Part shown: positions 1-64,000 of the stretch, piece by piece
How the letters are laid out: each line of letters begins with the position of its first letter
Position numbering within the stretch: the first letter of the stretch is position 1
Assembly (NCBI GenBank): GCA_951406725.2
Contig: OX597828.1
Span: 38,068,001-38,132,000, forward strand
DNA from: Octopus vulgaris
Taxonomy: Eukaryota
DNA length: 64,000 bases
Direction of reading: 5' to 3'
The notes under the pieces: generated by a model
What the model was told of the DNA's origin: nothing
Databases searched by the model: none
Seen by the model: only the letters and a program-made list of their open reading frames with translations
Translations under genes and position numbers: made by a program

Positions 1-944
1 CCGAAGTTCTTTTTGGTGTGTTCTTACATGTGCGTGCGTGTGTGTTTGTGTGTGTGTGTGTGTCTATGTGTGTATGTCGGTGTTTACGTATGCGTGTCTT
101 TGTGCTTGCGTTTGTCCCTTACCATCACAGGACGACCGGTGCTGGTTTGTCTATGTACACGAATCTTAGCGTTTAGGCGAAAAGACTCCGATAGAAAGAA
201 TAAGCACCTGACCTAAATAAAAAAGCACTGGCGCCGATTTACTCGATTAAGGCCTTTTTGAATGTAGTGCACCAGCATGGCCGTAGTCCAATGACAGAAA
301 AAAGTCAAAGATAAAATTTGAAAAGATAATCTCCATTGAATGAAGATATTGAACACACTGTATTTTATATATCAGGCCTTATCTTATATGACTATGACAG
401 TGAAATGCAACCCCTGATTAGCTTTGATCCAGCTGACCGTTCATCGAAGGCATCAAGCTTCAGCAAATTGTAGGTTATGTTTTGAGGGAGACGTGGCGCC
501 TATATCTTGCATTTTGAGCGACATCGTAGTGGCGTCCTCGTTTATACACGTACGCAATATGATCTATAATAGAGCCTTGTATATATACATATCTTGCATA
601 ACTCAAATGGTTGTTCTAAACGTTAGCATGGAGGATGAAATGTTTCAAATGTTTCTAGGTTCCCTACCATTGATAGATTTCTGCATAACTTAAAGTTAAC
701 CAAATGATTTATTTAATTTTTTTTTTGCATTTCAAAACACGCACTTCCCTTGCACTCAGTTTTTACTCGAAGTACCACACACACACACACACACACAAAC
801 ACATGCGCACAAGCACGTTTCTCTTTGAATGAACCAATGAGTGCATTCTGGGCGTAAGTATCTATACATACATACAAACATTCATGCATAAATGCATAAA
901 TATGTCTGTATGTGTACTTACATACATACATACACACATACACA

Positions 945-1476
945 AAATTGACTGAGGGCAACATGCCAGCTACTGGGAAAGACTGAAAGAGATAAAACTC
1001 TTCTACCGAGAACGAAGGCGGGAAAACATGCAGTTTTATGCATCTGGAAAATCTTGGAAGGCCTTGTACCAAACTTTGGCATTGAATGTTACACAAACAG
1101 CAGAACGGGGCGCCATTGCATAGGGGCAAAGATCCCAGCATCACCATCAAAATACAGGACCAGATACTTCAACAGTTTGTGTTTTTCAAGGGCCCACAGA
1201 TCTTCAATATCCTTTCAAAATGCCTGAGAGACCTGCATGGTTTGAATGTAGGTGTCTTCAAAACAAAACTGGATCGCCTGTCAAAGGTTCCAGATGAGCC
1301 TACCTCACAGCAAGAAGCACAGATAAGGGCAGCGGTTTATAAAACTCCCTCATTCACCAAATGCCACATATCAGAGGAGGTTTGAAATAAAGGTGTAGAA
1401 AAACCAACGGTGGGGTCCCAGCATGACCGCAGCTTTAAAGGTGAAACACACCAAAGAATAAAAGAATAAAAGAATA
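945..1476 (+). mobile_element. 3' end of CR1/L2-group LINE (degenerate ORF2 C-terminus, 3'UTR, (AAAGAAT)n-like tail)
   Basis: Translates YWERLKEIKL...IWKILEGLVPN...KGPQIFNILSKCLRDL...FKTKLDRLSKVPDEP, followed by an AAAGAATAAAAGAATA tail. Confidence 0.75.
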
Positions 1477-1889
1477 TGCATACAAAATATATTCTGAAAT
1501 ACACATCGCCAGGTGTATGTATAAAATATTAAAATATATTTCATTAAAAATATTCATGAAATTATAAATATTCATGTATTCCGTTAGAACAGCTTATGAT
1601 TCCTTATACACATGACTATATTCTCTCTATATACACCATACAACAACGCGTGACTAAGCGCGTTTGACGATGTATATTCATATATATAAACATATGTGTT
1701 GGTGTTTGTGTGTGTGGGTGCATGCATTTAGGTGTGTGTGTATGTGTGAGTATCTATGTACAAGCGAGCGTATTCTTATATGTAACTAGGTGTGTACGTG
1801 TGTGAGTGAGTGTGTGTCTACGTATCTACACATCTACTTATTTATACGCGCATATAACACATACACAAACACACACAGACACACTCATA

Positions 1890-1953
1890 TGTACAGATAC
1901 ATATATATATATATGTATATATATGCATAAATATATGTATACATATGCATGTG

Positions 1954-2035
<82 letters not shown>

Positions 2036-2145
2036 CACATACATATATATATATACACAACACACACACACAGAAAGAGAAGACAGAGGGAGTTATAAGT
2101 AAAAACACGGATTCAAATATATGTATATATATATGTATATGTACA

Positions 2146-2222
<77 letters not shown>

Positions 2223-2336
2223 ATATGTATATATACAGATATATATATAAACATATATATATATATATACATATATAGAGAGAAGGGGAGGGAAGAGTGA
2301 GGGAGCGATAAGTAGAAACACAGATACAAATGTATG

Positions 2337-2389
<53 letters not shown>

Positions 2390-2469
2390 TTATATATACA
2401 TATATATATACATATGTTTGTGCGTGTGTATATATGTATATATATATATATATACATACATATATATAC

Positions 2470-2523
<54 letters not shown>

Positions 2524-2528
2524 GTATG

Positions 2529-2574
<46 letters not shown>

Positions 2575-3176
2575 TACATGTATGTATGTATGTAGGCATG
2601 TTTGTATTCGGTTTTTGAAAAGAAAAATTCGCACAGAATTTTAGAAGAGAAATAACGAAGTTCATGACATTTAAAATATTTATTTAATTCTTTAAAAATA
2701 CCAAGATATTAGAAATATTCAGTTCGAAAAGTTTTTTTTCTTTTTCCTTCAAAATGTGCCACACGTTACTTCTATAGCACATATATCTAACGAAGATAAA
2801 CATGAGCGTCTATTTGTGAGTGAGTGGGTGCGGGAGTAGGTGTGTGAGTGGGTGTGTGGGCATGTGCGCATGCGTGTGCGTGTGTGCTTGTGAGTGTATA
2901 TATGCACACACACACACACTCACACACACACACACACACATATATATATGTATATGTACATGTAGAGGTAGATACGTACATATATGTTTATATATATGCA
3001 TATGTTTTATTTTATTTATTAATATATATATATATATATATGTATATACACCGCGACATATTCAAAAAATATACTATATGTGCTTGTTTATGTGACATTA
3101 TATGTGAGTTCTATGCCTAACATACCTACATATATACATAAACACACACGCACTCACACACACATACACACACATA

Positions 3177-3230
<54 letters not shown>

Positions 3231-3240
3231 TATCTATATC

Positions 3241-3297
<57 letters not shown>

Positions 3298-3352
3298 TTA
3301 TGGAGAGAAAACCGAAGAGTAATCACACACTCACACACACATACACACACAC

Positions 3353-3430
<78 letters not shown>

Positions 3431-3435
3431 ATATA
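1890..3435. repeat. (TA)n/(CA)n microsatellite field (representative of many)
   Basis: Dinucleotide runs; similar fields at 8390-9120, 20600-20960, 21520-21770, 26300-27230, 48480-50660, 59890-60400, 61310-61530, 63190-63770. Confidence 0.97.
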
Positions 3436-3675
3436 TCGTTGTGGAGAGAAAAAGGAGGAGTAATCATAGCGACTGTCGATGAAGTGTCTTTCCAACTGTT
3501 GTTTACTCCTATGTTGGGTTCGCATCCCATCTAATCTTCTCATCTTACCACCATTAGTCAGTTAATAATTAAATGTTTCTTTGATAAACGTCAGCGAGTA
3601 AGTCGGTGTAAAATAACTTTTGTAAACCTAGTTTAATCTACATACGTTATTCAGTACCGTTAATCATAGTACGTG

Positions 3676-3714
<39 letters not shown>

Positions 3715-3861
3715 GAAGGTGAATGAATTATCCTAGTATGGATAATTCGGTTAACCGATACCTGGGTAGCAAATTTACGTCAGAAAACACGGTTGAAGCT
3801 ATATGCAAGGGCAGGGATCCCGTGTTCTCGTGTGTAAATTTGTGTCTTTTTTTACTATATA

Positions 3862-3897
<36 letters not shown>

Positions 3898-4055
3898 CAT
3901 GCATATATATATATATATATATTGATGGAAATGGTAAGACAACAAAAGAATGAAAGTGACCTCGATATTATGTAAATAGACGAATTTATCTGTAAAAATA
4001 ATATGTGACAATTATTCGGTATCCATGATAAAACTCCAAGTTTATCCGAAGCAAG

Positions 4056-4097
<42 letters not shown>

Positions 4098-4104
<7 letters not shown>

Positions 4105-5178
4105 GAAGCCATGTAGGGACCAAACACGAGACTCAAGAAACGGGAAGGAATCAGTTGCTCTCTGCAGCCTGAAAGATATTTCATCATCCAATGAGCCGGA
4201 ACAGCTGAATGTGCTGCCCAGGTAGACAAACTTTTCCACCACTTTCAGTATTGTTGCTTCAACCAAGATAACTGGTTTCACTTATGGATTTCCTGGTGTA
4301 GGCTGGACCATTACAACAGTCTTGGCCAAGCTAATGCTGAGTCCAAAAGCTTTGCAAGAAGCAGAGATACGATTCATAAGTATTTGCATGTCAACCACTG
4401 TATGAGTGACCAAGTCACAGCCATCTGCATAAAGGATGTCACGAATGAGAGACTGAAAAACTTTTGAATTGGCAGCAAATCGGCGCAGATTAAAAAGGCG
4501 CCAGAAGATCGATACATGACATATATTCTCAGAGAGCTCTTTTACTCCTGTGAGACATGGACGTTTTACAAACGTCATGTAAAGGTCCTTGAACGCTTCC
4601 ATCAGAGATGTCTGGGAAACATTCCGAATGTTGACTGGACCTTAAAAACTACAGACACACAGGTCATGAGGAAAGCCGGTACCTTGAGTATAGAGGCGAT
4701 GGTACACAAGTACCGGTTACGTTGGACTAGACCCCTTATGAGAATGAAGGATAGCAGGATCCCTAAACAGATGCTATATGGAGAACTTGCTAGTGGAAAG
4801 TGACCCCAGTAGAAACCAAGGCTGCGATTTAAGGACTGTGTCAGGTCCTCTTTAACGGCCTGTGATATACAGGAGACCGTCTGAGAGAGCAATGCCTGTC
4901 ATCGCCACAGATGGAGGAAGCAGGTTAAGGAAGGGATCGTCACCATTGAAAGAGCACGTATTCTTCATGAGGAATTTAAGTGTGCTCCTCAAAGGCGCAC
5001 TACTACTGTAGTGAATGAAGAAAGCTTGGTTTGCAATGTTTGCAGTCGTGTATGCTAGACAAGAGCAGGGCTCATTAGCCACCAACGGAGCCGCAAATGC
5101 AAAATATAAGTTAGTCCTAGAGCGCACAATGTTCCTAAAGGTCAGCAATGGTCTTTCTCGGTTACGTGTGGACGGCCA
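4098..5178. mobile_element. RTE-clade LINE fragment with inverted 5' segment
   Basis: Minus 4098-~4510: LFNLRR...LYADG...FGLSISLAKT...FVYLGS...RVW. Plus ~4516-5100: LFYSCETWT...LERFHQRCL...RLRW...RIPKQMLYGEL...CNVCSRVC...GLISH. (TA)n tracts on both sides. Confidence 0.88.
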
Positions 5179-5180
5179 TC

Positions 5181-5231
<51 letters not shown>

Positions 5232-5799
5232 TATGTGTGTGTATGTGTATACACACACACAAACATATATATGTGTACATGTGAGCATATTTCTATGTGT
5301 GTGCATGTACATATGTACGTGCGCAATTAAAAGAGATGTATGGATAAAGAAGTGGTAAACACAGGGATTTATATATATATATAATATATATATACAAAGA
5401 GAAAGAGAGGGAGAGAGAGAGAGTATAGAAGAGTTATATCACATCCATGATTGAACGATTCATTAATTGATCCAACACCCAGTTACAATGCGGTTACCCT
5501 ATTAACTCTAAAATTGGTTTAGATACCGGTTATCCACAACGGTACTCAAGATTAGAAAGAGACGCCGGTCCTGGTATCATCAATCGTTGGATAATTCTGT
5601 GTTCCTATTAAGATTTACACACATTCCGTAGATTATTTAATAACGCTGTTAATGAAGTGACAACTGGAGATTTTATTCACATCCAGAAACCCCTTTATTT
5701 AAAAGTCTTTTTACAGCATCAGCATCTGACCTACGTATATTTCGGCTACAGTAACGCCTCCTCGTTATCCACGTTATATATACATATATGTGACTTGCT

Positions 5800-6530
5800 T
5801 CCTGACACTGAACTTCCTGACACTCAACTTGGCTTCCGTTCGGGAAGAAGCTGTCATACACAGCTTCTGCAGCGTTGTGACTGGGTCGTTCAATCGTGGA
5901 TGCGATATATCTCGATTTTGCAAAGACCCTTGATAAGGTTGATCATATAATGATATGTCACAAGCTACGGAGACTGTGCACGGTCGGAAAACTGGAAGAG
6001 CGATTACCTGACAGAAGTCAGGCTGTAGCGGCCAATGAGGCCCTCTCCACAATAACAGGGACTGGAGTGCTTCGAGGAACTGTGTTGGGGGTGCTGTTGT
6101 TTATGATGGTTCTTTCAGACATGCCATCAGTTCTTTCAGACATGCCATGTCTTTCAGACATGCCAACAGACAGGTACGCTTACTAGCTAAGCCGACAACA
6201 GATAGGTAGTAGGAGCACTCAAGGAAAGCTTTCGATGCTAATCTTCTACGGAAAAACCTACGTGTCATATATAAATGGGTTGAAGAAAAGAACGTAATTT
6301 AATGTAGGAAAAGTCCAATCCCTCCGTTATCAGCTACAGTGCCGCAGCAACGATACTTTGGGCGAAAAGGATTGGCGATCTTAGAGTCAATTACAGTGCG
6401 TAACCTCGGGATTGGTATGAGCGGCAACGCGCTTTTCCACGCACATACCACCGAGATAGTGGCATCCAGGCGAATGGCTGAAAGGAGAACTTAGAGAGTC
6501 AAGTGACCGGGGAACTATGCTGTTTCGTGT
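5800..6530 (+). mobile_element. Degenerate CR1-like LINE reverse transcriptase fragment
   Basis: QLGFRSGRSCHTQLL, DAIYLDFAKTLDKVDH, GVLRGTVLGVLLF (decayed QGSVLGP motif); frameshifts and stops. 3' boundary approximate. Confidence 0.8.
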
Positions 6531-6665
6531 ATGTGTGATTCTTTAAATTTGGAGGTTGGAAGTTTCCATCCACAAAATGAAGTACTAGTCGAATACACAA
6601 CTGGTACTCTCTTTTAACGTTTATTTTATCATAAAACTGCAGGCTTTAGGCCTAAGTTAAAAGCA

Positions 6666-7330
6666 ATTGTTATTCTCATTATTCTATTATTATTTTCTCC
6701 TTATCACAAATTTAGTTGCTTGCTAGCTGCAGCCTGAGATACCATGCTATCCCTTCTTTTCAGCTAATACTTTCCTGATTATTCTGGCTGTGCAAAGGAG
6801 GCAAACCTTTTGGACCAGTTCTACTGGGCACTCTATTTCAGTTCCTTTTATATGCCTCTTGATGCTTTCTGATACTGTTCCCAATGACCCGACAATAAAT
6901 GGGACTATCTTCACCTTCTTCATTTTCCATAGCCAGGCTAATTCGTACTTAAGAGGGTTGTATTTATCTAGCTTTTCGCCTTCCTTCTTGACTATTCATG
7001 GGTCAAAGAGGCATGCGACGTCAAATATATAGCATATGTGGTGCACCTTCTCCACCACCACTAAGTTCGGTCTGTTAAGCTCTAGCAACTGATCTGTTTG
7101 GATTGGGAAATCCCAGAGGATTTTGCTAGTCACCGACTCTGCCACTCTCTGCTGTCTGTTCTCATACCAAGTCTTTCCTCTCTCTAGCCTCCACGTTACG
7201 TACACTTTCGCTGCATGGTCCTGTCGCCACAACTTGTAGTGTTTGAGATTAGGGCATTCGCTTGTGATATGGGCAATGGTTTCATCCACGCTATTGCAGA
7301 TGCGACACAGCGGAGACACTTGCCCATTCT
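6666..7330 (-). mobile_element. 3' end of R4/Dong-like RLE non-LTR retrotransposon
   Basis: CRICNSVDETIAHITSEC zinc knuckle, KILWDFPIQTD...NRPNLVVV...IFDVAC (restriction-like endonuclease), continuing past a stop as KLDKYNPLKYEL...VPFIVGSLG...LCTARIIRKVL; decayed (AAT)n tail near 6666-6695. Confidence 0.85.
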
Positions 7331-7564
7331 AGGTGATGAGCTGGCAAAATCGTTAGCGACCTGGATGAAATGCTTCGCAGTATTTCGTCCGTCTTCACGT
7401 CCTGAGTTCAAATTCCGCCGATGTCGACTTTTACCTTTCATCTTTTCATGGTCGATAAATTAAGCACCATTTGAGTATTGGGGCCAATGTAATGGACCCT
7501 CACCCAAATTTCAGGTTTTCTGCCTATAACAGAAAGGATTATTATTATTATTATTATTATTATT

Positions 7565-8117
7565 GAGTGAGAGAGCAGTTCATGCCATCAAAGTGACACT
7601 GGGGTAAAATATACGAAGCCCAATATACCCATCATGACTACCCGTCTGATAAAGGTACACCAGGCACATGCATCACAACCATATGTGCGCGACATGGTGA
7701 TCTCATATCAAGATAAACAGCACATGACCTTGCAGGTGGGGCCCAGTTAGAATTTTCTTCAGGTTGAGTAGCCCATCCTGCTCAAACGGTCCCTGAATAA
7801 GGGTTGTTTAAGGATGTTGAAAGAACCACCCATGTTTCCAGAGGTGAACTATTCAAACCCCAAAGAATCCCTCTCAACACATGGCTATGATGCTCCCCCA
7901 CTACTTCTGCTCGTGATCAGAGATGCACATATCGTCAGCCACTAAGGGACATGCTCAACTGGTTAAGGTCAAACAACTGACAAGCAAATCTGTGGTATTG
8001 AGCAGAATATTTGCTGTAGCCCATCTTTTATACCAAGACAAAACAATGTACATGATAACACTTCCAATCAGTTAAGATCAGAAGCCATGAGAGCCACTGC
8101 CTGGTACTGCATCAGAG

Positions 8118-8118
<1 letters not shown>
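7565..8118. mobile_element. ~555-bp non-coding interspersed element inside (ATT)n, copy 1
   Basis: GAGTGAGAGAGCAG...CTGGTACTGCATCAGAGC, highly similar to 30078-30630 and 32028-32576; (ATT)n on both sides. Confidence 0.9.
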
Positions 8119-8201
<83 letters not shown>

Positions 8202-8388
8202 CATTATTATTATTATTATTATGATTATTATTATTATTATGATGATGATTGTTATTATTATTATAAATTCAGTTATAGATATGTAATGTGTGTTCATACA
8301 TGTATAAAAACAGGTTTTCAAGTATAACGCTTGTATTATTTCACCCATATGCATACATGTTTATACATAAATATTTTTAATGTGTTTG

Positions 8389-8447
<59 letters not shown>

Positions 8448-8451
8448 CATA

Positions 8452-8489
<38 letters not shown>

Positions 8490-8692
8490 TATATATATAT
8501 ATGTATGTGTGTATATATATGTATATATATACATATATATGTATGTGTGTATATATGTGTATACATATATATATATATACATATACACACACATATATAT
8601 ATATATATAGTTATGTATATATATATATATATATACATATAGCCATACACACATACATATAAAGTTATGGATATTATATATATATATTATAT

Positions 8693-8727
<35 letters not shown>

Positions 8728-8732
8728 ATATA

Positions 8733-8811
<79 letters not shown>

Positions 8812-8884
8812 GTACATACATATATATATCCATAACTTTATATGTATGTGTGTATGGCTATATGTATATATATATATGCATGTA

Positions 8885-9011
<127 letters not shown>

Positions 9012-9084
9012 GAGTTCTGAGTGTATGCATATTTATCATACAGTGTGAATGTGCCTTCAGGATTGAGTATTTATTAAGTATATG

Positions 9085-9123
<39 letters not shown>

Positions 9124-9720
9124 TTTATATAAGCATATATAAGTATATATATTCACATACTCATTCAAACGTATGCATGCATACGTGCACAATTACATAT
9201 CAGGTGATACAAAAGAAAAAAACTATAACCCTGAGGCAAAATATCTAGATTTGTGTCGTCACGTGGTATACTTTTTGTGAATTGCATTGTTTAACCTTGC
9301 AGCAGCATCTTAGCAGGATTTAGTGATTCATCTATATATAGGATAAGAATAATTTGTATGAAATGGAATTATATTAAATTCATAATTTGCATCGAAACGG
9401 GAACAGCTTTAGCGACATCAGATATTTAAAATAGAAATAATGTGATAAATATTTTATATATAATATTAATAATATACATGGTTTCCCTAGTGATCGCAAA
9501 TGTTTCGAGGAAGATAATAAATAAACTTCTTCATAATAAGAGATGTACGATAAAAAATTTGAATTTGAAATTAATGAATTATAAAAGAAAAAGATTCATA
9601 AAACTCACATGCCCCCCCCCACACACACACACATGGAAGTATGTATAGGCATTTCTATGTGTATGTCCATGTATATGTATATATAACAATATATGTATAT
9701 GATTATTATTTATACATATA

Positions 9721-10120
9721 CAGGCGTGGGAGTGGCTGTGTGGTAAGTAGCTTGCTTACGAACCACATGGTTTCAGGTTCAGTCCTACTGCATGGCACCT
9801 TGGGCAAGTGTCTTCTACTATAGCCTCGGGCCGACCACGGCCTTTTGTGTGGATTTAGTAGACGGAAACTGAAAGAAGCCCGTCGTATATATGTATATAT
9901 ATATGTATGTATGTGCATATGTTTATGTGTCTGTGTTTGTCGCCCCACCAACTGATGCTGTTGTGCTTACGTCCCCGTAACTTAGCGGTTCGGCAAAAAA
10001 GACCGATAGAATAAGTACTAGGCTTACAAAGAATAAGTCCTGGGGTAGGCTTGCTCGACTAAAGGCGGTGCTCCAGCATGACCACAGTCAAATGATTGAA
10101 ACAAGTAAAAGAGTAAAGAG
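9721..10120 (+). mobile_element. tRNA-derived SINE family A (internal microsatellite, LINE-like tail)
   Basis: A-box TGGCTGTGTGG, B-box GGTTCAGTCC, body CTTGGGCAAGTGTCTTC, tail GGCGGTGCTCCAGCATG. Partial copies at ~90-315, 10260-10460, 12090-12240, 22850-23255, 60040-60260 (+) and 12390-12530, 38830-39030, 40820-40920, 41830-41960 (-). Confidence 0.85.
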
Positions 10121-10589
10121 TATAGGCGCAGGAGTAGCTGTGTGTGCATGGGTGGGCGTCCGTGTGTGTATATGTATGCATGTATATATGTATGTGTGTA
10201 TGTATGTATGTTTGTATGTATGTATGTATGTATGCATGTATGTGCGCGTTTCTGTCCGTGTTCGTCCCCCAACACCACTTGGCAGACAGTGATGGTTTGT
10301 TTATATCCTCATGCATGAGCGGTTCGGCAAAAGAAAGGCACCCTTGGAATAAGTATCACGCTTTAAAATAAGTAAAAAGATTCATTTTGGTTTTCGACTG
10401 AATCCGTCAGGGTAGTACCCCAGCATGGCCGCAGTCTAACGACTAACACAAGTAACAGAAAAATATGAAATAATACTCTTCCCTCGTTCGGTACGTCACT
10501 ACCACCCCAGAAAGAAAAACATAGGGATGCTGAAATAAGTGGGATCTGAACCCAGATTGTATAGAACTGAAGCAAATATTGATTTCAAA

Positions 10590-11585
10590 TTTTGTCACGA
10601 GGCGAATTTCAACTGGTGCATATTTTATCGACCCCGAAAGGATGAAAGCTAAATCAACTTCGGCAGAATTGGAACTCAGTGCGTAGACTGACGAAATGTC
10701 TCTCACCATTTTACCTGGCGTGCTAACGATTCTTGTCTACTCTGGGTACCAGGCCCGAAACTTTTGGGAAGGGGGCTAGTCGATTAGATCGACACCAGTA
10801 CGCAACTGATACTTAATTTATCGACCCTGAAAGGATGAAAAGCAAAGTCGATCTCGGCAGAATTTCAACTCAGAACGTAAAGACAAACGAAATATCGCTA
10901 AGTATTTCGCCCAGCGTATTAATGTTTCTGCCTGCTCGCCGCCTTAATTATATTTTCTTTCAGCCCTTGGCACCAGTCCCGAAACTTTTGGGAAGGGGAC
11001 CAGTCGATTTCATCGACACCAGTACGCAACTGGTACTTAATTTATCGACCCTGAAAGGATAAAATGCAAAGTCGACCTTGGCGGAATTTGAACTCAGAAC
11101 ATAAAGACAGACGAAATACCTATTTCTTTACTGCCCACAAGGGGCTAAACACAGAGGGGACAAACAAGGACAGACACACGGATTAAGTTGATTATATCGA
11201 CCCCAGTGCGTAAGTGGTACTTATTTAATCGACCCCGAAAGGATGAAAAGCAAAGTCGACCTCGGCAGAATTTGTACTCAGAATGTAACTGCAGACGAAA
11301 TACCACTAAGTATTTCGCTCGGTGTGCTAACGATTCTGCCAGCTCACAGCCTTAAAATAATTATATTTTCTTTTCAACTCTAGGCCCAAGGACCGAAACT
11401 TTTGGGAAGTGGGCTTGTCGATTAGATCGACATCAGTACGCAACTGGTACTTAATTTATCGACCCCCAAAAGAATGAAAGGCAAAATCGACTTCGGTGGA
11501 ATTTGAACTCAGAACGTAAAGACAGACGAAATACCGTTAAGTATTTCGCTCGATGTGCTAACGATTCTGCCAGCTCACCGCCTTA
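10590..11585 (-). mobile_element. Tandem cluster of tRNA-derived SINE family B units
   Basis: Five repeats of ATCGACCCCGAAAGGATGAAAGGCAAAGTCGACCTCGGCGGAATTTGAACTCAGAACG; head GGCGGCGAGCTGGCAGAA on -. Confidence 0.85.
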
Positions 11586-12290
11586 ACAGAAGTAAATTTT
11601 GCCAAGTTTTCTAACCGAGATTTTAGAGATTTTAATAGAACGGCGCCTATAAACGTTGGTCCTATCAAAGTGTCTGACGCTATCTACTTGATCATACTAT
11701 ATAGTAATACAAAATAATGTTTTTATGAGACTTTCATACAATACTGATAGCATATAATTTAATATAATAATATATAATTTATATAATATATAATTCATAA
11801 TTTTATTTAGTCATAGAACAATAAAATATGTAATTTTGTTTAATTATATGATAATATTTTTTATAATTGTATTTGTTAAATAATACGAATATTTTTCACA
11901 GAAAGTTCGTATATTTATTTTTTATCATAATATTAGCGTGTAACAGAAAACAAACTAACTCTCCAGTAGTCAATATATTCTGCAAAATATTCAAATATAT
12001 ATAATAACACAGGAATATCGGAGGACAAATTATGATTAATAATTGATGGGATTTAGATAAGCATGCGATTATATTCCGTTGGTTTGGCTGTGGGGTAAGC
12101 GGTTTGCTTCCCAACCACAAAATTCCACGTTCATTTCCATTGCGTGGCTAATTTTTCCAAGTGTTTTTCTACTACAGCTTCGGACCGACCAAAGCCTTGT
12201 GAATATGCATTTGGGAAACAGAAAGTGAAAGAAGTCTATATATATATATATATATATACATATATGTATATATATATATATATGTATATA

Positions 12291-12335
<45 letters not shown>

Positions 12336-12538
12336 ATATATGTTTTTGCATCTGCGTTATATATGTATGTATATATATATATTATTTTATTCTTTTATTT
12401 GGTTCAGTCATTTGATTGCAGACATGCTGGAGCAAATCGACCCCAGGACTTATTTTTTGTAAGCCTAGTACTTATTCTATTGGTCTCTTTTGCTGAACCG
12501 CTACGTTACGGGAACGTAAACACAGACACACAAACGTA

Positions 12539-12571
<33 letters not shown>

Positions 12572-12606
12572 GCGTGTGTACATATATGCATGTGTGTGTG
12601 TGTGTG

Positions 12607-12651
<45 letters not shown>

Positions 12652-12953
12652 CACACACACAGATAGGTCTGTCTGCAAGTAATTTTATTGCAAGTAATTT
12701 TATTTATCCAACACCAGAAACTAGTAACTTGCGAGAAAAAAAAGAAATATGATAATAATTTAAATAAAAGAAAAAAAAACAAGCATCCGACGTAAAGTAA
12801 CTAAATATCTGAGAGGCAGAAAAAAAAGCCATATTAAATTCAGGTCATTCTTATGTCATCACTCACTTTCATAATCGGAGGCCGACCCATTCTCAGATTT
12901 CCACTGCACTTAGTCTACGTTATATGGCCTTAGCTGAAAAATGTGTCAATATA

Positions 12954-13425
<472 letters not shown>

Positions 13426-13686
13426 TGAAAATGAAATGATAAATAAAATATATATATATATACATATATATATATACAGTCATGTGTGTGTGTGTGTGTG
13501 TGTGTGAGAGTAACGGCTTCCTTTCATCTTTTGTTTGCACATCAGTCATTGCATTTCGGCCAACCTGGGGCACATGTTTTGACCTTATAATGCAAAAGAT
13601 ATATTTAAAAAAAAAAAGACATTTACGGAATATGTATTTAAAACATTTAGGTATGTGTGTATGTGTGTGTGTGTATAGATTGCATA

Positions 13687-13728
<42 letters not shown>

Positions 13729-13859
13729 CTCACGCCACCACGTACAAACACACATACACAAATTCACGCACACAGACATACATTCGCTCACACACATATA
13801 TATTAACGTATGCAATGCATGTAAATACTTGCATGTATAGATACATAACACAAAGCAAA

Positions 13860-13860
13860 C

Positions 13861-13909
<49 letters not shown>

Positions 13910-13917
13910 GGGCGGAC

Positions 13918-13975
<58 letters not shown>

Positions 13976-13976
13976 G

Positions 13977-14060
<84 letters not shown>

Positions 14061-14108
14061 GACAGGCAGACGGACAGATGGATAGATAGACAGACACACA
14101 GACAGATG

Positions 14109-14183
<75 letters not shown>
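13860..14183. repeat. (GATA)n/(GACA)n microsatellite
   Basis: Tetranucleotide run; similar at 15115-15720 and 56791-56957. Confidence 0.97.
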
Positions 14184-15233
14184 CTATATATGCATGCATA
14201 TGTATACACGTTTACTTAATTAAGCCAGTTCCAAATGACACTCTTAGACCGGTTTAAATATACTTCTGCTCTTTGTTTTGTATTGAGTACACATTTGGAT
14301 CGAGGAGAGAAATTTACATATGACATACATACTCCTTGAAATATTTTGTATACATACTAATTTATATTATACATTATTCTATATATATGGCCATATATTA
14401 TCCATTTTATAAGAAACACACACACACATAAAATATATATCACAGACACACACAGACACACACACAGTTATTATATACACTCATATTCTTTATACAATTT
14501 ATATACTTTCTATATAATATATACTGTATACAAAACTAATAATATAATCATATATAATTTATATTGTGAGTTGTATTTTAAATATCTGATGTCGCTAGCG
14601 TTGTTCTGTTTTCAAAGAAATCTTTTTTAAAAAATGAAAGTAAGTCTGCATCACGTGATTTAGCCAAGAGAATTTGTAAATTGCCTATTTAGTTTGTTAT
14701 ATATATTTATATATGTGTGCGTGTGTTTTTGTGAGCATTATTTTTTTCTTTACTTATGTTTAGATATATGCCGTTCTCTTATCTCCACAGCTTAACATAC
14801 AGTTTGAGAGAGAGACATATACGCACACATCCTCGCTTGCTGCTAGAGCGAAAAAATCGATATTTTATGTCGAAATGTGAATGCAGACATGGCTGTATGG
14901 ATAAGATAATTACTTTTATAACCTTGTGCTTCCATATTGCATCATACCCACTGAGTGGTATTTTGGGCAAATGTCCACTTCCGTAGTTTGAGGAAAACAA
15001 AAAAAAAAAAGATCAAAAATAAGAAAAAAAAACAAAACAAAAAAGAAGGAAGCCTTATGAATGAAATAGAATGAAACAGGGTAGAAGGAACATTGAATGA
15101 ATATGCGAGTTTGTAGATAGATATATAGATATATAGATAGATAGATACATACATACATACATACATATATACATACATACATTCATACATACATACATAC
15201 ATACATACATACATACATACATACATACATACA

Positions 15234-15265
<32 letters not shown>

Positions 15266-15292
15266 CATACATACATACATAGAGAGATAGAC

Positions 15293-15341
<49 letters not shown>

Positions 15342-15990
15342 CATACATACATACATACATACATACATACATACATACATACATACATACATACATAGAC
15401 AGACGGATAGATAGATAGATACATACATACATACATACATGCATACATACTTAGATAAACAGACAGACAAACAGACAGACAGACAGATAAATGCATACAT
15501 ACTTACATATTTACATACATACATAGAGACAGACAGAAGAGACAGAAGACAGACAGACAAATAGATTGATTGATTGATGGATTGATTGATTGACTGATTG
15601 ATTGATTGAGATAGATAAATACATGCATACATGCATAGAGACAGACAGACAAATAGATTGATTGATTCATTGAATGAGTGATTCAATTGACTGATTGATT
15701 GATTCAGATAGATAGATACATACATGCACACATACATGCATACATACACACATACATACACACACACGTACATATATAAATACATACACACATACATACA
15801 AGCATACATACATACACACATACATACATACACACATACATGCATAAATACATACACACACACATACATATATAAATACATACACACATACATACATGCA
15901 TACATGCAAATATATACATTCATGTACACATACATACTTGAATGTGAGCGTGTATGCATGAAGGTGCTTGAGTGTGTGTGTGTGTGTGTT

Positions 15991-16086
<96 letters not shown>

Positions 16087-17060
16087 AGACTGGGATTCAT
16101 ATTTTAAAACTAGTTCCAGTTGTCGAGCTGGTAGAACAGTAAGCGCATCGAGCAAAAGGCTTCATGGCAGTTTTCTTTTTTTTCCCGGCCCTTTACGTTC
16201 TCAGTTGAAATCCAGCCAAGGTCAACTTTGCACTTCATCCTTTCGAGGCCGATAAAATAAAGTATACACTCAATTACTGGAGTCGGGGTGACCGACTCAC
16301 GCCTTGCTCCTAAAATTGCCGGACTTGTGCCAAAATAGAAAGAAGTATTTTCAGAAAAGAATTATTTTGCAACTAGATTAAGAATAATACAGGAACACAT
16401 ATTGATGAGATGACTCAATACCCATATAGTTTATCTTTTAATTGTTTCAGTAATTAGACTGTGACCAGGCTGGGGCACCGCTTTGAAAAATTTCTAGTCG
16501 AATGAAACTAGCACTTCTTTTTTAACCTAGCACTTATTCGATCGGTTTGTTTTGATGAACCGCTAATTTACTCATTGGGTCGATGTAATCGACTTACCCC
16601 CTTCCTCGAAGTAGCTGCCTACGTACCAGATTTTGAGATCAAGACGGCGTGCGGGTAGACTCGTTACCGCGTTGGCCAAACTGCTTAGAGCATCGTTTTA
16701 TTCTGAGTTCAAATTCCGCCGCGGTCGACTTAGCCTTTTATCCTTTCGTGGTTGATACACTAAGTACCAGTTACGCATTGGAGGGTGATGTAGTCAGCTT
16801 AACCCTCCTCCTGGAATTGCTGGCTTTGTGTCAAAATTTGAAATCATTATTATTATTAGCATGTCGTTGAAATATTTAGCAGGCAACAAACTGGAGTAAA
16901 TATCAACTAAATGGAAAAGAAACAAAATATTCTGAGTAATTTTATTAATATATTTATCGTATTATCAATACCAATCTGTGTTTAGACATAAGCAAAGTTT
17001 AGTTTAGTTAAAACTAGCTGAGGAGCCATGAAACATATATATATATATCATATATATTAT

Positions 17061-17776
17061 ATATTATAAAATTAATTAAGGGTAGAAATTGATATTTATC
17101 AATTAAGACCAGTGGTCTAGCATATTAAAAAAGAATCCGAAGATTAAAATATTTATATATACCAATTAAGGACTGAACACGAAAAGTGGACAGTCAACAT
17201 GCTAGATATAGACGTCAAATCGCCATTCTCCACAAAAGATTATGTTCTCAGATCAAACTCAACACAAAACCATAGCAATAAACAAGTGAAAAATATACGA
17301 AATAAAATAATTACCCATGTACTAACTTAGTTTCAGCTGTTATTTTCCGCAAGGAAAACTGCAGCCATCATCAGCATGGTCCGTTATAAATGTAATTTGC
17401 TGGACTAGATGCAAACACGATACCGAAATATCGCGTGCATGGAGTTCAGCCTATTACATTTGAATATATCTTTCAAATGCCTTTACTTTGGCGCGTTGAA
17501 ACCCGAGAAAACTAGCCTGCAGCTAATAGTTAGCAGCAGTTAATTTATCGGTTAGAGAACATATTTATTTATATAAAATTAATTAAGGGTAGAAATTGAT
17601 ATTTATCAATTAAGACCAGTGGTCTAGCATATTAAAAAAGAATCCGAAGATGTTTATTGCTATGGTTTTGTGTTGAGTTTGATCTGAGAACATAATCTTT
17701 TGTGGAGAATGGCGATTTGACGTCTATATCTAGCATGTTGACTGTCCACTTTTCGTGTTCAGTCCTTAATTGGTAT
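17061..17776. mobile_element. Penelope-like element remnant (direct and inverted terminal-type repeats with hammerhead)
   Basis: ~80-bp direct repeat 17065-17143 / 17572-17650; ~126-bp inverted repeat 17159-17284 / 17651-17776; hammerhead motif between them. Confidence 0.7.
17315..17379 (-). ncRNA. Type I hammerhead ribozyme
   Basis: Minus strand reads CCAUG-CUGAUGA-U-GGCUG(CAGUUUUCCUUGCGGAAAAUAA)CAGCU-GAAA-CUAAGUUAG-UA^CAUGG: intact core, 5-bp stem I, stem II with inner UUUUCC/GGAAAA hairpin, short stem III, GUA cleavage triplet. Confidence 0.8.
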
Positions 17777-18236
17777 TATATATTATATATATTATATTAT
17801 ATATATATATTAAATTTATATCTAATTTTTCACCCTCATTTATGAATGATGAATGAAAGACGGAAGATGGAAGATACTAGAATTTTTATTAATCACGACA
17901 AAAGCTTTGACACATATGTCTTCGATCCCTCATACATATATACATACACACATACATACATGCAAACATATATGCAGACAGACAGACATACGTATATATA
18001 TGTACATACCTACATTTATATATATATATATACTCTTTATCTTTTATTAAACTTTTAATACTTTTGATATATATTTAAAATAATATAAATTAAATTAATT
18101 TTATGTATTGGCTTATGTTTTTCACTGTTTGATTTGCCTAATAGTGGTTTTATCTCTAATATATTTATACTATAAAATTGGATTTAATCCTAAATCTGAT
18201 TTTTCCCTGTAAGTTTAGATTTATTCCCTAATATGT

Positions 18237-18295
<59 letters not shown>

Positions 18296-19570
18296 TACAT
18301 ATATACATATATGTATATGTGTGTATATGTGTGTGTGTCTATGTAAATATATATGTGTATGTATGTGTGTATGTATGTATATACAATCCTTTAGTCAACC
18401 TGGGATGTAGAACCCCTGACACGTTACAGGGCCTCCGAGACTTAAAAGTGAAAGTGAAGAAAATAACCTGAGATCGGAAATCTGGCTTGAATGCTTGCAA
18501 AGATGAAGAGATTCCACGAAAGGCGCCATTGGGTTTGGTGGGCAATTAGGACGTTAAATCGATCAACAGATAGAGTCTACAACACAACAAAGCCATAACG
18601 GGATTTGAACTCAGAATACAAACAACCGGAATAAACACCAATAGGTACCCAATCCGACGTTCTTACATTCCAGCCCTGGAATCGTAGATTTTTTATCAAT
18701 ACTGAAAAGATGGAAGAGAATGTTGGTCTCTGCTGAATTAGAAAGTACAGAAAGGAAAATATGTAGTTTTGTGTCCATGTAAGCGCGTTGCTGAGTGGTT
18801 TAGGGTGTTCGACTCATGATCGTGTGGTCGCGAGATCTATTCCCGGCAGTGAAGTGTGTCCTATTTCAAATTTCTCCCGTCTACTCTTTGGGTGAAAAAT
18901 GAGTAGTATCTGTATTTTCGAAGGATCATCCTTGTTACATTCTGTGTCACGCTGAATTTGTCTAAGAACTACGTTAAGGGTACGCGTGTTTGTGGAATAC
19001 TCAGTCACTTATGAGTTAATTTCACAAGTAGGCTGTTCCATTCCTGGAACTCTCGTCAGTGTGAGTGTATATTTCTGCGTGCGTGTGTCTGTGTGTCAGT
19101 GTATTTGCCTGTATGTGTGTAGTCGTGCGTGTGGTTTGGATGGAGTACGTCTGAAAGAGCATAGTTTAACGGTTGAAGTGATCGGTGCAAGATTGTAGAA
19201 TCATGAGTCAACTGTGTTATTGAGCGAGTTTCATCTCATGTGTGTCGGGTCTTGTCAGCTGAAAATTATTACTAGCCTAGTGCTGGTGCAGCCTTCTTTC
19301 CCGCCATTCATGACATCCATTCTTTTCCCAATGAATCGAGCGAATATTTATGACTAAACACGACGATACAGGCGAATGAAAACTGACGAGAGCCTTGTGC
19401 AAGGTACCATGCCAGGCTATCTTGCCATAAACAATGTCTAAATAAACCCATATGTTTGTGTTTGTGTCTACACATATATACATACATATAAGTACATAAT
19501 GTTTATACATACATACACATATATATGTATGTACACACACACACAAATATATATATATATATATATACAT

Positions 19571-19628
<58 letters not shown>

Positions 19629-19693
19629 GTATGTATTTATGTATGTATATCTGTTTGTGTACACACACAGATAGTCAGACACAAGAAGAGAGT

Positions 19694-19732
<39 letters not shown>

Positions 19733-20858
19733 ACAAACAAACAAGCAAACAAAGAGGGAGATAGATTTCTTTAAAGGGAAGATTGTTGTATTTATCCAAA
19801 AGGGAAAATATTTACGTTTCCTTCAGGAAAACATTTCTTCTGTTCATACAATCGTTTGAAGCAACGGGGCTTTTCGGTGTAGCTGTATCTCACTTTAACG
19901 TTATTTCTATTGAAAAAGTTATACCTATCATGCTTCATAAGGGGAATGCTGATTTGTTATGCTTAAGAAAAACCGGAAACCTTATAACTAACATTTAAAC
20001 TATAATGGGGGTTACACCACATAATATTTCGTTATCAGCATTTTCATTTTTAATGTCACTGTATATCTATGTTATGTACGCTATGCTGAAAGCCAATATC
20101 ATTCAAAGTGTCGTTATAGCAAAGAATAAAGAATTTCCCCTCAAAGGAATAAGAAATTGGAGCGGGGGAGGGTCTTCAGCTGTTTGATTAATAGATACTT
20201 TCACACTTTGAGTTACGATTCACAGCACCGTAGTTTCGAATAATATATAATTGTGGAGGTGAGAGTGTATATAAGTGGCTGTATAGAACGGTCTTCGTGT
20301 TCACAGATTAAAGGATATTCATTTTTCTATAACAAACTAAATATACGTTATACTATGTGAATTCACAAAGCGATGTTTCTGAATTCTACATTTTAATTCC
20401 ATATAAAATATCGAAAAAGTAATACACGTATGTGTACACGTATGCATGTTCCTATATGTGTATTAAGATGAATGTTTCTATGTGTAGGTATGCTTCCAGA
20501 AATATGATACCACGCATATATGAACATATACACATATGTATATACGCATAAATATAAACACATGCGTGTATATATGTGTATTAATATAAGCATGTAATTA
20601 TATATGCATATACATATATATATATATATATATATACCAATACACATACATACACATGAATATATATACATATATGTTTATATATATATGCATAAATATA
20701 TATGTATATATATATGTATACAAGTATATATATATATATATATATATTATATATTATATATACGTGTATATATATGTATATATGTATATATATATACATA
20801 TATACATATATATATACATATATATGTATATATATATATATATATATATACATACATG

Positions 20859-20893
<35 letters not shown>

Positions 20894-21119
20894 GGTTAAG
20901 TAATTGAGATTCTATATATATATATATATATATATACATACATGTATTTATATATATATATACACGTGTACATAAAGATCTACGTATATGTCGTCGATTT
21001 GCCCTGACAATTTTTAAAATATTCTGATTAGATTAATGTGACTGATAAAAGATCTAAGAAAAAATATCAATAGGAAATACACACACACACAAACACAACA
21101 CATACACACACACACGCAC

Positions 21120-21166
<47 letters not shown>

Positions 21167-21515
21167 GAAGTCAGATGTGGAAAATATCCGTTCTTATCTC
21201 AGCGTGAATTTTTCTGTTGCCTTTTAAGCAAGTCACTCACTGTGAATAACACGTCTCACAGGTATTGAAAAGCAAATTGGGAGACATCATATTCCAAGCC
21301 AGTGTTTTGAGTTTTTTCCATCGCCCCTTATATAAGTATATACGTTTATACACAAACGCATTCATGCTTCTACTGATGTACACAAACAGAAGAACACAAA
21401 CACAAATAGACACGTATGTGTGAGTTTGACAGAGAGAAGGATGGCAGCGTAAAGTATGTGTACTAAGTGTGTATTTTCACGCGTAGGTATAGATATGCAT
21501 ATGTTTATGTATAAG

Positions 21516-21558
<43 letters not shown>

Positions 21559-21665
21559 TATATATATATATATTGTTTCATATATATAGTCGCATATATA
21601 CATGTATATATAGCATATATATACATATACACACACACATATATATATATGTATATATTTATATG

Positions 21666-21713
<48 letters not shown>

Positions 21714-23261
21714 TGTATGCATGTATGTATGTATGTATGCATGTATGTATGTATGTATATGTGTGTGTATGAACAAATACGTACAATTTGACTATCAATA
21801 TAGATATAATATATATATATATGCTTACAAGCAGAAACAAGTTATATCACACTCACATGCATGCATACATACTTACATACTTACATACATGCATACATAC
21901 ATACTTTTTTACAAACGTACGTGCGTAAATGTACTCACGAATATTCAAATATTTCCAATTCCCACCTTGGCCGACAGGTGTGAATGCTCTCGATTCACAG
22001 ATGGAATTTACCTTTAGGGGTTTAAGGGACTGATACGAACAATCAGGTACGCAGGAGAATCAAAATAAACTTATACGTGCACACATCAACAGGATTTCAC
22101 ACACACACACAAATACACACACTCGCACACACACACATGCACATACACACACACATGCACATACACACACACATACCTACACACTCACACACATACATAC
22201 ACAAGCTTACAGTTATACAACTCACATACAAGAAAAACGACCAGTCTCATATACACACACTAAACAACACACACACACATATTTTGTCTTTCACACACAC
22301 GCACACACACAGAGTTTACACACATCACACATACACACACACATACACACACAAATTCATAGAAACTGTCAAATTACACACACGTTACGATCACACAGAA
22401 AAACTTACTTTCTCTCGCTCACATACACACCCACATACGCATTCACCCATAGTTAAGTATACTTACACACATACACATATACACTCGCACACATTCACAC
22501 ATACACGTATATTCACACATACATTCACTCACACACATTCATACATATTCACCTATATTCAGACACACGCCTACATATACTCTTGGGCGCAAGTTATTCG
22601 TTAAAAAATAGATAAAGCTTTTATCTTCAATTGGTGGCAATAAATTGTTTGCTTTTCAGTTGCTATGGGAACAGGGTATATCACGTAATACTATGATTTG
22701 TCGACCATTTCCGTTGATTCGATTTTTTATATTCGTCTCCTTATATTTGTTGTTGTTTCGGAAGTTGTTGTCGTTCCTGCTGGTGTTGATGTTGTTGTTT
22801 TTGTTGATACTGTACGAACTGCTGTTCGTGTATGCGTAATGGCCGAGTTCGCTTCCTAATCTGGTAGTCCTAGTTTCGATTCTACAACGTGACCTGTTTA
22901 AAGTTGTTTTTTTTTAAGTCATGGTTTTTTTTCCAGATAAGCTCGCTTTTGTCTCACGTGGTTTTGGATTCAGTCCCACTACAAGACACCTTAGGCAAGT
23001 TTCTTTTGAAATAGCCCCCAAGCCGATCAAAGTCTTGTGAGTGAAATTAGCATATGAAGACTGTGTCAAAGCGTGTTGTATATTTGTACTGTATGTGTGT
23101 GTGTCTGTGTCTGTTTTTATGTGAGTATGTGTGCGTCTGAGTCAGTGTGGCTTTGTGTCTGTTTTTACACACTCCCGTCGCTTAGCAAACGATGTTGGTT
23201 TGTTTACATCCCTGTAACGTAGCGGTTCGGCAAAATGGACCGATAGAATAAGTACGATTAC

Positions 23262-23430
23262 ATTATTTATATTATTTTTATTGGACGGATATTTGGCCTC
23301 ATCTTGTTTGTTGTTAACACAACGTTTTGGCTGATATACCCCCCCAGCCTTCTTCAGGTGTCTTGGGGAAATTTCGAACCTGGGCTCTCATTCCTAAGGT
23401 ATTTTTCGATGTTATTATTATTATCACGAT

Positions 23431-23504
<74 letters not shown>

Positions 23505-23625
23505 TTCAGATCACTGCTTGGAATCGAACTCGGAATCTTGGGGTTAAGAGCGTGGGCTAGCCGAAACGTTGTGTTACCAACAAACAAGATGAGGACAAAT
23601 ATCCGTCAATTGTAAATAATGTAAA
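23262..23625. mobile_element. Second Penelope-like remnant with inverted repeat and minimal hammerhead
   Basis: 23281-23331 is inverted at 23559-23610. Minus 23317-23361 reads ACAC-CUGAAGA-A-GGCUG...CAGCC-AAAA-CGUU-GUGU (GAAA mutated); the inverted copy keeps AGCCGAAACGTTGTGT. Confidence 0.65.
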
Positions 23626-25169
23626 TAATGTAAGGAATTATTCGTCGAATAATGTTCTCTTGGAAATATTATATCCAGAAAAACGGAAAGGGTTAGCCAT
23701 GACTCGAACACCTGCAGTCGTAAGCAAAGCTTTCGTTAATTCGATAACAAGCAACATTAGTTAACAATACAGAAGTCGATAGCAAAAACCAGTTAACAGT
23801 GATTGAGTCTTAAGTTGACCACATCACCGCAAGTAACGTTGTTATGTTCAGTATTCATAGTTAAAATAATCGTTGTAGCTTAGTTTTATGTCAGCCCTCA
23901 TTGAGCAAACCCTATGATGAAAGGTTCCCGAATGTAATCTAGTTGCCCTTTCTTATATTTGGAGCCACATTCTCCAATATGTCTCTTCTTTTATAAAGTA
24001 ATAAATTATATTTGACGATATTTGCCTGTTATTTCTAGCAGTCCAAAGAGGATCGTGTAATAATGTATCTAGGTATGTTGTAATATTACTTTTTGAAGAT
24101 GCCAGAGAGTAATTTGAGGAAAATTTTGGCTTCTATTGCTAGCAGTTTGTGTAGGCACTGAGATATTCCATCATTAACTTAACGTAATGGAGTCGTTACA
24201 GTTTAACTCCAGATCAGCCTACGATCAAAATTATTCGAGCTATTAACTCCTTCTTTCCCTTGTATGTCATAAACACAGGTATATATAGTCTCATGTGTCT
24301 TTTGCTAAGATAATCTCGTAAGCTAAAGGAATATTTTAGCTGTTATATCTAGCAAATCGAACAACCAGACTGAGATCCCATTGTTGGAATGATGTAATGT
24401 CATCGTTCTGGGTATTCTCATTTAATTTTGTCTTTGATGGTGGAGCGGCAAAAATATTCCGAACTCCTCCAGGCCGGAAGAGCCTTGCCCTTTTCATTCT
24501 GTGGGATCCAACAAAACAAGATACCTTACTTTGAATTTGAACCAGTTGATTGAGTATCAGACAACTTGCTAAAGTGGCGGTCATCGTGATTCTGTCACCA
24601 GAGATAAAACGTGTTCATGACCTATAAACAAAATGGGTGAGTCATTTCTCATTTCAAAAAAGTTCAGATAGCAGAAAACAGAAATTGAGGATGATGCAGT
24701 TTACTTCTGTTGCTGCTGCTGCTGCTGTTGTAGCTGTTGTTGTTGTTGTTGTTGTTGTTGTTGTAGCCGTTGTTGTTGTTGTTCTTGTTGTTCTTGTTCT
24801 TGTTGTTGCTGCTGTTTCTGCCGATGATTATAAGAAATCAGCATTAATCGAACATCTCTACGATCAAAGACACATAACGATTTCAGACCTACACTCGAAT
24901 GCTTTTCACATATATTCACACAATCTTACTCAGAAACAACTCGGGACTCTACAACGCAAAGCGTCCGTTTTTATTTTTCTACGGCAACAGTGTAAGATCT
25001 CTAGAAGACTTTGACCACTATTTCCAGCGACCATGTAGAGCAGTAGTTCTCAACCAGGGTCCAGGTGACCCCTGATGATCCATACAAGTTTTTGGTGGGT
25101 CCACTCATACGAAATAATAAATTGAGGATCTACAAAAGTATTTAACATGTCCGTGAAAAAATGTTGCTT

Positions 25170-25577
25170 TAGACAGGCGTGGCTGTGTAGTAACAAGTTT
25201 GCTTCCCAATCACATTCCGGGTTCAGTCTCACTGCATGGCACCTTAGACAAGCGTTTTCTACTATAACTTCAGGCCGACAAAGGCCTTCCGAGTGGATTT
25301 AGTAGAAGGAAACTGAAAGAAGCCCGTCGTATATGTGCGTGTGTGTGTGTATTTATGTGTGTGTCTTTGTGTCTGTGTCTATCCCCCACCACCGCTTGAC
25401 AACCGGTGATTAAGCGGTTCGGCAAAAGATACCGATAGAATAAGTCTCTTGCTTAAAAAGTATAAGTACATACGGTCGATTCATTCGACTAAACTTCTTG
25501 AAGGTGGTGCACCAGCATGGCCGCAGTGAAATGAGTGAAGCAAATAAATGAATAAAAGAATAAAAGAATAAAAGAAT
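25170..25577 (+). mobile_element. tRNA-derived SINE family A
   Basis: Same head, body and tail as 12954-13425; ends in (AATAAAAG)n. Confidence 0.82.
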
Positions 25578-26138
25578 ACCATTTTACATAGTTTAAAAAA
25601 CGATTCCGGTCATTGAAACATGTTCAATGAGTGGTTACCATTGCAGATGTTCACAAGTGAAGATGTGAGAAAAACCAAGACAGGAATACGGTGATCCATT
25701 AGAATAAAACATAATCAGTGAGGTCCATATGTAAAAAAGAAAAAAAAAATCATTGAGAAATGCTCATGCAAAGCTTCCCTCGTTGGCACAGAGAATTCAT
25801 CAGTGAAAACAGCTGCGATGATACAAAGTTCGGATAACTCCTGCTTTGCTGTGATGAGATGGCGAGTGTCTATGGTCAGGATTGATGTTCGTTTGCAGTG
25901 TTATAACAGACCGTGAACTGCTGACATCACGGATGAGATAGAATAGAAATATTTGGGTCGATTTCTCTGTCTGTGAGCTTCCTGTGTATTTGTTTGTTTA
26001 TGTCTGTTAACCTATCTATTCACCAATAATGTTTTCGCTTAATCAATACATAAATAGGTCTATTGACTTATCTGGCTTTATCGGTTCCGTTATGCCTGTG
26101 TATGTGTATGAACACGCACATACGCACGTGGACGGACA

Positions 26139-26176
<38 letters not shown>

Positions 26177-26303
26177 TACACACTCATACACTGACACATA
26201 GAAACACACATATACACTTATATATGGATATGAGTCAGCGCTTCACGTACACATGTGTATATACATATACAGCTCTAAATACACACACATACAAACATAC
26301 ATC

Positions 26304-26362
<59 letters not shown>

Positions 26363-26620
26363 TACATATATATGTATACATATACATACATATATAATAT
26401 ATATATATGGAAAAATGCATACATAAATGTATGTGTGGTAGGTATGTGTGTACGTATAGATGTATGTGTAGGTCGTACGCGTGTGTGAGCGTGAATGGTT
26501 GTGTCTGCTTGTCTGTGTGCGGGTGTGTTTGTCTACCTATATGTATCTATGTCTTTGCTTCCTGTCGATCGTTCTTCCTTGTCCGATATTTATTTGTCAT
26601 GCATGTAAATGTGTGTGTGT

Positions 26621-26690
<70 letters not shown>

Positions 26691-26929
26691 GTTTATTCGT
26701 GTATGTATCTATACATTCTGCTCCCATACTCTTTTACTTGCCTGTACAAATTCCAGTATGAGTATTTCGTTCGCCCTTTCATACGTACACCCCACGAACA
26801 AACACAAATATGTATAAACTATATCCACAGACCCACTCTTGCACACATATTTATACATATATATATATATAAACACATACACACACACACATATAGTATA
26901 AAGCATATATATGTGTATGTATATGTATG

Positions 26930-26977
<48 letters not shown>

Positions 26978-26979
26978 TT

Positions 26980-27010
<31 letters not shown>

Positions 27011-27055
27011 GTATTTATATACATATATATATACATGCATATATATATATATATT

Positions 27056-27178
<123 letters not shown>

Positions 27179-27180
27179 GC

Positions 27181-27234
<54 letters not shown>

Positions 27235-27744
27235 TTGGGCATGTGTAAATGTATACTCGCGTGTGTATTTTGTGTTTGTGCTGTTGTGTCTGTGCGTGAA
27301 CGCAATTTTGTTCCTGACTCTGCTCCAACGTGAACGAGGTTTGTTCGTGTATCTGTTGTTGCACACGTCATATGCTCACATAACCTCTACACATCAACGT
27401 ACGCGTGCGAGCGTGTGGTTCTGTCTGCAATTCTGAAGAGCTTTTAGGTTTAGATTTCATGGAGAAGACAGACAAAACCATATCTATCAAAATGAGACGG
27501 AACTGTAAAAGTGAAGTAAAAAGGTTTGTGTACGCAGTGGAAATAATTCATGTTGAAGTCGATGCTATGCCTAAGATATCCTACACACATTAAATGCAAT
27601 GCTAACTGTGTCGTCTGCTTCTCCAGATGAACTTTCTACTTATCCAGGTCACGTGGTGTTTCCGTGAGGTTACGTAAATCTCACGGTTCACTCTACACAC
27701 AATAATCCTTTATTTGTTGCGTTGTTTGTTGTTTGTTTATTTCG

Positions 27745-28255
27745 TTGGCTGGTTAAATGGTTGGATGGTTGGATGGTTGGATGGTTGGTTGGTTGGCTGG
27801 CTGGCTGGCTAGTTGGTTGGTTGGTTGGCTGGATGGATGGTTTGTTGTTTGGTTAGTTGGTTGGTTGGCAGGCTGGTTGGTTGGTTGGTTGGTTGGTTGG
27901 TTGGTTGGTTGGTTGGCTGGTTGGTTGGTTGGTTGGTTGGTTGGTTGGTTGGTTGGTTGGTTGGTTGGTTGGTTGGTTGGTTGGTTGGTTGGTTGGTTGG
28001 TTGGTTGGTTGGTTGGTTGGTTGGTTGGTTGGTTGGTTGGTTAGTTGGTTAGTTGGTTGATTGGTTGGTTGGTTGGTTGGTTTGTTGGTTGGTTTATTGG
28101 ATGGCTGGTTGGTTGGCTTGGCTGGCTGGTTGGTTGGTTGGTTGGTTGGTTGGTTGGTTGGTTGGTTGGTTGGTTGGTTGGTTGGTTGGTCGGTTGCTTT
28201 GTTGGATGGTTGGTTGGCTGGTTGGTTGGATGGCTGGATGGTCGGTCGGCTGGTT
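27745..28255. repeat. (GGTT)n microsatellite
   Basis: ~500-bp tetranucleotide run. Confidence 0.97.
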
Positions 28256-29902
28256 TAATGGTTATATTACTTCAACTACTACTACTGCTACTGCTGTTCC
28301 CACAGCAAAAAGAAAATTTAGTACTTTATAAATAATGATTTCAAATATTGGCACAAGGCCAGAAATTTCGGGGGAGGGGGTAAATCGATTATATCAACCT
28401 CAGTATTCAGCTGGTACTTATTTTATCGACCTCCGAAAGGTTGAGAAGCAAAGTCAACCTCGGTAGGATTTGAACTCGGAACGTAAAGACGGGCGAAACC
28501 TACTAGCCAAACACGCACACGCATTGACAAACACATATATACAGAACGACACATGAACAGAGAACATCACATACATACGTACACACACACATACATACAC
28601 AGGAGCAAAAACACAGACACACACAGACACGTACAGACCCTTACATAAAATCCCTTACACACAGACACATACAGACCCTTACAAATACCTGCATGTATAC
28701 ACATATATGTTAAATTGAAGGTAATATACGTAATGCAGTGAGCCGAAGATATTGTTAACCTTTTACACTTGCATATGTGACGAGAAGAAAAGCTATCAGT
28801 GTTAATGACAATTCTTATTAATGGCAGGAAAGACAACTCCGGCAATGGTAAAAAATATTTAATGCAGTCATATAGAGGAGAATAGAGTTTGATCTCTAGT
28901 AAGGGGACAACTACGAACAGGTTTCTGTGTTATTAGACCCCTTCAGTTCAATATAGTTTTCCTTGTACACAACAAAGTTGAGAATAACCGAAGGAATATA
29001 AATATGGAGGTTTTGGAGGATACAAATATTTGCTCATTAGGACATTTAGTGTAATGACATGGATAAATTTCTCAGGGTTGCTTTCTGGAGGAAAAACATA
29101 TAGTTAAATGCAGACTAACGTAATAAATATGGTGGACAAAACAAAATGAATAATTAAATTAAACCAACTAAAAGGAATTACAGACACACATACACATACA
29201 CACACATACATACACACATACACACACACACAAGCACATACACACATATACACAAGCAAACACACACATATACACAAGCAGATACACACACACACTCACA
29301 AACACACACATACACACACGCACACATACACATACACAAGCACACTCACACACAAGCACACACACATACACAAGCACATACACACCCTCAACGCACACAC
29401 AAACACACATACATGCACAAGCACACACAAGCATACACACACACAAGCACATACACATACACAATCGCACACACACAAGCACAAACACACATACACAAGC
29501 ACACACACACGTACACACACAAGCACACGCACACACATACACAAGCGCTCACCCCCACACACACACGCACACACGCATACACTAGCACACGCATACACTA
29601 GCACACGCATTAATTTGTTCTCATACATGAGAATGTGCATATATGTGTAGGTTTGTAAACGAAAGACAAGATAAATCAATATATCGTGTGATGTTTTATA
29701 TTTATTGTGAATCAGGTCTGGTGACTGACAAAATAGCATGTTGTTCCGGAGATAGTAACGCATACTCTACGGCAGGCCTGGAACTGGAAGCTCCTAGGAG
29801 CAATGCTGCAAATCATCGACTATTTCCAAATATGTAGCAAGAATCATCATCGTCATCATCATCATCATCATCATCAACAACATCATCATCATTATTAAAA
29901 AA

Positions 29903-29945
<43 letters not shown>

Positions 29946-29976
29946 TTTTATTATTATTATTATCATCATCATCACC

Positions 29977-30010
<34 letters not shown>

Positions 30011-30031
30011 ATATTATTATTATTACTACTA

Positions 30032-30077
<46 letters not shown>

Positions 30078-30630
30078 GTGAGAGAGCAGTGCATGCCATC
30101 AAAGTGACACTGGGGTAAAATATACGAAGCCCAGTATACCCATCATGACTACTCATCTGACAAGGGTACACTAGACACATGCATCAAAACCATGTGTGCG
30201 CGACATGGTGATCTCATATCAAAATAAACAACACATGACCTTGCAAGTGGGGCCCAGGTAGAATTTTCTTCTGGTCGAGTAACCCGTCCTGCTCAAAAGG
30301 TCCCTGAATAAGAGTAGTTAAGGATGTTGAACGAAACACCCATGTTTCCAGAGGTGAATTATTCAAACCCCAAAGAATCCGTCTCAACACATGTTTATGA
30401 TTCTCCCCCACTACTTCTGCTCGTGATCAGAGATGCACACATCGTCAGTCACTAAAGGACATGCCCAACTGGTTACGGTCGGACAACTGACAAGCAAATC
30501 TGTGGTATTGAACAGAATATTTGCTGTAAAACCCATCTTTTATACCAAGACAAAACAATGTACATGACAACACTTCCAATCAGTTAAGATCAGAAGCAAC
30601 GAGAGCTACTGCCTGGTACTGCATCAGAGC
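30078..30630. mobile_element. ~555-bp (ATT)n-flanked element, copy 2
   Basis: Same sequence and ends as 7565-8118; long (ATT)n tracts on both sides. Confidence 0.9.
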
Positions 30631-30659
30631 ATTTATTATTATTATTATTATTATTGTTG

Positions 30660-30756
<97 letters not shown>

Positions 30757-30780
30757 CATTATTATTATTATTATTATTAC

Positions 30781-30876
<96 letters not shown>

Positions 30877-31910
30877 AGCGGTGAGCTGGCAGAATCGTTA
30901 GCACACCGGACAAAATACTTAGCGGAATTTCTTCTGGCTGCACGTTCTATGTTCAAACCCAGCCGAGGTCGATTCCGTCTTTCGTCCTTTCGCTGGTGGA
31001 TGAAATAAGCACTAGTCGACCACTAGGCTCGATGTCATCGACTAATCCTCTCTCCCCCAACATTTCAGGCCCTGTGCCTATAGTAGAAAGCACTGTTGTT
31101 GTTGTTATTGTTCTTCACGCTCTTGTTCTCGTTGCTGTCGTTGTTGTTAATGGCCGAATCGTTAGAGTGCCTCGCCGGTTTTCTTCCCGCTCTTTACGTT
31201 GTGTTTTCAAATCCTGCCAGGTTCAACTTCGCCTGTCATTTTCCCATTCTTTGATAAGACAAAATACCCATTCAAGTATGGTATCCACTTAATCCCAGAC
31301 ACCACCGCTCCCCAAATCTGCTGACCCCGTTACCTTGATCAGAAATCTTAACTACTATTATTGCGCAACCTGATATTTTGAAATCTCTTTGGTATGACAT
31401 GTTTTGCATTGCATATAAGCGCCCTTGAGACCAATAAAGAAAATACTGTTATTATTTATAGTAGTGGTATTAGTATTGTTATTGCTATTGTTATTCGAAA
31501 AACCAATAACACTCTGATAATGCATTGAAAATGTAATTACAGTTTGTGCGGACATTAACACAGAATATTGTTAATTAGTCACATAAAAGCCATTAGTAAT
31601 ATTTTTCTTTTAAATTTTATTATGTTTATCTTGCGTTTTTTGTTATTATTTAATTACCTCGGCTTAATATCCACAACCGTTACGAAGGCGTTTATCTGGT
31701 TGTTACATTTTTCTGTATCTTGACGTGGGATCATCGGAACTTAACAGCTCTGCTTTCGTCAGATGAATTACGCCAAGGTGGATGGATAGAAGAGATCATT
31801 ATCGATTTTTTTTCTATTGGTTTAAGAACAGTGTAATATTTTAATCAAATCAACTGCGTTGAAAGAGAATGTACCATACTACCACCACCACCACCATTAC
31901 TACTACTACC

Positions 31911-31959
<49 letters not shown>

Positions 31960-31971
31960 TTGTTGTTGTTC

Positions 31972-32027
<56 letters not shown>

Positions 32028-32576
32028 GAGTGAGAGAGCAGTTCATGCCATCAAGTTGACACTGGGGTAAAATATACGAAGCCCAATATACCCATCATGA
32101 CTACCCGTCTGATAAAGGTACACCAGGCACATGCATCACAACCATATGCGCGCGACATGGTGATCTCATATCAAGATAAACAGCACATGACCTTGCAGGT
32201 GGGGCCCAGTTAGAATTTTCTTCAGGTTGAGTAGCCCATCCCGCTCAAAAGGTCTCTGAATAAGGGTTGTTTAAGGATGTTGAAAGAACCACCCATGTTC
32301 CCAGAGGCGAACTATTCAAACCCCAAAGAATCCCTCTCAACACATGGCTATGATGCTCCCCCACTACTTCTGCTTGTGATCAGAGATGCACATATCGTCA
32401 GCCACTAAGGGACATGCTCAACTGGTTAAGGTCAAACAACTGACAAGCAAATCTGTGGTATTGAACAGAATATTTGCTGTAGCCCATCTTTTATACCAAG
32501 ACATGATGTACATGATAATAACACTTCCAATCAGTTAAGATCAGAAGCCATGAGAGCCACTGCCTGGTACTGCATC
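32028..32576. mobile_element. ~555-bp (ATT)n-flanked element, copy 3
   Basis: Near-identical to 7565-8118; (ATT)n on both sides. A short end fragment also occurs at ~54640-54697 after (ATT)n. Confidence 0.9.
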
Positions 32577-32615
<39 letters not shown>

Positions 32616-34424
32616 CATTCTGCTTTAGGTTATCATCGTCCGTCTGGTTCGAAGCGATGACCCAGGTTCATATCCAGTAAACGAAACTCTTGTGAATGAG
32701 GGCAAGATTTATGCTAGGTTTTGTGAGTTGAAATGTTGGCTTCGCAACGACGTTGGTTCCAGTTACGGTTCCTCTACGTTACGCCATGGGCAAATGTCAT
32801 CTCTTAGGCCTCGAGAAGGCGCTAACACGGCAGAATCGTTAGCACACCTGGGAGAATGCTTTGGGAGCTATGCCTAAATTCCGCTGTGGTCGATTTCGCC
32901 TTTCATCCTTTCGGGGTCGATAAAATAAGGACCAGTTGAGCACTGGGGTTCGATGTAATCGACTTACCCCACCCTTTCGTGACTGCTGGCCTAGTATTAA
33001 TATTTGAAACCAATTTCAGGCCTCGAGTGATCGATACGTTCAAAGTGGAAGTTCGTAGAAGGAAAATGTGCAGGTACCTTCGTATACCTACCTACAATCT
33101 TACAAGCAGACATGCATACATACATACATACATACATACATACATACATACATACATACATACATGTGGCTTCTGTGAGACCCATTTACGAATACTTCGA
33201 TGTCTGTGTTCGGTAAATGGTGCAATGTCGAAACCTTTCAATGTGGGTGCTGGACTTCGTCAGAGTTGGAATTAGACACCTCTTCTTTTCATAATCTTTA
33301 CGAACTTAGATTGACATGGGTAGCCGTTACGCAATTAGTATCACAATCAGTGGGTGATGTTTGTAGATGACACTACTTGGCTCACCAGAAAGTTATTTCC
33401 TGCATGGACTGAGCGGGTTCACTACTGAATACTGCAAGAGGCGTGGGCAATGCATCCACCACATATTATGGACCATGTTTACGAGAAATCTCTCCAGCTA
33501 ACAGACAACGGTTCACTTGGAAACATTCAAGAATTGTTGGCCTATTGCTTATCCACTTAGTTGGCAATAGTATTACCGAGTAAATTCTGAAGAAGATTAG
33601 TGAATATGTTAGCAAGGATTACGTATACGTCTTCTAATTCATTTATCTTGCAACAGATTAAATAATAAGAAAACGATGAACCGAGAAGAGAATTTATATT
33701 AAGTCGCATTTTCTACTAGAAATAGTAACCGATTGTTATATCATATCCTTCCAAATAAAAAGACAATAATGAGAAGTACAACAAATCTACGAATGATCAC
33801 AGCTGGAACGACAAGTTTAAATATACGTTCGCTTGATCGCAGCAGCTAAGAAACAAAAGAACGAAAAATGAAAAACGAGCAGCTCTTGAGCTACAAAAAA
33901 GAAAAAAAAATGAACGCATTTTTTAGACTTTACTCTCTATCGTTTTTCTTTAGGCAGCATGATTCATTATTCACAAGTTACTCTATTGATAAACCCTCTA
34001 CTTAGTTAATCGCAATAAACAGCTTTGTCTTTCGAGAACAGAATCGAGTTATAAATTTATTTGCTGGTATTCAAAGTGCAAAGTAAAAAGAAAAAAAACT
34101 ACCTCTACCACACTCATAAGTGTCACTTCGGTAGTTACAACGACGAGGTTCGATCAACGGAACAGCCCGCTCGTTAAATTAACGTGAAATTAATGTGCAA
34201 GTGGGCGAAGACTCCACAAACACCCGTACCCTTAACGTAGTTCTCAGGGAAATTCAGTTCCTCTGAATTACTGGTATTATTTTTGCCAGCTGAGTGGACT
34301 GGGACAACGTGAAAGTGTCTGGCTCAAAAATACAACTCATCTCCGGGAAATGAACTCACGACCTTTCAATCGTGAGCAGTTTACCACTAAGCCACGCGTC
34401 TTCACACCATACTGATATTCTATT

Positions 34425-35000
34425 CTACTCTAGGCACAAAGCCCAGATAATAGAGGCAATAGGGCAGTCGATTAGCTCGACCAAATACGCAAATGGTATT
34501 TAATTTATCGACCCCGAAAGGATGAAAAGCAAAGTCGAACTCGGCGGAATGTGAACTCACAACGTAGCGACAGACGAAATACCTATCTCTTTACTGCCCA
34601 CAAGGGGCTAAACACAGAGAGAACAAACAAGGACAGACAAACAGATTAAGTCGATTATATCGACCCCAGTGCGTAACTAGTACTTATTTAATCGACCCCG
34701 AAAGGATGAAAGGCAAAGTCGATCTCGGCGGAATTTGAACTCAGAACGTAGCGGCAGATGAAATAACTATTTCTTTACTACCCACAAGGGGCCAAACACA
34801 GAGGAGACAAACAAGAACAGGCAAACGGATTAAGTCGATTACATCTACCCCAGTGCGTAACTGGTACTTAATTTATCAACCCCGAAAGTATGAAAGGCAA
34901 AGTCGACCTCGGCAGAATTTGAACTCAGTACGTAACGACAGACGAAATACCGTTAAGTATTTCGCCCGGCGCGCTAACGTTTCTGCCAGCTCTCTGCCTT
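34425..35000 (-). mobile_element. SINE family B trimer
   Basis: Three core units joined by the linker TATTTCTTTACT.CCCACAAGGGGCTAAACACAGAG. Confidence 0.85.
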
Positions 35001-35896
35001 ACACCACGCTGATATTAACTAAGACATTTAAAAGTCTCGAGTAAATATCTCTTTGAATTATGAATATTCTTTAAAACCCAATAAGCATTTTCATAGAGGA
35101 TTTCGTAGACGGACATCTCCTTATCAATATTGTTTTACACATAGGAACAATGCCTGAAATTCGGGTGAAAGTAGTTAGTCGATTACATCGACCCTACTAT
35201 TTCGTTGACATTTTATTTTTATCGCTCCCAAAGGATGAAAGGCAAAATCGACATTGGCAAGGTTTGAGCTTAGCACGTAAAGCAATTTGTCCGGCGTGCT
35301 TAACGGTTCTACCAACTCTCTGCCTTCACTTCTCACTAATTTACCAGTCAGTCTAATTATAAAGCACCGAACCAGTGATATAATACGTTTAAAACTATAT
35401 AAATATACGCATAAATATGTGAGTTCTCACCTCATTTCGCTTCTACGTAACACGAATGGTCAGATTAAGCTTTTCTGGAATATTACATCTAATAAATGGT
35501 GGTGAGCTGGCAGAATCGTTAACACGTCCGTCTTTATGTTCTGAGTTAAAATTCCGCCAGGGTAGACTTTACCTTCCATTCTTTAGGGTCGATATGTAAC
35601 AGTCGAGAACTGGGGTCAATGTTATTGACTTACCTCTCCCCCTACCTTGCAGGCCTTGTGCCGAAATTTGAAACGAATATTAGGTATAATAAATTCTATT
35701 AACCCGGGTACCTAAATCCAATATTTTATCATTAAGGTTATATTTTTCCTCTTGGTCAATAAGGTCTTCTGTTGTGAATAGTCGTTAACAATACTCATAC
35801 GTAATTTCTATTGTAGCCTTGCCTGCATGCAAGAGGCGGAGGTTCCGCCTCCACCACACACATTATAGACCATGTTTAAAGAAAAACTCTACAGAT

Positions 35897-37395
35897 TCTC
35901 ACTCCAGTTAAGGACTTGTAGGAACAAACGATAAACGTTCCCCTGTAAATTTTGTAATTAATACTGAAAAATCATAAACGATATGAGAATTATATCTTGA
36001 TATGAGATATTATAATATCTTCATATGAGATATTTATGAATCAAATTTTCAGTATGTAATATCTCTGCTTGGCCGACCAGCATATCATCCGCTACGTCAC
36101 ACTGATAGGCAAAAGATCACTCGCAAAAATTCAACAATCATTGGCTTATTGTCAAGTTAACACTTTACCTTCCTCTGTCTGGTTCTCCGTCAGTTACGAC
36201 GACAAGTGCTCCAGTTGATTCGATCAACCGAACAGCTTACTCTTAAAATTAACGAACACATGGCTGAGTACTCCACAGACAAGCGTGCTCTTAGCGTAGT
36301 TTTCAGGGAAATTGAGTGTGACACAGACTGTGACAAGGCTGGCTATTTGAACACATTTTTGCCAGCTGAGTGGACTGGAGCAATGTGAAATAAAGCGTCT
36401 TGCTCTTGCTCAAGAACACAACGCGCCGCTGGTAATTGAACTCACGACCTTACGATCGTAAGGCGAATACCCTAACCATTAAGCCACGTGACTTTATACC
36501 TTAGTATTTAAACTGCTCATATCAGGCCCAAACATCCTACCTGTTTTATGTGCAAGCCGGCCAGTTCTGGTTTTCCCAATCTAAGTACAAAGTCATTCTG
36601 AAAAGAATAATTATATCCTCAAAACCTCGATGCTGCATGTTAATGCAGGATTAACTCCAACCAATTTGAATAGATAAGCATTGCACTTGACAGTAATCTC
36701 TGTGTTAAATGGTTGAAATAGTTATTCCTGACAGAACGAATTCTTCCCTTCTACACTGCATACTTCTATCCAGAAATCTCTGAGCCCAATTTTTATGTAC
36801 CTGGTTTATACTGTCTGCGTCAATTTTTTCAATAATTAAAATTCAAATTAAAATTTGAATGCACTAACTTCATCAAGTTAATTTTATCTCTTGATAAAAA
36901 GGTAAAAGACACACTTCGGTCGTAAATGACCATAAGATTGCCCCTAGAAAGTTATACCGCAAAAGCACAAGTCCGGGCAAGACCAGTAGTCGCCCATGCA
37001 TGCCACCCGTCCCTCTCTACGCCATTATATGTACATAGGGTAAAGAACCCCTTCGGTCATGAATGACCATGGAATTGCACCTAGAAAGGTATCCTCTGAG
37101 GCACAAGTCCGAGCAAGGTTGTTTATGGAAGACCAGCAGTCGCCCAGGCAAACCAGCCTCTCCGATCCGCACCATCGATGTTATCCAAGGGAAAAGGCAA
37201 AGACCAATACAACTTAGTAACTCTAGTAGATGTCTCCATTTCTCACTCCAGTTAAGGACTTGTAGGAACAAAGGATAAACTTTCCCCTGTAAATTTTGTA
37301 ATTTATACTGAAAAATCGTAAACGATATTTACGAATCAAATTTTCAGTATGTAATATCTCTGCCAGACCAACCAGCATATCATCCCCTATGTCAC
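35897..37395 (+). repeat. Local direct duplication (~160-200 bp) at 35897-36100 and 37239-37395
   Basis: TTCTCACTCCAGTTAAGGACTTGTAGGAACAAA...GAATCAAATTTTCAGTATGTAATATCTCTGC is present twice. Confidence 0.8.
36190..36490 (-). mobile_element. tRNA-derived SINE family C
   Basis: Minus-strand head GTGGCTTAATGGTTAGGGTATTCG...GTGAGTTCAATT; related copies at ~34133-34405 (-) and ~18780-19060 (+). Confidence 0.75.
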
Positions 37396-37685
37396 TCTGT
37401 CGTGTATTCTTACAGCAGAGACCTTCCTGTTGGACAAATGATAACAATCAGTAACTCACTAGAACTTCCATTGTTATTATTGTCATTTTCGCCCGTCGCT
37501 ACATTCTGAGGTCGACTTTGCCTTTCATCCTTTCGGGGTCGATAAATTGCGTACTGGTGTCGATGTTATCGACTAGTCCCTCCCCAAAAAGTTCGTGCTG
37601 TGTGAATTTAGTAAAAAGGATTATTATCATCGTAACGCTAATTAACAGGCTCCTTCCTCTAATAATATGATTATTATTATTGTTT

Positions 37686-37885
37686 AGGCGGCGAGCTGGC
37701 AGAATCGTTAGCACGCCGGGCAAAATGCTAAATGGCATTTCGTCCGTCCTTACGTTCTGAGTTCAAATTCTGCCTTTCATCCTTTTGGGGTCGATGAAAT
37801 AAATAACAGTCAAGTACTGGGGTTACTGTAATTAACTATCCCCCTCCCCCAAATTTCAGGTCTTGTGCCTAGAGTAGAAAGGATT
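37686..37885 (+). mobile_element. SINE family B monomer (representative)
   Basis: GGCGGCGAGCTGGCAGAATCGTTAGC (A-box-like)...GAGTTCAAATTC (B-box-like). Other monomers at ~7330-7540, 16120-16345, 16640-16850, 30877-31090, 32815-33020, 35498-35680 (+) and 28335-28500, 51240-51480, 53500-53665, 56640-56785 (-). Confidence 0.8.
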
Positions 37886-39042
37886 ATTATTATCATTTTA
37901 AAGCGATAGAGAAGAGAATTGACACAGCAAGGAGACAAAATGTCTTGCGGTATTTAATTCCGTCCTCTGAGCGACCTTCTAACTTTTAATACACCCGAAA
38001 TTGAATTTTTGCTTAATCATTTCAAAATAATCTACCAGTCTCTCCATCGAAATATGTAGATTTGTGATAATCCACCCAAAAAGTCAAAATATGTTTGGGT
38101 CAGGTATTGTCCATGTGACGCAATCAGAGTCCACTGAATATATCGTTTCAATGGTGGTCAACTTCCTTTCCCTGGCATGAAAACGTGCCAAAGCCGAATT
38201 TTATGGCATCCACTTGTAACTGGTGGATTCCTGTTGACCGATTTGGATGTGGTTTTATGTTCTGAGCTCATAATATCATCTGCTGTGGAACACAAAGCTT
38301 TAGAATCGATTCCTTCTTTTTTCTTTCAGTAAACTATATTCCCTATATTTATTATGACATCAATGAGAAACACATCAATGGGTGGCAAGCTTGACTGGAT
38401 AACTAAATAAACATGAAAGAGAAATGAATTAGGCACGAACAAAGTTGGTTTCTCAACAAATCATCTAAATTTATAGTTTCGTTTGGTTTTACACATTTAT
38501 TTTGTTCGATCCGAAAATATATTGTAGACGCGCACTCACTCACCCAAACTGGTTCCATTTTAAATAACTAGAGACGCACGAAGCATCGTTGAATAAAATA
38601 TGTACGCGTAAAATCCTATTCAATACGTTCAATACGTTCGTGCACATTTGGACGTGAAAAAACCTTTCGCTGCGTCATTGGATTGTAGGACGCATATATT
38701 TCAGCGTTGTTGCACGTCGTCAGCGACGAATACTGAATCCCTCCTTCATTATTTCGTACGAATCTAGTCAGCTAATTCCAACTTGATTAAGCTTTAAACA
38801 CATCATATCATCATATTTTTTTGTTCCCCCTTTTACTTGTTTAATTCGTTTGACTGCGGTCATGCTGGAGCACCGCCTTTAGTCGAACAAATCGACCCCC
38901 AAGGACTTAGTCTTTGTAAGCCTAGTACATATTCTATCGTTTTCTTTTGCCAAAACGCTATGTTACAGGGACATAAACACCTGAAGATCGTTGTCAAGCG
39001 ATGGTGGGAGGACAACTACAGACACACACACACAAAAAAAAT

Positions 39043-39567
39043 CCGGGATAGTCAAATCTGGGGAACGTGGAAGTCATTCAAAGTAGACCTCACACATGGT
39101 TCCAGCAAAATGGATCAACTGCTCATACCTCAAGAGGAACAATGTAGTTGCTACGGCAGTGCTTTGGAAAGAGAATACTCTCCAGCTACGGCAATGTCAA
39201 CCGGTCTTCACCTTCCCCAGACTTGACTAGATCGGATTTTTTCTTGTGGGGATACCTGAAAGAGATGGTTTATGTCAATAAACCGGAGACCCTGGAGCAA
39301 CTGAAGGAGAACATCAATAGAGAAGTGGGGTCTGAAACTCTTGAAGGTGTTATGGTGCAAGTTTTGGAAAGAACACAGGCTAGAGAAGCCGAAAATGGTT
39401 GCCATTTAAGCGTTAACATTTTTCACATAGTGGTGGTACAAAATTTGACTTCTGCTTATTAATTTTCATTCTTTCCTTTATATTGTATCAAAATTTCATG
39501 TATTTATTTGCAAAGTTAAGGAAGTTATTAAAATCTAAAACCCATCAGTGACTTTTGGGACACCCTA
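39043..39567 (+). mobile_element. Tc1/mariner-superfamily transposon 3' fragment (DDxD type)
   Basis: WFQQNGSTAHT...SPDLTRSDFFLWGYLKEMVYVNKPETLEQLKENI; ends in TIR-like TTTTGGGACACCCT followed by ATA. Confidence 0.8.
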
Positions 39568-39833
39568 TATAAGGATTTCAAAAGCTTTCTGTCCGACCAG
39601 AAATTTGAAATCAGGACATAAAAACGAAGAAAATGCCGCAAACCATTATGGCTGCTAGCGATTTTGCTAGTTTTTAAACACACACACACATCACAATAAA
39701 TTTTATTTTATTTTGTTTTAATTCTCGACAAGTGTATTGAGAACAATATGACAACTTTGCACGTAAATTATTACAATAAATATATATATGTGAGTGTGAA
39801 TAAGTGTATGTGTATGTATATGTATATATGTGC

Positions 39834-39895
<62 letters not shown>

Positions 39896-40166
39896 TATAT
39901 ATATATTCATACATATCATACACACACACATGTTCTCAAACATTATAATATGTATATATAAGTATGTATATTGTGTATGCCGATGTATTTGAATGCGTTA
40001 GCGCTGTGCATATCTGTGTAAGCTAAGTGACAATATATCTCGCTCTGGTGTAACAGCTCATACTTCAACGTATGTTATGAACGGTGGAAAAGGCTGATCG
40101 CGATCGGTTTGTTGGTATTTCTGTGTTGTCAATATCTAGTAAGATCTAAGACGTTTCTTCAACGAA

Positions 40167-40176
40167 ATGATGATGA

Positions 40177-40210
<34 letters not shown>

Positions 40211-40419
40211 GATGATGGTGGTGATGATGATGACGATGATGATGATAAGGATGATAATGATGATGACGACAATGATAATGATGTCGATGGTGATGATGAT
40301 GACAATGATGACGACGACGATGATGATGGTGATGATGACGATGACGACGAAGACGACGACGACGACGATGATGATGATGTTGATGATAGTGACGATGATG
40401 ATGATGATGTTGATGATAG

Positions 40420-40501
<82 letters not shown>

Positions 40502-40506
40502 GATGA
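40167..40506. repeat. (GAT)n/(GAC)n/(GGT)n compound microsatellite
   Basis: Trinucleotide run giving spurious poly-Asp and poly-Met ORFs. Confidence 0.95.
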
Positions 40507-42529
40507 AGCTAACCTTTTCGTTTATTGGCTTCAAACACCCGTACATCCGTTAACGTTCAGAATATATTCAAGAGCAACATTATAAGAAACGAGATCCGCG
40601 AATACATTACATAACAGAATGAAATGTTTTAGGTGAGCAATGTCAGCGTTAAAAGCGCGTAATTGTAATGACCTTCTGGACGTTGACTGTTGACGAATAA
40701 GCCACAAAGTTTCTGTTTATTATGTTTTTGTAATTTTTTGTTGCGCTTTTGTAAAATTTCTCATGTTTAGTATACACACACACACACACACACACAAGTA
40801 TGTATATATGGTCATGCGCTTGGACACTTGCCCAAGATGCCACGCAGTGGGACCGAACCCGGAACAAACTATATGGTTTAAAAGCAAACCCCTTATTGCA
40901 ACACCATGCCTGTGCCTATGTTAAAAGATTGTTTCTCTTTTGTTGTTTTTTATTATCTTAAATTACAAGAAGAAGAAGGGAATAAGGAGGAGGTGGAAGG
41001 AAATAACTAAAGCTTTTTTATAATAATAGAAAGAGGAAATTTATATAAAAATGATTTTTTAAAAATCCAAGAATTTTCAAAGCAGAAAGAATTGGTTAAA
41101 AGAATTAATAAAAATTAAAGAATAAAGCAAATATATTCAGCTCATGCTTAAATGCAGAAAGCGATATCATCACGGATGTTTCAGCAACGAAGGCATAAAT
41201 TCCATATCAAATGAGGGAAAAAAACCGAAAAAATTGGAAGTCATTGCACACAGTACAATAAAGATGCATAACTTGTCAGCATCGAGAGAGAAAATGGACG
41301 CCATAATCACAATAATAAAATAGAGACTCTAAGGCTGGCCAATCACAACCAGCAAAGATTTAAACGATACAAAATACAATTTAGATTGTTAGTAAATCTC
41401 CGCTTATCAACAAATCCCCATAATTTCTAGTTAATTAGCCAGAAGCAAATAGATTTCATTGGAATACTAATGGATTTGAATCACTATCCAACTGGTCACA
41501 GGAAGTGAGCAGAAGAGCAATTTTTTAACCTCTAAGCGAGGTTATCATGTTCGTGATCGAATGTGCCAGAATCACTTATTAAGCAATATTTTGGTTTGTT
41601 TTATCAGCTAAATGCTTCAGAATCTTTGAAAATATACTCAGTTACCTTGTTATAGTAAAACAATCTCGTGGTAAAATTTGTTTTTAATCTTGTATATACT
41701 TTTATCACAGTAGCCGTTTCTGTCGATATGTGTGTTGTTAAAAATGGCGTCAGAAGTAGTAGTAACAGATGGCTACCATTGTGGTGGTAGCACATATTAA
41801 TGTGTGTGTGTGTGTGTGTGCGTGTGTGTGTACGGGCGCTTTCAGGTTATGTCTACCAAATCCATTTTGGTCGGCACGAGGCTATAGTAGAAGACACTTG
41901 CCCAAGGTGCCACACATTGGGAATGGACCCGCAATCATGTAATTCAGAAGCAAGCTTCTCCCTCCCACATCCACGCTTTCGCCTTCACATCAAATTCATA
42001 ATGTTGTTGCTGCGACGGATTATGCAGTATGTTCTGTACAGTCTATTCAGAGTGAAGAGCCCATGGTTTTGTATCTTCCTGAAGCTTCTGTGACTGATAA
42101 TAGGAAGTTATCCTCAAACCAAATGCTTGAGGCGCAGTGAAATTAATGAAAAGCACTTAAGAATCAGAGAGTGTTAAACCGGGTGATTGTTTAAGTATCT
42201 ATTTCTTTACTATTTTATATATTTCTTTTAAGTATCAAACACAAAATCTGTGAACCCAATGGTTTCAGAAGATATTTTGCCACGCACTCACACTCGAAAA
42301 TCTAACGAATTTTTTCAGTCTTCCTCCTTGATCCTCGAAAAGATGAAGGTTAAAGTTGATCTAGGCGGGATTTGAACTGGGACTACAGAGAGACGGAACA
42401 AATGCTGCAACGTATTTTGTGCAACATTCTAATGAATCTGGCATTCTTTAGTATGAACGTTCAAATAGGCGGTGGCATTGCGCATCTAGAATACATGATT
42501 TGTCAGTTGACTTTTTGTCTGATTAATTC

Positions 42530-43410
42530 TAGTTTCAAATTTTGCCACAAGAACTGCAAAAAGGGAGGAGTGGGTAAAATGATTACCTCAGTGCTCAAGT
42601 GGTACTTATTTTATCGATCCCAAAAGGATGAAAGGCAAAGTCGACCACAGCAGAATTTGAACTCAGAACGTAAGGACGGACGAAACGCTGCTAAGCCCGG
42701 AGTGTTAACGATTCTTTTCTACTCTAGGCACAAGGCCTGAAATTTTGGGGGAGGGGCCAGTCGATTAGATCGACCCCAGTATGCAACTGGTACTTAATTT
42801 ATCGATCCCGAAAAGATGAAAGGCACAGTCGACCTCGGCATAATTTGAGCTCAGAACGTAAAGACATGAAACACCGATAAGCATTTCGCGCGGCGTGCTA
42901 ACGTTTCTTATTTCTTTATTGCCCACAAGGGGCTAAACATAGAGGGGGCAAACAAGGACAGACAAAGGGATTAAGTCGATTACATCGACCCCAGTGCGTA
43001 ACTGGTACTTATTTAATCAACTCCGGAAGGATGATAGGCAAAGTCGACCTCGGCGGAATTTGAACTTAGAACGTAGCGGCAGACGAAATACCGCAAGCGT
43101 AACAGCAGACGAAATACCGCAAGCGTAACAGCAGACGAAATACCTATTTCTTTACTACCCACAAGGGGCTAAACAGAGAGGAGGCAAACAAGGACAGACA
43201 AACGGATTAATCGATTATATCGACCCCAGTGCGTAACTGGTACTTAATTTATCGACCCCGAAAGGATGAAAAGCAAAGTCGGCCTCGGCGGAATTTGAAC
43301 TCAGAACGTAGCGGCAGACGATGGTATCTATTTAATCGACCCCGAAAGGATGAAAAGCAAAGTCGACCTCGGCGGAATTTGAACTTGGGACGTAAAGACA
43401 GACGAAATTT
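42530..43410 (-). mobile_element. SINE family B multimer left of the viral insert
   Basis: Five core units with the same linkers as 34425-35000. Confidence 0.85.
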
Positions 43411-43803
43411 TATCTTCTCTATCATTCCTGAATTGTTGATCACAAATAAATTGCAGAATTCATAGAATGGAAGAAGAGAAACTATTACAGACGTAAACGA
43501 ATTCAGTGGTCTCCAAAGGGAATTGAATCAGAATCGTTATCCCTTCGCTATGAAACATTGCTTTCACAATTACAGATTATACTCTGGGATGTTCCAACTC
43601 ACTGTTCGGAACCATTACAAGGATAATCTAGTTTCAAACTACATCGTTTCATTTAAGCCACAAAAGCTTTCTGGATGACATGAAAGCAACACATTGTTAT
43701 CTCCCTTTAGTCTTGAAACACATGAGCTTTATATCTACGTAAGCATCTATTTAATTTGTTTATTAATGGATATATGGGCTCTACAGTTACTGATAACATG
43801 CTC

Positions 43804-43967
43804 GACTGCTACTGAAACTAGGTTAATCTGACGTGTATATATATTATCGTGGCGGCCGATCTAATAATTGCTGGACGCCTGTTAGTATTACCAGGCGTCC
43901 CCGGATGCCGGCCGCCGGAATTTTTTAGTTATATAATCTTCCCTCTGCTAAGAATTCCGTCATCTGA
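43804..43967 (+). repeat. Left copy of viral intergenic region (164 bp direct repeat)
   Basis: GACTGCTACTGAAACTAGG...GTCATCTGA matches 45948-46122 with about 6 substitutions and one 11-bp indel (manual alignment). Confidence 0.97.
43873..43900 (+). promoter_or_regulatory. Rolling-circle origin stem-loop 1 (nonanucleotide TAGTATTAC)
   Basis: Perfect 9-bp stem GGACGCCTG/CAGGCGTCC around loop TTAGTATTAC; nonanucleotide at 43883-43891. Confidence 0.95.
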
Positions 43968-43971
43968 CAAG

Positions 43972-45103
43972 ATGCCTCACACTCCTATGTATCGACGCTT
44001 CTGTTTTACTTTGAATAATTACACAGACGAAGAATTAGCCGTGCTCATATAGATACATAGGATCTGAAAAGGATAACTTCCAGTATTGTTCGAAGGAAGG
44101 GAATGTAGTTATCGAGTGTGGTGAAAGGAATTTGTCGTCTAAAGAGAAGAAGTCTAAAGTTTCTGATAACATTCGTAATATCGTATGGAATTCTACTAGT
44201 AACCCGGAGGAGTATGTTTTAACCCACGACGACTCCGATCTAATAAATGCCTATCGTAATAATGTTCGAGCAGTAGGTGATTTGTTTGTAGAATCCAAGA
44301 AGAAGCGTACTTTCGATTTAATTGTGATGGAATATGAGAACGTAGTTTGGCAGCGATGGCAGTTTCGTCTTATACAGGAGCTGAAAAAGAAGCCGGACCC
44401 TCGGAAAATAATTTGGTATTGCGATCCAGTCGGTAATTCTGGTAAAGCCTACTTGTCCCGTTATTTGCAAACTATTGACGGTATACGTTTTGAGAATGGC
44501 CGTTCTGTAGATATCAAGTACAAGTATGACGGCCGGCGTATAGTTGTATTCGATTATACGCGTTCTCAAAAGGATCACATTAACTATGACGTAATCGAAA
44601 GTATCAAGAACGGATTAATATGTTCCACCAAGTATGTGCCTGTGACCAAGACTTTTCCTATACCGCACGTTGTCGTTTTCGCTAATTTTGAACCTGACCG
44701 TTCTAAGATGTCTGCTGACCGCTGGGACATTCGTTTTCTCACTACAGAAGACTATCAAAAGATATATGAAAATATTGACAATGAGTTCGTGATCGCAACT
44801 ACCCAACCAACACTTGCCCCCGCCCCAACCCCTGCAGATCATACGCCGTCCTTTACAGCAAGTGAGAAAGAACTGATCGACCAGCTCGACCGCAGTGAAT
44901 GCGAACTGTTTGCAGAAAGTGGATGGGCTGCTATCGGAGAATCTACTCCGAAAAATGATTCGCTAGATGCAATTCATTCACCGTTTAATATCTTCTCGTA
45001 TAACACAACAACAATTTGCAAGTGTAAGCAGTACGAGACTGAAAATAAATACCTGAAGCAACGCATCTTGGAATTGAAAGAAGAACTCAAACGAAAAATG
45101 TAA
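43972..45103 (+). pseudogene. rep: CRESS-virus replication initiator protein (HUH endonuclease + SF3 helicase), disrupted at the N-terminus
   Basis: ATG 43972 gives MPHTPMYRRFCFTLNN (motif I at 44005-44019) then TAG at 44050-44052. RAHID is read from 44040 in another frame. A third frame gives GSEKDNFQYCSKEG (motif III YCSK 44084-44095) and stays open to TAA at 45101-45103, with Walker A GNSGKA (44432-44449), Walker B IVVFDY (44540-44557), motif C VVVFAN (44669-44686) and SADRW. Motif II is absent. Confidence 0.93.
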
Positions 45104-45115
45104 AATTGAGAAGAA

Positions 45116-45154
45116 AATAAAATTTATTGAACTGAAGTACAGTGTTTGTTTATT
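45116..45154. terminator. Bidirectional polyadenylation region between rep and cap
   Basis: AATAAA(+) 45116-45121 back-to-back with TTTATT 45123-45128 (AATAAA on -); second minus-strand AATAAA at 45149-45154 overlapping the cap stop; GT-rich tract at 45141-45150. Confidence 0.7.
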
Positions 45155-45947
45155 ATTCTGCCTCAGCCAGGTATTGTTCACCGTTTCTTCTTCCTGTTAG
45201 TTTTATTGTTATCCAAGTTTTAACCAGTATGATCTCTTCCAGTTCGGCCTGTAGTGTGCACGCTACTCCGTTGTAGCTGTTCTTTGACCAAGCCTTATCC
45301 TTCACAGAACCCCACGGTGCCTGTGCTATGTCGTATGTTTGACTTCATTTCAGAAATAACTTCGGATACGGGTTCTTATCGAATTCATCGTGGCTTACAT
45401 CATGTGTTTGCCACGACCATTTTGGTTCGTAACTTATTGCCACTCTTCTTTCCGTTTTTAAATGTCTCATCCTGCAGTTATTCATTTTAATCATCTCTTT
45501 GTATTCGATATGTCTTCCTTGTAGGTCCCTGTCGTAGGCCCAGTATATTCGGGGTATCATTTCACCGTGTTTGATTATTGTAGGTAATTCGAATGTAGAT
45601 CCGAATCTAATAACTTCGAAGCAGACCCACGTATGTTTAAGTATGTCTCCTTCTGTTGGTTTAACTAGTTTTATCAGTTTCTGCCAGTTGCATGTTAGCG
45701 AGAATTGTGTTTCGCTTTTAATAATTTTCACAGGTTCCTCCATCCAATAGGTTTTGTATAGGTAATTTGGAGACCTGTGTTCTCTCGGTTTCTTTCTCCA
45801 AAGGAAGCGCCTTTTTTTTAATAATCTTTTGGCTTTAATGTATCTCATAGTTGAGAATGGTATTAATTTCCATTGTCTTTTCGACCTCCACCTCCTTCTA
45901 TGAGGCCGTCGTCTTGTACCATACGCCCACACTGATCTTATCGGCAT
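45153..45947 (-). pseudogene. cap: CRESS-virus capsid protein, 264 codons with one in-frame TGA at codon 201
   Basis: Arg/Lys-rich N-terminus (RRRPHRRRWRSKR...KKRRFLWRKK); ambisense to rep; ATG abuts the intergenic region. Manual translation past the TGA (45345-45347) gives 63 more codons (SQTYDIAQAPWGSVKDKAWSKNSYNGVACTLQAELEEIILVKTWITIKLTGRRNGEQYLAEAE) to a TAA at 45153-45155 overlapping AATAAA. Confidence 0.85.
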
Positions 45948-46122
45948 GACTGCTACTGAAACTAGGTTAATCTGACGTGTATATATATTATCTTGGCGGC
46001 CAATCTAATAATTGCTGGACGCCTGCTAGTATTACCAGACGTCCCCGGATGCCGGCCGCCGGAAGTGACGTTTCTGTTTTTAGTAATATAATCTTCCCTC
46101 TGCTAAGAATTCTGTCATCTGA
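45948..46122 (+). repeat. Right copy of viral intergenic region (175 bp direct repeat)
   Basis: Starts immediately after the cap start codon (CAT 45945-45947); matches 43804-43967. Confidence 0.97.
46017..46044 (+). promoter_or_regulatory. Rolling-circle origin stem-loop 2 (nonanucleotide TAGTATTAC)
   Basis: GGACGCCTG-CTAGTATTAC-CAGACGTCC; one stem mismatch at 46039; nonanucleotide at 46027-46035. Confidence 0.93.
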
Positions 46123-46279
46123 AGACTTTATCGAATAGACGTAGAAAATGCTACTACTCGGTCAAACGACGTGGTGTTTCAGACACACCATGCTTCCACC
46201 TATGTAAGGAACATACTACAAATACTGACATGCAATGCTTTATCATATGAATTACAGCATGACGACGGTCTGTATATAT

Positions 46280-46827
46280 TCTTTTATACTCTAGGTACAA
46301 AGCCCAAAATTTGGGGGGAAGGGGACCAGTCGTTTAGATCGACTCCAGTACGTAACTGTTACTTAATTTATTGACCTCGAAAGGAGGAAAAGCAAAGACG
46401 ACCTCCTCGTCCACACCATCTCTTTTATTCTTTTCTACTCTAGGCACAAAGCCCAAAATTTGGGGGGAGGGGACAAGTCGTTTAGATCGACACCAGTACG
46501 TAACTGGTACTTAATTTATCGACCCCGGAAGGATGAAAGGCAAAGTCGACCTCGGTGGAATGTGAACTCAGAACGTAAAGACAGACGAAATACCTATTTC
46601 TTTATTACTCACAAGGGGCTAAACATAAAGGGGACAAACAAGAGCAGACAAACGGATTCAGTCGATTACATCGACCCCAGTGAGTAACTGGTACTTAATT
46701 TATCGACCCCGAAAGGATGAAAGGCAAAGTCGACCTCGGCGGAATTTGAACTCAGAACATAACGACAGACGAAATACCGCTAAGCATTTCGCCCGGTGTG
46801 CTAACGTTTCTGCCAGCTCGCCGCCTG
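46280..46827 (-). mobile_element. SINE family B multimer right of the viral insert
   Basis: Three core units ending in GCCAGCTCGCCGCCT. Confidence 0.85.
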
Positions 46828-47114
46828 ACAGTCTGTATGTAAGGCACCCGTCTTCATTTGTCGGGAGTCTACTTCTAAGTGTTTATACATTCTCACAGTT
46901 GCCACATCGAAATATAATAAAGTAAACTTGATCAATGTGCAAGATAATTATCTCTTTGCGCTTACTGTAAGCAGGGTGGTTTGCAACACCGCATTTATGC
47001 TCTGATGGTCGATGAGATTTTTGGTGGTTTCAAAGGGACATTAGTAATGCAAGTGTGCAAAAACCGTTTCAGAATTGATACGAAGTTATGGTCACTTTGG
47101 AGAAGGACAGAGGT

Positions 47115-47505
47115 GACTGAAACGTGGCTGTGTGCTAAGAAGCTTGCTTCCAAACTATATGGTTCCATGTACAGTCTCATTACGTGGCACCTTGGTCAAG
47201 TGTCTTCTACTATAGCCTCGAGCCAACCAAAGGCTTGTGAGTGGATTTGGTGAACGAAAACTAAAAGAAGCCCGCCGTATATATATGTAAATTTTTGTGT
47301 GTCTGCGTTTGTCTCCCCTCCCTCCACCATCACTTGACAACCAATGTTTGTGTGTTTACGTCCCCGTAACTTAGCGGTTCGGCAAAATAGACCGATAGAA
47401 TAAGTATTAGGCTTACAAAGAGTTAGTCTTGGGGTCGGGCTCGATTTGTTCGATTAAAGGCGGTACTGCAGCTTGGCCGCAGTCAAATGACTGAAGTAAG
47501 TAAAG
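47115..47505 (+). mobile_element. tRNA-derived SINE family A
   Basis: Diverged full-length copy with the same body and tail. Confidence 0.8.
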
Positions 47506-47879
47506 ACCAATGAACTGCCAAGGGCAGAAAGATGACTCTTCTAGGATTTGAACCACAGAAGACAAAGCTTAAAGCCATGCGATAATTAGTCTGATATCCA
47601 ACTGTTTCTGCCACACCACTGACTTCAAATTTGGCAATAATTAACTCATAATTAGTAGCAAAGTGGCTCCCTTCGCTTGCACTGATTTGATTTATATCTC
47701 CCCCCACCCCACCCCCAGTCTCTCTAACCCCCTTCCGCTTTCTCTCCCCTTCTCTCTTTCTCTCTCTCCCTCTCTTTCTCTCTCTCTCTCTCCCTCTCTC
47801 TATTTATCTATCTTTCTATACATCTCTATCTCTCTTTAATTTTGTTTTCATACTTGTTGGTTACATTACGGTTCTTGTT

Positions 47880-47917
<38 letters not shown>

Positions 47918-48150
47918 TATCATCATCATCATTATTGGTGATGTTGTTATCAAAAACTAATTATCTACGCTAGAAGAAAAAAGAAAATGATAAAACAGTT
48001 AGCAGTTAAACACATCTGATTTATACGCCACAAAAATCTAGAACCAATTTATATTGATTGTAAAGCCTGGTGGTTACATGCGCTAATACTATTGCTCGTG
48101 TTCTTGTTGTTGGTTATTTCAACAGCAACTATTACTATCATCATATATAG

Positions 48151-48236
<86 letters not shown>

Positions 48237-48681
48237 TCGCACATTTATTTCTTTTTTATTGTACGTTCTCTCAGGTCTAAGATAAATTACGATACAACAC
48301 ACACAGTTTAACCACAATTATACGTACAATCATCACATGAACACACACAATCACATAGGTGCACCAACACACATGCGCACACACTTCTGTACATATAACC
48401 GGCGGTCGAAAGCTTATACGTACATTTATGGGTGTATAAAATAAGCGTGTGTGAGTGTGTATGTGTGTATGTGTGTGTATGTGTGTGTGTGTGTCAATAT
48501 ATATACGTATATATATATGTATATGTATATAAATATATATACATACATAAATATATACACACATATACATATATATACAGATAGATAGAGAGAACGAAAT
48601 ATACATACATGTATGGATATAGGAACATACACAAACATATATATACATGTATATATATATATATACACGCAAAAATATATG

Positions 48682-48719
<38 letters not shown>

Positions 48720-48745
48720 TATATATATGTATGCATGTATGTATG

Positions 48746-48785
<40 letters not shown>

Positions 48786-48835
48786 TTCATATATATATCT
48801 ATGTATGTATGTATATATGTGTATATATATACATA

Positions 48836-48878
<43 letters not shown>

Positions 48879-49280
48879 ATACACACACACACGCACCACT
48901 AGGCACACAGAATACTTACGTGTGGACACGAAGAGAAAATACCAATATACAAGCAAAACCAGAAAATCAAACCCCCAAACCTACACACAGTTAATCAGAC
49001 ACACACGCTGATATATACACACTCCTATACATAATCTCACACATATACACATACATTTCCCTATTATACACGGACAGAAACGCATCAAAGATGATACATT
49101 CATATATATATACATAGTTATGTACACACACACACACATGCATATAAGTATATATATATATTTATATGTGTGTGTGTGTGCATATATATACAAATATATA
49201 TACATATATACATATGTGTATGCATATATATACATATGTGTCTGTGTGTGTCTGTGTGTGTATGTATATATTTATTTATT

Positions 49281-49312
<32 letters not shown>

Positions 49313-49540
49313 TGTATGTATGTATGTGTGTGTATGTACGTATGTATATGTCTGTATAAACGTATGGTTTTATGTATACTAACGAACATAGAACTCATAA
49401 AACCACACAGGTTGAGAGACAGGCGCACTCGTAAATGATAATAAACTCTTAAACGCATACTTAATAGGGAATACACGCATACATAAAATGATATATGTAG
49501 CTACTCACACACGCAATAACATATAGAGAGACATGAATAC

Positions 49541-49571
<31 letters not shown>

Positions 49572-49801
49572 AGCATAAATACACACACATACACAAGCAT
49601 AAATACACACACACACAAGCATAAATACACACACACACACACCAACGAACGGTCACACCGAATGTTATTAACACATACACACACACAGGCTCTCACTCTT
49701 ACATTTAAAGACCCAATTTCAAAAATGACGACGTCCAAATACACACGCACGTGCGCGTACACGCACGCACGCACAGACATGAACACACACACGTGAACAT
49801 T

Positions 49802-49843
<42 letters not shown>

Positions 49844-49959
49844 GCACGATACATAGAAATATGCTCTGAAGGCAAAAGACATATTTGTGGTACCAACCAG
49901 GAACACATAGACACAGATAAACGCCTATATACAAACAAGCATATTCACATAGACACACA

Positions 49960-50012
<53 letters not shown>

Positions 50013-50398
50013 ACAAATACATACGCAACTAAGCAGATTAATAGATTAATAAAAAAATTAAGAAATATTTCATTATTGCATACTTCAAGCATTCAATTTG
50101 GCAGACATGTGTATTGGACTTACGCATACATACATACATACATAAATACACACATACATACATACATACATACATAAATACACACATACATACATACATA
50201 CATACATACATACATACATACATACATAAATACACACATACATACATACATATATTCATACATAAGTATGTGTATGTGTGTGCGTATATGTATGTATGTA
50301 TATATATATATAACTGTATATACATTTATATACACACGCAAGCGCACACTTGTATATTTGATCGTAAGTATACATATGTTCAAATATATTTATCTATA

Positions 50399-50456
<58 letters not shown>

Positions 50457-50606
50457 GCATATATATATGTATGCATGTATGTATATATTTATGTATATAT
50501 ATATATAAATATACATATAATATAGATAAATAAATATATATATATATGTAAATATATTTATATATATATATATATATACACATATATATAAATACATATA
50601 AATATA

Positions 50607-50661
<55 letters not shown>

Positions 50662-51949
50662 ATATATGCTCGTGCTCTGTCTCTACAGGTTTAATGCAAA
50701 TCATGTTCCTAGCAAAAAATCTTATCAGACTTAATATCGAGTTTAAAAGTAAAGTGAAAGAAGAGGAGCCCCCCCCCGCCGTGATCGTCGTCGTCGTCAT
50801 CATCATCATCATCATCATCATTACACGCATGACAACGACTACCACCACCAACAACCGACAGCTTCCATCGTAGCAACGAATGGGCTTCTATATCAGTCAT
50901 GAACAACCTTTAATTAGAAGCGGCCCGCATGGGACATGAGCCCTCATTAGATGGGTCACACTATAAAGATTTCTACATAACTTTTCGTCTGCCTGCTATT
51001 CAGAAAGTCCCGTGGACCGCAGTTTGTTCAGGACTGTTCTCCATTATTGCTCAACCTGTTAGAAATAATAGTCAAATATACTTCAAATTACACCTCTGTC
51101 GCCTTCGAAAAAGGACACACATTGAACAATGTGCTTTGGTATTATATGAAAATGGGGTGTTAGTCACGGCTAGAGTGCCATTGATTTTATGTGTTATTGG
51201 TTATGGCTGGCTCAGGGTTAATCACAATTTTTTTGTACTATATGCACGAGGCCGGAAATTTGTTGTGGATGAGGTTAGTCAATTACATCGACCCCTAACG
51301 TTTATTTTAGCGACCCCGGAAGAATGAAGGGCAAAGTCGACCTCGACCGAATTTGAACTCAGAACCTAAAGTGGGGACGAAACGACCTCGACCGAATTTG
51401 AACTCAGAACCTAAAGTGGGGACGAAATGCCGTGAAGCATTTTATCGAGCGCCGTAACGATTTCGTCATCGCTTCGTCTTTACAACTACAACAACAGCAA
51501 CAACAACAACAACGACAACAGCAACAACGACGACAACGACAACAATGGCCGCTCTTCTCCTGAACCCTCACACCCTACCAAAATGTGCTGATGCTCTCTG
51601 ACCCACGTTCGCCAAGGGGTTGATCATTAAAACAAATTAGTTTATTAGGTGATTTGCATAAATTAAATTAGGATTTGTGGTCTGATGAATACTAATTGTA
51701 GACGTACACACACCAACACACGTGCGCACAACTGCCTGCATTTGTGTGCATGCGTTGAGTCTGTGTGCATGCGTATTTCTGTGCGCTTGCACATGTGTAT
51801 ATGCGTGTTTGTGTGTGTGTGCGTGCGTGTGTGCGTGTGTGTGTATGTGTGTGCGAGTGTGTGTGTATCTGTGTGTACATTAATACAGTAAAAGAAAGTC
51901 AGCTCGTCTGTAGTTCGAGCATTACATGGTACGAATGTTTTGCAGCATA

Positions 51950-53132
51950 CAGGGGTTGGACAAAATAATGGAAACACCTTAAAATCTCAAACAAATTCAT
52001 TTTAATATTGGGTAGGACAGCCTTTGGCGAAAATTACACCTTGAATTCTACGAGGTATGGGCTCGTACAAAGTTTAAATTATTTCCAAAGGAATTTTTGT
52101 CCATTCTTCAGCTAAAACAGTCTCCAGTTCTTGTAATGATGATGGTGGAAGATATCAACTGTGGTGGCCAGATAAGATGTTCAACTTCGCTAGAATGTTC
52201 CTCGTGCCATTCAATAACAACTTTAGCGGTGTGCATTGGTTCATTATCATCCTGAAAGATTGCGTTTCCCTCTGGAAACAGTTCCGCAACCATACGATAA
52301 ATTTGATCAAATAAATTGCTTAAATAGTCTTGACGATTAACTCTGCCATGAAGGGAAACCATTGGGCCAGCGGATTTCCAAAGTTGTAGCCCTCCCGCCC
52401 AAGATCATCACAGATCTTCCTCCATGTTTAACAGTTGGAAGAAGGCAATCTAGGTCAAATGCTTCGTTTGGCTGTCTCGGCTGGTGGTCAGAAATAAGAT
52501 AAAAGATGACTCGTCCGAGAAAATAACATTCTTCCACTGCTCTAGGGACCAATTCCGTAGGTTTTTACGCTACTCTAAACGCTTTGCAACGTTTGTTTTT
52601 GAAAGTAGTGCTTTTCTGATTGCAGCCTTCCCATGAAATCCGGTTTTGTGAAGCTCCCGGCGAACAGTCTCTGTGGAAACTGGGTTCTCGAGGTAGTCAC
52701 TAAGCTCTGTACTAATTTTGGGAGCTGTATTTTTGTGATCCTTTCTAACAATTCGCGTAAGAGTCCGACGGTTCCTTTCTGAAAGTTTTGGTTTTCTTCC
52801 GGAGTTTTTTCCCTCTCTCTCAAAGGCTCACTTTCAAGACAGTTCTTCTTGATACACCTAACATTTCGGCTGTTTTCGTTACGCTAGCGCCCGCCATACA
52901 AGCACCAACAATTTGACTTCTTTAAAAGTCCAATGAATCTGTCATTTTAATGAATTTAATAACCTTTTTCTGATGATATCTGTAAAGAAATAACAACTTT
53001 AGCAAACCATATTAAGTAACACTAATAATAAATCAAAAAACATAAAAATAACCAAGCTTTTGATGGTTTTATCGATATCTCAAAATTATGATGCTATGAA
53101 GCTAGGTGTTTCCATTATTTTGTCCAACCCCT
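51950..53132 (-). mobile_element. Tc1-like DNA transposon, both TIRs present, transposase degraded
   Basis: 29-bp TIR AGGGGTTGGACAAAATAATGGAAACACCT at 51951-51979 and its reverse complement at 53104-53132, TA at both flanks. Minus-strand peptides WKNVIFSDESSF, PTVKHGGRSVMI, IFQDDNEPMHTAK, LIWPPQ occur in shifted frames. Confidence 0.92.
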
Positions 53133-53691
53133 TATGTTCCGATTCTCTAAGTTCAAATCTCGCCGAGGTCAACTTTACATTACCACTATATCTTTTTCTC
53201 ACTCTTTCCATTTCCCTGGAAAACATCGGTTATGTTCAGAGATACAGAGGGTGTACTCACCCAGGTTTTAAATGTCCCAAATCCGATGTATATCACAACG
53301 GCACCCTTCCGATTTTAACTTCTGTTAAGGCCCCGTTCTTAGTAAACCACGATACTCTACCTCAGCCTTACACAAAATGAACAGCGGGGGCTGACCTGCT
53401 AAATATGGCAATTAAATACCATAAACACAACAACCTAACGCGTAGTGATCCGTTATACACTTTGTCCGACATGCCAGCATGATAGTAACACTAATAATGG
53501 TTACAAATTTTGGTAATTTTCTAGTAATTTTGGGGAAGTGGGCAAGTCAATTACGTCGACCCCAGTAATCAACCGGTGATTATTTAAGCGCACCCGAAAG
53601 GGTGAAAGACAAAGTTGACCTCGACAGAATTTGAACCCTGATCGTAAAGCCAGGCGAAATACCAGTTTGCACCACCTTAGTGTACCACCTT

Positions 53692-53728
53692 ACAACAACA
53701 ACAACAACTACTACTACTACTAATGATG

Positions 53729-53797
<69 letters not shown>

Positions 53798-53952
53798 TGA
53801 AGATGATGGGAGGAATTAGAAGAAGAAGAAGAAGAAGAAGAAGAAGAAGAAGAAGAAGAAGGGGAAGGGAAAGAAGAAGAAAAAGAACAACAACAGGAGG
53901 AGGAGGGGGAAGAGGAGGAAGAGGAGGAGGAAGTGGAGGGGAGGAGGAGGAT
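53692..53952. repeat. (AAT)n/(AGA)n/(GGA)n compound microsatellite
   Basis: Trinucleotide runs; a further (AAT)n/(ATT)n inverted tract lies at 54360-54637. Confidence 0.95.
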
Positions 53953-54358
53953 AACTGAAGCAAAAATATAAGAAGTATAAGTCGGGAAGGATGAATAACG
54001 AAAGAAATAAGATAGGAGAATGAAACGGGATGAAAAAGAAATTAAGAAACAAGAGATGAAAGCAAGAGAGACTGATGAAACAGATGAAAGATGGCATAGA
54101 CTCCATCTGGAGAGAATTTTTCTTTTGATGTAAGAACACATGGAAGCATAACGGATGTGAAAGGTCGGAGCCCAGGGTCAATTCCGTATCAAGTGTCAGC
54201 CATTTTTTAAATAAAATATTTCATAGCTTCATTGCGTTCTTTAGGCTTTGAGTTAATTCTGTCAAGTAACAGGAATACTGACAGTATATGGCTTAGGGAT
54301 GGCAGATCATTCACACGTAAATATATTTATATACCGACCTATGGAAACTTTACAGCCC

Positions 54359-54427
<69 letters not shown>

Positions 54428-54488
54428 TAGTAATAATAATAAAATTAATAATAATAATAATAATAGTAACAATAATAAATTTAATAAT

Positions 54489-54546
<58 letters not shown>

Positions 54547-54572
54547 TTAATAAAAAATTATTATTATTACTA

Positions 54573-54618
<46 letters not shown>

Positions 54619-54779
54619 CATTATTATTATTATTATTAAGTGAGAGTGCTGCGCATACCATCAAAGGGAGACTGAAGTAAAATATACGAAGCCCAGTACA
54701 GATTTCTATTTATTGTTATACCAAATGTTTTGCTTTCATTATTTATTTTTGTGTATTTTAGGCTGTCTCACTACAGATA

Positions 54780-55075
54780 GAAGTATGGCAAATTTGAGTG
54801 ATTTCGTTGCACGAGTTTAAAATTAAAAGCAAAGCAGCAGAGACTTCTAAGAATACTCATCATGCTTCTGGTTAAGAGATCGCCAACGAACGTGTAGCAT
54901 AACATTGTATCTGAAAATTTCTTAATGGAAACGAGTGTCATGAAGATGGCAGACGATGTCGATGGCAGACGACGGCGATGACAGACGGCGTCATATTTGT
55001 TCAGTGATCATTTGAGAGTGATTATGTAAGTGGACACACGTAAAACAACTTCGCAGGCTGCAGAAAAACTGAACA
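54780..55075 (+). mobile_element. Mariner transposase N-terminal relic
   Basis: LHEFKIKSKAAETSKN...ANERVA...KFLNGNECHED and DHLRVIM.VDTRKTT resemble the mariner (Hsmar1-type) HTH region; multiple stops. Confidence 0.65.
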
Positions 55076-56790
55076 TTTTTATTTTGTTGCGCAAAGCAAA
55101 TACATGGAACAGATTTCATAATTGTGATTCACTTACTGTTTATTTTTATTTTTAGATTGTGTAGCATCAAACTGCTGAATGTTTTGAACTTTGCAATATG
55201 AGGAAAACCGATAATTTATTGAATAGTTAATATTTTCTTCTTTGGACAAAAACCTTTGCAGTATTTTCTTACATATCTTTTTATTCTAGGTTCAAATTTT
55301 CCTATGTCACCTTTGCTATTTCAATTTTCACGATCGATACAATAAAATACCAGTCAAGTACCAAAACTGATCTAAAGCTATACTCTTGCCCAAAGATTTT
55401 GGCCTTCAGGAGCGGCAGTATTATTAGAAAGTTAAATAAATCTCTGACAGCATTTATTTATACCCCTTTGTGCTCTAAGTTCAAAGTTCTCCAGCATTCA
55501 CTTTACTGGCCTAAGAGGATCAATGAAAGAAATTACTAGTAGCATACTAAGGTCAATTTATTTAATCTACTGTTCTCATTCCCAAAATTTGTAGCTTAGT
55601 ACAGAAATTAGGACCCATTATCATTACTGAAAACAATGTGTGGCTCATACGTTAGGGCAGTATCGTATAACAAACCTGCGGTCAAGTATGGGGATATATT
55701 TAGTTAATTCTAAATCAAGCAAAATTGCTGGCCTTGTTTCGATATTATAAACCATAATCTATGTACAAATCGTGATATTTACTCTACTGAAATATTTCCT
55801 TCCAATTATCTGTTTTAGATTAAGAAAGTATATTCTGGAAATAAATTACAAAACTATATTCAGATAATAATATTGATTTCTAAAATTGGCAAACATTCAG
55901 ACATTTCTAGGGTAAGTGGTATTAACAATTAAATCGATCTAAGTCTATTAAGACTATTACTGGTACTTATTTTATGTCTACCCGGGTAGGATGAAAGTAG
56001 ACCGGTTCTGGCACGTCTTAGACGCAAAACGGAAATGAGGGAAATTAGGCGAAGTAAAACATTTAGAACGATATTTTACTGTTTTATCAGTTCATTGCAT
56101 TATAATAGTATAAAAGAAGATGGAAATAAAACTATTCTTTGGCCAGAATTCCGTATATTCGACAGAGAGGAAGTAAGTCATAGTCAAGAGAAATAATGGC
56201 TTGAAAGCTCTAGACAAAAATCATAAATAAACTGTTTGGTTATTAAAACTGTAGAGGATCAATGCAGAACCATAAATAATTATAAAATAAAATAATGATA
56301 AAAGAGGCAAACGTCAAGAGATGACTATATAAAATCAATGAAGCAGGACGACTGGGAACATCAGCTCTTCGTGCTCGGTTTTAGTCAAGTCAATGCTTAT
56401 TCACATGCGCGATCGGTTGGGTAGCTGTGTCTTCTGAGTACAGAGTCTTCGACGTGTACGCGGATAAAACGCGGAATAAGCGTATAAGCATGACAACAGT
56501 ACCAAACAACTCTATATAACCTTGACTTGGATACAAATTGTTTGGGATATGCTTGTTTGGATTGATAGAAGATCAAGGTCAGCCATACAGATATAATAAT
56601 CTTTCTCCTACGGGAAGAATGACTGATTGTTTTTTGCTTTGTTTTGAGGTGGTGGGGTGGAGATAGTCGATTACATCGGCCCCAGTGCTTCACTTTTATT
56701 GACCACTAAAGGATGAAAAGCAAAAATCCACCTCGGTGCAATTTGAACTCGGAACGTATTGACAGACAAAAATTACCGTAAAGTATCTAC

Positions 56791-56860
<70 letters not shown>

Positions 56861-56861
56861 C

Positions 56862-56904
<43 letters not shown>

Positions 56905-56905
56905 C

Positions 56906-56958
<53 letters not shown>

Positions 56959-59414
56959 AAGGAGGGTAGATTTTAAAACCATTCACTGCTTTCTTGTGAC
57001 TCTTCGTTCTTAAGCAAGCTCTTTCAATACTGTTTTTAAACAGCTTGGTGGCATCCATAAAAGTTTGTAAGCTCTCTAACACTCTCTCTTTTATCTCTCT
57101 TACTACTATCTCTCGTCTACCCCTCCCCTCTGTCTCACACTTTCTCTCTCCCTCTCTCTTTCTCTCTTTTTCTCTTTTTTCTTTCTCTATTTCTGACAAA
57201 AGACAATCGCCTGAAACGTCAGATTTTTCAATTTTTCCATCGAGACAGTAAATTAACTCATCATAATATAGTTTTATCTATGAAATTTTATGCAGTAGTT
57301 CATAAGCCACCAACCGTTTCCTTCTATTTCTAATGTTAACGTAAATAGATGACTCGAAACAGCGTCCGTAATTCTGCATCGTAGATGCTGGACGAAATGA
57401 TTTTCATACTTAACAGCATTTAATACTATTACAAGCTAAAACGAATGTAGGTGTATTTTACTTTTCTTGCATTTGTTTAACCTCAGCTTAGACTTGATCT
57501 GATGATGAAAGACATACGTGACTCTTTCATGTACAAACTGTTTAGAATTACTATTTAACACGGTAACTGAGAGGTATTTTTACAATCTCTCTATGTAGAT
57601 GTGCAAATTTCATTTATTCTACATAACGAAATTCATTAAAAAGAACAACACCAAAATTTACGGCAATTTATGAAATCTCGACGTGCTAAGTCTTACGTTC
57701 TTCATGTAATAGCGAATTGAAAAGTGCAATGAATCCTTGATACTTCTACTATGTCCATTATAGAATGTGATCTGATTTGGCTGCTATTTCTAATCGGTCT
57801 ACTGACCTTCAGCTAATCCCTCGTTGACTCGGATTTACATATATATTTTTTAGTGGTTATCATACTTCTCCCACGATGTTATTGTTTCAGTTTCAACGCA
57901 ATCCCAGATCAAACCACCGAACAAATACAACTTCAAGGTCTATATACACAAAAAAGAATGACAGGGTCAGAATAAAAGCCAAAAGAAGAGGAGCAAACGT
58001 GAATTATATATGATTAAAAGATATGGAAAACCTTCAACGCTTCTAATGACGTAAGCTGGCCGATTCCAAACAGAAAGATTTCTATCAAAATATGAATGAA
58101 TAATGGTAAATCGGAAATGCTAGACACTCCAGTCAGGAAATGAGTCTATGTAGAAAATATCAGTTTCTGAAAGAAAACGACGATGATACTTCGAATAGAT
58201 CAATACTAAAACCGTTTAGGAATAAAACTAAGAAGCGATAGCATTAGTCTACAGCCAAATGCTTCGGTTATCTGACAGACTGGTGGGCTTGTTAGTTGTG
58301 TTGATAAAATACCAAACGGCTATATTTCATGTGCGTATATTAATATACGAACATGAAATACATGAATTTTTCACAATTTTCTGATATATAAATTGCATTT
58401 ATGGCTGTTCGACTAAGAAGCTCACTTTGCAACCGCGAAGTTTTGGGACTTAGTCTCTGTGCGTAGCATATATAAGAGTTTTCAACTAAAGCCCCGGATC
58501 GACCAATGCCTTGTGAATGAATTTAATGGACGTAACTTTACTCACCGTCATCTTCTTTTTGTGCGCTTGCATTTGTGCTTGTGCTCACTCACTGCACTCT
58601 TTCTAAAACGCCGAGCGACAACATTGTGGCTCCCAATATTTTCTCGATATACGTGTAAGAATAGAAATGTAAGCATTGTGTGAAATGACCATGCTATTTA
58701 CCTGGAAATCTGAGCCGAAAATCTGCAGGGGCTGTGAGAAGCCATGACGTTTTAAGAGATGCAAAACTATGTGATCAGCTTACTCATTCTCGGATAAAAA
58801 AACTCAGGCAATGTAGCGTTTTCTTTTACCGTATATCTATGTTTCTTAGACATTTCCTTATACAGATTCTTCGTCTTCAAAACCTCAATGTGGCTAGCAA
58901 CACTAGCAAAAGTATTGCAAACTGACTTTTCTGTGTCGTTCACAACTTCACTCATTGTAATTTGATTTTTCTTCCTTTCTTTTTCCGCTTGTATGAGTGT
59001 TGTAATTGTTAGCGCTTTTAACTCTTAAAATATTTTCCATGTATAATGCGTGGGTCTAGTTATAAAACTAATATGATCTCTTTGTATTTGTCTTTTCTTT
59101 TTCTTCTTCCTTTCCTTCACTGTATAGTTATGTTCAGTTTCATTTACGAAAACGCATTTTCCTAACGAGAAACCGTTTTGATTTGATTGAAAAAAGAAAA
59201 TCATGGACAAATGATGACAACGTATGCTTCTTGCCGTATGAGTTAGACGTCCAACTCGTTTCAGTAGCTTCTTTGTCAAACATTATCGAAAAATATATAT
59301 TTTATATTTTTTCCGTCAGTTTTGTCGATAAAATTCCTAAATCCTCGGAGCCAAGGGACAATAAATTTGCTCCGAAATATAACAACAGCAACAATAACAA
59401 CAACAACAATAATG

Positions 59415-59464
<50 letters not shown>

Positions 59465-59973
59465 GTCGGAATATGAACTCGGTTAAAGCGGAGTAAATAT
59501 ATAGAAGGAAATTAAATGAATAATGATTAATGAGAATGTGTTGAAAAAATTGATAGATGTAAAGGAAATGAAGCAGAACAATTTGGCAAACCGCTATGAT
59601 TAGAGCCAGGACGTGTGCGCGTGCGTGTGAGTGTGTGTGTGTGTGTGTGTGTAGTTGTGTGCACGTGATGTAAATATGTATATGTCTGCTTACACGCTTA
59701 CATATACGCATACATATCAATATATATATAAATATATATACATATACATGTATAATATATCAATTATATAAGCACAAATACACGCACATGTATGCACACA
59801 CCGTATAAATATAAATATATAAATATGTGTGCGTGTATATGTATGTGTGTACATTCCTATTATATATATTGTATATAATATACTACATCTGTAAATGCGC
59901 ATAAATATATATGCATATATACATATATATATGTGTATGTGTGTGTGTGTGTATAATTATATATGTATATATA

Positions 59974-60043
<70 letters not shown>

Positions 60044-60327
60044 GTGTGTGTGTGTGTGTGTCTGTTTTTGTAACCACCCAACATCGCTTGACAATCGACG
60101 TTGGTGGGTTTACCTCCTCATAACTTAGCAATTCGGCAAAAAGACCGACAGAATAAGTACTAGTCCTGGTGTCGAGTTGTTCGACTAAAGGCGGTGCTCC
60201 AGCATGGCCGGTGCCCAAATAACTAAAACAAATAAAAATAAAAGAATAAAAGAATAAAAGACTATATACATATATATATACACACATACACACATATATA
60301 TATATATACATATATATACATACATAT

Positions 60328-60398
<71 letters not shown>

Positions 60399-61307
60399 AG
60401 TTTGTAGATATGTAGGTATATCAGTAACTATGCAGGAAGGTTCGTTGGTTGCTTGCTTGATATGTATTCAAGCATATATGTATATGCATAATACATTCCT
60501 TATTCAAGTCTGTGTTTTGTTACTGCTTGTCCTAAGTCGAAAAATTCTCAAGACGTGACTCGCATGGATGTAGATTTGAATAAATAACGTAACCCCATTC
60601 AACCAATCAATAATGAATACGTTTTCGCGGAATAGCAATCACGTGGATCTAAAATCAAATGAATTATTTAACATTTAACTCATCCTTGTTTTCTATTTTT
60701 CTTTCTGAAACTGTCCCTCTAAATATATGGGTATGATTCAGTGGGTGTGAGTGTGGGTGTGGGAAGTATTAATTATATGTAGGTGTGTTTTCAATTTTGT
60801 TGTTACGCATAGTTATAAAATTTAACATTCGTTCGAGGATCACTTTACACCTTTTAAGTGATTAGATTTCTTTGATCCTTACAAGGCAAAAAGTTAATGG
60901 TGACCACCAAAATTCAGCATAGTGACCTTCAAGAGAGTATCGCACATCAGTGCCTAAAATGATATTGAAATTCTATATATATCGGTAGCAGTGAGACTCT
61001 GCCAGTATGCGGCTACCGGACGTCTGCCACCGAGGAAACCGGAGAGGTCGAAATAACGCGATCTGGCAATTCCGGTGTCCGTAACTGACGTCTCTCATCT
61101 GCCAACGATGTAAATATGTATGTTTTCATGCACCGTGCGTCCATATGAGAGATCCTCTCACGGTAAAACACGCGGTATTCGGCTTTTTAATACATCCACG
61201 CTAAGTTGGATATAACGATTGCTTTTTCTTACGCACACAAACACATACAAGCACATAACATAGAGATATGTATGTGAATAGATACATATACACGTACACA
61301 TGCTTAG

Positions 61308-61364
<57 letters not shown>

Positions 61365-61423
61365 CATATATATACATACGTATATATATATATATATATA
61401 CATACATATATATATATATATAC

Positions 61424-61468
<45 letters not shown>

Positions 61469-61876
61469 TAATACAAACACACACACACATATACATATAC
61501 ATATATGTGAATATATACAATTATATATGTGTGTATACAGGCGTGCACTTGTTACGTGTTCGTGGTGTAGGTAGGCGTCTGTGCGTGATGTATTTGGTAT
61601 CCAGTGTTGATGATAATGATGTCGTGTGATTTGTTCTTGTAATGAGGTATTACAGTATTGATTGTGATAAAGTGATTGAAGTAAATCTGAGATATATTTA
61701 TGAGTTTTTGTGTGTGAGTATGTTTGTGTGTGTATATCCGTTCGGTATGTTTTCGTGTGCGTGATTCTGCCTGTATGTTTGAGTGTAATACGTACTACGT
61801 AATATATATGAGAGACCAGTAAAACGTGATTCGTTTTCAACATACGCTTCTATGTATGTCTGTGTAAGAGGTCTTT

Positions 61877-63150
61877 TTGCAGATTCGGAATCTCCGCCCT
61901 CGATATAGTGTTTTCCTGTAAAAACTAAAAAGAAAAAAATCCCAAATGGGTGGAGGTAAAGATCATAGGCCGCACCTCCTTTGAGATTTTTTTTTTTTAC
62001 AGCAACACACTATATCGGTGGCGGAGATTCCGAATCTGCGAGAAAAAGAAAATCATTTTGAAATTTGAATCCTACCTACTATTTCTTAAAGTTTTCCTTT
62101 ATAAATTTTGGGGGCGAAATACATAGAATTATGTATACATACAGAGATTATGATTCTGGAAAAAAAAAAAAATTGTAAAATTTCAACTTTTCAAATAAAT
62201 TAATAAATAAACACTCCTTCCCCCTCCGCCCTATGACAAGAAGTAAAATTAGAGTGTTTTCTATACTAATGTTTCATGACGAACCTCACCCAACGTGTTG
62301 TGGTTGAGGGTCTTCTGGAATTAAGAGAGGTTTGTAAAAGTTAGATTTTTTGCTCACACACACACACACACAATAAAATGACATTTAAAAAAAATTATTT
62401 CTTTTTTGGTAATTCGTATTTAGAGAGTTGATCCTCGGAGTGGCTGTTGTTTCTTGCTTGTCAGATTTCAGGTTGGGGCGTACTTAAAAATTGAAGATTT
62501 TGAAACCCCCAAAACACGCTTTCATTCTCTGCTCCTCTGGCAAAGAAAACAAAGGGGCTGGGGGAAATTTCACTTTCTATCGTAGGATGGAGGGGAGGGG
62601 TGTTTTTCTTTTCTTTTTGAAAAATTGGAATTTTACAAACAATTTTATTTTAGAATAACCTTCGAATTTTTCTGCGTATTTCGTGAAAAAATATTTCAAA
62701 AATAGGTGAAATTTGAAGAAATTGTTGAGGGGGCGGATTTAAGTTTTGACATTTTTTCTTCTTTGGTAATTCGTATTAAAGTTTTGAAAACATGTTTCTC
62801 GCATATCAGGTTTTCTATTTAGACATTTTTTACGTCAGCTATTTTATAATTCTATGCATGCCTGAAACAGTAGTAGATATAATACTTTAATATCAATTCT
62901 TGCCATAGGGATGGGGGCATTTATTTTTTGGAAAAATTGAAATTTTACACATTGTTTTTTTTTCTTTTTTCAGACTCATAATCTCCGTAATTTTTCTACG
63001 TATTTAGCCTGAAAAATATTTTTAAAGAAGTGAAAATTTAAGAAAATGATGGGGGGGGAGGGCAGAATTAAACTTTTGAATGCATTTTTTTTTTCTTTTT
63101 GAGATTTGGAATCTCCGCCTCGATATAGTGTGTTCCTGTAAAACAAAAAA
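61877..63150. repeat. Foldback/MITE-like element with long imperfect inverted repeats
   Basis: GATTCGGAATCTCCGCC.TCGATATAGTG..TTCCTGTAAAA at ~61882-61924 (+), ~61996-62039 (-) and ~63103-63143 (+); ~62100-62250 is inverted relative to ~62895-63030. Confidence 0.65.
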
Positions 63151-63275
63151 TCCTAAAGGATATATCTGTTATACATACATAGTTATACGTGCATATATAT
63201 AATTATAAATATATATGTATATATATATATATATGTATATATATATACATAATGTATATATATATATATATTTAC

Positions 63276-63328
<53 letters not shown>

Positions 63329-63578
63329 ATGTATGTATGTATTTCGACACATATATTTACTTATACATGTATATATATTTAGGTATACATATAGATTGAC
63401 AGATAGATAAATATGCATACATATATATCTACATTCACATATACATATGTGTATGGGTGCGTGTGTGTGTATGTATATATGTATTTATGGGTATATACAT
63501 ATATGCATGTGCGATTCTTTTCACACACACCTACATGAAAACCACATACAGACACATTTATATGTATACATACATACA

Positions 63579-63624
<46 letters not shown>

Positions 63625-63688
63625 TATATACATATATATATATGTAGATATGTATATATTTATATATAAATATATATGTAAATATGTA

Positions 63689-63770
<82 letters not shown>

Positions 63771-64000
63771 CAGATATTCAAAAATACGTAGGCAGATACA
63801 TACATACTTATATAATCAGCCCTTGTCGATATCTATTAATGACAAAGATAAAAGGCGTGAAACGGTGCATAAAGGAAAGTTTCTCTTCAATTCTAGCAAA
63901 TGAAAGATCAATGATTCCTGATTCTCTGAAGAAAATCGTAATCTTAGATTACTGTAACGAATAAATGCCTACCTTTTATTGACAGCTAATCATAAAAAGA

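What the first reader, a model, noticed from the sequence alone, without database searches (positions are those of the whole stretch)
43804..46122. Genome-length endogenous CRESS ssDNA virus in a probable octopus chromosome
Seen: rep (+), cap (-), two nonanucleotide stem-loop origins and convergent polyA signals, all inside SINE/microsatellite host DNA. Established: ambisense rep/cap with TAGTATTAC on the rep-sense strand is the circovirus-like CRESS layout, and most CRESS endogenous elements are rep-only fragments. Inference: this is a germline-integrated, reconstructable genome of a CRESS lineage that infects cephalopods, which would assign a host to a group known mostly from marine metagenomes.
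Basis: partly seen in the sequence, partly recalled or inferred. Interest (0 to 1): 0.92.

Follow-up and report, generated by a model that had tools for sequence, protein, structure and literature searches.

The report
Broken whole-virus fossil in octopus genome
A small circular DNA virus became part of an octopus chromosome a few million years ago and has since decayed; with about a dozen related fragments elsewhere in the genome, it points to octopuses as real hosts of a virus group known until now only from environmental and whole-animal samples.

Summary
Real, but a decayed fossil, not an intact genome. Window 43804-46122 is about 1.08 genome lengths of a CRESS DNA virus: one rep-cap unit between two copies of the whole intergenic region, each with a TAGTATTAC hairpin. 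Contigs of three DNA runs labelled as three organisms cross the junctions, at flank-like depth. One run is 2.3% diverged and holds the same insertion, so this is a germline insertion older than that split (probably at least 2.5 My). Both genes are broken. Rep lacks about 50 codons including motif II, is frameshifted and has an atypical Walker A; cap has an internal stop. Rep differences look neutral (14 N, 5 S). The minus ORF is a capsid, by profile match and by the jelly-roll fold of a paralogue. The nearest named viruses are five Anicreviridae, not circoviruses. The origin lies on the Rep strand, opposite to 16 of 16 nearest relatives. Twelve more related fragments lie in the genome, and Octopus bimaculoides has one. 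Whole-genome CRESS fossils are a known kind; my ten literature searches found none for cephalopods and no host evidence for Anicreviridae. New member of a known kind, interest 0.55.

The parts
43804..43967 (+). left copy of the viral intergenic region (terminal direct repeat 1)
   Evidence: 164 aligned bases, 6 substitutions and an 11-base indel against copy 2; begins next to the position of the cap start codon
43873..43900 (+). origin hairpin, perfect 9-bp stem, loop nonanucleotide TAGTATTAC at 43883 on the Rep-sense strand
43972..44052 (+). 5' piece of rep: start codon and RCR motif I (FTLNN), 26 codons, then out of frame at the deletion
   Evidence: Rep profile hit E 2.6e-4 at profile positions 6-25
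44051..45103 (+). 3' piece of rep: motif III (YCSK), SF3 helicase (Walker A GNSGKA, Walker B, motif C) and a tail of about 120 aa; motif II absent
   Evidence: (E 1e-89)
45116..45154 (.). convergent polyadenylation-like signals (AATAAA on + at 45116; on - at 45123 and 45149)
   Evidence: function not shown
45153..45947 (-). capsid gene, Arg-rich N terminus, broken by an in-frame stop at codon 201 (45345-45347)
   Evidence: both stop-to-stop pieces hit a profile of 15 relatives' capsids (E 5.8e-5 and 1.3e-4 among 1228 pieces); 36% identical to the C11 capsid copy
45948..46122 (+). right copy of the intergenic region (terminal direct repeat 2), hairpin 46017-46044 with nonanucleotide at 46027; ends 4 bases before the position of the rep start codon
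43410..43803 (.). left host flank, single match in the genome, no viral similarity found
46123..46275 (.). right host flank, single match in the genome, no viral similarity found; a high-copy repeat follows

Best explanation
An endogenous viral element. An Anicreviridae-related CRESS DNA virus that infected octopuses reached a germline cell. A longer-than-unit double-stranded replication intermediate (intergenic region, rep, cap, intergenic region) was joined into the chromosome without target-site duplication, most likely by end-joining repair. The insertion was inherited by at least two present-day species, lost its Rep nuclease core before they split, and has since drifted neutrally, with cap breaking separately in each lineage. 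It cannot replicate itself. Shown: structure, integration, orthology, breaks, near-neutral divergence of rep, nearest relatives. Inferred: the end-joining route, the age in years, and that the octopus itself was the host.
For. Left junction: crossed by contigs of X4 (45 bases inside) and X8 (78 bases); X2 reaches only 30 bases, one short of the tool's 31-base rule. Right junction: crossed in X2, X4 and X8. Depth in the element is like that of the flanks (X2 20 vs 22/20; X8 54 vs 44/55; X4 7.9 vs 5.5/4.6), with about double depth in one repeat bin each of X2 and X8. X8 (organism C) differs at 49 of 2138 element bases (2.3%) and 11 of 404 left-flank bases (2.7%), shares the rep deletion, and has its own cap frameshift behind 45811. 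Rep differences: 14 nonsynonymous, 5 synonymous, pN/pS 0.74-1.04, binomial p at least 0.57. Walker A ends in A, against S or T in 140 of 147 rows. No target-site duplication. Twelve further related loci in the genome and a homologue in O. bimaculoides. Six octopus-type rows form one clade (SH-aLRT 95 and 99) inside a 36-row group (support 86) with five named Anicreviridae of five genera. A paralogous capsid folds (pLDDT 78) as a jelly roll whose best PDB match is bat circovirus capsid.
Against: No single contig spans the whole element, because all break inside the terminal repeats, and X2 may be the source sample. No empty site was seen, so the original junctions and any loss of target DNA are unknown. 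Both host junctions fall within about 5 bases of the start codons, which random end-joining does not predict (crude chance about 0.001, computed after the fact). Nineteen differences give little power to exclude mild selection, and the table of differences was cut (40 of 78 rows shown), so cap could not be tested. Both trees are quick trees of the helicase part only, without bootstrap or named outgroup families.
Confidence: 0.88

Rival explanations
1. The insertion is real and has been co-opted: it is transcribed from both strands, and the RNA (as a source of small RNAs) or the helicase-only reading frame does something for the octopus, such as antiviral defence.
For:: run X5, guessed to be RNA, has contigs 43903-45086, 45144-45294 and 45283-45857 identical to the broken endogenous copy, a break around the polyA signals, and no cover over 43400-43889. 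The 323-codon helicase frame is open in organisms A and C (no stop among 19 differences). A related helicase frame is 88% identical (228 of 258) between the C11 copy and O. bimaculoides.
Against: X5's RNA status is a guess, contigs show no strand or level, and only 1 of the RNA-guess runs was laid. pN/pS is near 1 and Walker A is atypical. The database gene model P0001 depends on a 6-codon first exon 19.6 kb upstream, at 24617. Orthology of the C11 and O. bimaculoides copies was not tested.
Confidence: 0.12
2. Assembly artefact or episome: a contaminating or persistent circular virus joined to host DNA through the repeated intergenic region.
For: Short-read contigs break in the repeats. The left contigs of X2 and X4 end before the first site that tells the two repeats apart, so their graphs alone also fit a solo repeat plus a circle.
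Against: Depth follows the flanks in three runs. The same rep deletion is present in organisms A, B and C. The element diverges at the rate of its host flank. X8's left contig runs 78 bases into the repeat with only one difference not accounted for by the host part. A genome without Rep motif II could not keep itself going as a circle (established role of the HUH motif, recalled).
Confidence: 0.02
3. The donor virus infected a parasite, symbiont or prey of the octopus and its DNA entered the germline by accident, so the element does not name the host.
For: Related viruses come from whole invertebrates and water (PMC4498126, passages), and no free virus of this exact clade was tied to an octopus here.
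Against: At least 12 separate loci of several divergent variants in one genome, one clade shared with O. bimaculoides, and capsid homologues found only in this genome and in three database proteins of unknown true origin. Repeated germline entry is the usual sign of a true host (reasoning as in PMC10193959, passages).
Confidence: 0.08

Closest known systems
Anicreviridae (Mulpavirales): dragonfly larvae associated circular virus-10 (Manawavirus), Palaemonetes grass shrimp virus (Otevirus), Littorina snail virus (Rakkovirus by its NCBI protein record), Lake Sarah virus-11 (Patavirus), Cyanoramphus nest X virus (Kopavirus)
   Same: Rep 43% identical over 65% of the query to DfLaCV-10; same tree group; ambisense genome of about 2.2-2.3 kb; NAGTATTAC hairpin; the octopus capsid profile hits 5 of the 16 nearest relatives' capsids and no other ORF of 84 loci, best Otevirus (E 6e-11).
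   Different: Nonanucleotide on the Rep strand (Type I) here, on the Cap strand in 16 of 16 nearest relatives (Type II for the Littorina and Palaemonetes viruses in PMC4498126). Octopus-clade Rep tail with CxC and a coiled-coil-like end. Integrated and broken.
Whole-genome krikovirus (Draupnirviridae) endogenous elements in reptiles and insects (PMC10193959)
   Same: Paired rep and cap fossils with stops, shared between species, used to assign and date a host.
   Different: Other virus family and host phylum; those reach back 114 My, this one a few My; terminal duplication of the whole intergenic region is not mentioned in the passages read.
CRESS-derived elements in molluscs (PMC6069186: Modiolus, Mytilus, Biomphalaria, Conus)
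   Same: CRESS Rep fossils in Mollusca.
   Different: All new elements of that study were rep-only; octopus is absent from its main text although O. bimaculoides was screened (supplement file 4 could not be searched).
Circovirus versus Cyclovirus (Circoviridae)
   Same: Type I layout as in Circovirus (PMC4498126); capsid fold like bat circovirus. The two genera are a precedent for a polarity flip among close relatives (recalled).
   Different: The nearest named Reps are anicreviruses; the only row named Circoviridae among 120 is 31% identical.

Membership tests
Endogenous viral element | virus-derived DNA joined to host chromosome DNA | tested here: met
   junction-crossing contigs and flank-like depth in X2, X4, X8; no contig spans the whole
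Endogenous viral element | inherited: same insertion in another lineage | tested here: met
   organism C, 2.3% diverged, same flanks
Endogenous viral element | empty site in an outgroup | not testable with these tools
   no related genome is held; none of the 4 runs laid showed a joint
Cressdnaviricota | Rep with HUH endonuclease motifs I-III and SF3 helicase | tested here: met
   as a fossil: motifs I and III and the helicase are present, motif II is deleted. Pfam alone found neither domain in the window's pieces
Cressdnaviricota | single jelly-roll capsid | tested here: met
   profile hits on both window pieces; fold shown on the C12 paralogue, not on the window's own ORF; the alignment included relatives' capsids, so the model leans towards them
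Cressdnaviricota | hairpin origin with nonanucleotide | tested here: met
Anicreviridae | Rep groups with the family in phylogeny (families of the phylum are drawn on Rep trees; recalled) | tested here: inconclusive
   lies in a 36-row group with all five named members, support 86, quick helicase-only tree, no named outgroup family. I call it Anicreviridae-related and do not file it as a member
Anicreviridae | layout seen in members: nonanucleotide on the Cap strand (observed here; whether ICTV treats it as defining was not seen) | tested here: not met
   16 of 16 nearest relatives Cap-strand, window Rep-strand; the C12 octopus copy appears Cap-strand
Circoviridae | Rep groups with Circovirus or Cyclovirus | tested here: inconclusive
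   no named circovirus Rep was in the trees; the nearest named hits are anicreviruses
Helitron or plasmid Rep | Rep homology to Helitron or plasmid Reps, no capsid | tested here: not met
   Pfam labels among the 120 listed hits are Viral_Rep PF02407, PF00910 and PF00799 only; a capsid is present

The most novel reading that the evidence does not exclude
Octopods have been hosts of their own anicrevirus clade for tens of millions of years and have put it to use. The window's copy is read from both strands as convergent RNA (a source of antiviral small RNA), the helicase-only Rep shared at 88% between the C11 copy and O. bimaculoides is a domesticated gene at least 34 My old, and the window records a virus that inverted its whole intergenic region relative to its genes, a circovirus/cyclovirus-type polarity flip inside one clade.
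Probability: 0.12. Interest if true: 0.8.

Novelty: new member of a known kind. Interest (0 to 1): 0.55.

Why it matters
Anicreviridae are listed only by the kind of sample they came from (PMC11945456, table passage). A dated germline fossil with rep, cap and origin, together with 12 further fragments, gives this group a named animal host and a minimum age. It also gives cephalopod virology and octopus farming a DNA virus lineage to look for, with diagnostic capsid and Rep sequences. The opposite origin polarity in two copies of one clade bears on how CRESS layouts switch. The method and the class of object are established, and the copy is dead, which caps the interest.

Tried and rejected
Pfam found nothing real in the window's four pieces. 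The capsid read through with X found 0 homologues among 133 candidates and only chance PDB sequence hits. The Atlas look-alike search of the capsid was not obtained. Locus scans with the single Rep and with the octopus capsid alignment found no relatives in viral contigs. A first fold from a 6-row alignment failed (pLDDT 31) and was not used. A capsid profile against PDB sequences gave only weak hits, led by ribosomal uL23. The idea that the flanks are decayed rep or cap starts was tested against 84 viral loci and three profiles: best E 0.028, rejected. No target-site duplication. The careful trees did not finish; both are quick trees. The second tree kept 50 of 147 rows and left out the long-branch C1 and C17 copies, which fall outside the octopus clade; two weak copies (C15 at 76.3 Mb, C1 at 162 Mb) were never put in a tree. 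Three look-ups of earlier findings returned nothing. Literature: (octopus or cephalopod with endogenous-virus terms) and one search returned 0 papers; one search returned 1 (millipedes, listing only); (Anicreviridae) returned 2; supplied background. Subscription papers and ICTV proposals are outside the library.

Full report
WHERE IT LIES. The window is G000:C15:38068001-38132000, in a 2.8-Gb genome of 227 contigs. The best database hit of the Rep frame is a predicted Octopus vulgaris protein, identical apart from its first residues (P0001).

ANATOMY. The element (2319 bases, GC 0.41) is one 2144-base unit plus a second copy of the intergenic region, about 1.08 genome lengths. The two copies (43804-43967 and 45948-46122) differ by 6 substitutions in 164 aligned bases and an 11-base indel. 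Each holds a hairpin with TAGTATTAC; the left stem is perfect, the right has a mismatch. The left end lies next to the position of the cap start codon, the right end 4 bases before that of rep, and there is no target-site duplication. The flanks of 394 and 153 bases match only themselves in the genome and show no viral similarity.

BOTH GENES ARE BROKEN. Rep starts at 43972 with motif I and goes out of frame after 26 codons. The two motifs lie 79 bases apart, against 75-82 codons in 16 relatives (both motifs found in 16 of 20), so about 150 bases, including motif II, are gone. Walker A reads GNSGKA; of 147 helicase rows 140 have S or T there, 1 has I, 5 gave no match, and only the window has A. 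Cap has an in-frame stop at codon 201 of 264.

THE MINUS ORF IS A CAPSID. Direct searches failed. A profile of capsids from 15 of the 16 nearest Rep relatives, built without any octopus sequence, hit both window pieces (E 5.8e-5 and 1.3e-4) and the C11 copy (E 5e-11) among 1228 pieces. In reverse, the octopus capsid profile hit 5 of those 16 capsids and nothing else in 84 loci. The C12 paralogue folded at pLDDT 78. Its best PDB match is bat circovirus capsid (6rpk, E 1.4e-5, TM 0.57) and its best BFVD match the Palaemonetes virus capsid (TM 0.77). That capsid was in the alignment, so this last match is not independent. The window's own capsid was not folded.

INTEGRATION IS REAL AND SHARED. 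Twenty of 24 listed runs hold part of the stretch, in 8 studies; I laid 4. The right junction is crossed in X2, X4 and X8. The left is crossed in X4 and X8, and by only 30 bases in X2, which may be the source sample. Depth is flat across flank and element. No contig spans the whole, because all break in the repeats, and no joint or empty site was seen. X8, labelled organism C, differs at 49 of 2138 element bases (2.3%) and 11 of 404 left-flank bases (2.7%). It has the same rep deletion and a cap frameshift of its own behind 45811; the cap breaks of A and C are not the same. The rep deletion thus predates the split, and cap decayed afterwards. The 19 listed rep differences are 14 nonsynonymous and 5 synonymous (pN/pS 0.74-1.04), as expected under drift, although the power is low.

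AGE (inference). The two repeats differ by 3.7% (95% interval 1.4-7.8%), not distinguishable from 2.3% (Fisher p 0.28). If organism C is O. sinensis, which I did not establish, the split is 2.5 My (PMC10700109, passages). My arithmetic then gives at least 2.5 My from orthology and about 4 My (1.5-8.5) from the repeats.

RELATIVES. Rep relatives are mostly unnamed 2-3 kb contigs. The named ones among the nearest are DfLaCV-10, the Littorina and Palaemonetes viruses, Lake Sarah virus-11 and the Cyanoramphus nest X virus, of the Anicreviridae genera Manawavirus, Rakkovirus, Otevirus, Patavirus and Kopavirus. The taxonomy copy still lists the Littorina virus name under unclassified Circoviridae. 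Six rows (window, C3, C30, C11, O. bimaculoides and a Logan protein of unknown origin) form one clade (SH-aLRT 95 in 147 rows, 99 in 50 rows) within a group holding all five (support 86). These are quick, helicase-only trees. I call the element Anicreviridae-related and do not file it as a member.

ORIGIN POLARITY. The nonanucleotide lies on the Rep strand here but on the Cap strand in 16 of the 16 nearest relatives; over all 84 loci the count is 39 Rep-strand, 26 Cap-strand and 19 without a call. The C12 copy has an intergenic region collinear with the window's (p about 0.001). On the side where the window has its cap start, C12 has a start whose upstream sequence resembles that of the C14 rep piece (p 0.002). 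C12 therefore seems to have the relatives' polarity, and the window's intergenic region is inverted relative to its genes. C12 is itself rearranged, so this is likely, not certain. Both terminal copies share the orientation, so the flip most simply happened in the free virus. An inversion of the gene cassette after integration, which might also explain why every boundary sits at a start codon, is not excluded and remains unexplained.

A FAMILY OF FOSSILS. Searches of G000 gave 8 helicase loci including the window (9 matches), 4 further capsid loci and 1 nuclease piece: 12 besides the window, a lower bound. The two on C31 are 95% identical duplicates, and the four weakest may come from other lineages. 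Among the copies examined, only the window carries rep, cap and origin in genome order. The C11 helicase frame is 88% identical to O. bimaculoides LOC106882589, across a split of about 34 My (PMC10700109); orthology is untested.

EXPRESSION. Run X5, guessed to be RNA, has contigs over rep and cap identical to the broken copy, with a gap at the polyA signals and none on the left flank. This is a weak hint: one run, status guessed, no strand. The gene model P0001 relies on a 6-codon exon 19.6 kb upstream and is not evidence of a gene.

MECHANISM. Shown: a longer-than-unit viral genome in the germline, shared, broken and drifting. Inferred from established CRESS biology (recalled): rolling-circle replication yields double-stranded and longer-than-unit forms that can be captured at chromosome breaks, and without motif II Rep cannot nick, so the copy is inert. 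Confidence 0.88. The rivals are co-option (0.12, compatible with integration), a non-octopus host (0.08) and artefact (0.02).

AGAINST WHAT IS KNOWN. Whole-genome CRESS fossils used to assign hosts are described for krikoviruses (PMC10193959, passages), and rep-only CRESS fossils for bivalves and gastropods (PMC6069186, passages and 4 supplement files; file 4 was unavailable and may list elements). I also read passages of PMC4498126, PMC11945456 and PMC9615429 (its supplement had no hit for octopus). Searches found no report of such elements in cephalopods, and one search found two papers naming Anicreviridae (one passage read, one listing only), with no host evidence from genomes seen in either. 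Verdict: new member of a known kind, with a real host assignment and an odd origin polarity; interest 0.55.

Noticed in passing
L012:3219-4778 (G000:C11, about 25.61 Mb): Second convergent rep+cap fossil, cut at both 5' ends, with open frames, set among duplicated fragments of a rhodopsin-family receptor gene (PF00001). Its helicase frame is 88% identical to O. bimaculoides LOC106882589: a candidate domesticated gene or a separate insertion.
   Followed up: partly
L103:1150-2073 (G000:C12, about 6.09 Mb): Capsid core, origin hairpin and a rep reduced to its first and last codons, apparently inside a small DNA-transposon-like element (read by eye); origin polarity opposite to the window's.
   Followed up: partly
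L108:1137-1788 (G000:C14, about 64.34 Mb): A Viral_Rep nuclease fragment next to and apparently inside a remnant of an ISXO2/Merlin-like transposase (PF12762, E 6e-4, below cut-off).
   Followed up: partly
L104 and L105 (G000:C31, 6.46 and 3.48 Mb): Two near-identical long open capsid frames (254 and 248 codons); no rep in the 9.9 kb around the first.
   Followed up: partly
P0277 (WP_400166885.1): A protein filed under Erwinia amylovora on a 2467-base contig is 82% identical to the octopus C11 capsid: probably a contaminant, either octopus DNA or a free virus of this clade.
   Followed up: no
P0278, P0280-P0282, P0279, P0004, P0151 (Logan contigs of 1-2.7 kb): Close relatives of the octopus capsid and Rep in public runs of unknown origin; they may be living viruses or fossils in other octopods.
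   Followed up: no
P0009, P0015, P0022, P0136, P0142 (ENA contigs of 0.2-5.4 Mb): Related Reps on long contigs, possibly endogenous copies in other eukaryotes.
   Followed up: no
window 46131-46268: An X5 contig matches this part of the right flank on the minus strand and continues in sequence not matching the stretch laid; an AG lies at the edge, so it may be a spliced host exon pointing into the element.
   Followed up: no
window 52078-52883, 39148-39459 and 4045-7328: Decayed Tc1/mariner-like transposase frames and LINE reverse-transcriptase-like remnants (read by eye; labels recalled, not tested).
   Followed up: no

Follow-up and report, generated by a model that had tools for sequence, protein, structure and literature searches.

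The stretch of DNA analysed here, 64,000 nucleotides of a 78-Mb contig of Octopus vulgaris and hereafter the window, contains between positions 43804 and 46122 an endogenous CRESS-DNA virus joined to the host chromosome, whose long intergenic region is present at both ends as a direct repeat. This LTR-like appearance raises the question of whether the locus is a mobile element that uses its intergenic region as terminal repeats, or a captured viral genome whose ends lie next to the start codons of its two genes for some other reason, or by chance.

Architecture of the element

From left to right the element comprises an intergenic region, a rep gene on the plus strand, a short 3′ region, a likely cap gene on the minus strand, and the intergenic region again, such that the insert amounts to about 1.08 units of a CRESS-DNA virus genome. 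The left copy of the long intergenic region (43804–43967), with a predicted two-way promoter and an origin, is 164 nt long and lacks 11 nt of the 175-nt right copy (45948–46122); the two differ by seven substitutions in 164 aligned columns together with the single 11-nt gap, one of the seven adjoining the gap and depending on the alignment. The boundaries reported in the preliminary description are exact in the sequence: the right copy begins at the base adjoining the cap ATG (45947, minus strand), and the left copy stops at 43967, 4 nt short of the rep ATG at 43972. Anchored extension past the repeat ends gives a score of 0 on both sides. The short 3′ intergenic region (45104–45155) contains convergent AATAAA signals, at 45116–45121 on the plus strand and 45149–45154 on the minus strand.

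Among the features by which LTR elements are recognized, direct terminal repeats carrying predicted promoters are present; the ends are neither inverted nor of the TG...CA type and have no target-site duplication beside them. The reported lack of a target-site duplication holds up, with a 13×13 boundary slide returning one 4-mer, which is the chance level, and inverted repeats were looked for at the element ends and not found. Rep and the likely cap are the sole genes that the repeats enclose, and neither an integrase nor a reverse transcriptase is encoded.

A stem-loop with TAGTATTAC occurs in each of the two repeats. The left one (43873–43900, plus strand) displays TAGTATTAC in the loop of a perfect 9-bp stem (z −3.65), and the right one (46017–46044) has one mismatch in its stem (z −1.52). 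Core promoters were predicted from the general spacing of TATA and initiator elements to transcription starts, which places the starts 10 nt before each ATG. The predicted rep core promoter (43930–43962, plus strand) has TATATAA at 43930 and a +1 site near 43962, and the predicted cap-side core promoter of the left copy (43813–43843, minus strand), with a TATA element at −30 and a TCAGT initiator, faces the flank with its +1 site at 43813. The right copy has a predicted outward +1 site at 46117 and a single T-to-A change in its TATA element at 46085. The element ends lie 9 nt (left) and 5 nt (right) beyond these outward +1 sites. The right repeat also keeps an ETS-CRE 13-mer, CCGGAAGTGACGT, at 46059–46071, a composite motif described in human promoters (PMC3464117, accessible part), which is missing from the left repeat; since no gap is listed there in organisms C and D, its loss from the left copy is older than the split from those organisms.

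The rep and likely capsid genes

The rep gene is in two pieces on the plus strand, a 5′ piece (43972–44049) that contains motif I (RRFCFTLNNY) and ends in a stop, and a long frame (44045–45103) with motif III and the SF3 helicase. The long frame has 116 Rep matches, most of them with PF02407; the best is 98% identical and labelled Octopus vulgaris, and the nearest named ones are from an uncultured marine virus and a crucivirus. A Pfam search with the remaining rep frame returned no match, and a search of viral_contigs no relative of the element. The helicase motifs seem nanovirus/alphasatellite-like. Lists of the Rep motifs are given in PMC7955980 and PMC5923481. Against a profile built from 84 of the matching Reps, the element aligns in motifs I and III and in the helicase; profile positions 35–87 (about 53, including the motif II region) are missing, and the frame shifts at this point between the two pieces. 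The motif II region has been lost through decay.

Among the rep long-frame differences listed (at least 26), seven are silent, 18 change a residue and one is a stop, corresponding to a dN/dS of 0.7–1.3 for the differences listed. The rep start codon is lost in run X12. With neutral change of 2.1%, a frame of 352 codons would be expected to stay open in 44% of cases. The gene is broken and drifting neutrally, and domestication of rep is rejected on the dN/dS of about 1, the stop, and the start codon lost in X12. A short local duplication within rep (44606–44628) is seen in run X20, in one low-depth contig that may be an artefact.

The minus-strand gene (45153–45947), with an arginine-rich N-terminus and an interrupting stop at 45345–45347, is likely the capsid gene, also in view of its position. 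Five relatives of its product are encoded at other places in the genome, one of them beside a rep (locus L021), and the ESM Atlas provides a lead to Circo_capsid-bearing clusters at 0.90, with PF02443 on 29–31% of members. There are five matches among 1.84 billion representatives; comparisons with Pfam and PDB gave no match, a word-indexed search no relative, and two AlphaFold models (pLDDT 35 and 37) are uninformative.

Flanking sequences and the position of the ends

The left flank (43411–43803) is single-copy in our searches and neither rep- nor cap-like. Within the right flank (46123–46276), positions 46177–46266 are 68% like old dispersed sequence on contig C7, and there is further resemblance to dispersed sequence on C1; this resemblance to sequences on other contigs indicates that the right flank is likely host DNA. 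Neither flank scored against the Rep profile, six capsid-like proteins, or Pfam in 12 frames, so that the flanks were rejected as decayed rep or cap, and searches with the flank proteins found no family or homologue. The preliminary description had named a single copy with further decayed viral sequence in its flanks as evidence against a dedicated mechanism; the first part of this is what we find, and the second, for rep and cap, is not. We note that a plus-strand frame of the left flank (43412–43801) has two stops in 130 codons (P 0.02 versus shuffles), and is possibly a decayed host or mobile-element gene split by the virus. Element and flanks form a unique island of 2.87 kb lying between copies of a host repeat. 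These flanking repeats were considered as parts of the element and rejected, being 81% identical to each other and 86–89% to copies elsewhere in the window. No empty insertion site was found, and junction microhomology or deletion is therefore unreadable.

Both ends fall no more than 10 nt from a start codon, for which P is about 1e-4 under uniform breaks, a post hoc value without correction for the number of windows scanned. The earlier proposal that random capture would not be expected to produce such ends is supported by this value, with chance as a less probable account. Among the mechanisms put forward, a link to transcription fits, with ends 5 and 9 nt beyond predicted transcription starts, whereas origin-linked integration does not, as neither end is at the nick site, and for the same reason rolling-circle release is no explanation of the ends. 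PMC3187698 reports concatemers for these viruses, and places the commonest double-stranded DNA breaks of the begomovirus mini-chromosome where transcription and replication factors have access. Their position past the predicted starts gives the ends of the octopus element a non-random look, and suggests that the captured piece had broken at the edges of the promoters.

Copy number and other CRESS relics

Ends shared among several copies, or solo copies of the intergenic region, had been proposed as signs of a dedicated mechanism. None were found in searches of the genome: 2/2 candidate places for the repeat lie in the window (a lower bound, as diverged copies are missed), and the whole element retrieved itself and one rep fragment of 68% identity and nothing more (likewise a lower bound). 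The origin motif occurs at three places in the genome, two here and one in an unrelated relic on C12, compared with three for a reversed control.

Protein searches revealed at least 12 other CRESS loci, two of which are mutual duplicates, giving at least 11 independent ones. Terminal repeats were sought in eight of the 12, with simple or host-type repeats only being found, and the remaining four are short helicase fragments. The readable relic ends are mid-gene or in the intergenic region, and their boundaries are unrelated to those of the element. None of the 22 ends of the 11 independent loci is at a start codon, and the three that fall within the intergenic region are no excess (P 0.22); inclusion of the present element gives 5 of 24 there (P 0.03). 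Both ends of L021 (C11, near 25610200–25612400) are mid-gene, L024 ends in mid-cap and about 25 nt beyond the origin motif, L023 has an end about 113 nt before the cap ATG, and L038 runs from about 90 nt ahead of the rep ATG into mid-rep. The proposal of a proviral or transposon-like lifestyle thus receives support neither from further copies or solo repeats nor from the ends of other relics.

The relics are of varied content. L021:4200–6400 consists of a partial cap, a 3′ intergenic region and a partial rep, and joins directly a degraded frame that by eye resembles a G-protein-coupled receptor. L024:4400–5330 (C12, near 6092400–6093300) is an integrated fragment derived from a related virus; its cap lies on the origin strand, and of its rep just the first few and the last dozen codons are left, resembling a captured defective (sub-genomic) molecule. 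L022 and L023 (C31) are duplicated segments 96% identical to each other, each with a nearly whole capsid-like frame and part of the intergenic region, and ending near a poly(A) signal. L038:1385–1795 (C14, near 64337800) contains about 400 nt of intergenic region and rep start of the same lineage, and sits inside what looks like an ISXO2/Merlin-type transposase. In L027:2500–4480 a 140-nt tandem array, with a unit that is not rep-like in translation, adjoins a decayed rep fragment.

Age and fixation

The stretch or part of it is present in 20 runs from eight studies with four organism labels, and 8 of the 24 listed runs were examined. Both junctions are bridged by contigs in 3/3 runs (X5, X8 and X11, from organisms B, C and D and three studies), a count that leaves out X2, a possible source run, and in which X5 and X11 are of no recorded kind. 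Depth is similar on flanks and element in these three runs, with no sign of amplification. The presence of the same two junctions in three other organisms indicates one old, fixed insertion. Organism C differs from the window at 49 of 2135 nt (2.3%), and the repeats differ from each other at 7 of 164 positions (4.3%, 95% range 1.7–8.8%), which fits repeats that were identical at an insertion predating that split. Assuming identical repeats at the start, the age of the insertion is about 1.9 times (0.75–3.8) that of the organism C split, where orthology requires at least 1. The element is one dead viral insertion that has become fixed, rather than a new mobile element.

Probable viral transcription and a spliced host RNA

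None of the listed runs holding the element is on record as RNA, and four, from three studies, are only guessed to be. In these, rep contigs are present in 4/4 and cap contigs in 3/4, as separate pieces that flank the convergent poly(A) signals, and the rep contig of X12 ends 15 nt past the signal, a weak hint. The contigs of X4 span the rep lesion without any difference from the window and therefore derive from the integrated copy. The rep contigs of X12 (from 43841) and X4 (from 43903) begin ahead of the predicted start at 43962, so that the start prediction is imperfect; contigs give neither strand nor transcription start, and the viral starts are predictions. In the four runs no contig covers the left flank or the greater part of the right repeat, which is not evidence of silence. 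Because each kept a promoter, both viral genes are likely still transcribed, and the earlier observation that each gene retains a full promoter and origin region is in keeping with the likely-RNA contigs that cover rep and cap.

Directly after the right repeat is the first exon of a spliced host transcript (46127–46267, plus strand), followed by a GT donor at 46268. Contigs in three of the four runs start at 46127, 46131 or 46139, which is 10–22 nt past the predicted start at 46117 and 5–17 nt outside the right repeat, and leave the window sequence at 46268; run X20 has no first-exon contig. Runs X4 and X6, both from one study, join 46267 to 54762 across an 8.5-kb GT-AG intron with a pyrimidine tract, and this GT-AG joint shows that they contain spliced RNA; the continuation in both maps uniquely, to 54763. 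In run X12, from a second study, the contig leaves at the same donor, and what follows is not placeable in the window. The next exon (54762 to at least 54965, plus strand; AG acceptor at 54760–54761) lies in what is likely a decayed mariner remnant, with a Pfam HTH_48 match (E 0.0068) that is below the family cut-off. The joined exons yield short frames only, and the RNA is probably non-coding. Its promoter is now likely to be the half of the right repeat that faces outward.

Origin of the element

The architecture, the single copy, the shared junctions, the broken and neutral rep, and the GT-AG joint of 46267 to 54762 are established features of the locus, and we have weighed several accounts of how it arose. 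The one that we favor, and consider probable by a modest degree, is a one-off capture by host repair of a piece of a double-stranded viral multimer broken just past both transcription starts. The multimer would be the source molecule, breakage would have occurred at the promoter edges, and a single piece slightly over one genome long would have been captured by host break repair, such that the apparent LTRs would be one intergenic region seen twice, made by neither integrase nor reverse transcriptase. The retained promoters would then allow transcription of both genes, with the outward half of the right repeat providing the host RNA promoter. The same capture with its ends placed by chance, and noticed for its tidy look, is rather unlikely: the other relics (L021, L023, L024, L038) have arbitrary ends, very many windows were scanned, and tandem full-length circovirus integrants are described in the available part of PMC6372831. 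Against this is the proximity of both ends to start codons, with its P of about 1e-4 under uniform breaks, and their position 5–9 nt past predicted starts.

A different possibility is that the flanks are viral too, and the locus a chimera of two genome components, or of related viruses, that have a common region; homology would then stop at the start codons as it does in bipartite begomoviruses. The boundaries would be explained directly, an ATG stands on the cap strand 4 nt beyond the left end, the left flank, which is single-copy, contains a stop-poor frame, and the 2.87-kb unique island lies between host-repeat copies. We regard it as improbable, however, given flanks that score against no Rep profile, capsid-like protein or Pfam family in those searches, and a right flank like dispersed sequences on C7 and C1. 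Less probable still is a dedicated proviral or transposon-like lifestyle with LTR-like spread or excision, for which the exact ends, the two origins, and the transcription of both genes from the integrated copy can be cited. Such a lifestyle in this genome is largely refuted by the searches that found no second copy or solo repeat, the lack of target duplication or inverted ends, the absence of integrase and reverse transcriptase from the element, the one locus common to four organism labels with flat depth, and the broken, neutral rep. To return to capture of a multimer piece broken past both starts, its extension to CRESS multimers in general, which would break preferentially at these positions and yield transcribed, provirus-shaped integrants lending the host an outward promoter, is offered tentatively and as doubtful; with one case, and no second element with both ends at gene starts, a promoter-edge break rule is not established.

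Comparison with known systems

The accessible part of PMC6372831 describes tandem full-length endogenous circoviral genomes in carp and golden-line barbel, and endogenous elements with both rep and cap as rare, with four cases in a vertebrate survey. Like these fish elements, the octopus insert is fixed in the germline at an orthologous site and exceeds one unit of an ssDNA virus with ambisense rep and cap; unlike them, it doubles the intergenic region only and is in a cephalopod host, with membership of the Circoviridae not implied. With the Nicotiana GRD and yam EGV1/EGV2 sequences (PMC5014472, as far as available) it shares integrated, origin-bearing partial tandem repeats that are transcribed. 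Those geminivirus sequences form arrays of many copies, in which Rep shows signs of selection, whereas the octopus insert is one copy with a neutral rep and cap retained. The geminivirus-like transposon of Tuber melanosporum (PMC3198968, accessible text) is similarly Rep-bearing, with defined ends and no target duplication, but its ends are inverted over 37 bp, it carries genes for transposases and it occurs in many copies, compared with the direct repeats, one copy and lack of a transposase here. In the literature searched, which included few subscription papers and no supplements, we found no octopus CRESS element, no integrant of this architecture, and no CRESS-DNA intergenic region acting as a host-transcript promoter.

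Germline entry of ssDNA viruses that have no integrase is poorly resolved, and ends that track transcription starts would, if true, provide a testable rule for their integration. It is these ends, together with a likely viral promoter of a spliced host RNA, that give the locus its interest, and the element also preserves, nearly complete, a CRESS lineage associated with cephalopods. Capture of viral promoters is a familiar outcome with endogenous retroviruses, whose LTRs serve as promoters of host transcripts. As with those LTRs, the outward-facing 3′ viral repeat of the octopus element likely starts a spliced host RNA; in contrast to them, it is the intergenic region of an ssDNA virus, is not reverse-transcribed, and has no integrase ends.

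Follow-up and report, generated by a model that had tools for sequence, protein, structure and literature searches.

The locus at positions 43804 to 46122 of the window (the 64,000-nt stretch of Octopus vulgaris contig OX597828.1 that was analysed) is an endogenous CRESS-DNA virus in an octopus chromosome, with its rep and cap genes in ambisense arrangement. It is a germ-line insertion, single-copy and fixed, and is orthologous in organisms B and C. The best explanation, and one we hold to be very probable, is that a single-copy, 1.08-unit CRESS genome with both genes broken derives from one integration of a longer-than-unit intermediate about 5 million years (My) ago, followed by neutral decay. 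A small circular Rep-encoding DNA virus would thus have integrated once, likely from a longer-than-unit replication intermediate. The two origins would be the ends of the overlap, probably identical at insertion, and decay thereafter was likely neutral. As no full-length Rep was detected in the assembly, nick-to-nick circles would arise only through infection by a cognate virus or through rare recombination between the 164-nt repeats, and both genes on them would be broken. The bidirectional viral promoter probably still yields some RNA.

Layout and gene remnants

The insertion is 2319 nt long, ie 1.08 units, and runs in the order intergenic region, rep, convergent poly(A) site, cap, intergenic region. 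The unit size is about 2 kb, as in three related viral contigs of 2127-2161 nt. Copy 1 of the intergenic region forms the left end of the insertion (43804-43967) and copy 2 the right end (45948-46122), both on the plus strand. Together they make a 164-nt direct repeat that exceeds chance and that occurs in the 2.8-Gb assembly solely at these two places (both of the two candidates matched). The copies differ by six substitutions and an 11-nt indel; the diagnostic alleles that an earlier, sequence-only reading of the stretch had described are among them. The convergent poly(A) signals between rep and cap lie at 45116-45128, with AATAAA on the plus strand and TTTATT overlapping it. The insertion shows no target-site duplication above 5 nt in length. 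The duplicated segment coincides exactly with the intergenic region: on the left it abuts the start codon of cap (45947, minus strand), and on the right it stops 4 nt upstream of the start codon of rep, a pattern that was noticed post hoc and is unexplained.

The right flank from 46124 to 46290 is CpG-rich like the virus (o/e 1.19), yet it is unique in the assembly and has no viral similarity. One SINE-like repeat family is clustered at both sides of the insertion, at 42540-43410 and 46300-46790. The possibility that the flanks represent a second viral component with a common intergenic region was not supported: 12 flank frames gave no match to a Rep or capsid profile and the flanks had no match to the other loci.

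The rep remnant is divided between two frames. The start of the gene (43972-44049, plus strand) carries HUH motif I, aligns to the N-termini of full-length Reps and terminates at a premature stop (44047-44049). The remainder (44039-45103, plus strand) is in another frame and contains motif III and an SF3 helicase within 354 open codons. It has 99 homologues among 2173 candidates, and most of these homologues carry PF02407. Motifs I and III are separated by 79 nt, compared with 77-82 codons in relatives (three of the six, those where both could be parsed), and this rep copy has no motif II. A Rep of the Cressdnaviricota is recognised by an HUH nuclease and an SF3 helicase, represented here by motifs I and III and by the helicase. 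Pfam searches with four translations of the element returned nothing meaningful. The nearest Reps from outside the host have 40-57% identity, limited to part of the protein.

Cap is on the minus strand (45153-45947), with 264 codons from the first methionine, an arginine-rich N-terminus and an in-frame stop at 45345-45347. When the stop was read as X, the structural model had a pLDDT of 78 and a jelly-roll fold, and its top PDB matches were circovirus capsids (E = 1e-7); as modelled, cap is a single jelly-roll capsid gene. A first capsid model, made with four sequences, had a pLDDT of 36 and was discarded. At the sequence level 1.84 billion representatives yielded only 18 relatives with E no higher than 0.001, PF02443 was matched below its cut-off in three of the 11 distant homologues scanned, and a sequence search with a 168-aa fragment of cap gave no match among five candidates. 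By profile (E = 2.5e-7), the most closely related named capsids are those of Palaemonetes grass shrimp virus (Otevirus soksuewis, Anicreviridae) and Littorina sp. associated circular virus. The capsids of the same two viruses rank first and second by fold in the viral library at only 15-19% identity, the rank of the Otevirus capsid being biased by its inclusion in the alignment from which the model was made.

Circoviridae are marked by an ambisense rep/cap pair with a NAGTATTAC origin and by a Rep that resembles circovirid Rep over its whole length and clusters with it phylogenetically, and Anicreviridae by Rep phylogeny. The ambisense arrangement is present here, with rep on the origin strand. 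The locus has in common with PCV2 and BFDV the ambisense layout, the NAGTATTAC origin and the capsid fold, and its relatives have a PCV-like HUH domain; in one of them (P0007) the PCV2 match is confined to that domain. The helicase domain of the locus, however, did not match PCV2 Rep with an E-value cut-off of 1 and is 40-45% identical to unnamed environmental Reps, and because of this missing match the locus is not filed under Circoviridae. The link to Anicreviridae is distant and through the capsid only.

Chromosomal state and age

Both host flanks are unique in the assembly, each giving one candidate, which matched. In DNA run X1, possibly that of the source, the contig depth was 62, 68 and 70 over the left flank, element and right flank, respectively. 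The three contigs showed no other letters and no joints; one had the copy-1 alleles throughout, left and right of nick 1, and the copy-2 alleles were on another. Sequence words of the element occur in 20 of the 24 listed runs, from four organisms, and detailed comparison of contigs was made for four of the 24 (X1, X4, X5 and X8). Organism B (run X5) has the same insertion at approximately 0.5% divergence. Organism C (run X8), a second species, has the insertion with both flanks, diverged by 2.3% in the element and 3.1% in the flanks. In both X5 and X8, contigs span both of the host-virus junctions.

There is no gap in organism C at the Rep lesion, and Rep was therefore broken before the species split. 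Organism C has additional frame-breaking indels in cap, an altered nonamer on the two contigs that bear the right arm of origin 1, and short contigs at about double depth. These short contigs suggest that both copies in organism C share sites that differ in organism A, as would be so if the copies were identical at insertion. Synonymous changes make up 5 of the 19 differences listed for organism C in the helicase frame, where neutrality predicts 21% (p = 0.37); the 19 sites are those among 40 of the 78 entries in the difference table, and the frame likely drifts neutrally.

The divergence between the two copies is 3.7% (95% range 1.4-7.8%). A substitution rate of 0.0036 per site per My is given for another octopus species in the accessible part of PMC13282606. 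At that rate the copy divergence would place the insertion at roughly 5 My ago (2-11 My), and the split between organisms A and C would date to about 3-4 My.

Certain observations count against regarding the locus as a fossil. In this species neither nonamer is damaged, and the helicase frame has 354 codons without a stop. CpG is undepleted in the element, with an o/e of 0.9-1.3 compared with 0.4-0.8 in the left flank. One RNA-like run (X4) spans rep and cap. Finally, random integration does not account for repeat ends that abut start codons.

Transcription and the intergenic promoter

Contigs of run X4, which was guessed to be RNA, extend over 43903-45086 and 45144-45857, with the interruption at the poly(A) site; there is no X4 contig over 43420-43899 (left flank) or 45916-46107. 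A further contig, at 46131-46268, resumes at 54763 after a canonical GT-AG intron of about 8.5 kb, and X4 therefore contains RNA. The first exon is in the unique flank just past copy 2 (46131-46267, plus strand) and ends where the contig departs from the genome, with the donor GT at 46268. The downstream host exon (54762-55025, plus strand) follows an acceptor AG at 54760-54761, and its 3' end is putatively set by a GT donor in the sequence. A TATA-like box is present in copy 1, 42 nt upstream of the rep start, and its copy-2 counterpart (46087-46092) is 44 nt ahead of the first base of the X4 contig. A public gene model (P0001), in which a 6-codon exon at 24617 is joined to an acceptor at 44199, is unsupported, as the X4 contig reads unspliced through that acceptor.

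Copy 2 might serve as an LTR-like promoter of a spliced, non-coding host RNA, while internal promoters transcribe the rep and cap remnants, possibly as templates for antiviral RNA. We consider this possible but rather unlikely; it is compatible with the fossil explanation. It is favoured by the coverage of both genes but not of the left flank in X4, by the start of the spliced RNA just past copy 2, and by the position of the TATA-like box in copy 1 and of its counterpart in copy 2. However, these contigs come from one run, guessed to be RNA, and carry no strand, start or level. The AG at 46123-46124 is a possible acceptor, in which case the first exon would be an internal exon of a host RNA coming from further upstream. 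The copy-2 TATA box has a substitution (46085), and the copy-1 contig starts upstream of its own TATA box. The downstream exons contain no long ORF, exon 2 starts in weakly repeated host sequence (four other matches), and nothing supports function or selection. That endogenous circoviral elements are occasionally transcribed is a bare assertion in the accessible text of PMC13268160.

A more elaborate form of this proposal is unlikely: an exact promoter-genes-promoter integration, in which the 3' copy would drive the spliced octopus RNA, the inner promoters would transcribe the remnants, and the unit would be releasable as a defective episome during infection by living relatives of the virus. 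If true, it would be a natural CRESS-virus counterpart both of LTR promoter exaptation and of defective-interfering transgenes. The promoter lead is more promising to follow up than the proposal, considered below, that the locus gives rise to episomes.

Two origins and the question of release

The nonamer TAGTATTAC occurs at 43883-43891 and at 46027-46035, both on the plus strand and in direct orientation, and the nick-to-nick distance is 2144 nt. The sequence-only reading was correct in the coordinates and spacing of the two nick sites. Origin 1 (43873-43900, plus strand) has a perfect 9-bp stem with the nonamer in its loop; origin 2 (46017-46044, plus strand) has a 9-bp stem with a mismatch at 46039, where the same reading had placed it. 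The two left arms (43873-43881 and 46017-46025) have the same sequence. Origin 1 pairs at 9/9 positions and origin 2 at 8/9, and the left arm of origin 2 pairs with the right arm of origin 1 at 9/9. A nick-to-nick circle had been said to acquire a perfect 9-bp stem, and the pairing is indeed complete, but the join does not create it: the stem of the unit is the same as that of origin 1, because origin 1 is already perfect. The folding energy is -10.4 kcal/mol for origin 1 (z = -3.9, one of 200 shuffles being equally good), and origin 2 folds more weakly at -5.1 kcal/mol (z = -1.6). The window has two further exact nonamers, four in all, with stems of 1 and 4 bp that do not compare with these. 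The nonamer is not enriched in the window, which has 22 matches with up to one mismatch against 43 expected.

It had been proposed that the locus is a natural origin-flanked replicon, from which a cognate Rep, supplied for example by infection with a related virus, would release defective 2144-nt episomes. We judge this to be improbable. In its favour are the two intact nonamers in direct orientation, the perfect stem of the unit, and a layout equivalent to that of LIR-flanked geminivirus replicons (PMC4635538, accessible part). The parallel drawn with partial tandem constructs is supported, since those flanked by origins release geminivirus units in the presence of Rep (accessible parts of PMC3187698 and PMC4635538). 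Release in trans by a helper virus has a precedent in the partial tandem copies of SEGS-2, which yield episomes (PMC8513466, in the portion available), and recombination between repeats can rarely loop out a circle without Rep (PMC4635538, same part). The genome also holds several related viral insertions, so that octopuses have repeatedly met this virus group. On the other hand, trans-replication requires matching iterons (PMC3187698, same part), and the identity of the nearest non-host Reps is partial, as given above. The origin-1 nonamer is altered in organism C. No living cognate virus is known for this locus.

An intact rep elsewhere in the genome, which had been put forward as a possible source of the protein, was not found: helicase, full-length-relative, PF02407 and HUH-half queries of the 2.8-Gb assembly gave fragments and no full-length Rep, the counts being lower bounds. 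The helicase query gave at least 10 matches among 14 candidates and the query with a full-length relative at least 10 among 11, all of them pieces, with 10 on the helicase side. With PF02407, one of three candidates matched, a separate HUH half on another chromosome. The HUH-half query gave at least 126 matches (150 of 173 candidates scored), of which 120 cover 43 residues or fewer and five reach 70-89 residues with stops. Approximately 120 matches, to the first 36-38 residues of Rep, form clustered arrays on many chromosomes (L042-L052), ie a Rep-derived satellite. No NAGTATTAC was found in the 11 loci of this satellite that were checked, nor at the locus of the HUH half.

The hybrid-origin junction that release would leave was likewise not seen. 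Run X1 contained only parental origin contigs, with no joint or hybrid contig and flat depth, and neither unit circles nor hybrid junctions were present in the four runs examined as contigs, which drop rare variants. The earlier suggestion of release as defective episomes therefore stands as a mechanism possible in principle; no full-length Rep was found in the assembly, and no release was seen in the data examined. Real, detectable release of episomes would, on this analysis, be a long shot. There is no sign that release is under selection or still going on, given the age of the locus (millions of years) and the alteration of its origin-1 nonamer in the second species.

Other loci of the group were encountered in the assembly. 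A second insertion (L002/L019, G000:C11:25609750-25613151) has a helicase half that is 73% identical, together with a capsid piece, and directly precedes a rhodopsin-family GPCR frame (PF00001) on the opposite strand. A protein named from Octopus bimaculoides is closely related to the helicase protein of this insertion, which for that reason may be much older and conserved. At L013 (1477-1791, G000:C14) the HUH half of a related Rep ends after motif III and adjoins the remnant of an ISXO2/IS1595-like transposase (weak Pfam match). Two capsid-like frames, nearly identical to each other and uninterrupted over about 250 codons (L015, 1333-2097, and L017, 1312-2058, both G000:C31), have an N-terminal part that does not look viral, and are possible captured capsid genes. 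At L016 (minus strand, 1884-980, G000:C12) a poly(A) site and a TAGTATTAC origin come after a capsid piece and share its strand. The arms of that origin resemble those of the locus studied here (80% over 41 nt), and the gene-to-origin orientation differs.

That the duplication is an assembly artefact, or contaminating live virus fused to the chromosome, is extremely improbable: terminal repeats are frequent in circular viral contigs (127 and 99 nt in two of three small viral contigs), but here the copies differ at six sites and by an indel, both genes are broken, the depth equals that of the flanks, and contigs from the independent runs X5 and X8 cross both junctions, which we count as refutation.

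A single integration with subsequent decay is thus the explanation we retain. The locus at present is a well-preserved fossil, its mobility not demonstrated. It documents repeated entry into octopus germ lines by a lineage of small DNA viruses whose capsids form a distinct group, and it provides a host assignment and a date for marine CRESS sequences that are otherwise without a host. Its two-origin layout allows one to ask whether natural CRESS fossils yield circles, and whether their bidirectional promoters are adopted by hosts as LTRs are.

Among known systems, the SEGS-2 episomes of cassava (PMC8513466) and virus-host minicircles (PMC6293997), in the accessible parts of both papers, are likewise cases in which chromosome-related DNA becomes episomal with a helper virus. 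Those episomes have been detected and packaged, whereas none was seen for the octopus locus, the DNA of which is entirely viral in origin. Partial tandem clones and LIR-flanked replicons of geminiviruses (PMC4635538 and PMC3187698, as far as accessible) likewise have an origin-bearing intergenic region on either side of one unit. Unlike them, the octopus locus is natural and millions of years old, its own Rep is broken, and release was not observed. In the literature covered, from which subscription papers were mostly absent, no endogenous CRESS element of a cephalopod and no natural two-origin copy was found; supplements of EVE surveys may list the locus. The accessible part of a paper on horizontal transfer in octopus (PMC6011040) mentions no virus. 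The endogenous CRESS-DNA viral elements (CEVs) of invertebrates are described, in the available text of PMC6186406, as germ-line fossils of circular Rep-encoding ssDNA viruses, with several independent insertions per host genome. Such elements are thus already known across invertebrates, and the octopus locus is an unusually complete one: compared with the Rep fragments in that text, it retains the full layout of rep, cap, poly(A) site and two origins.
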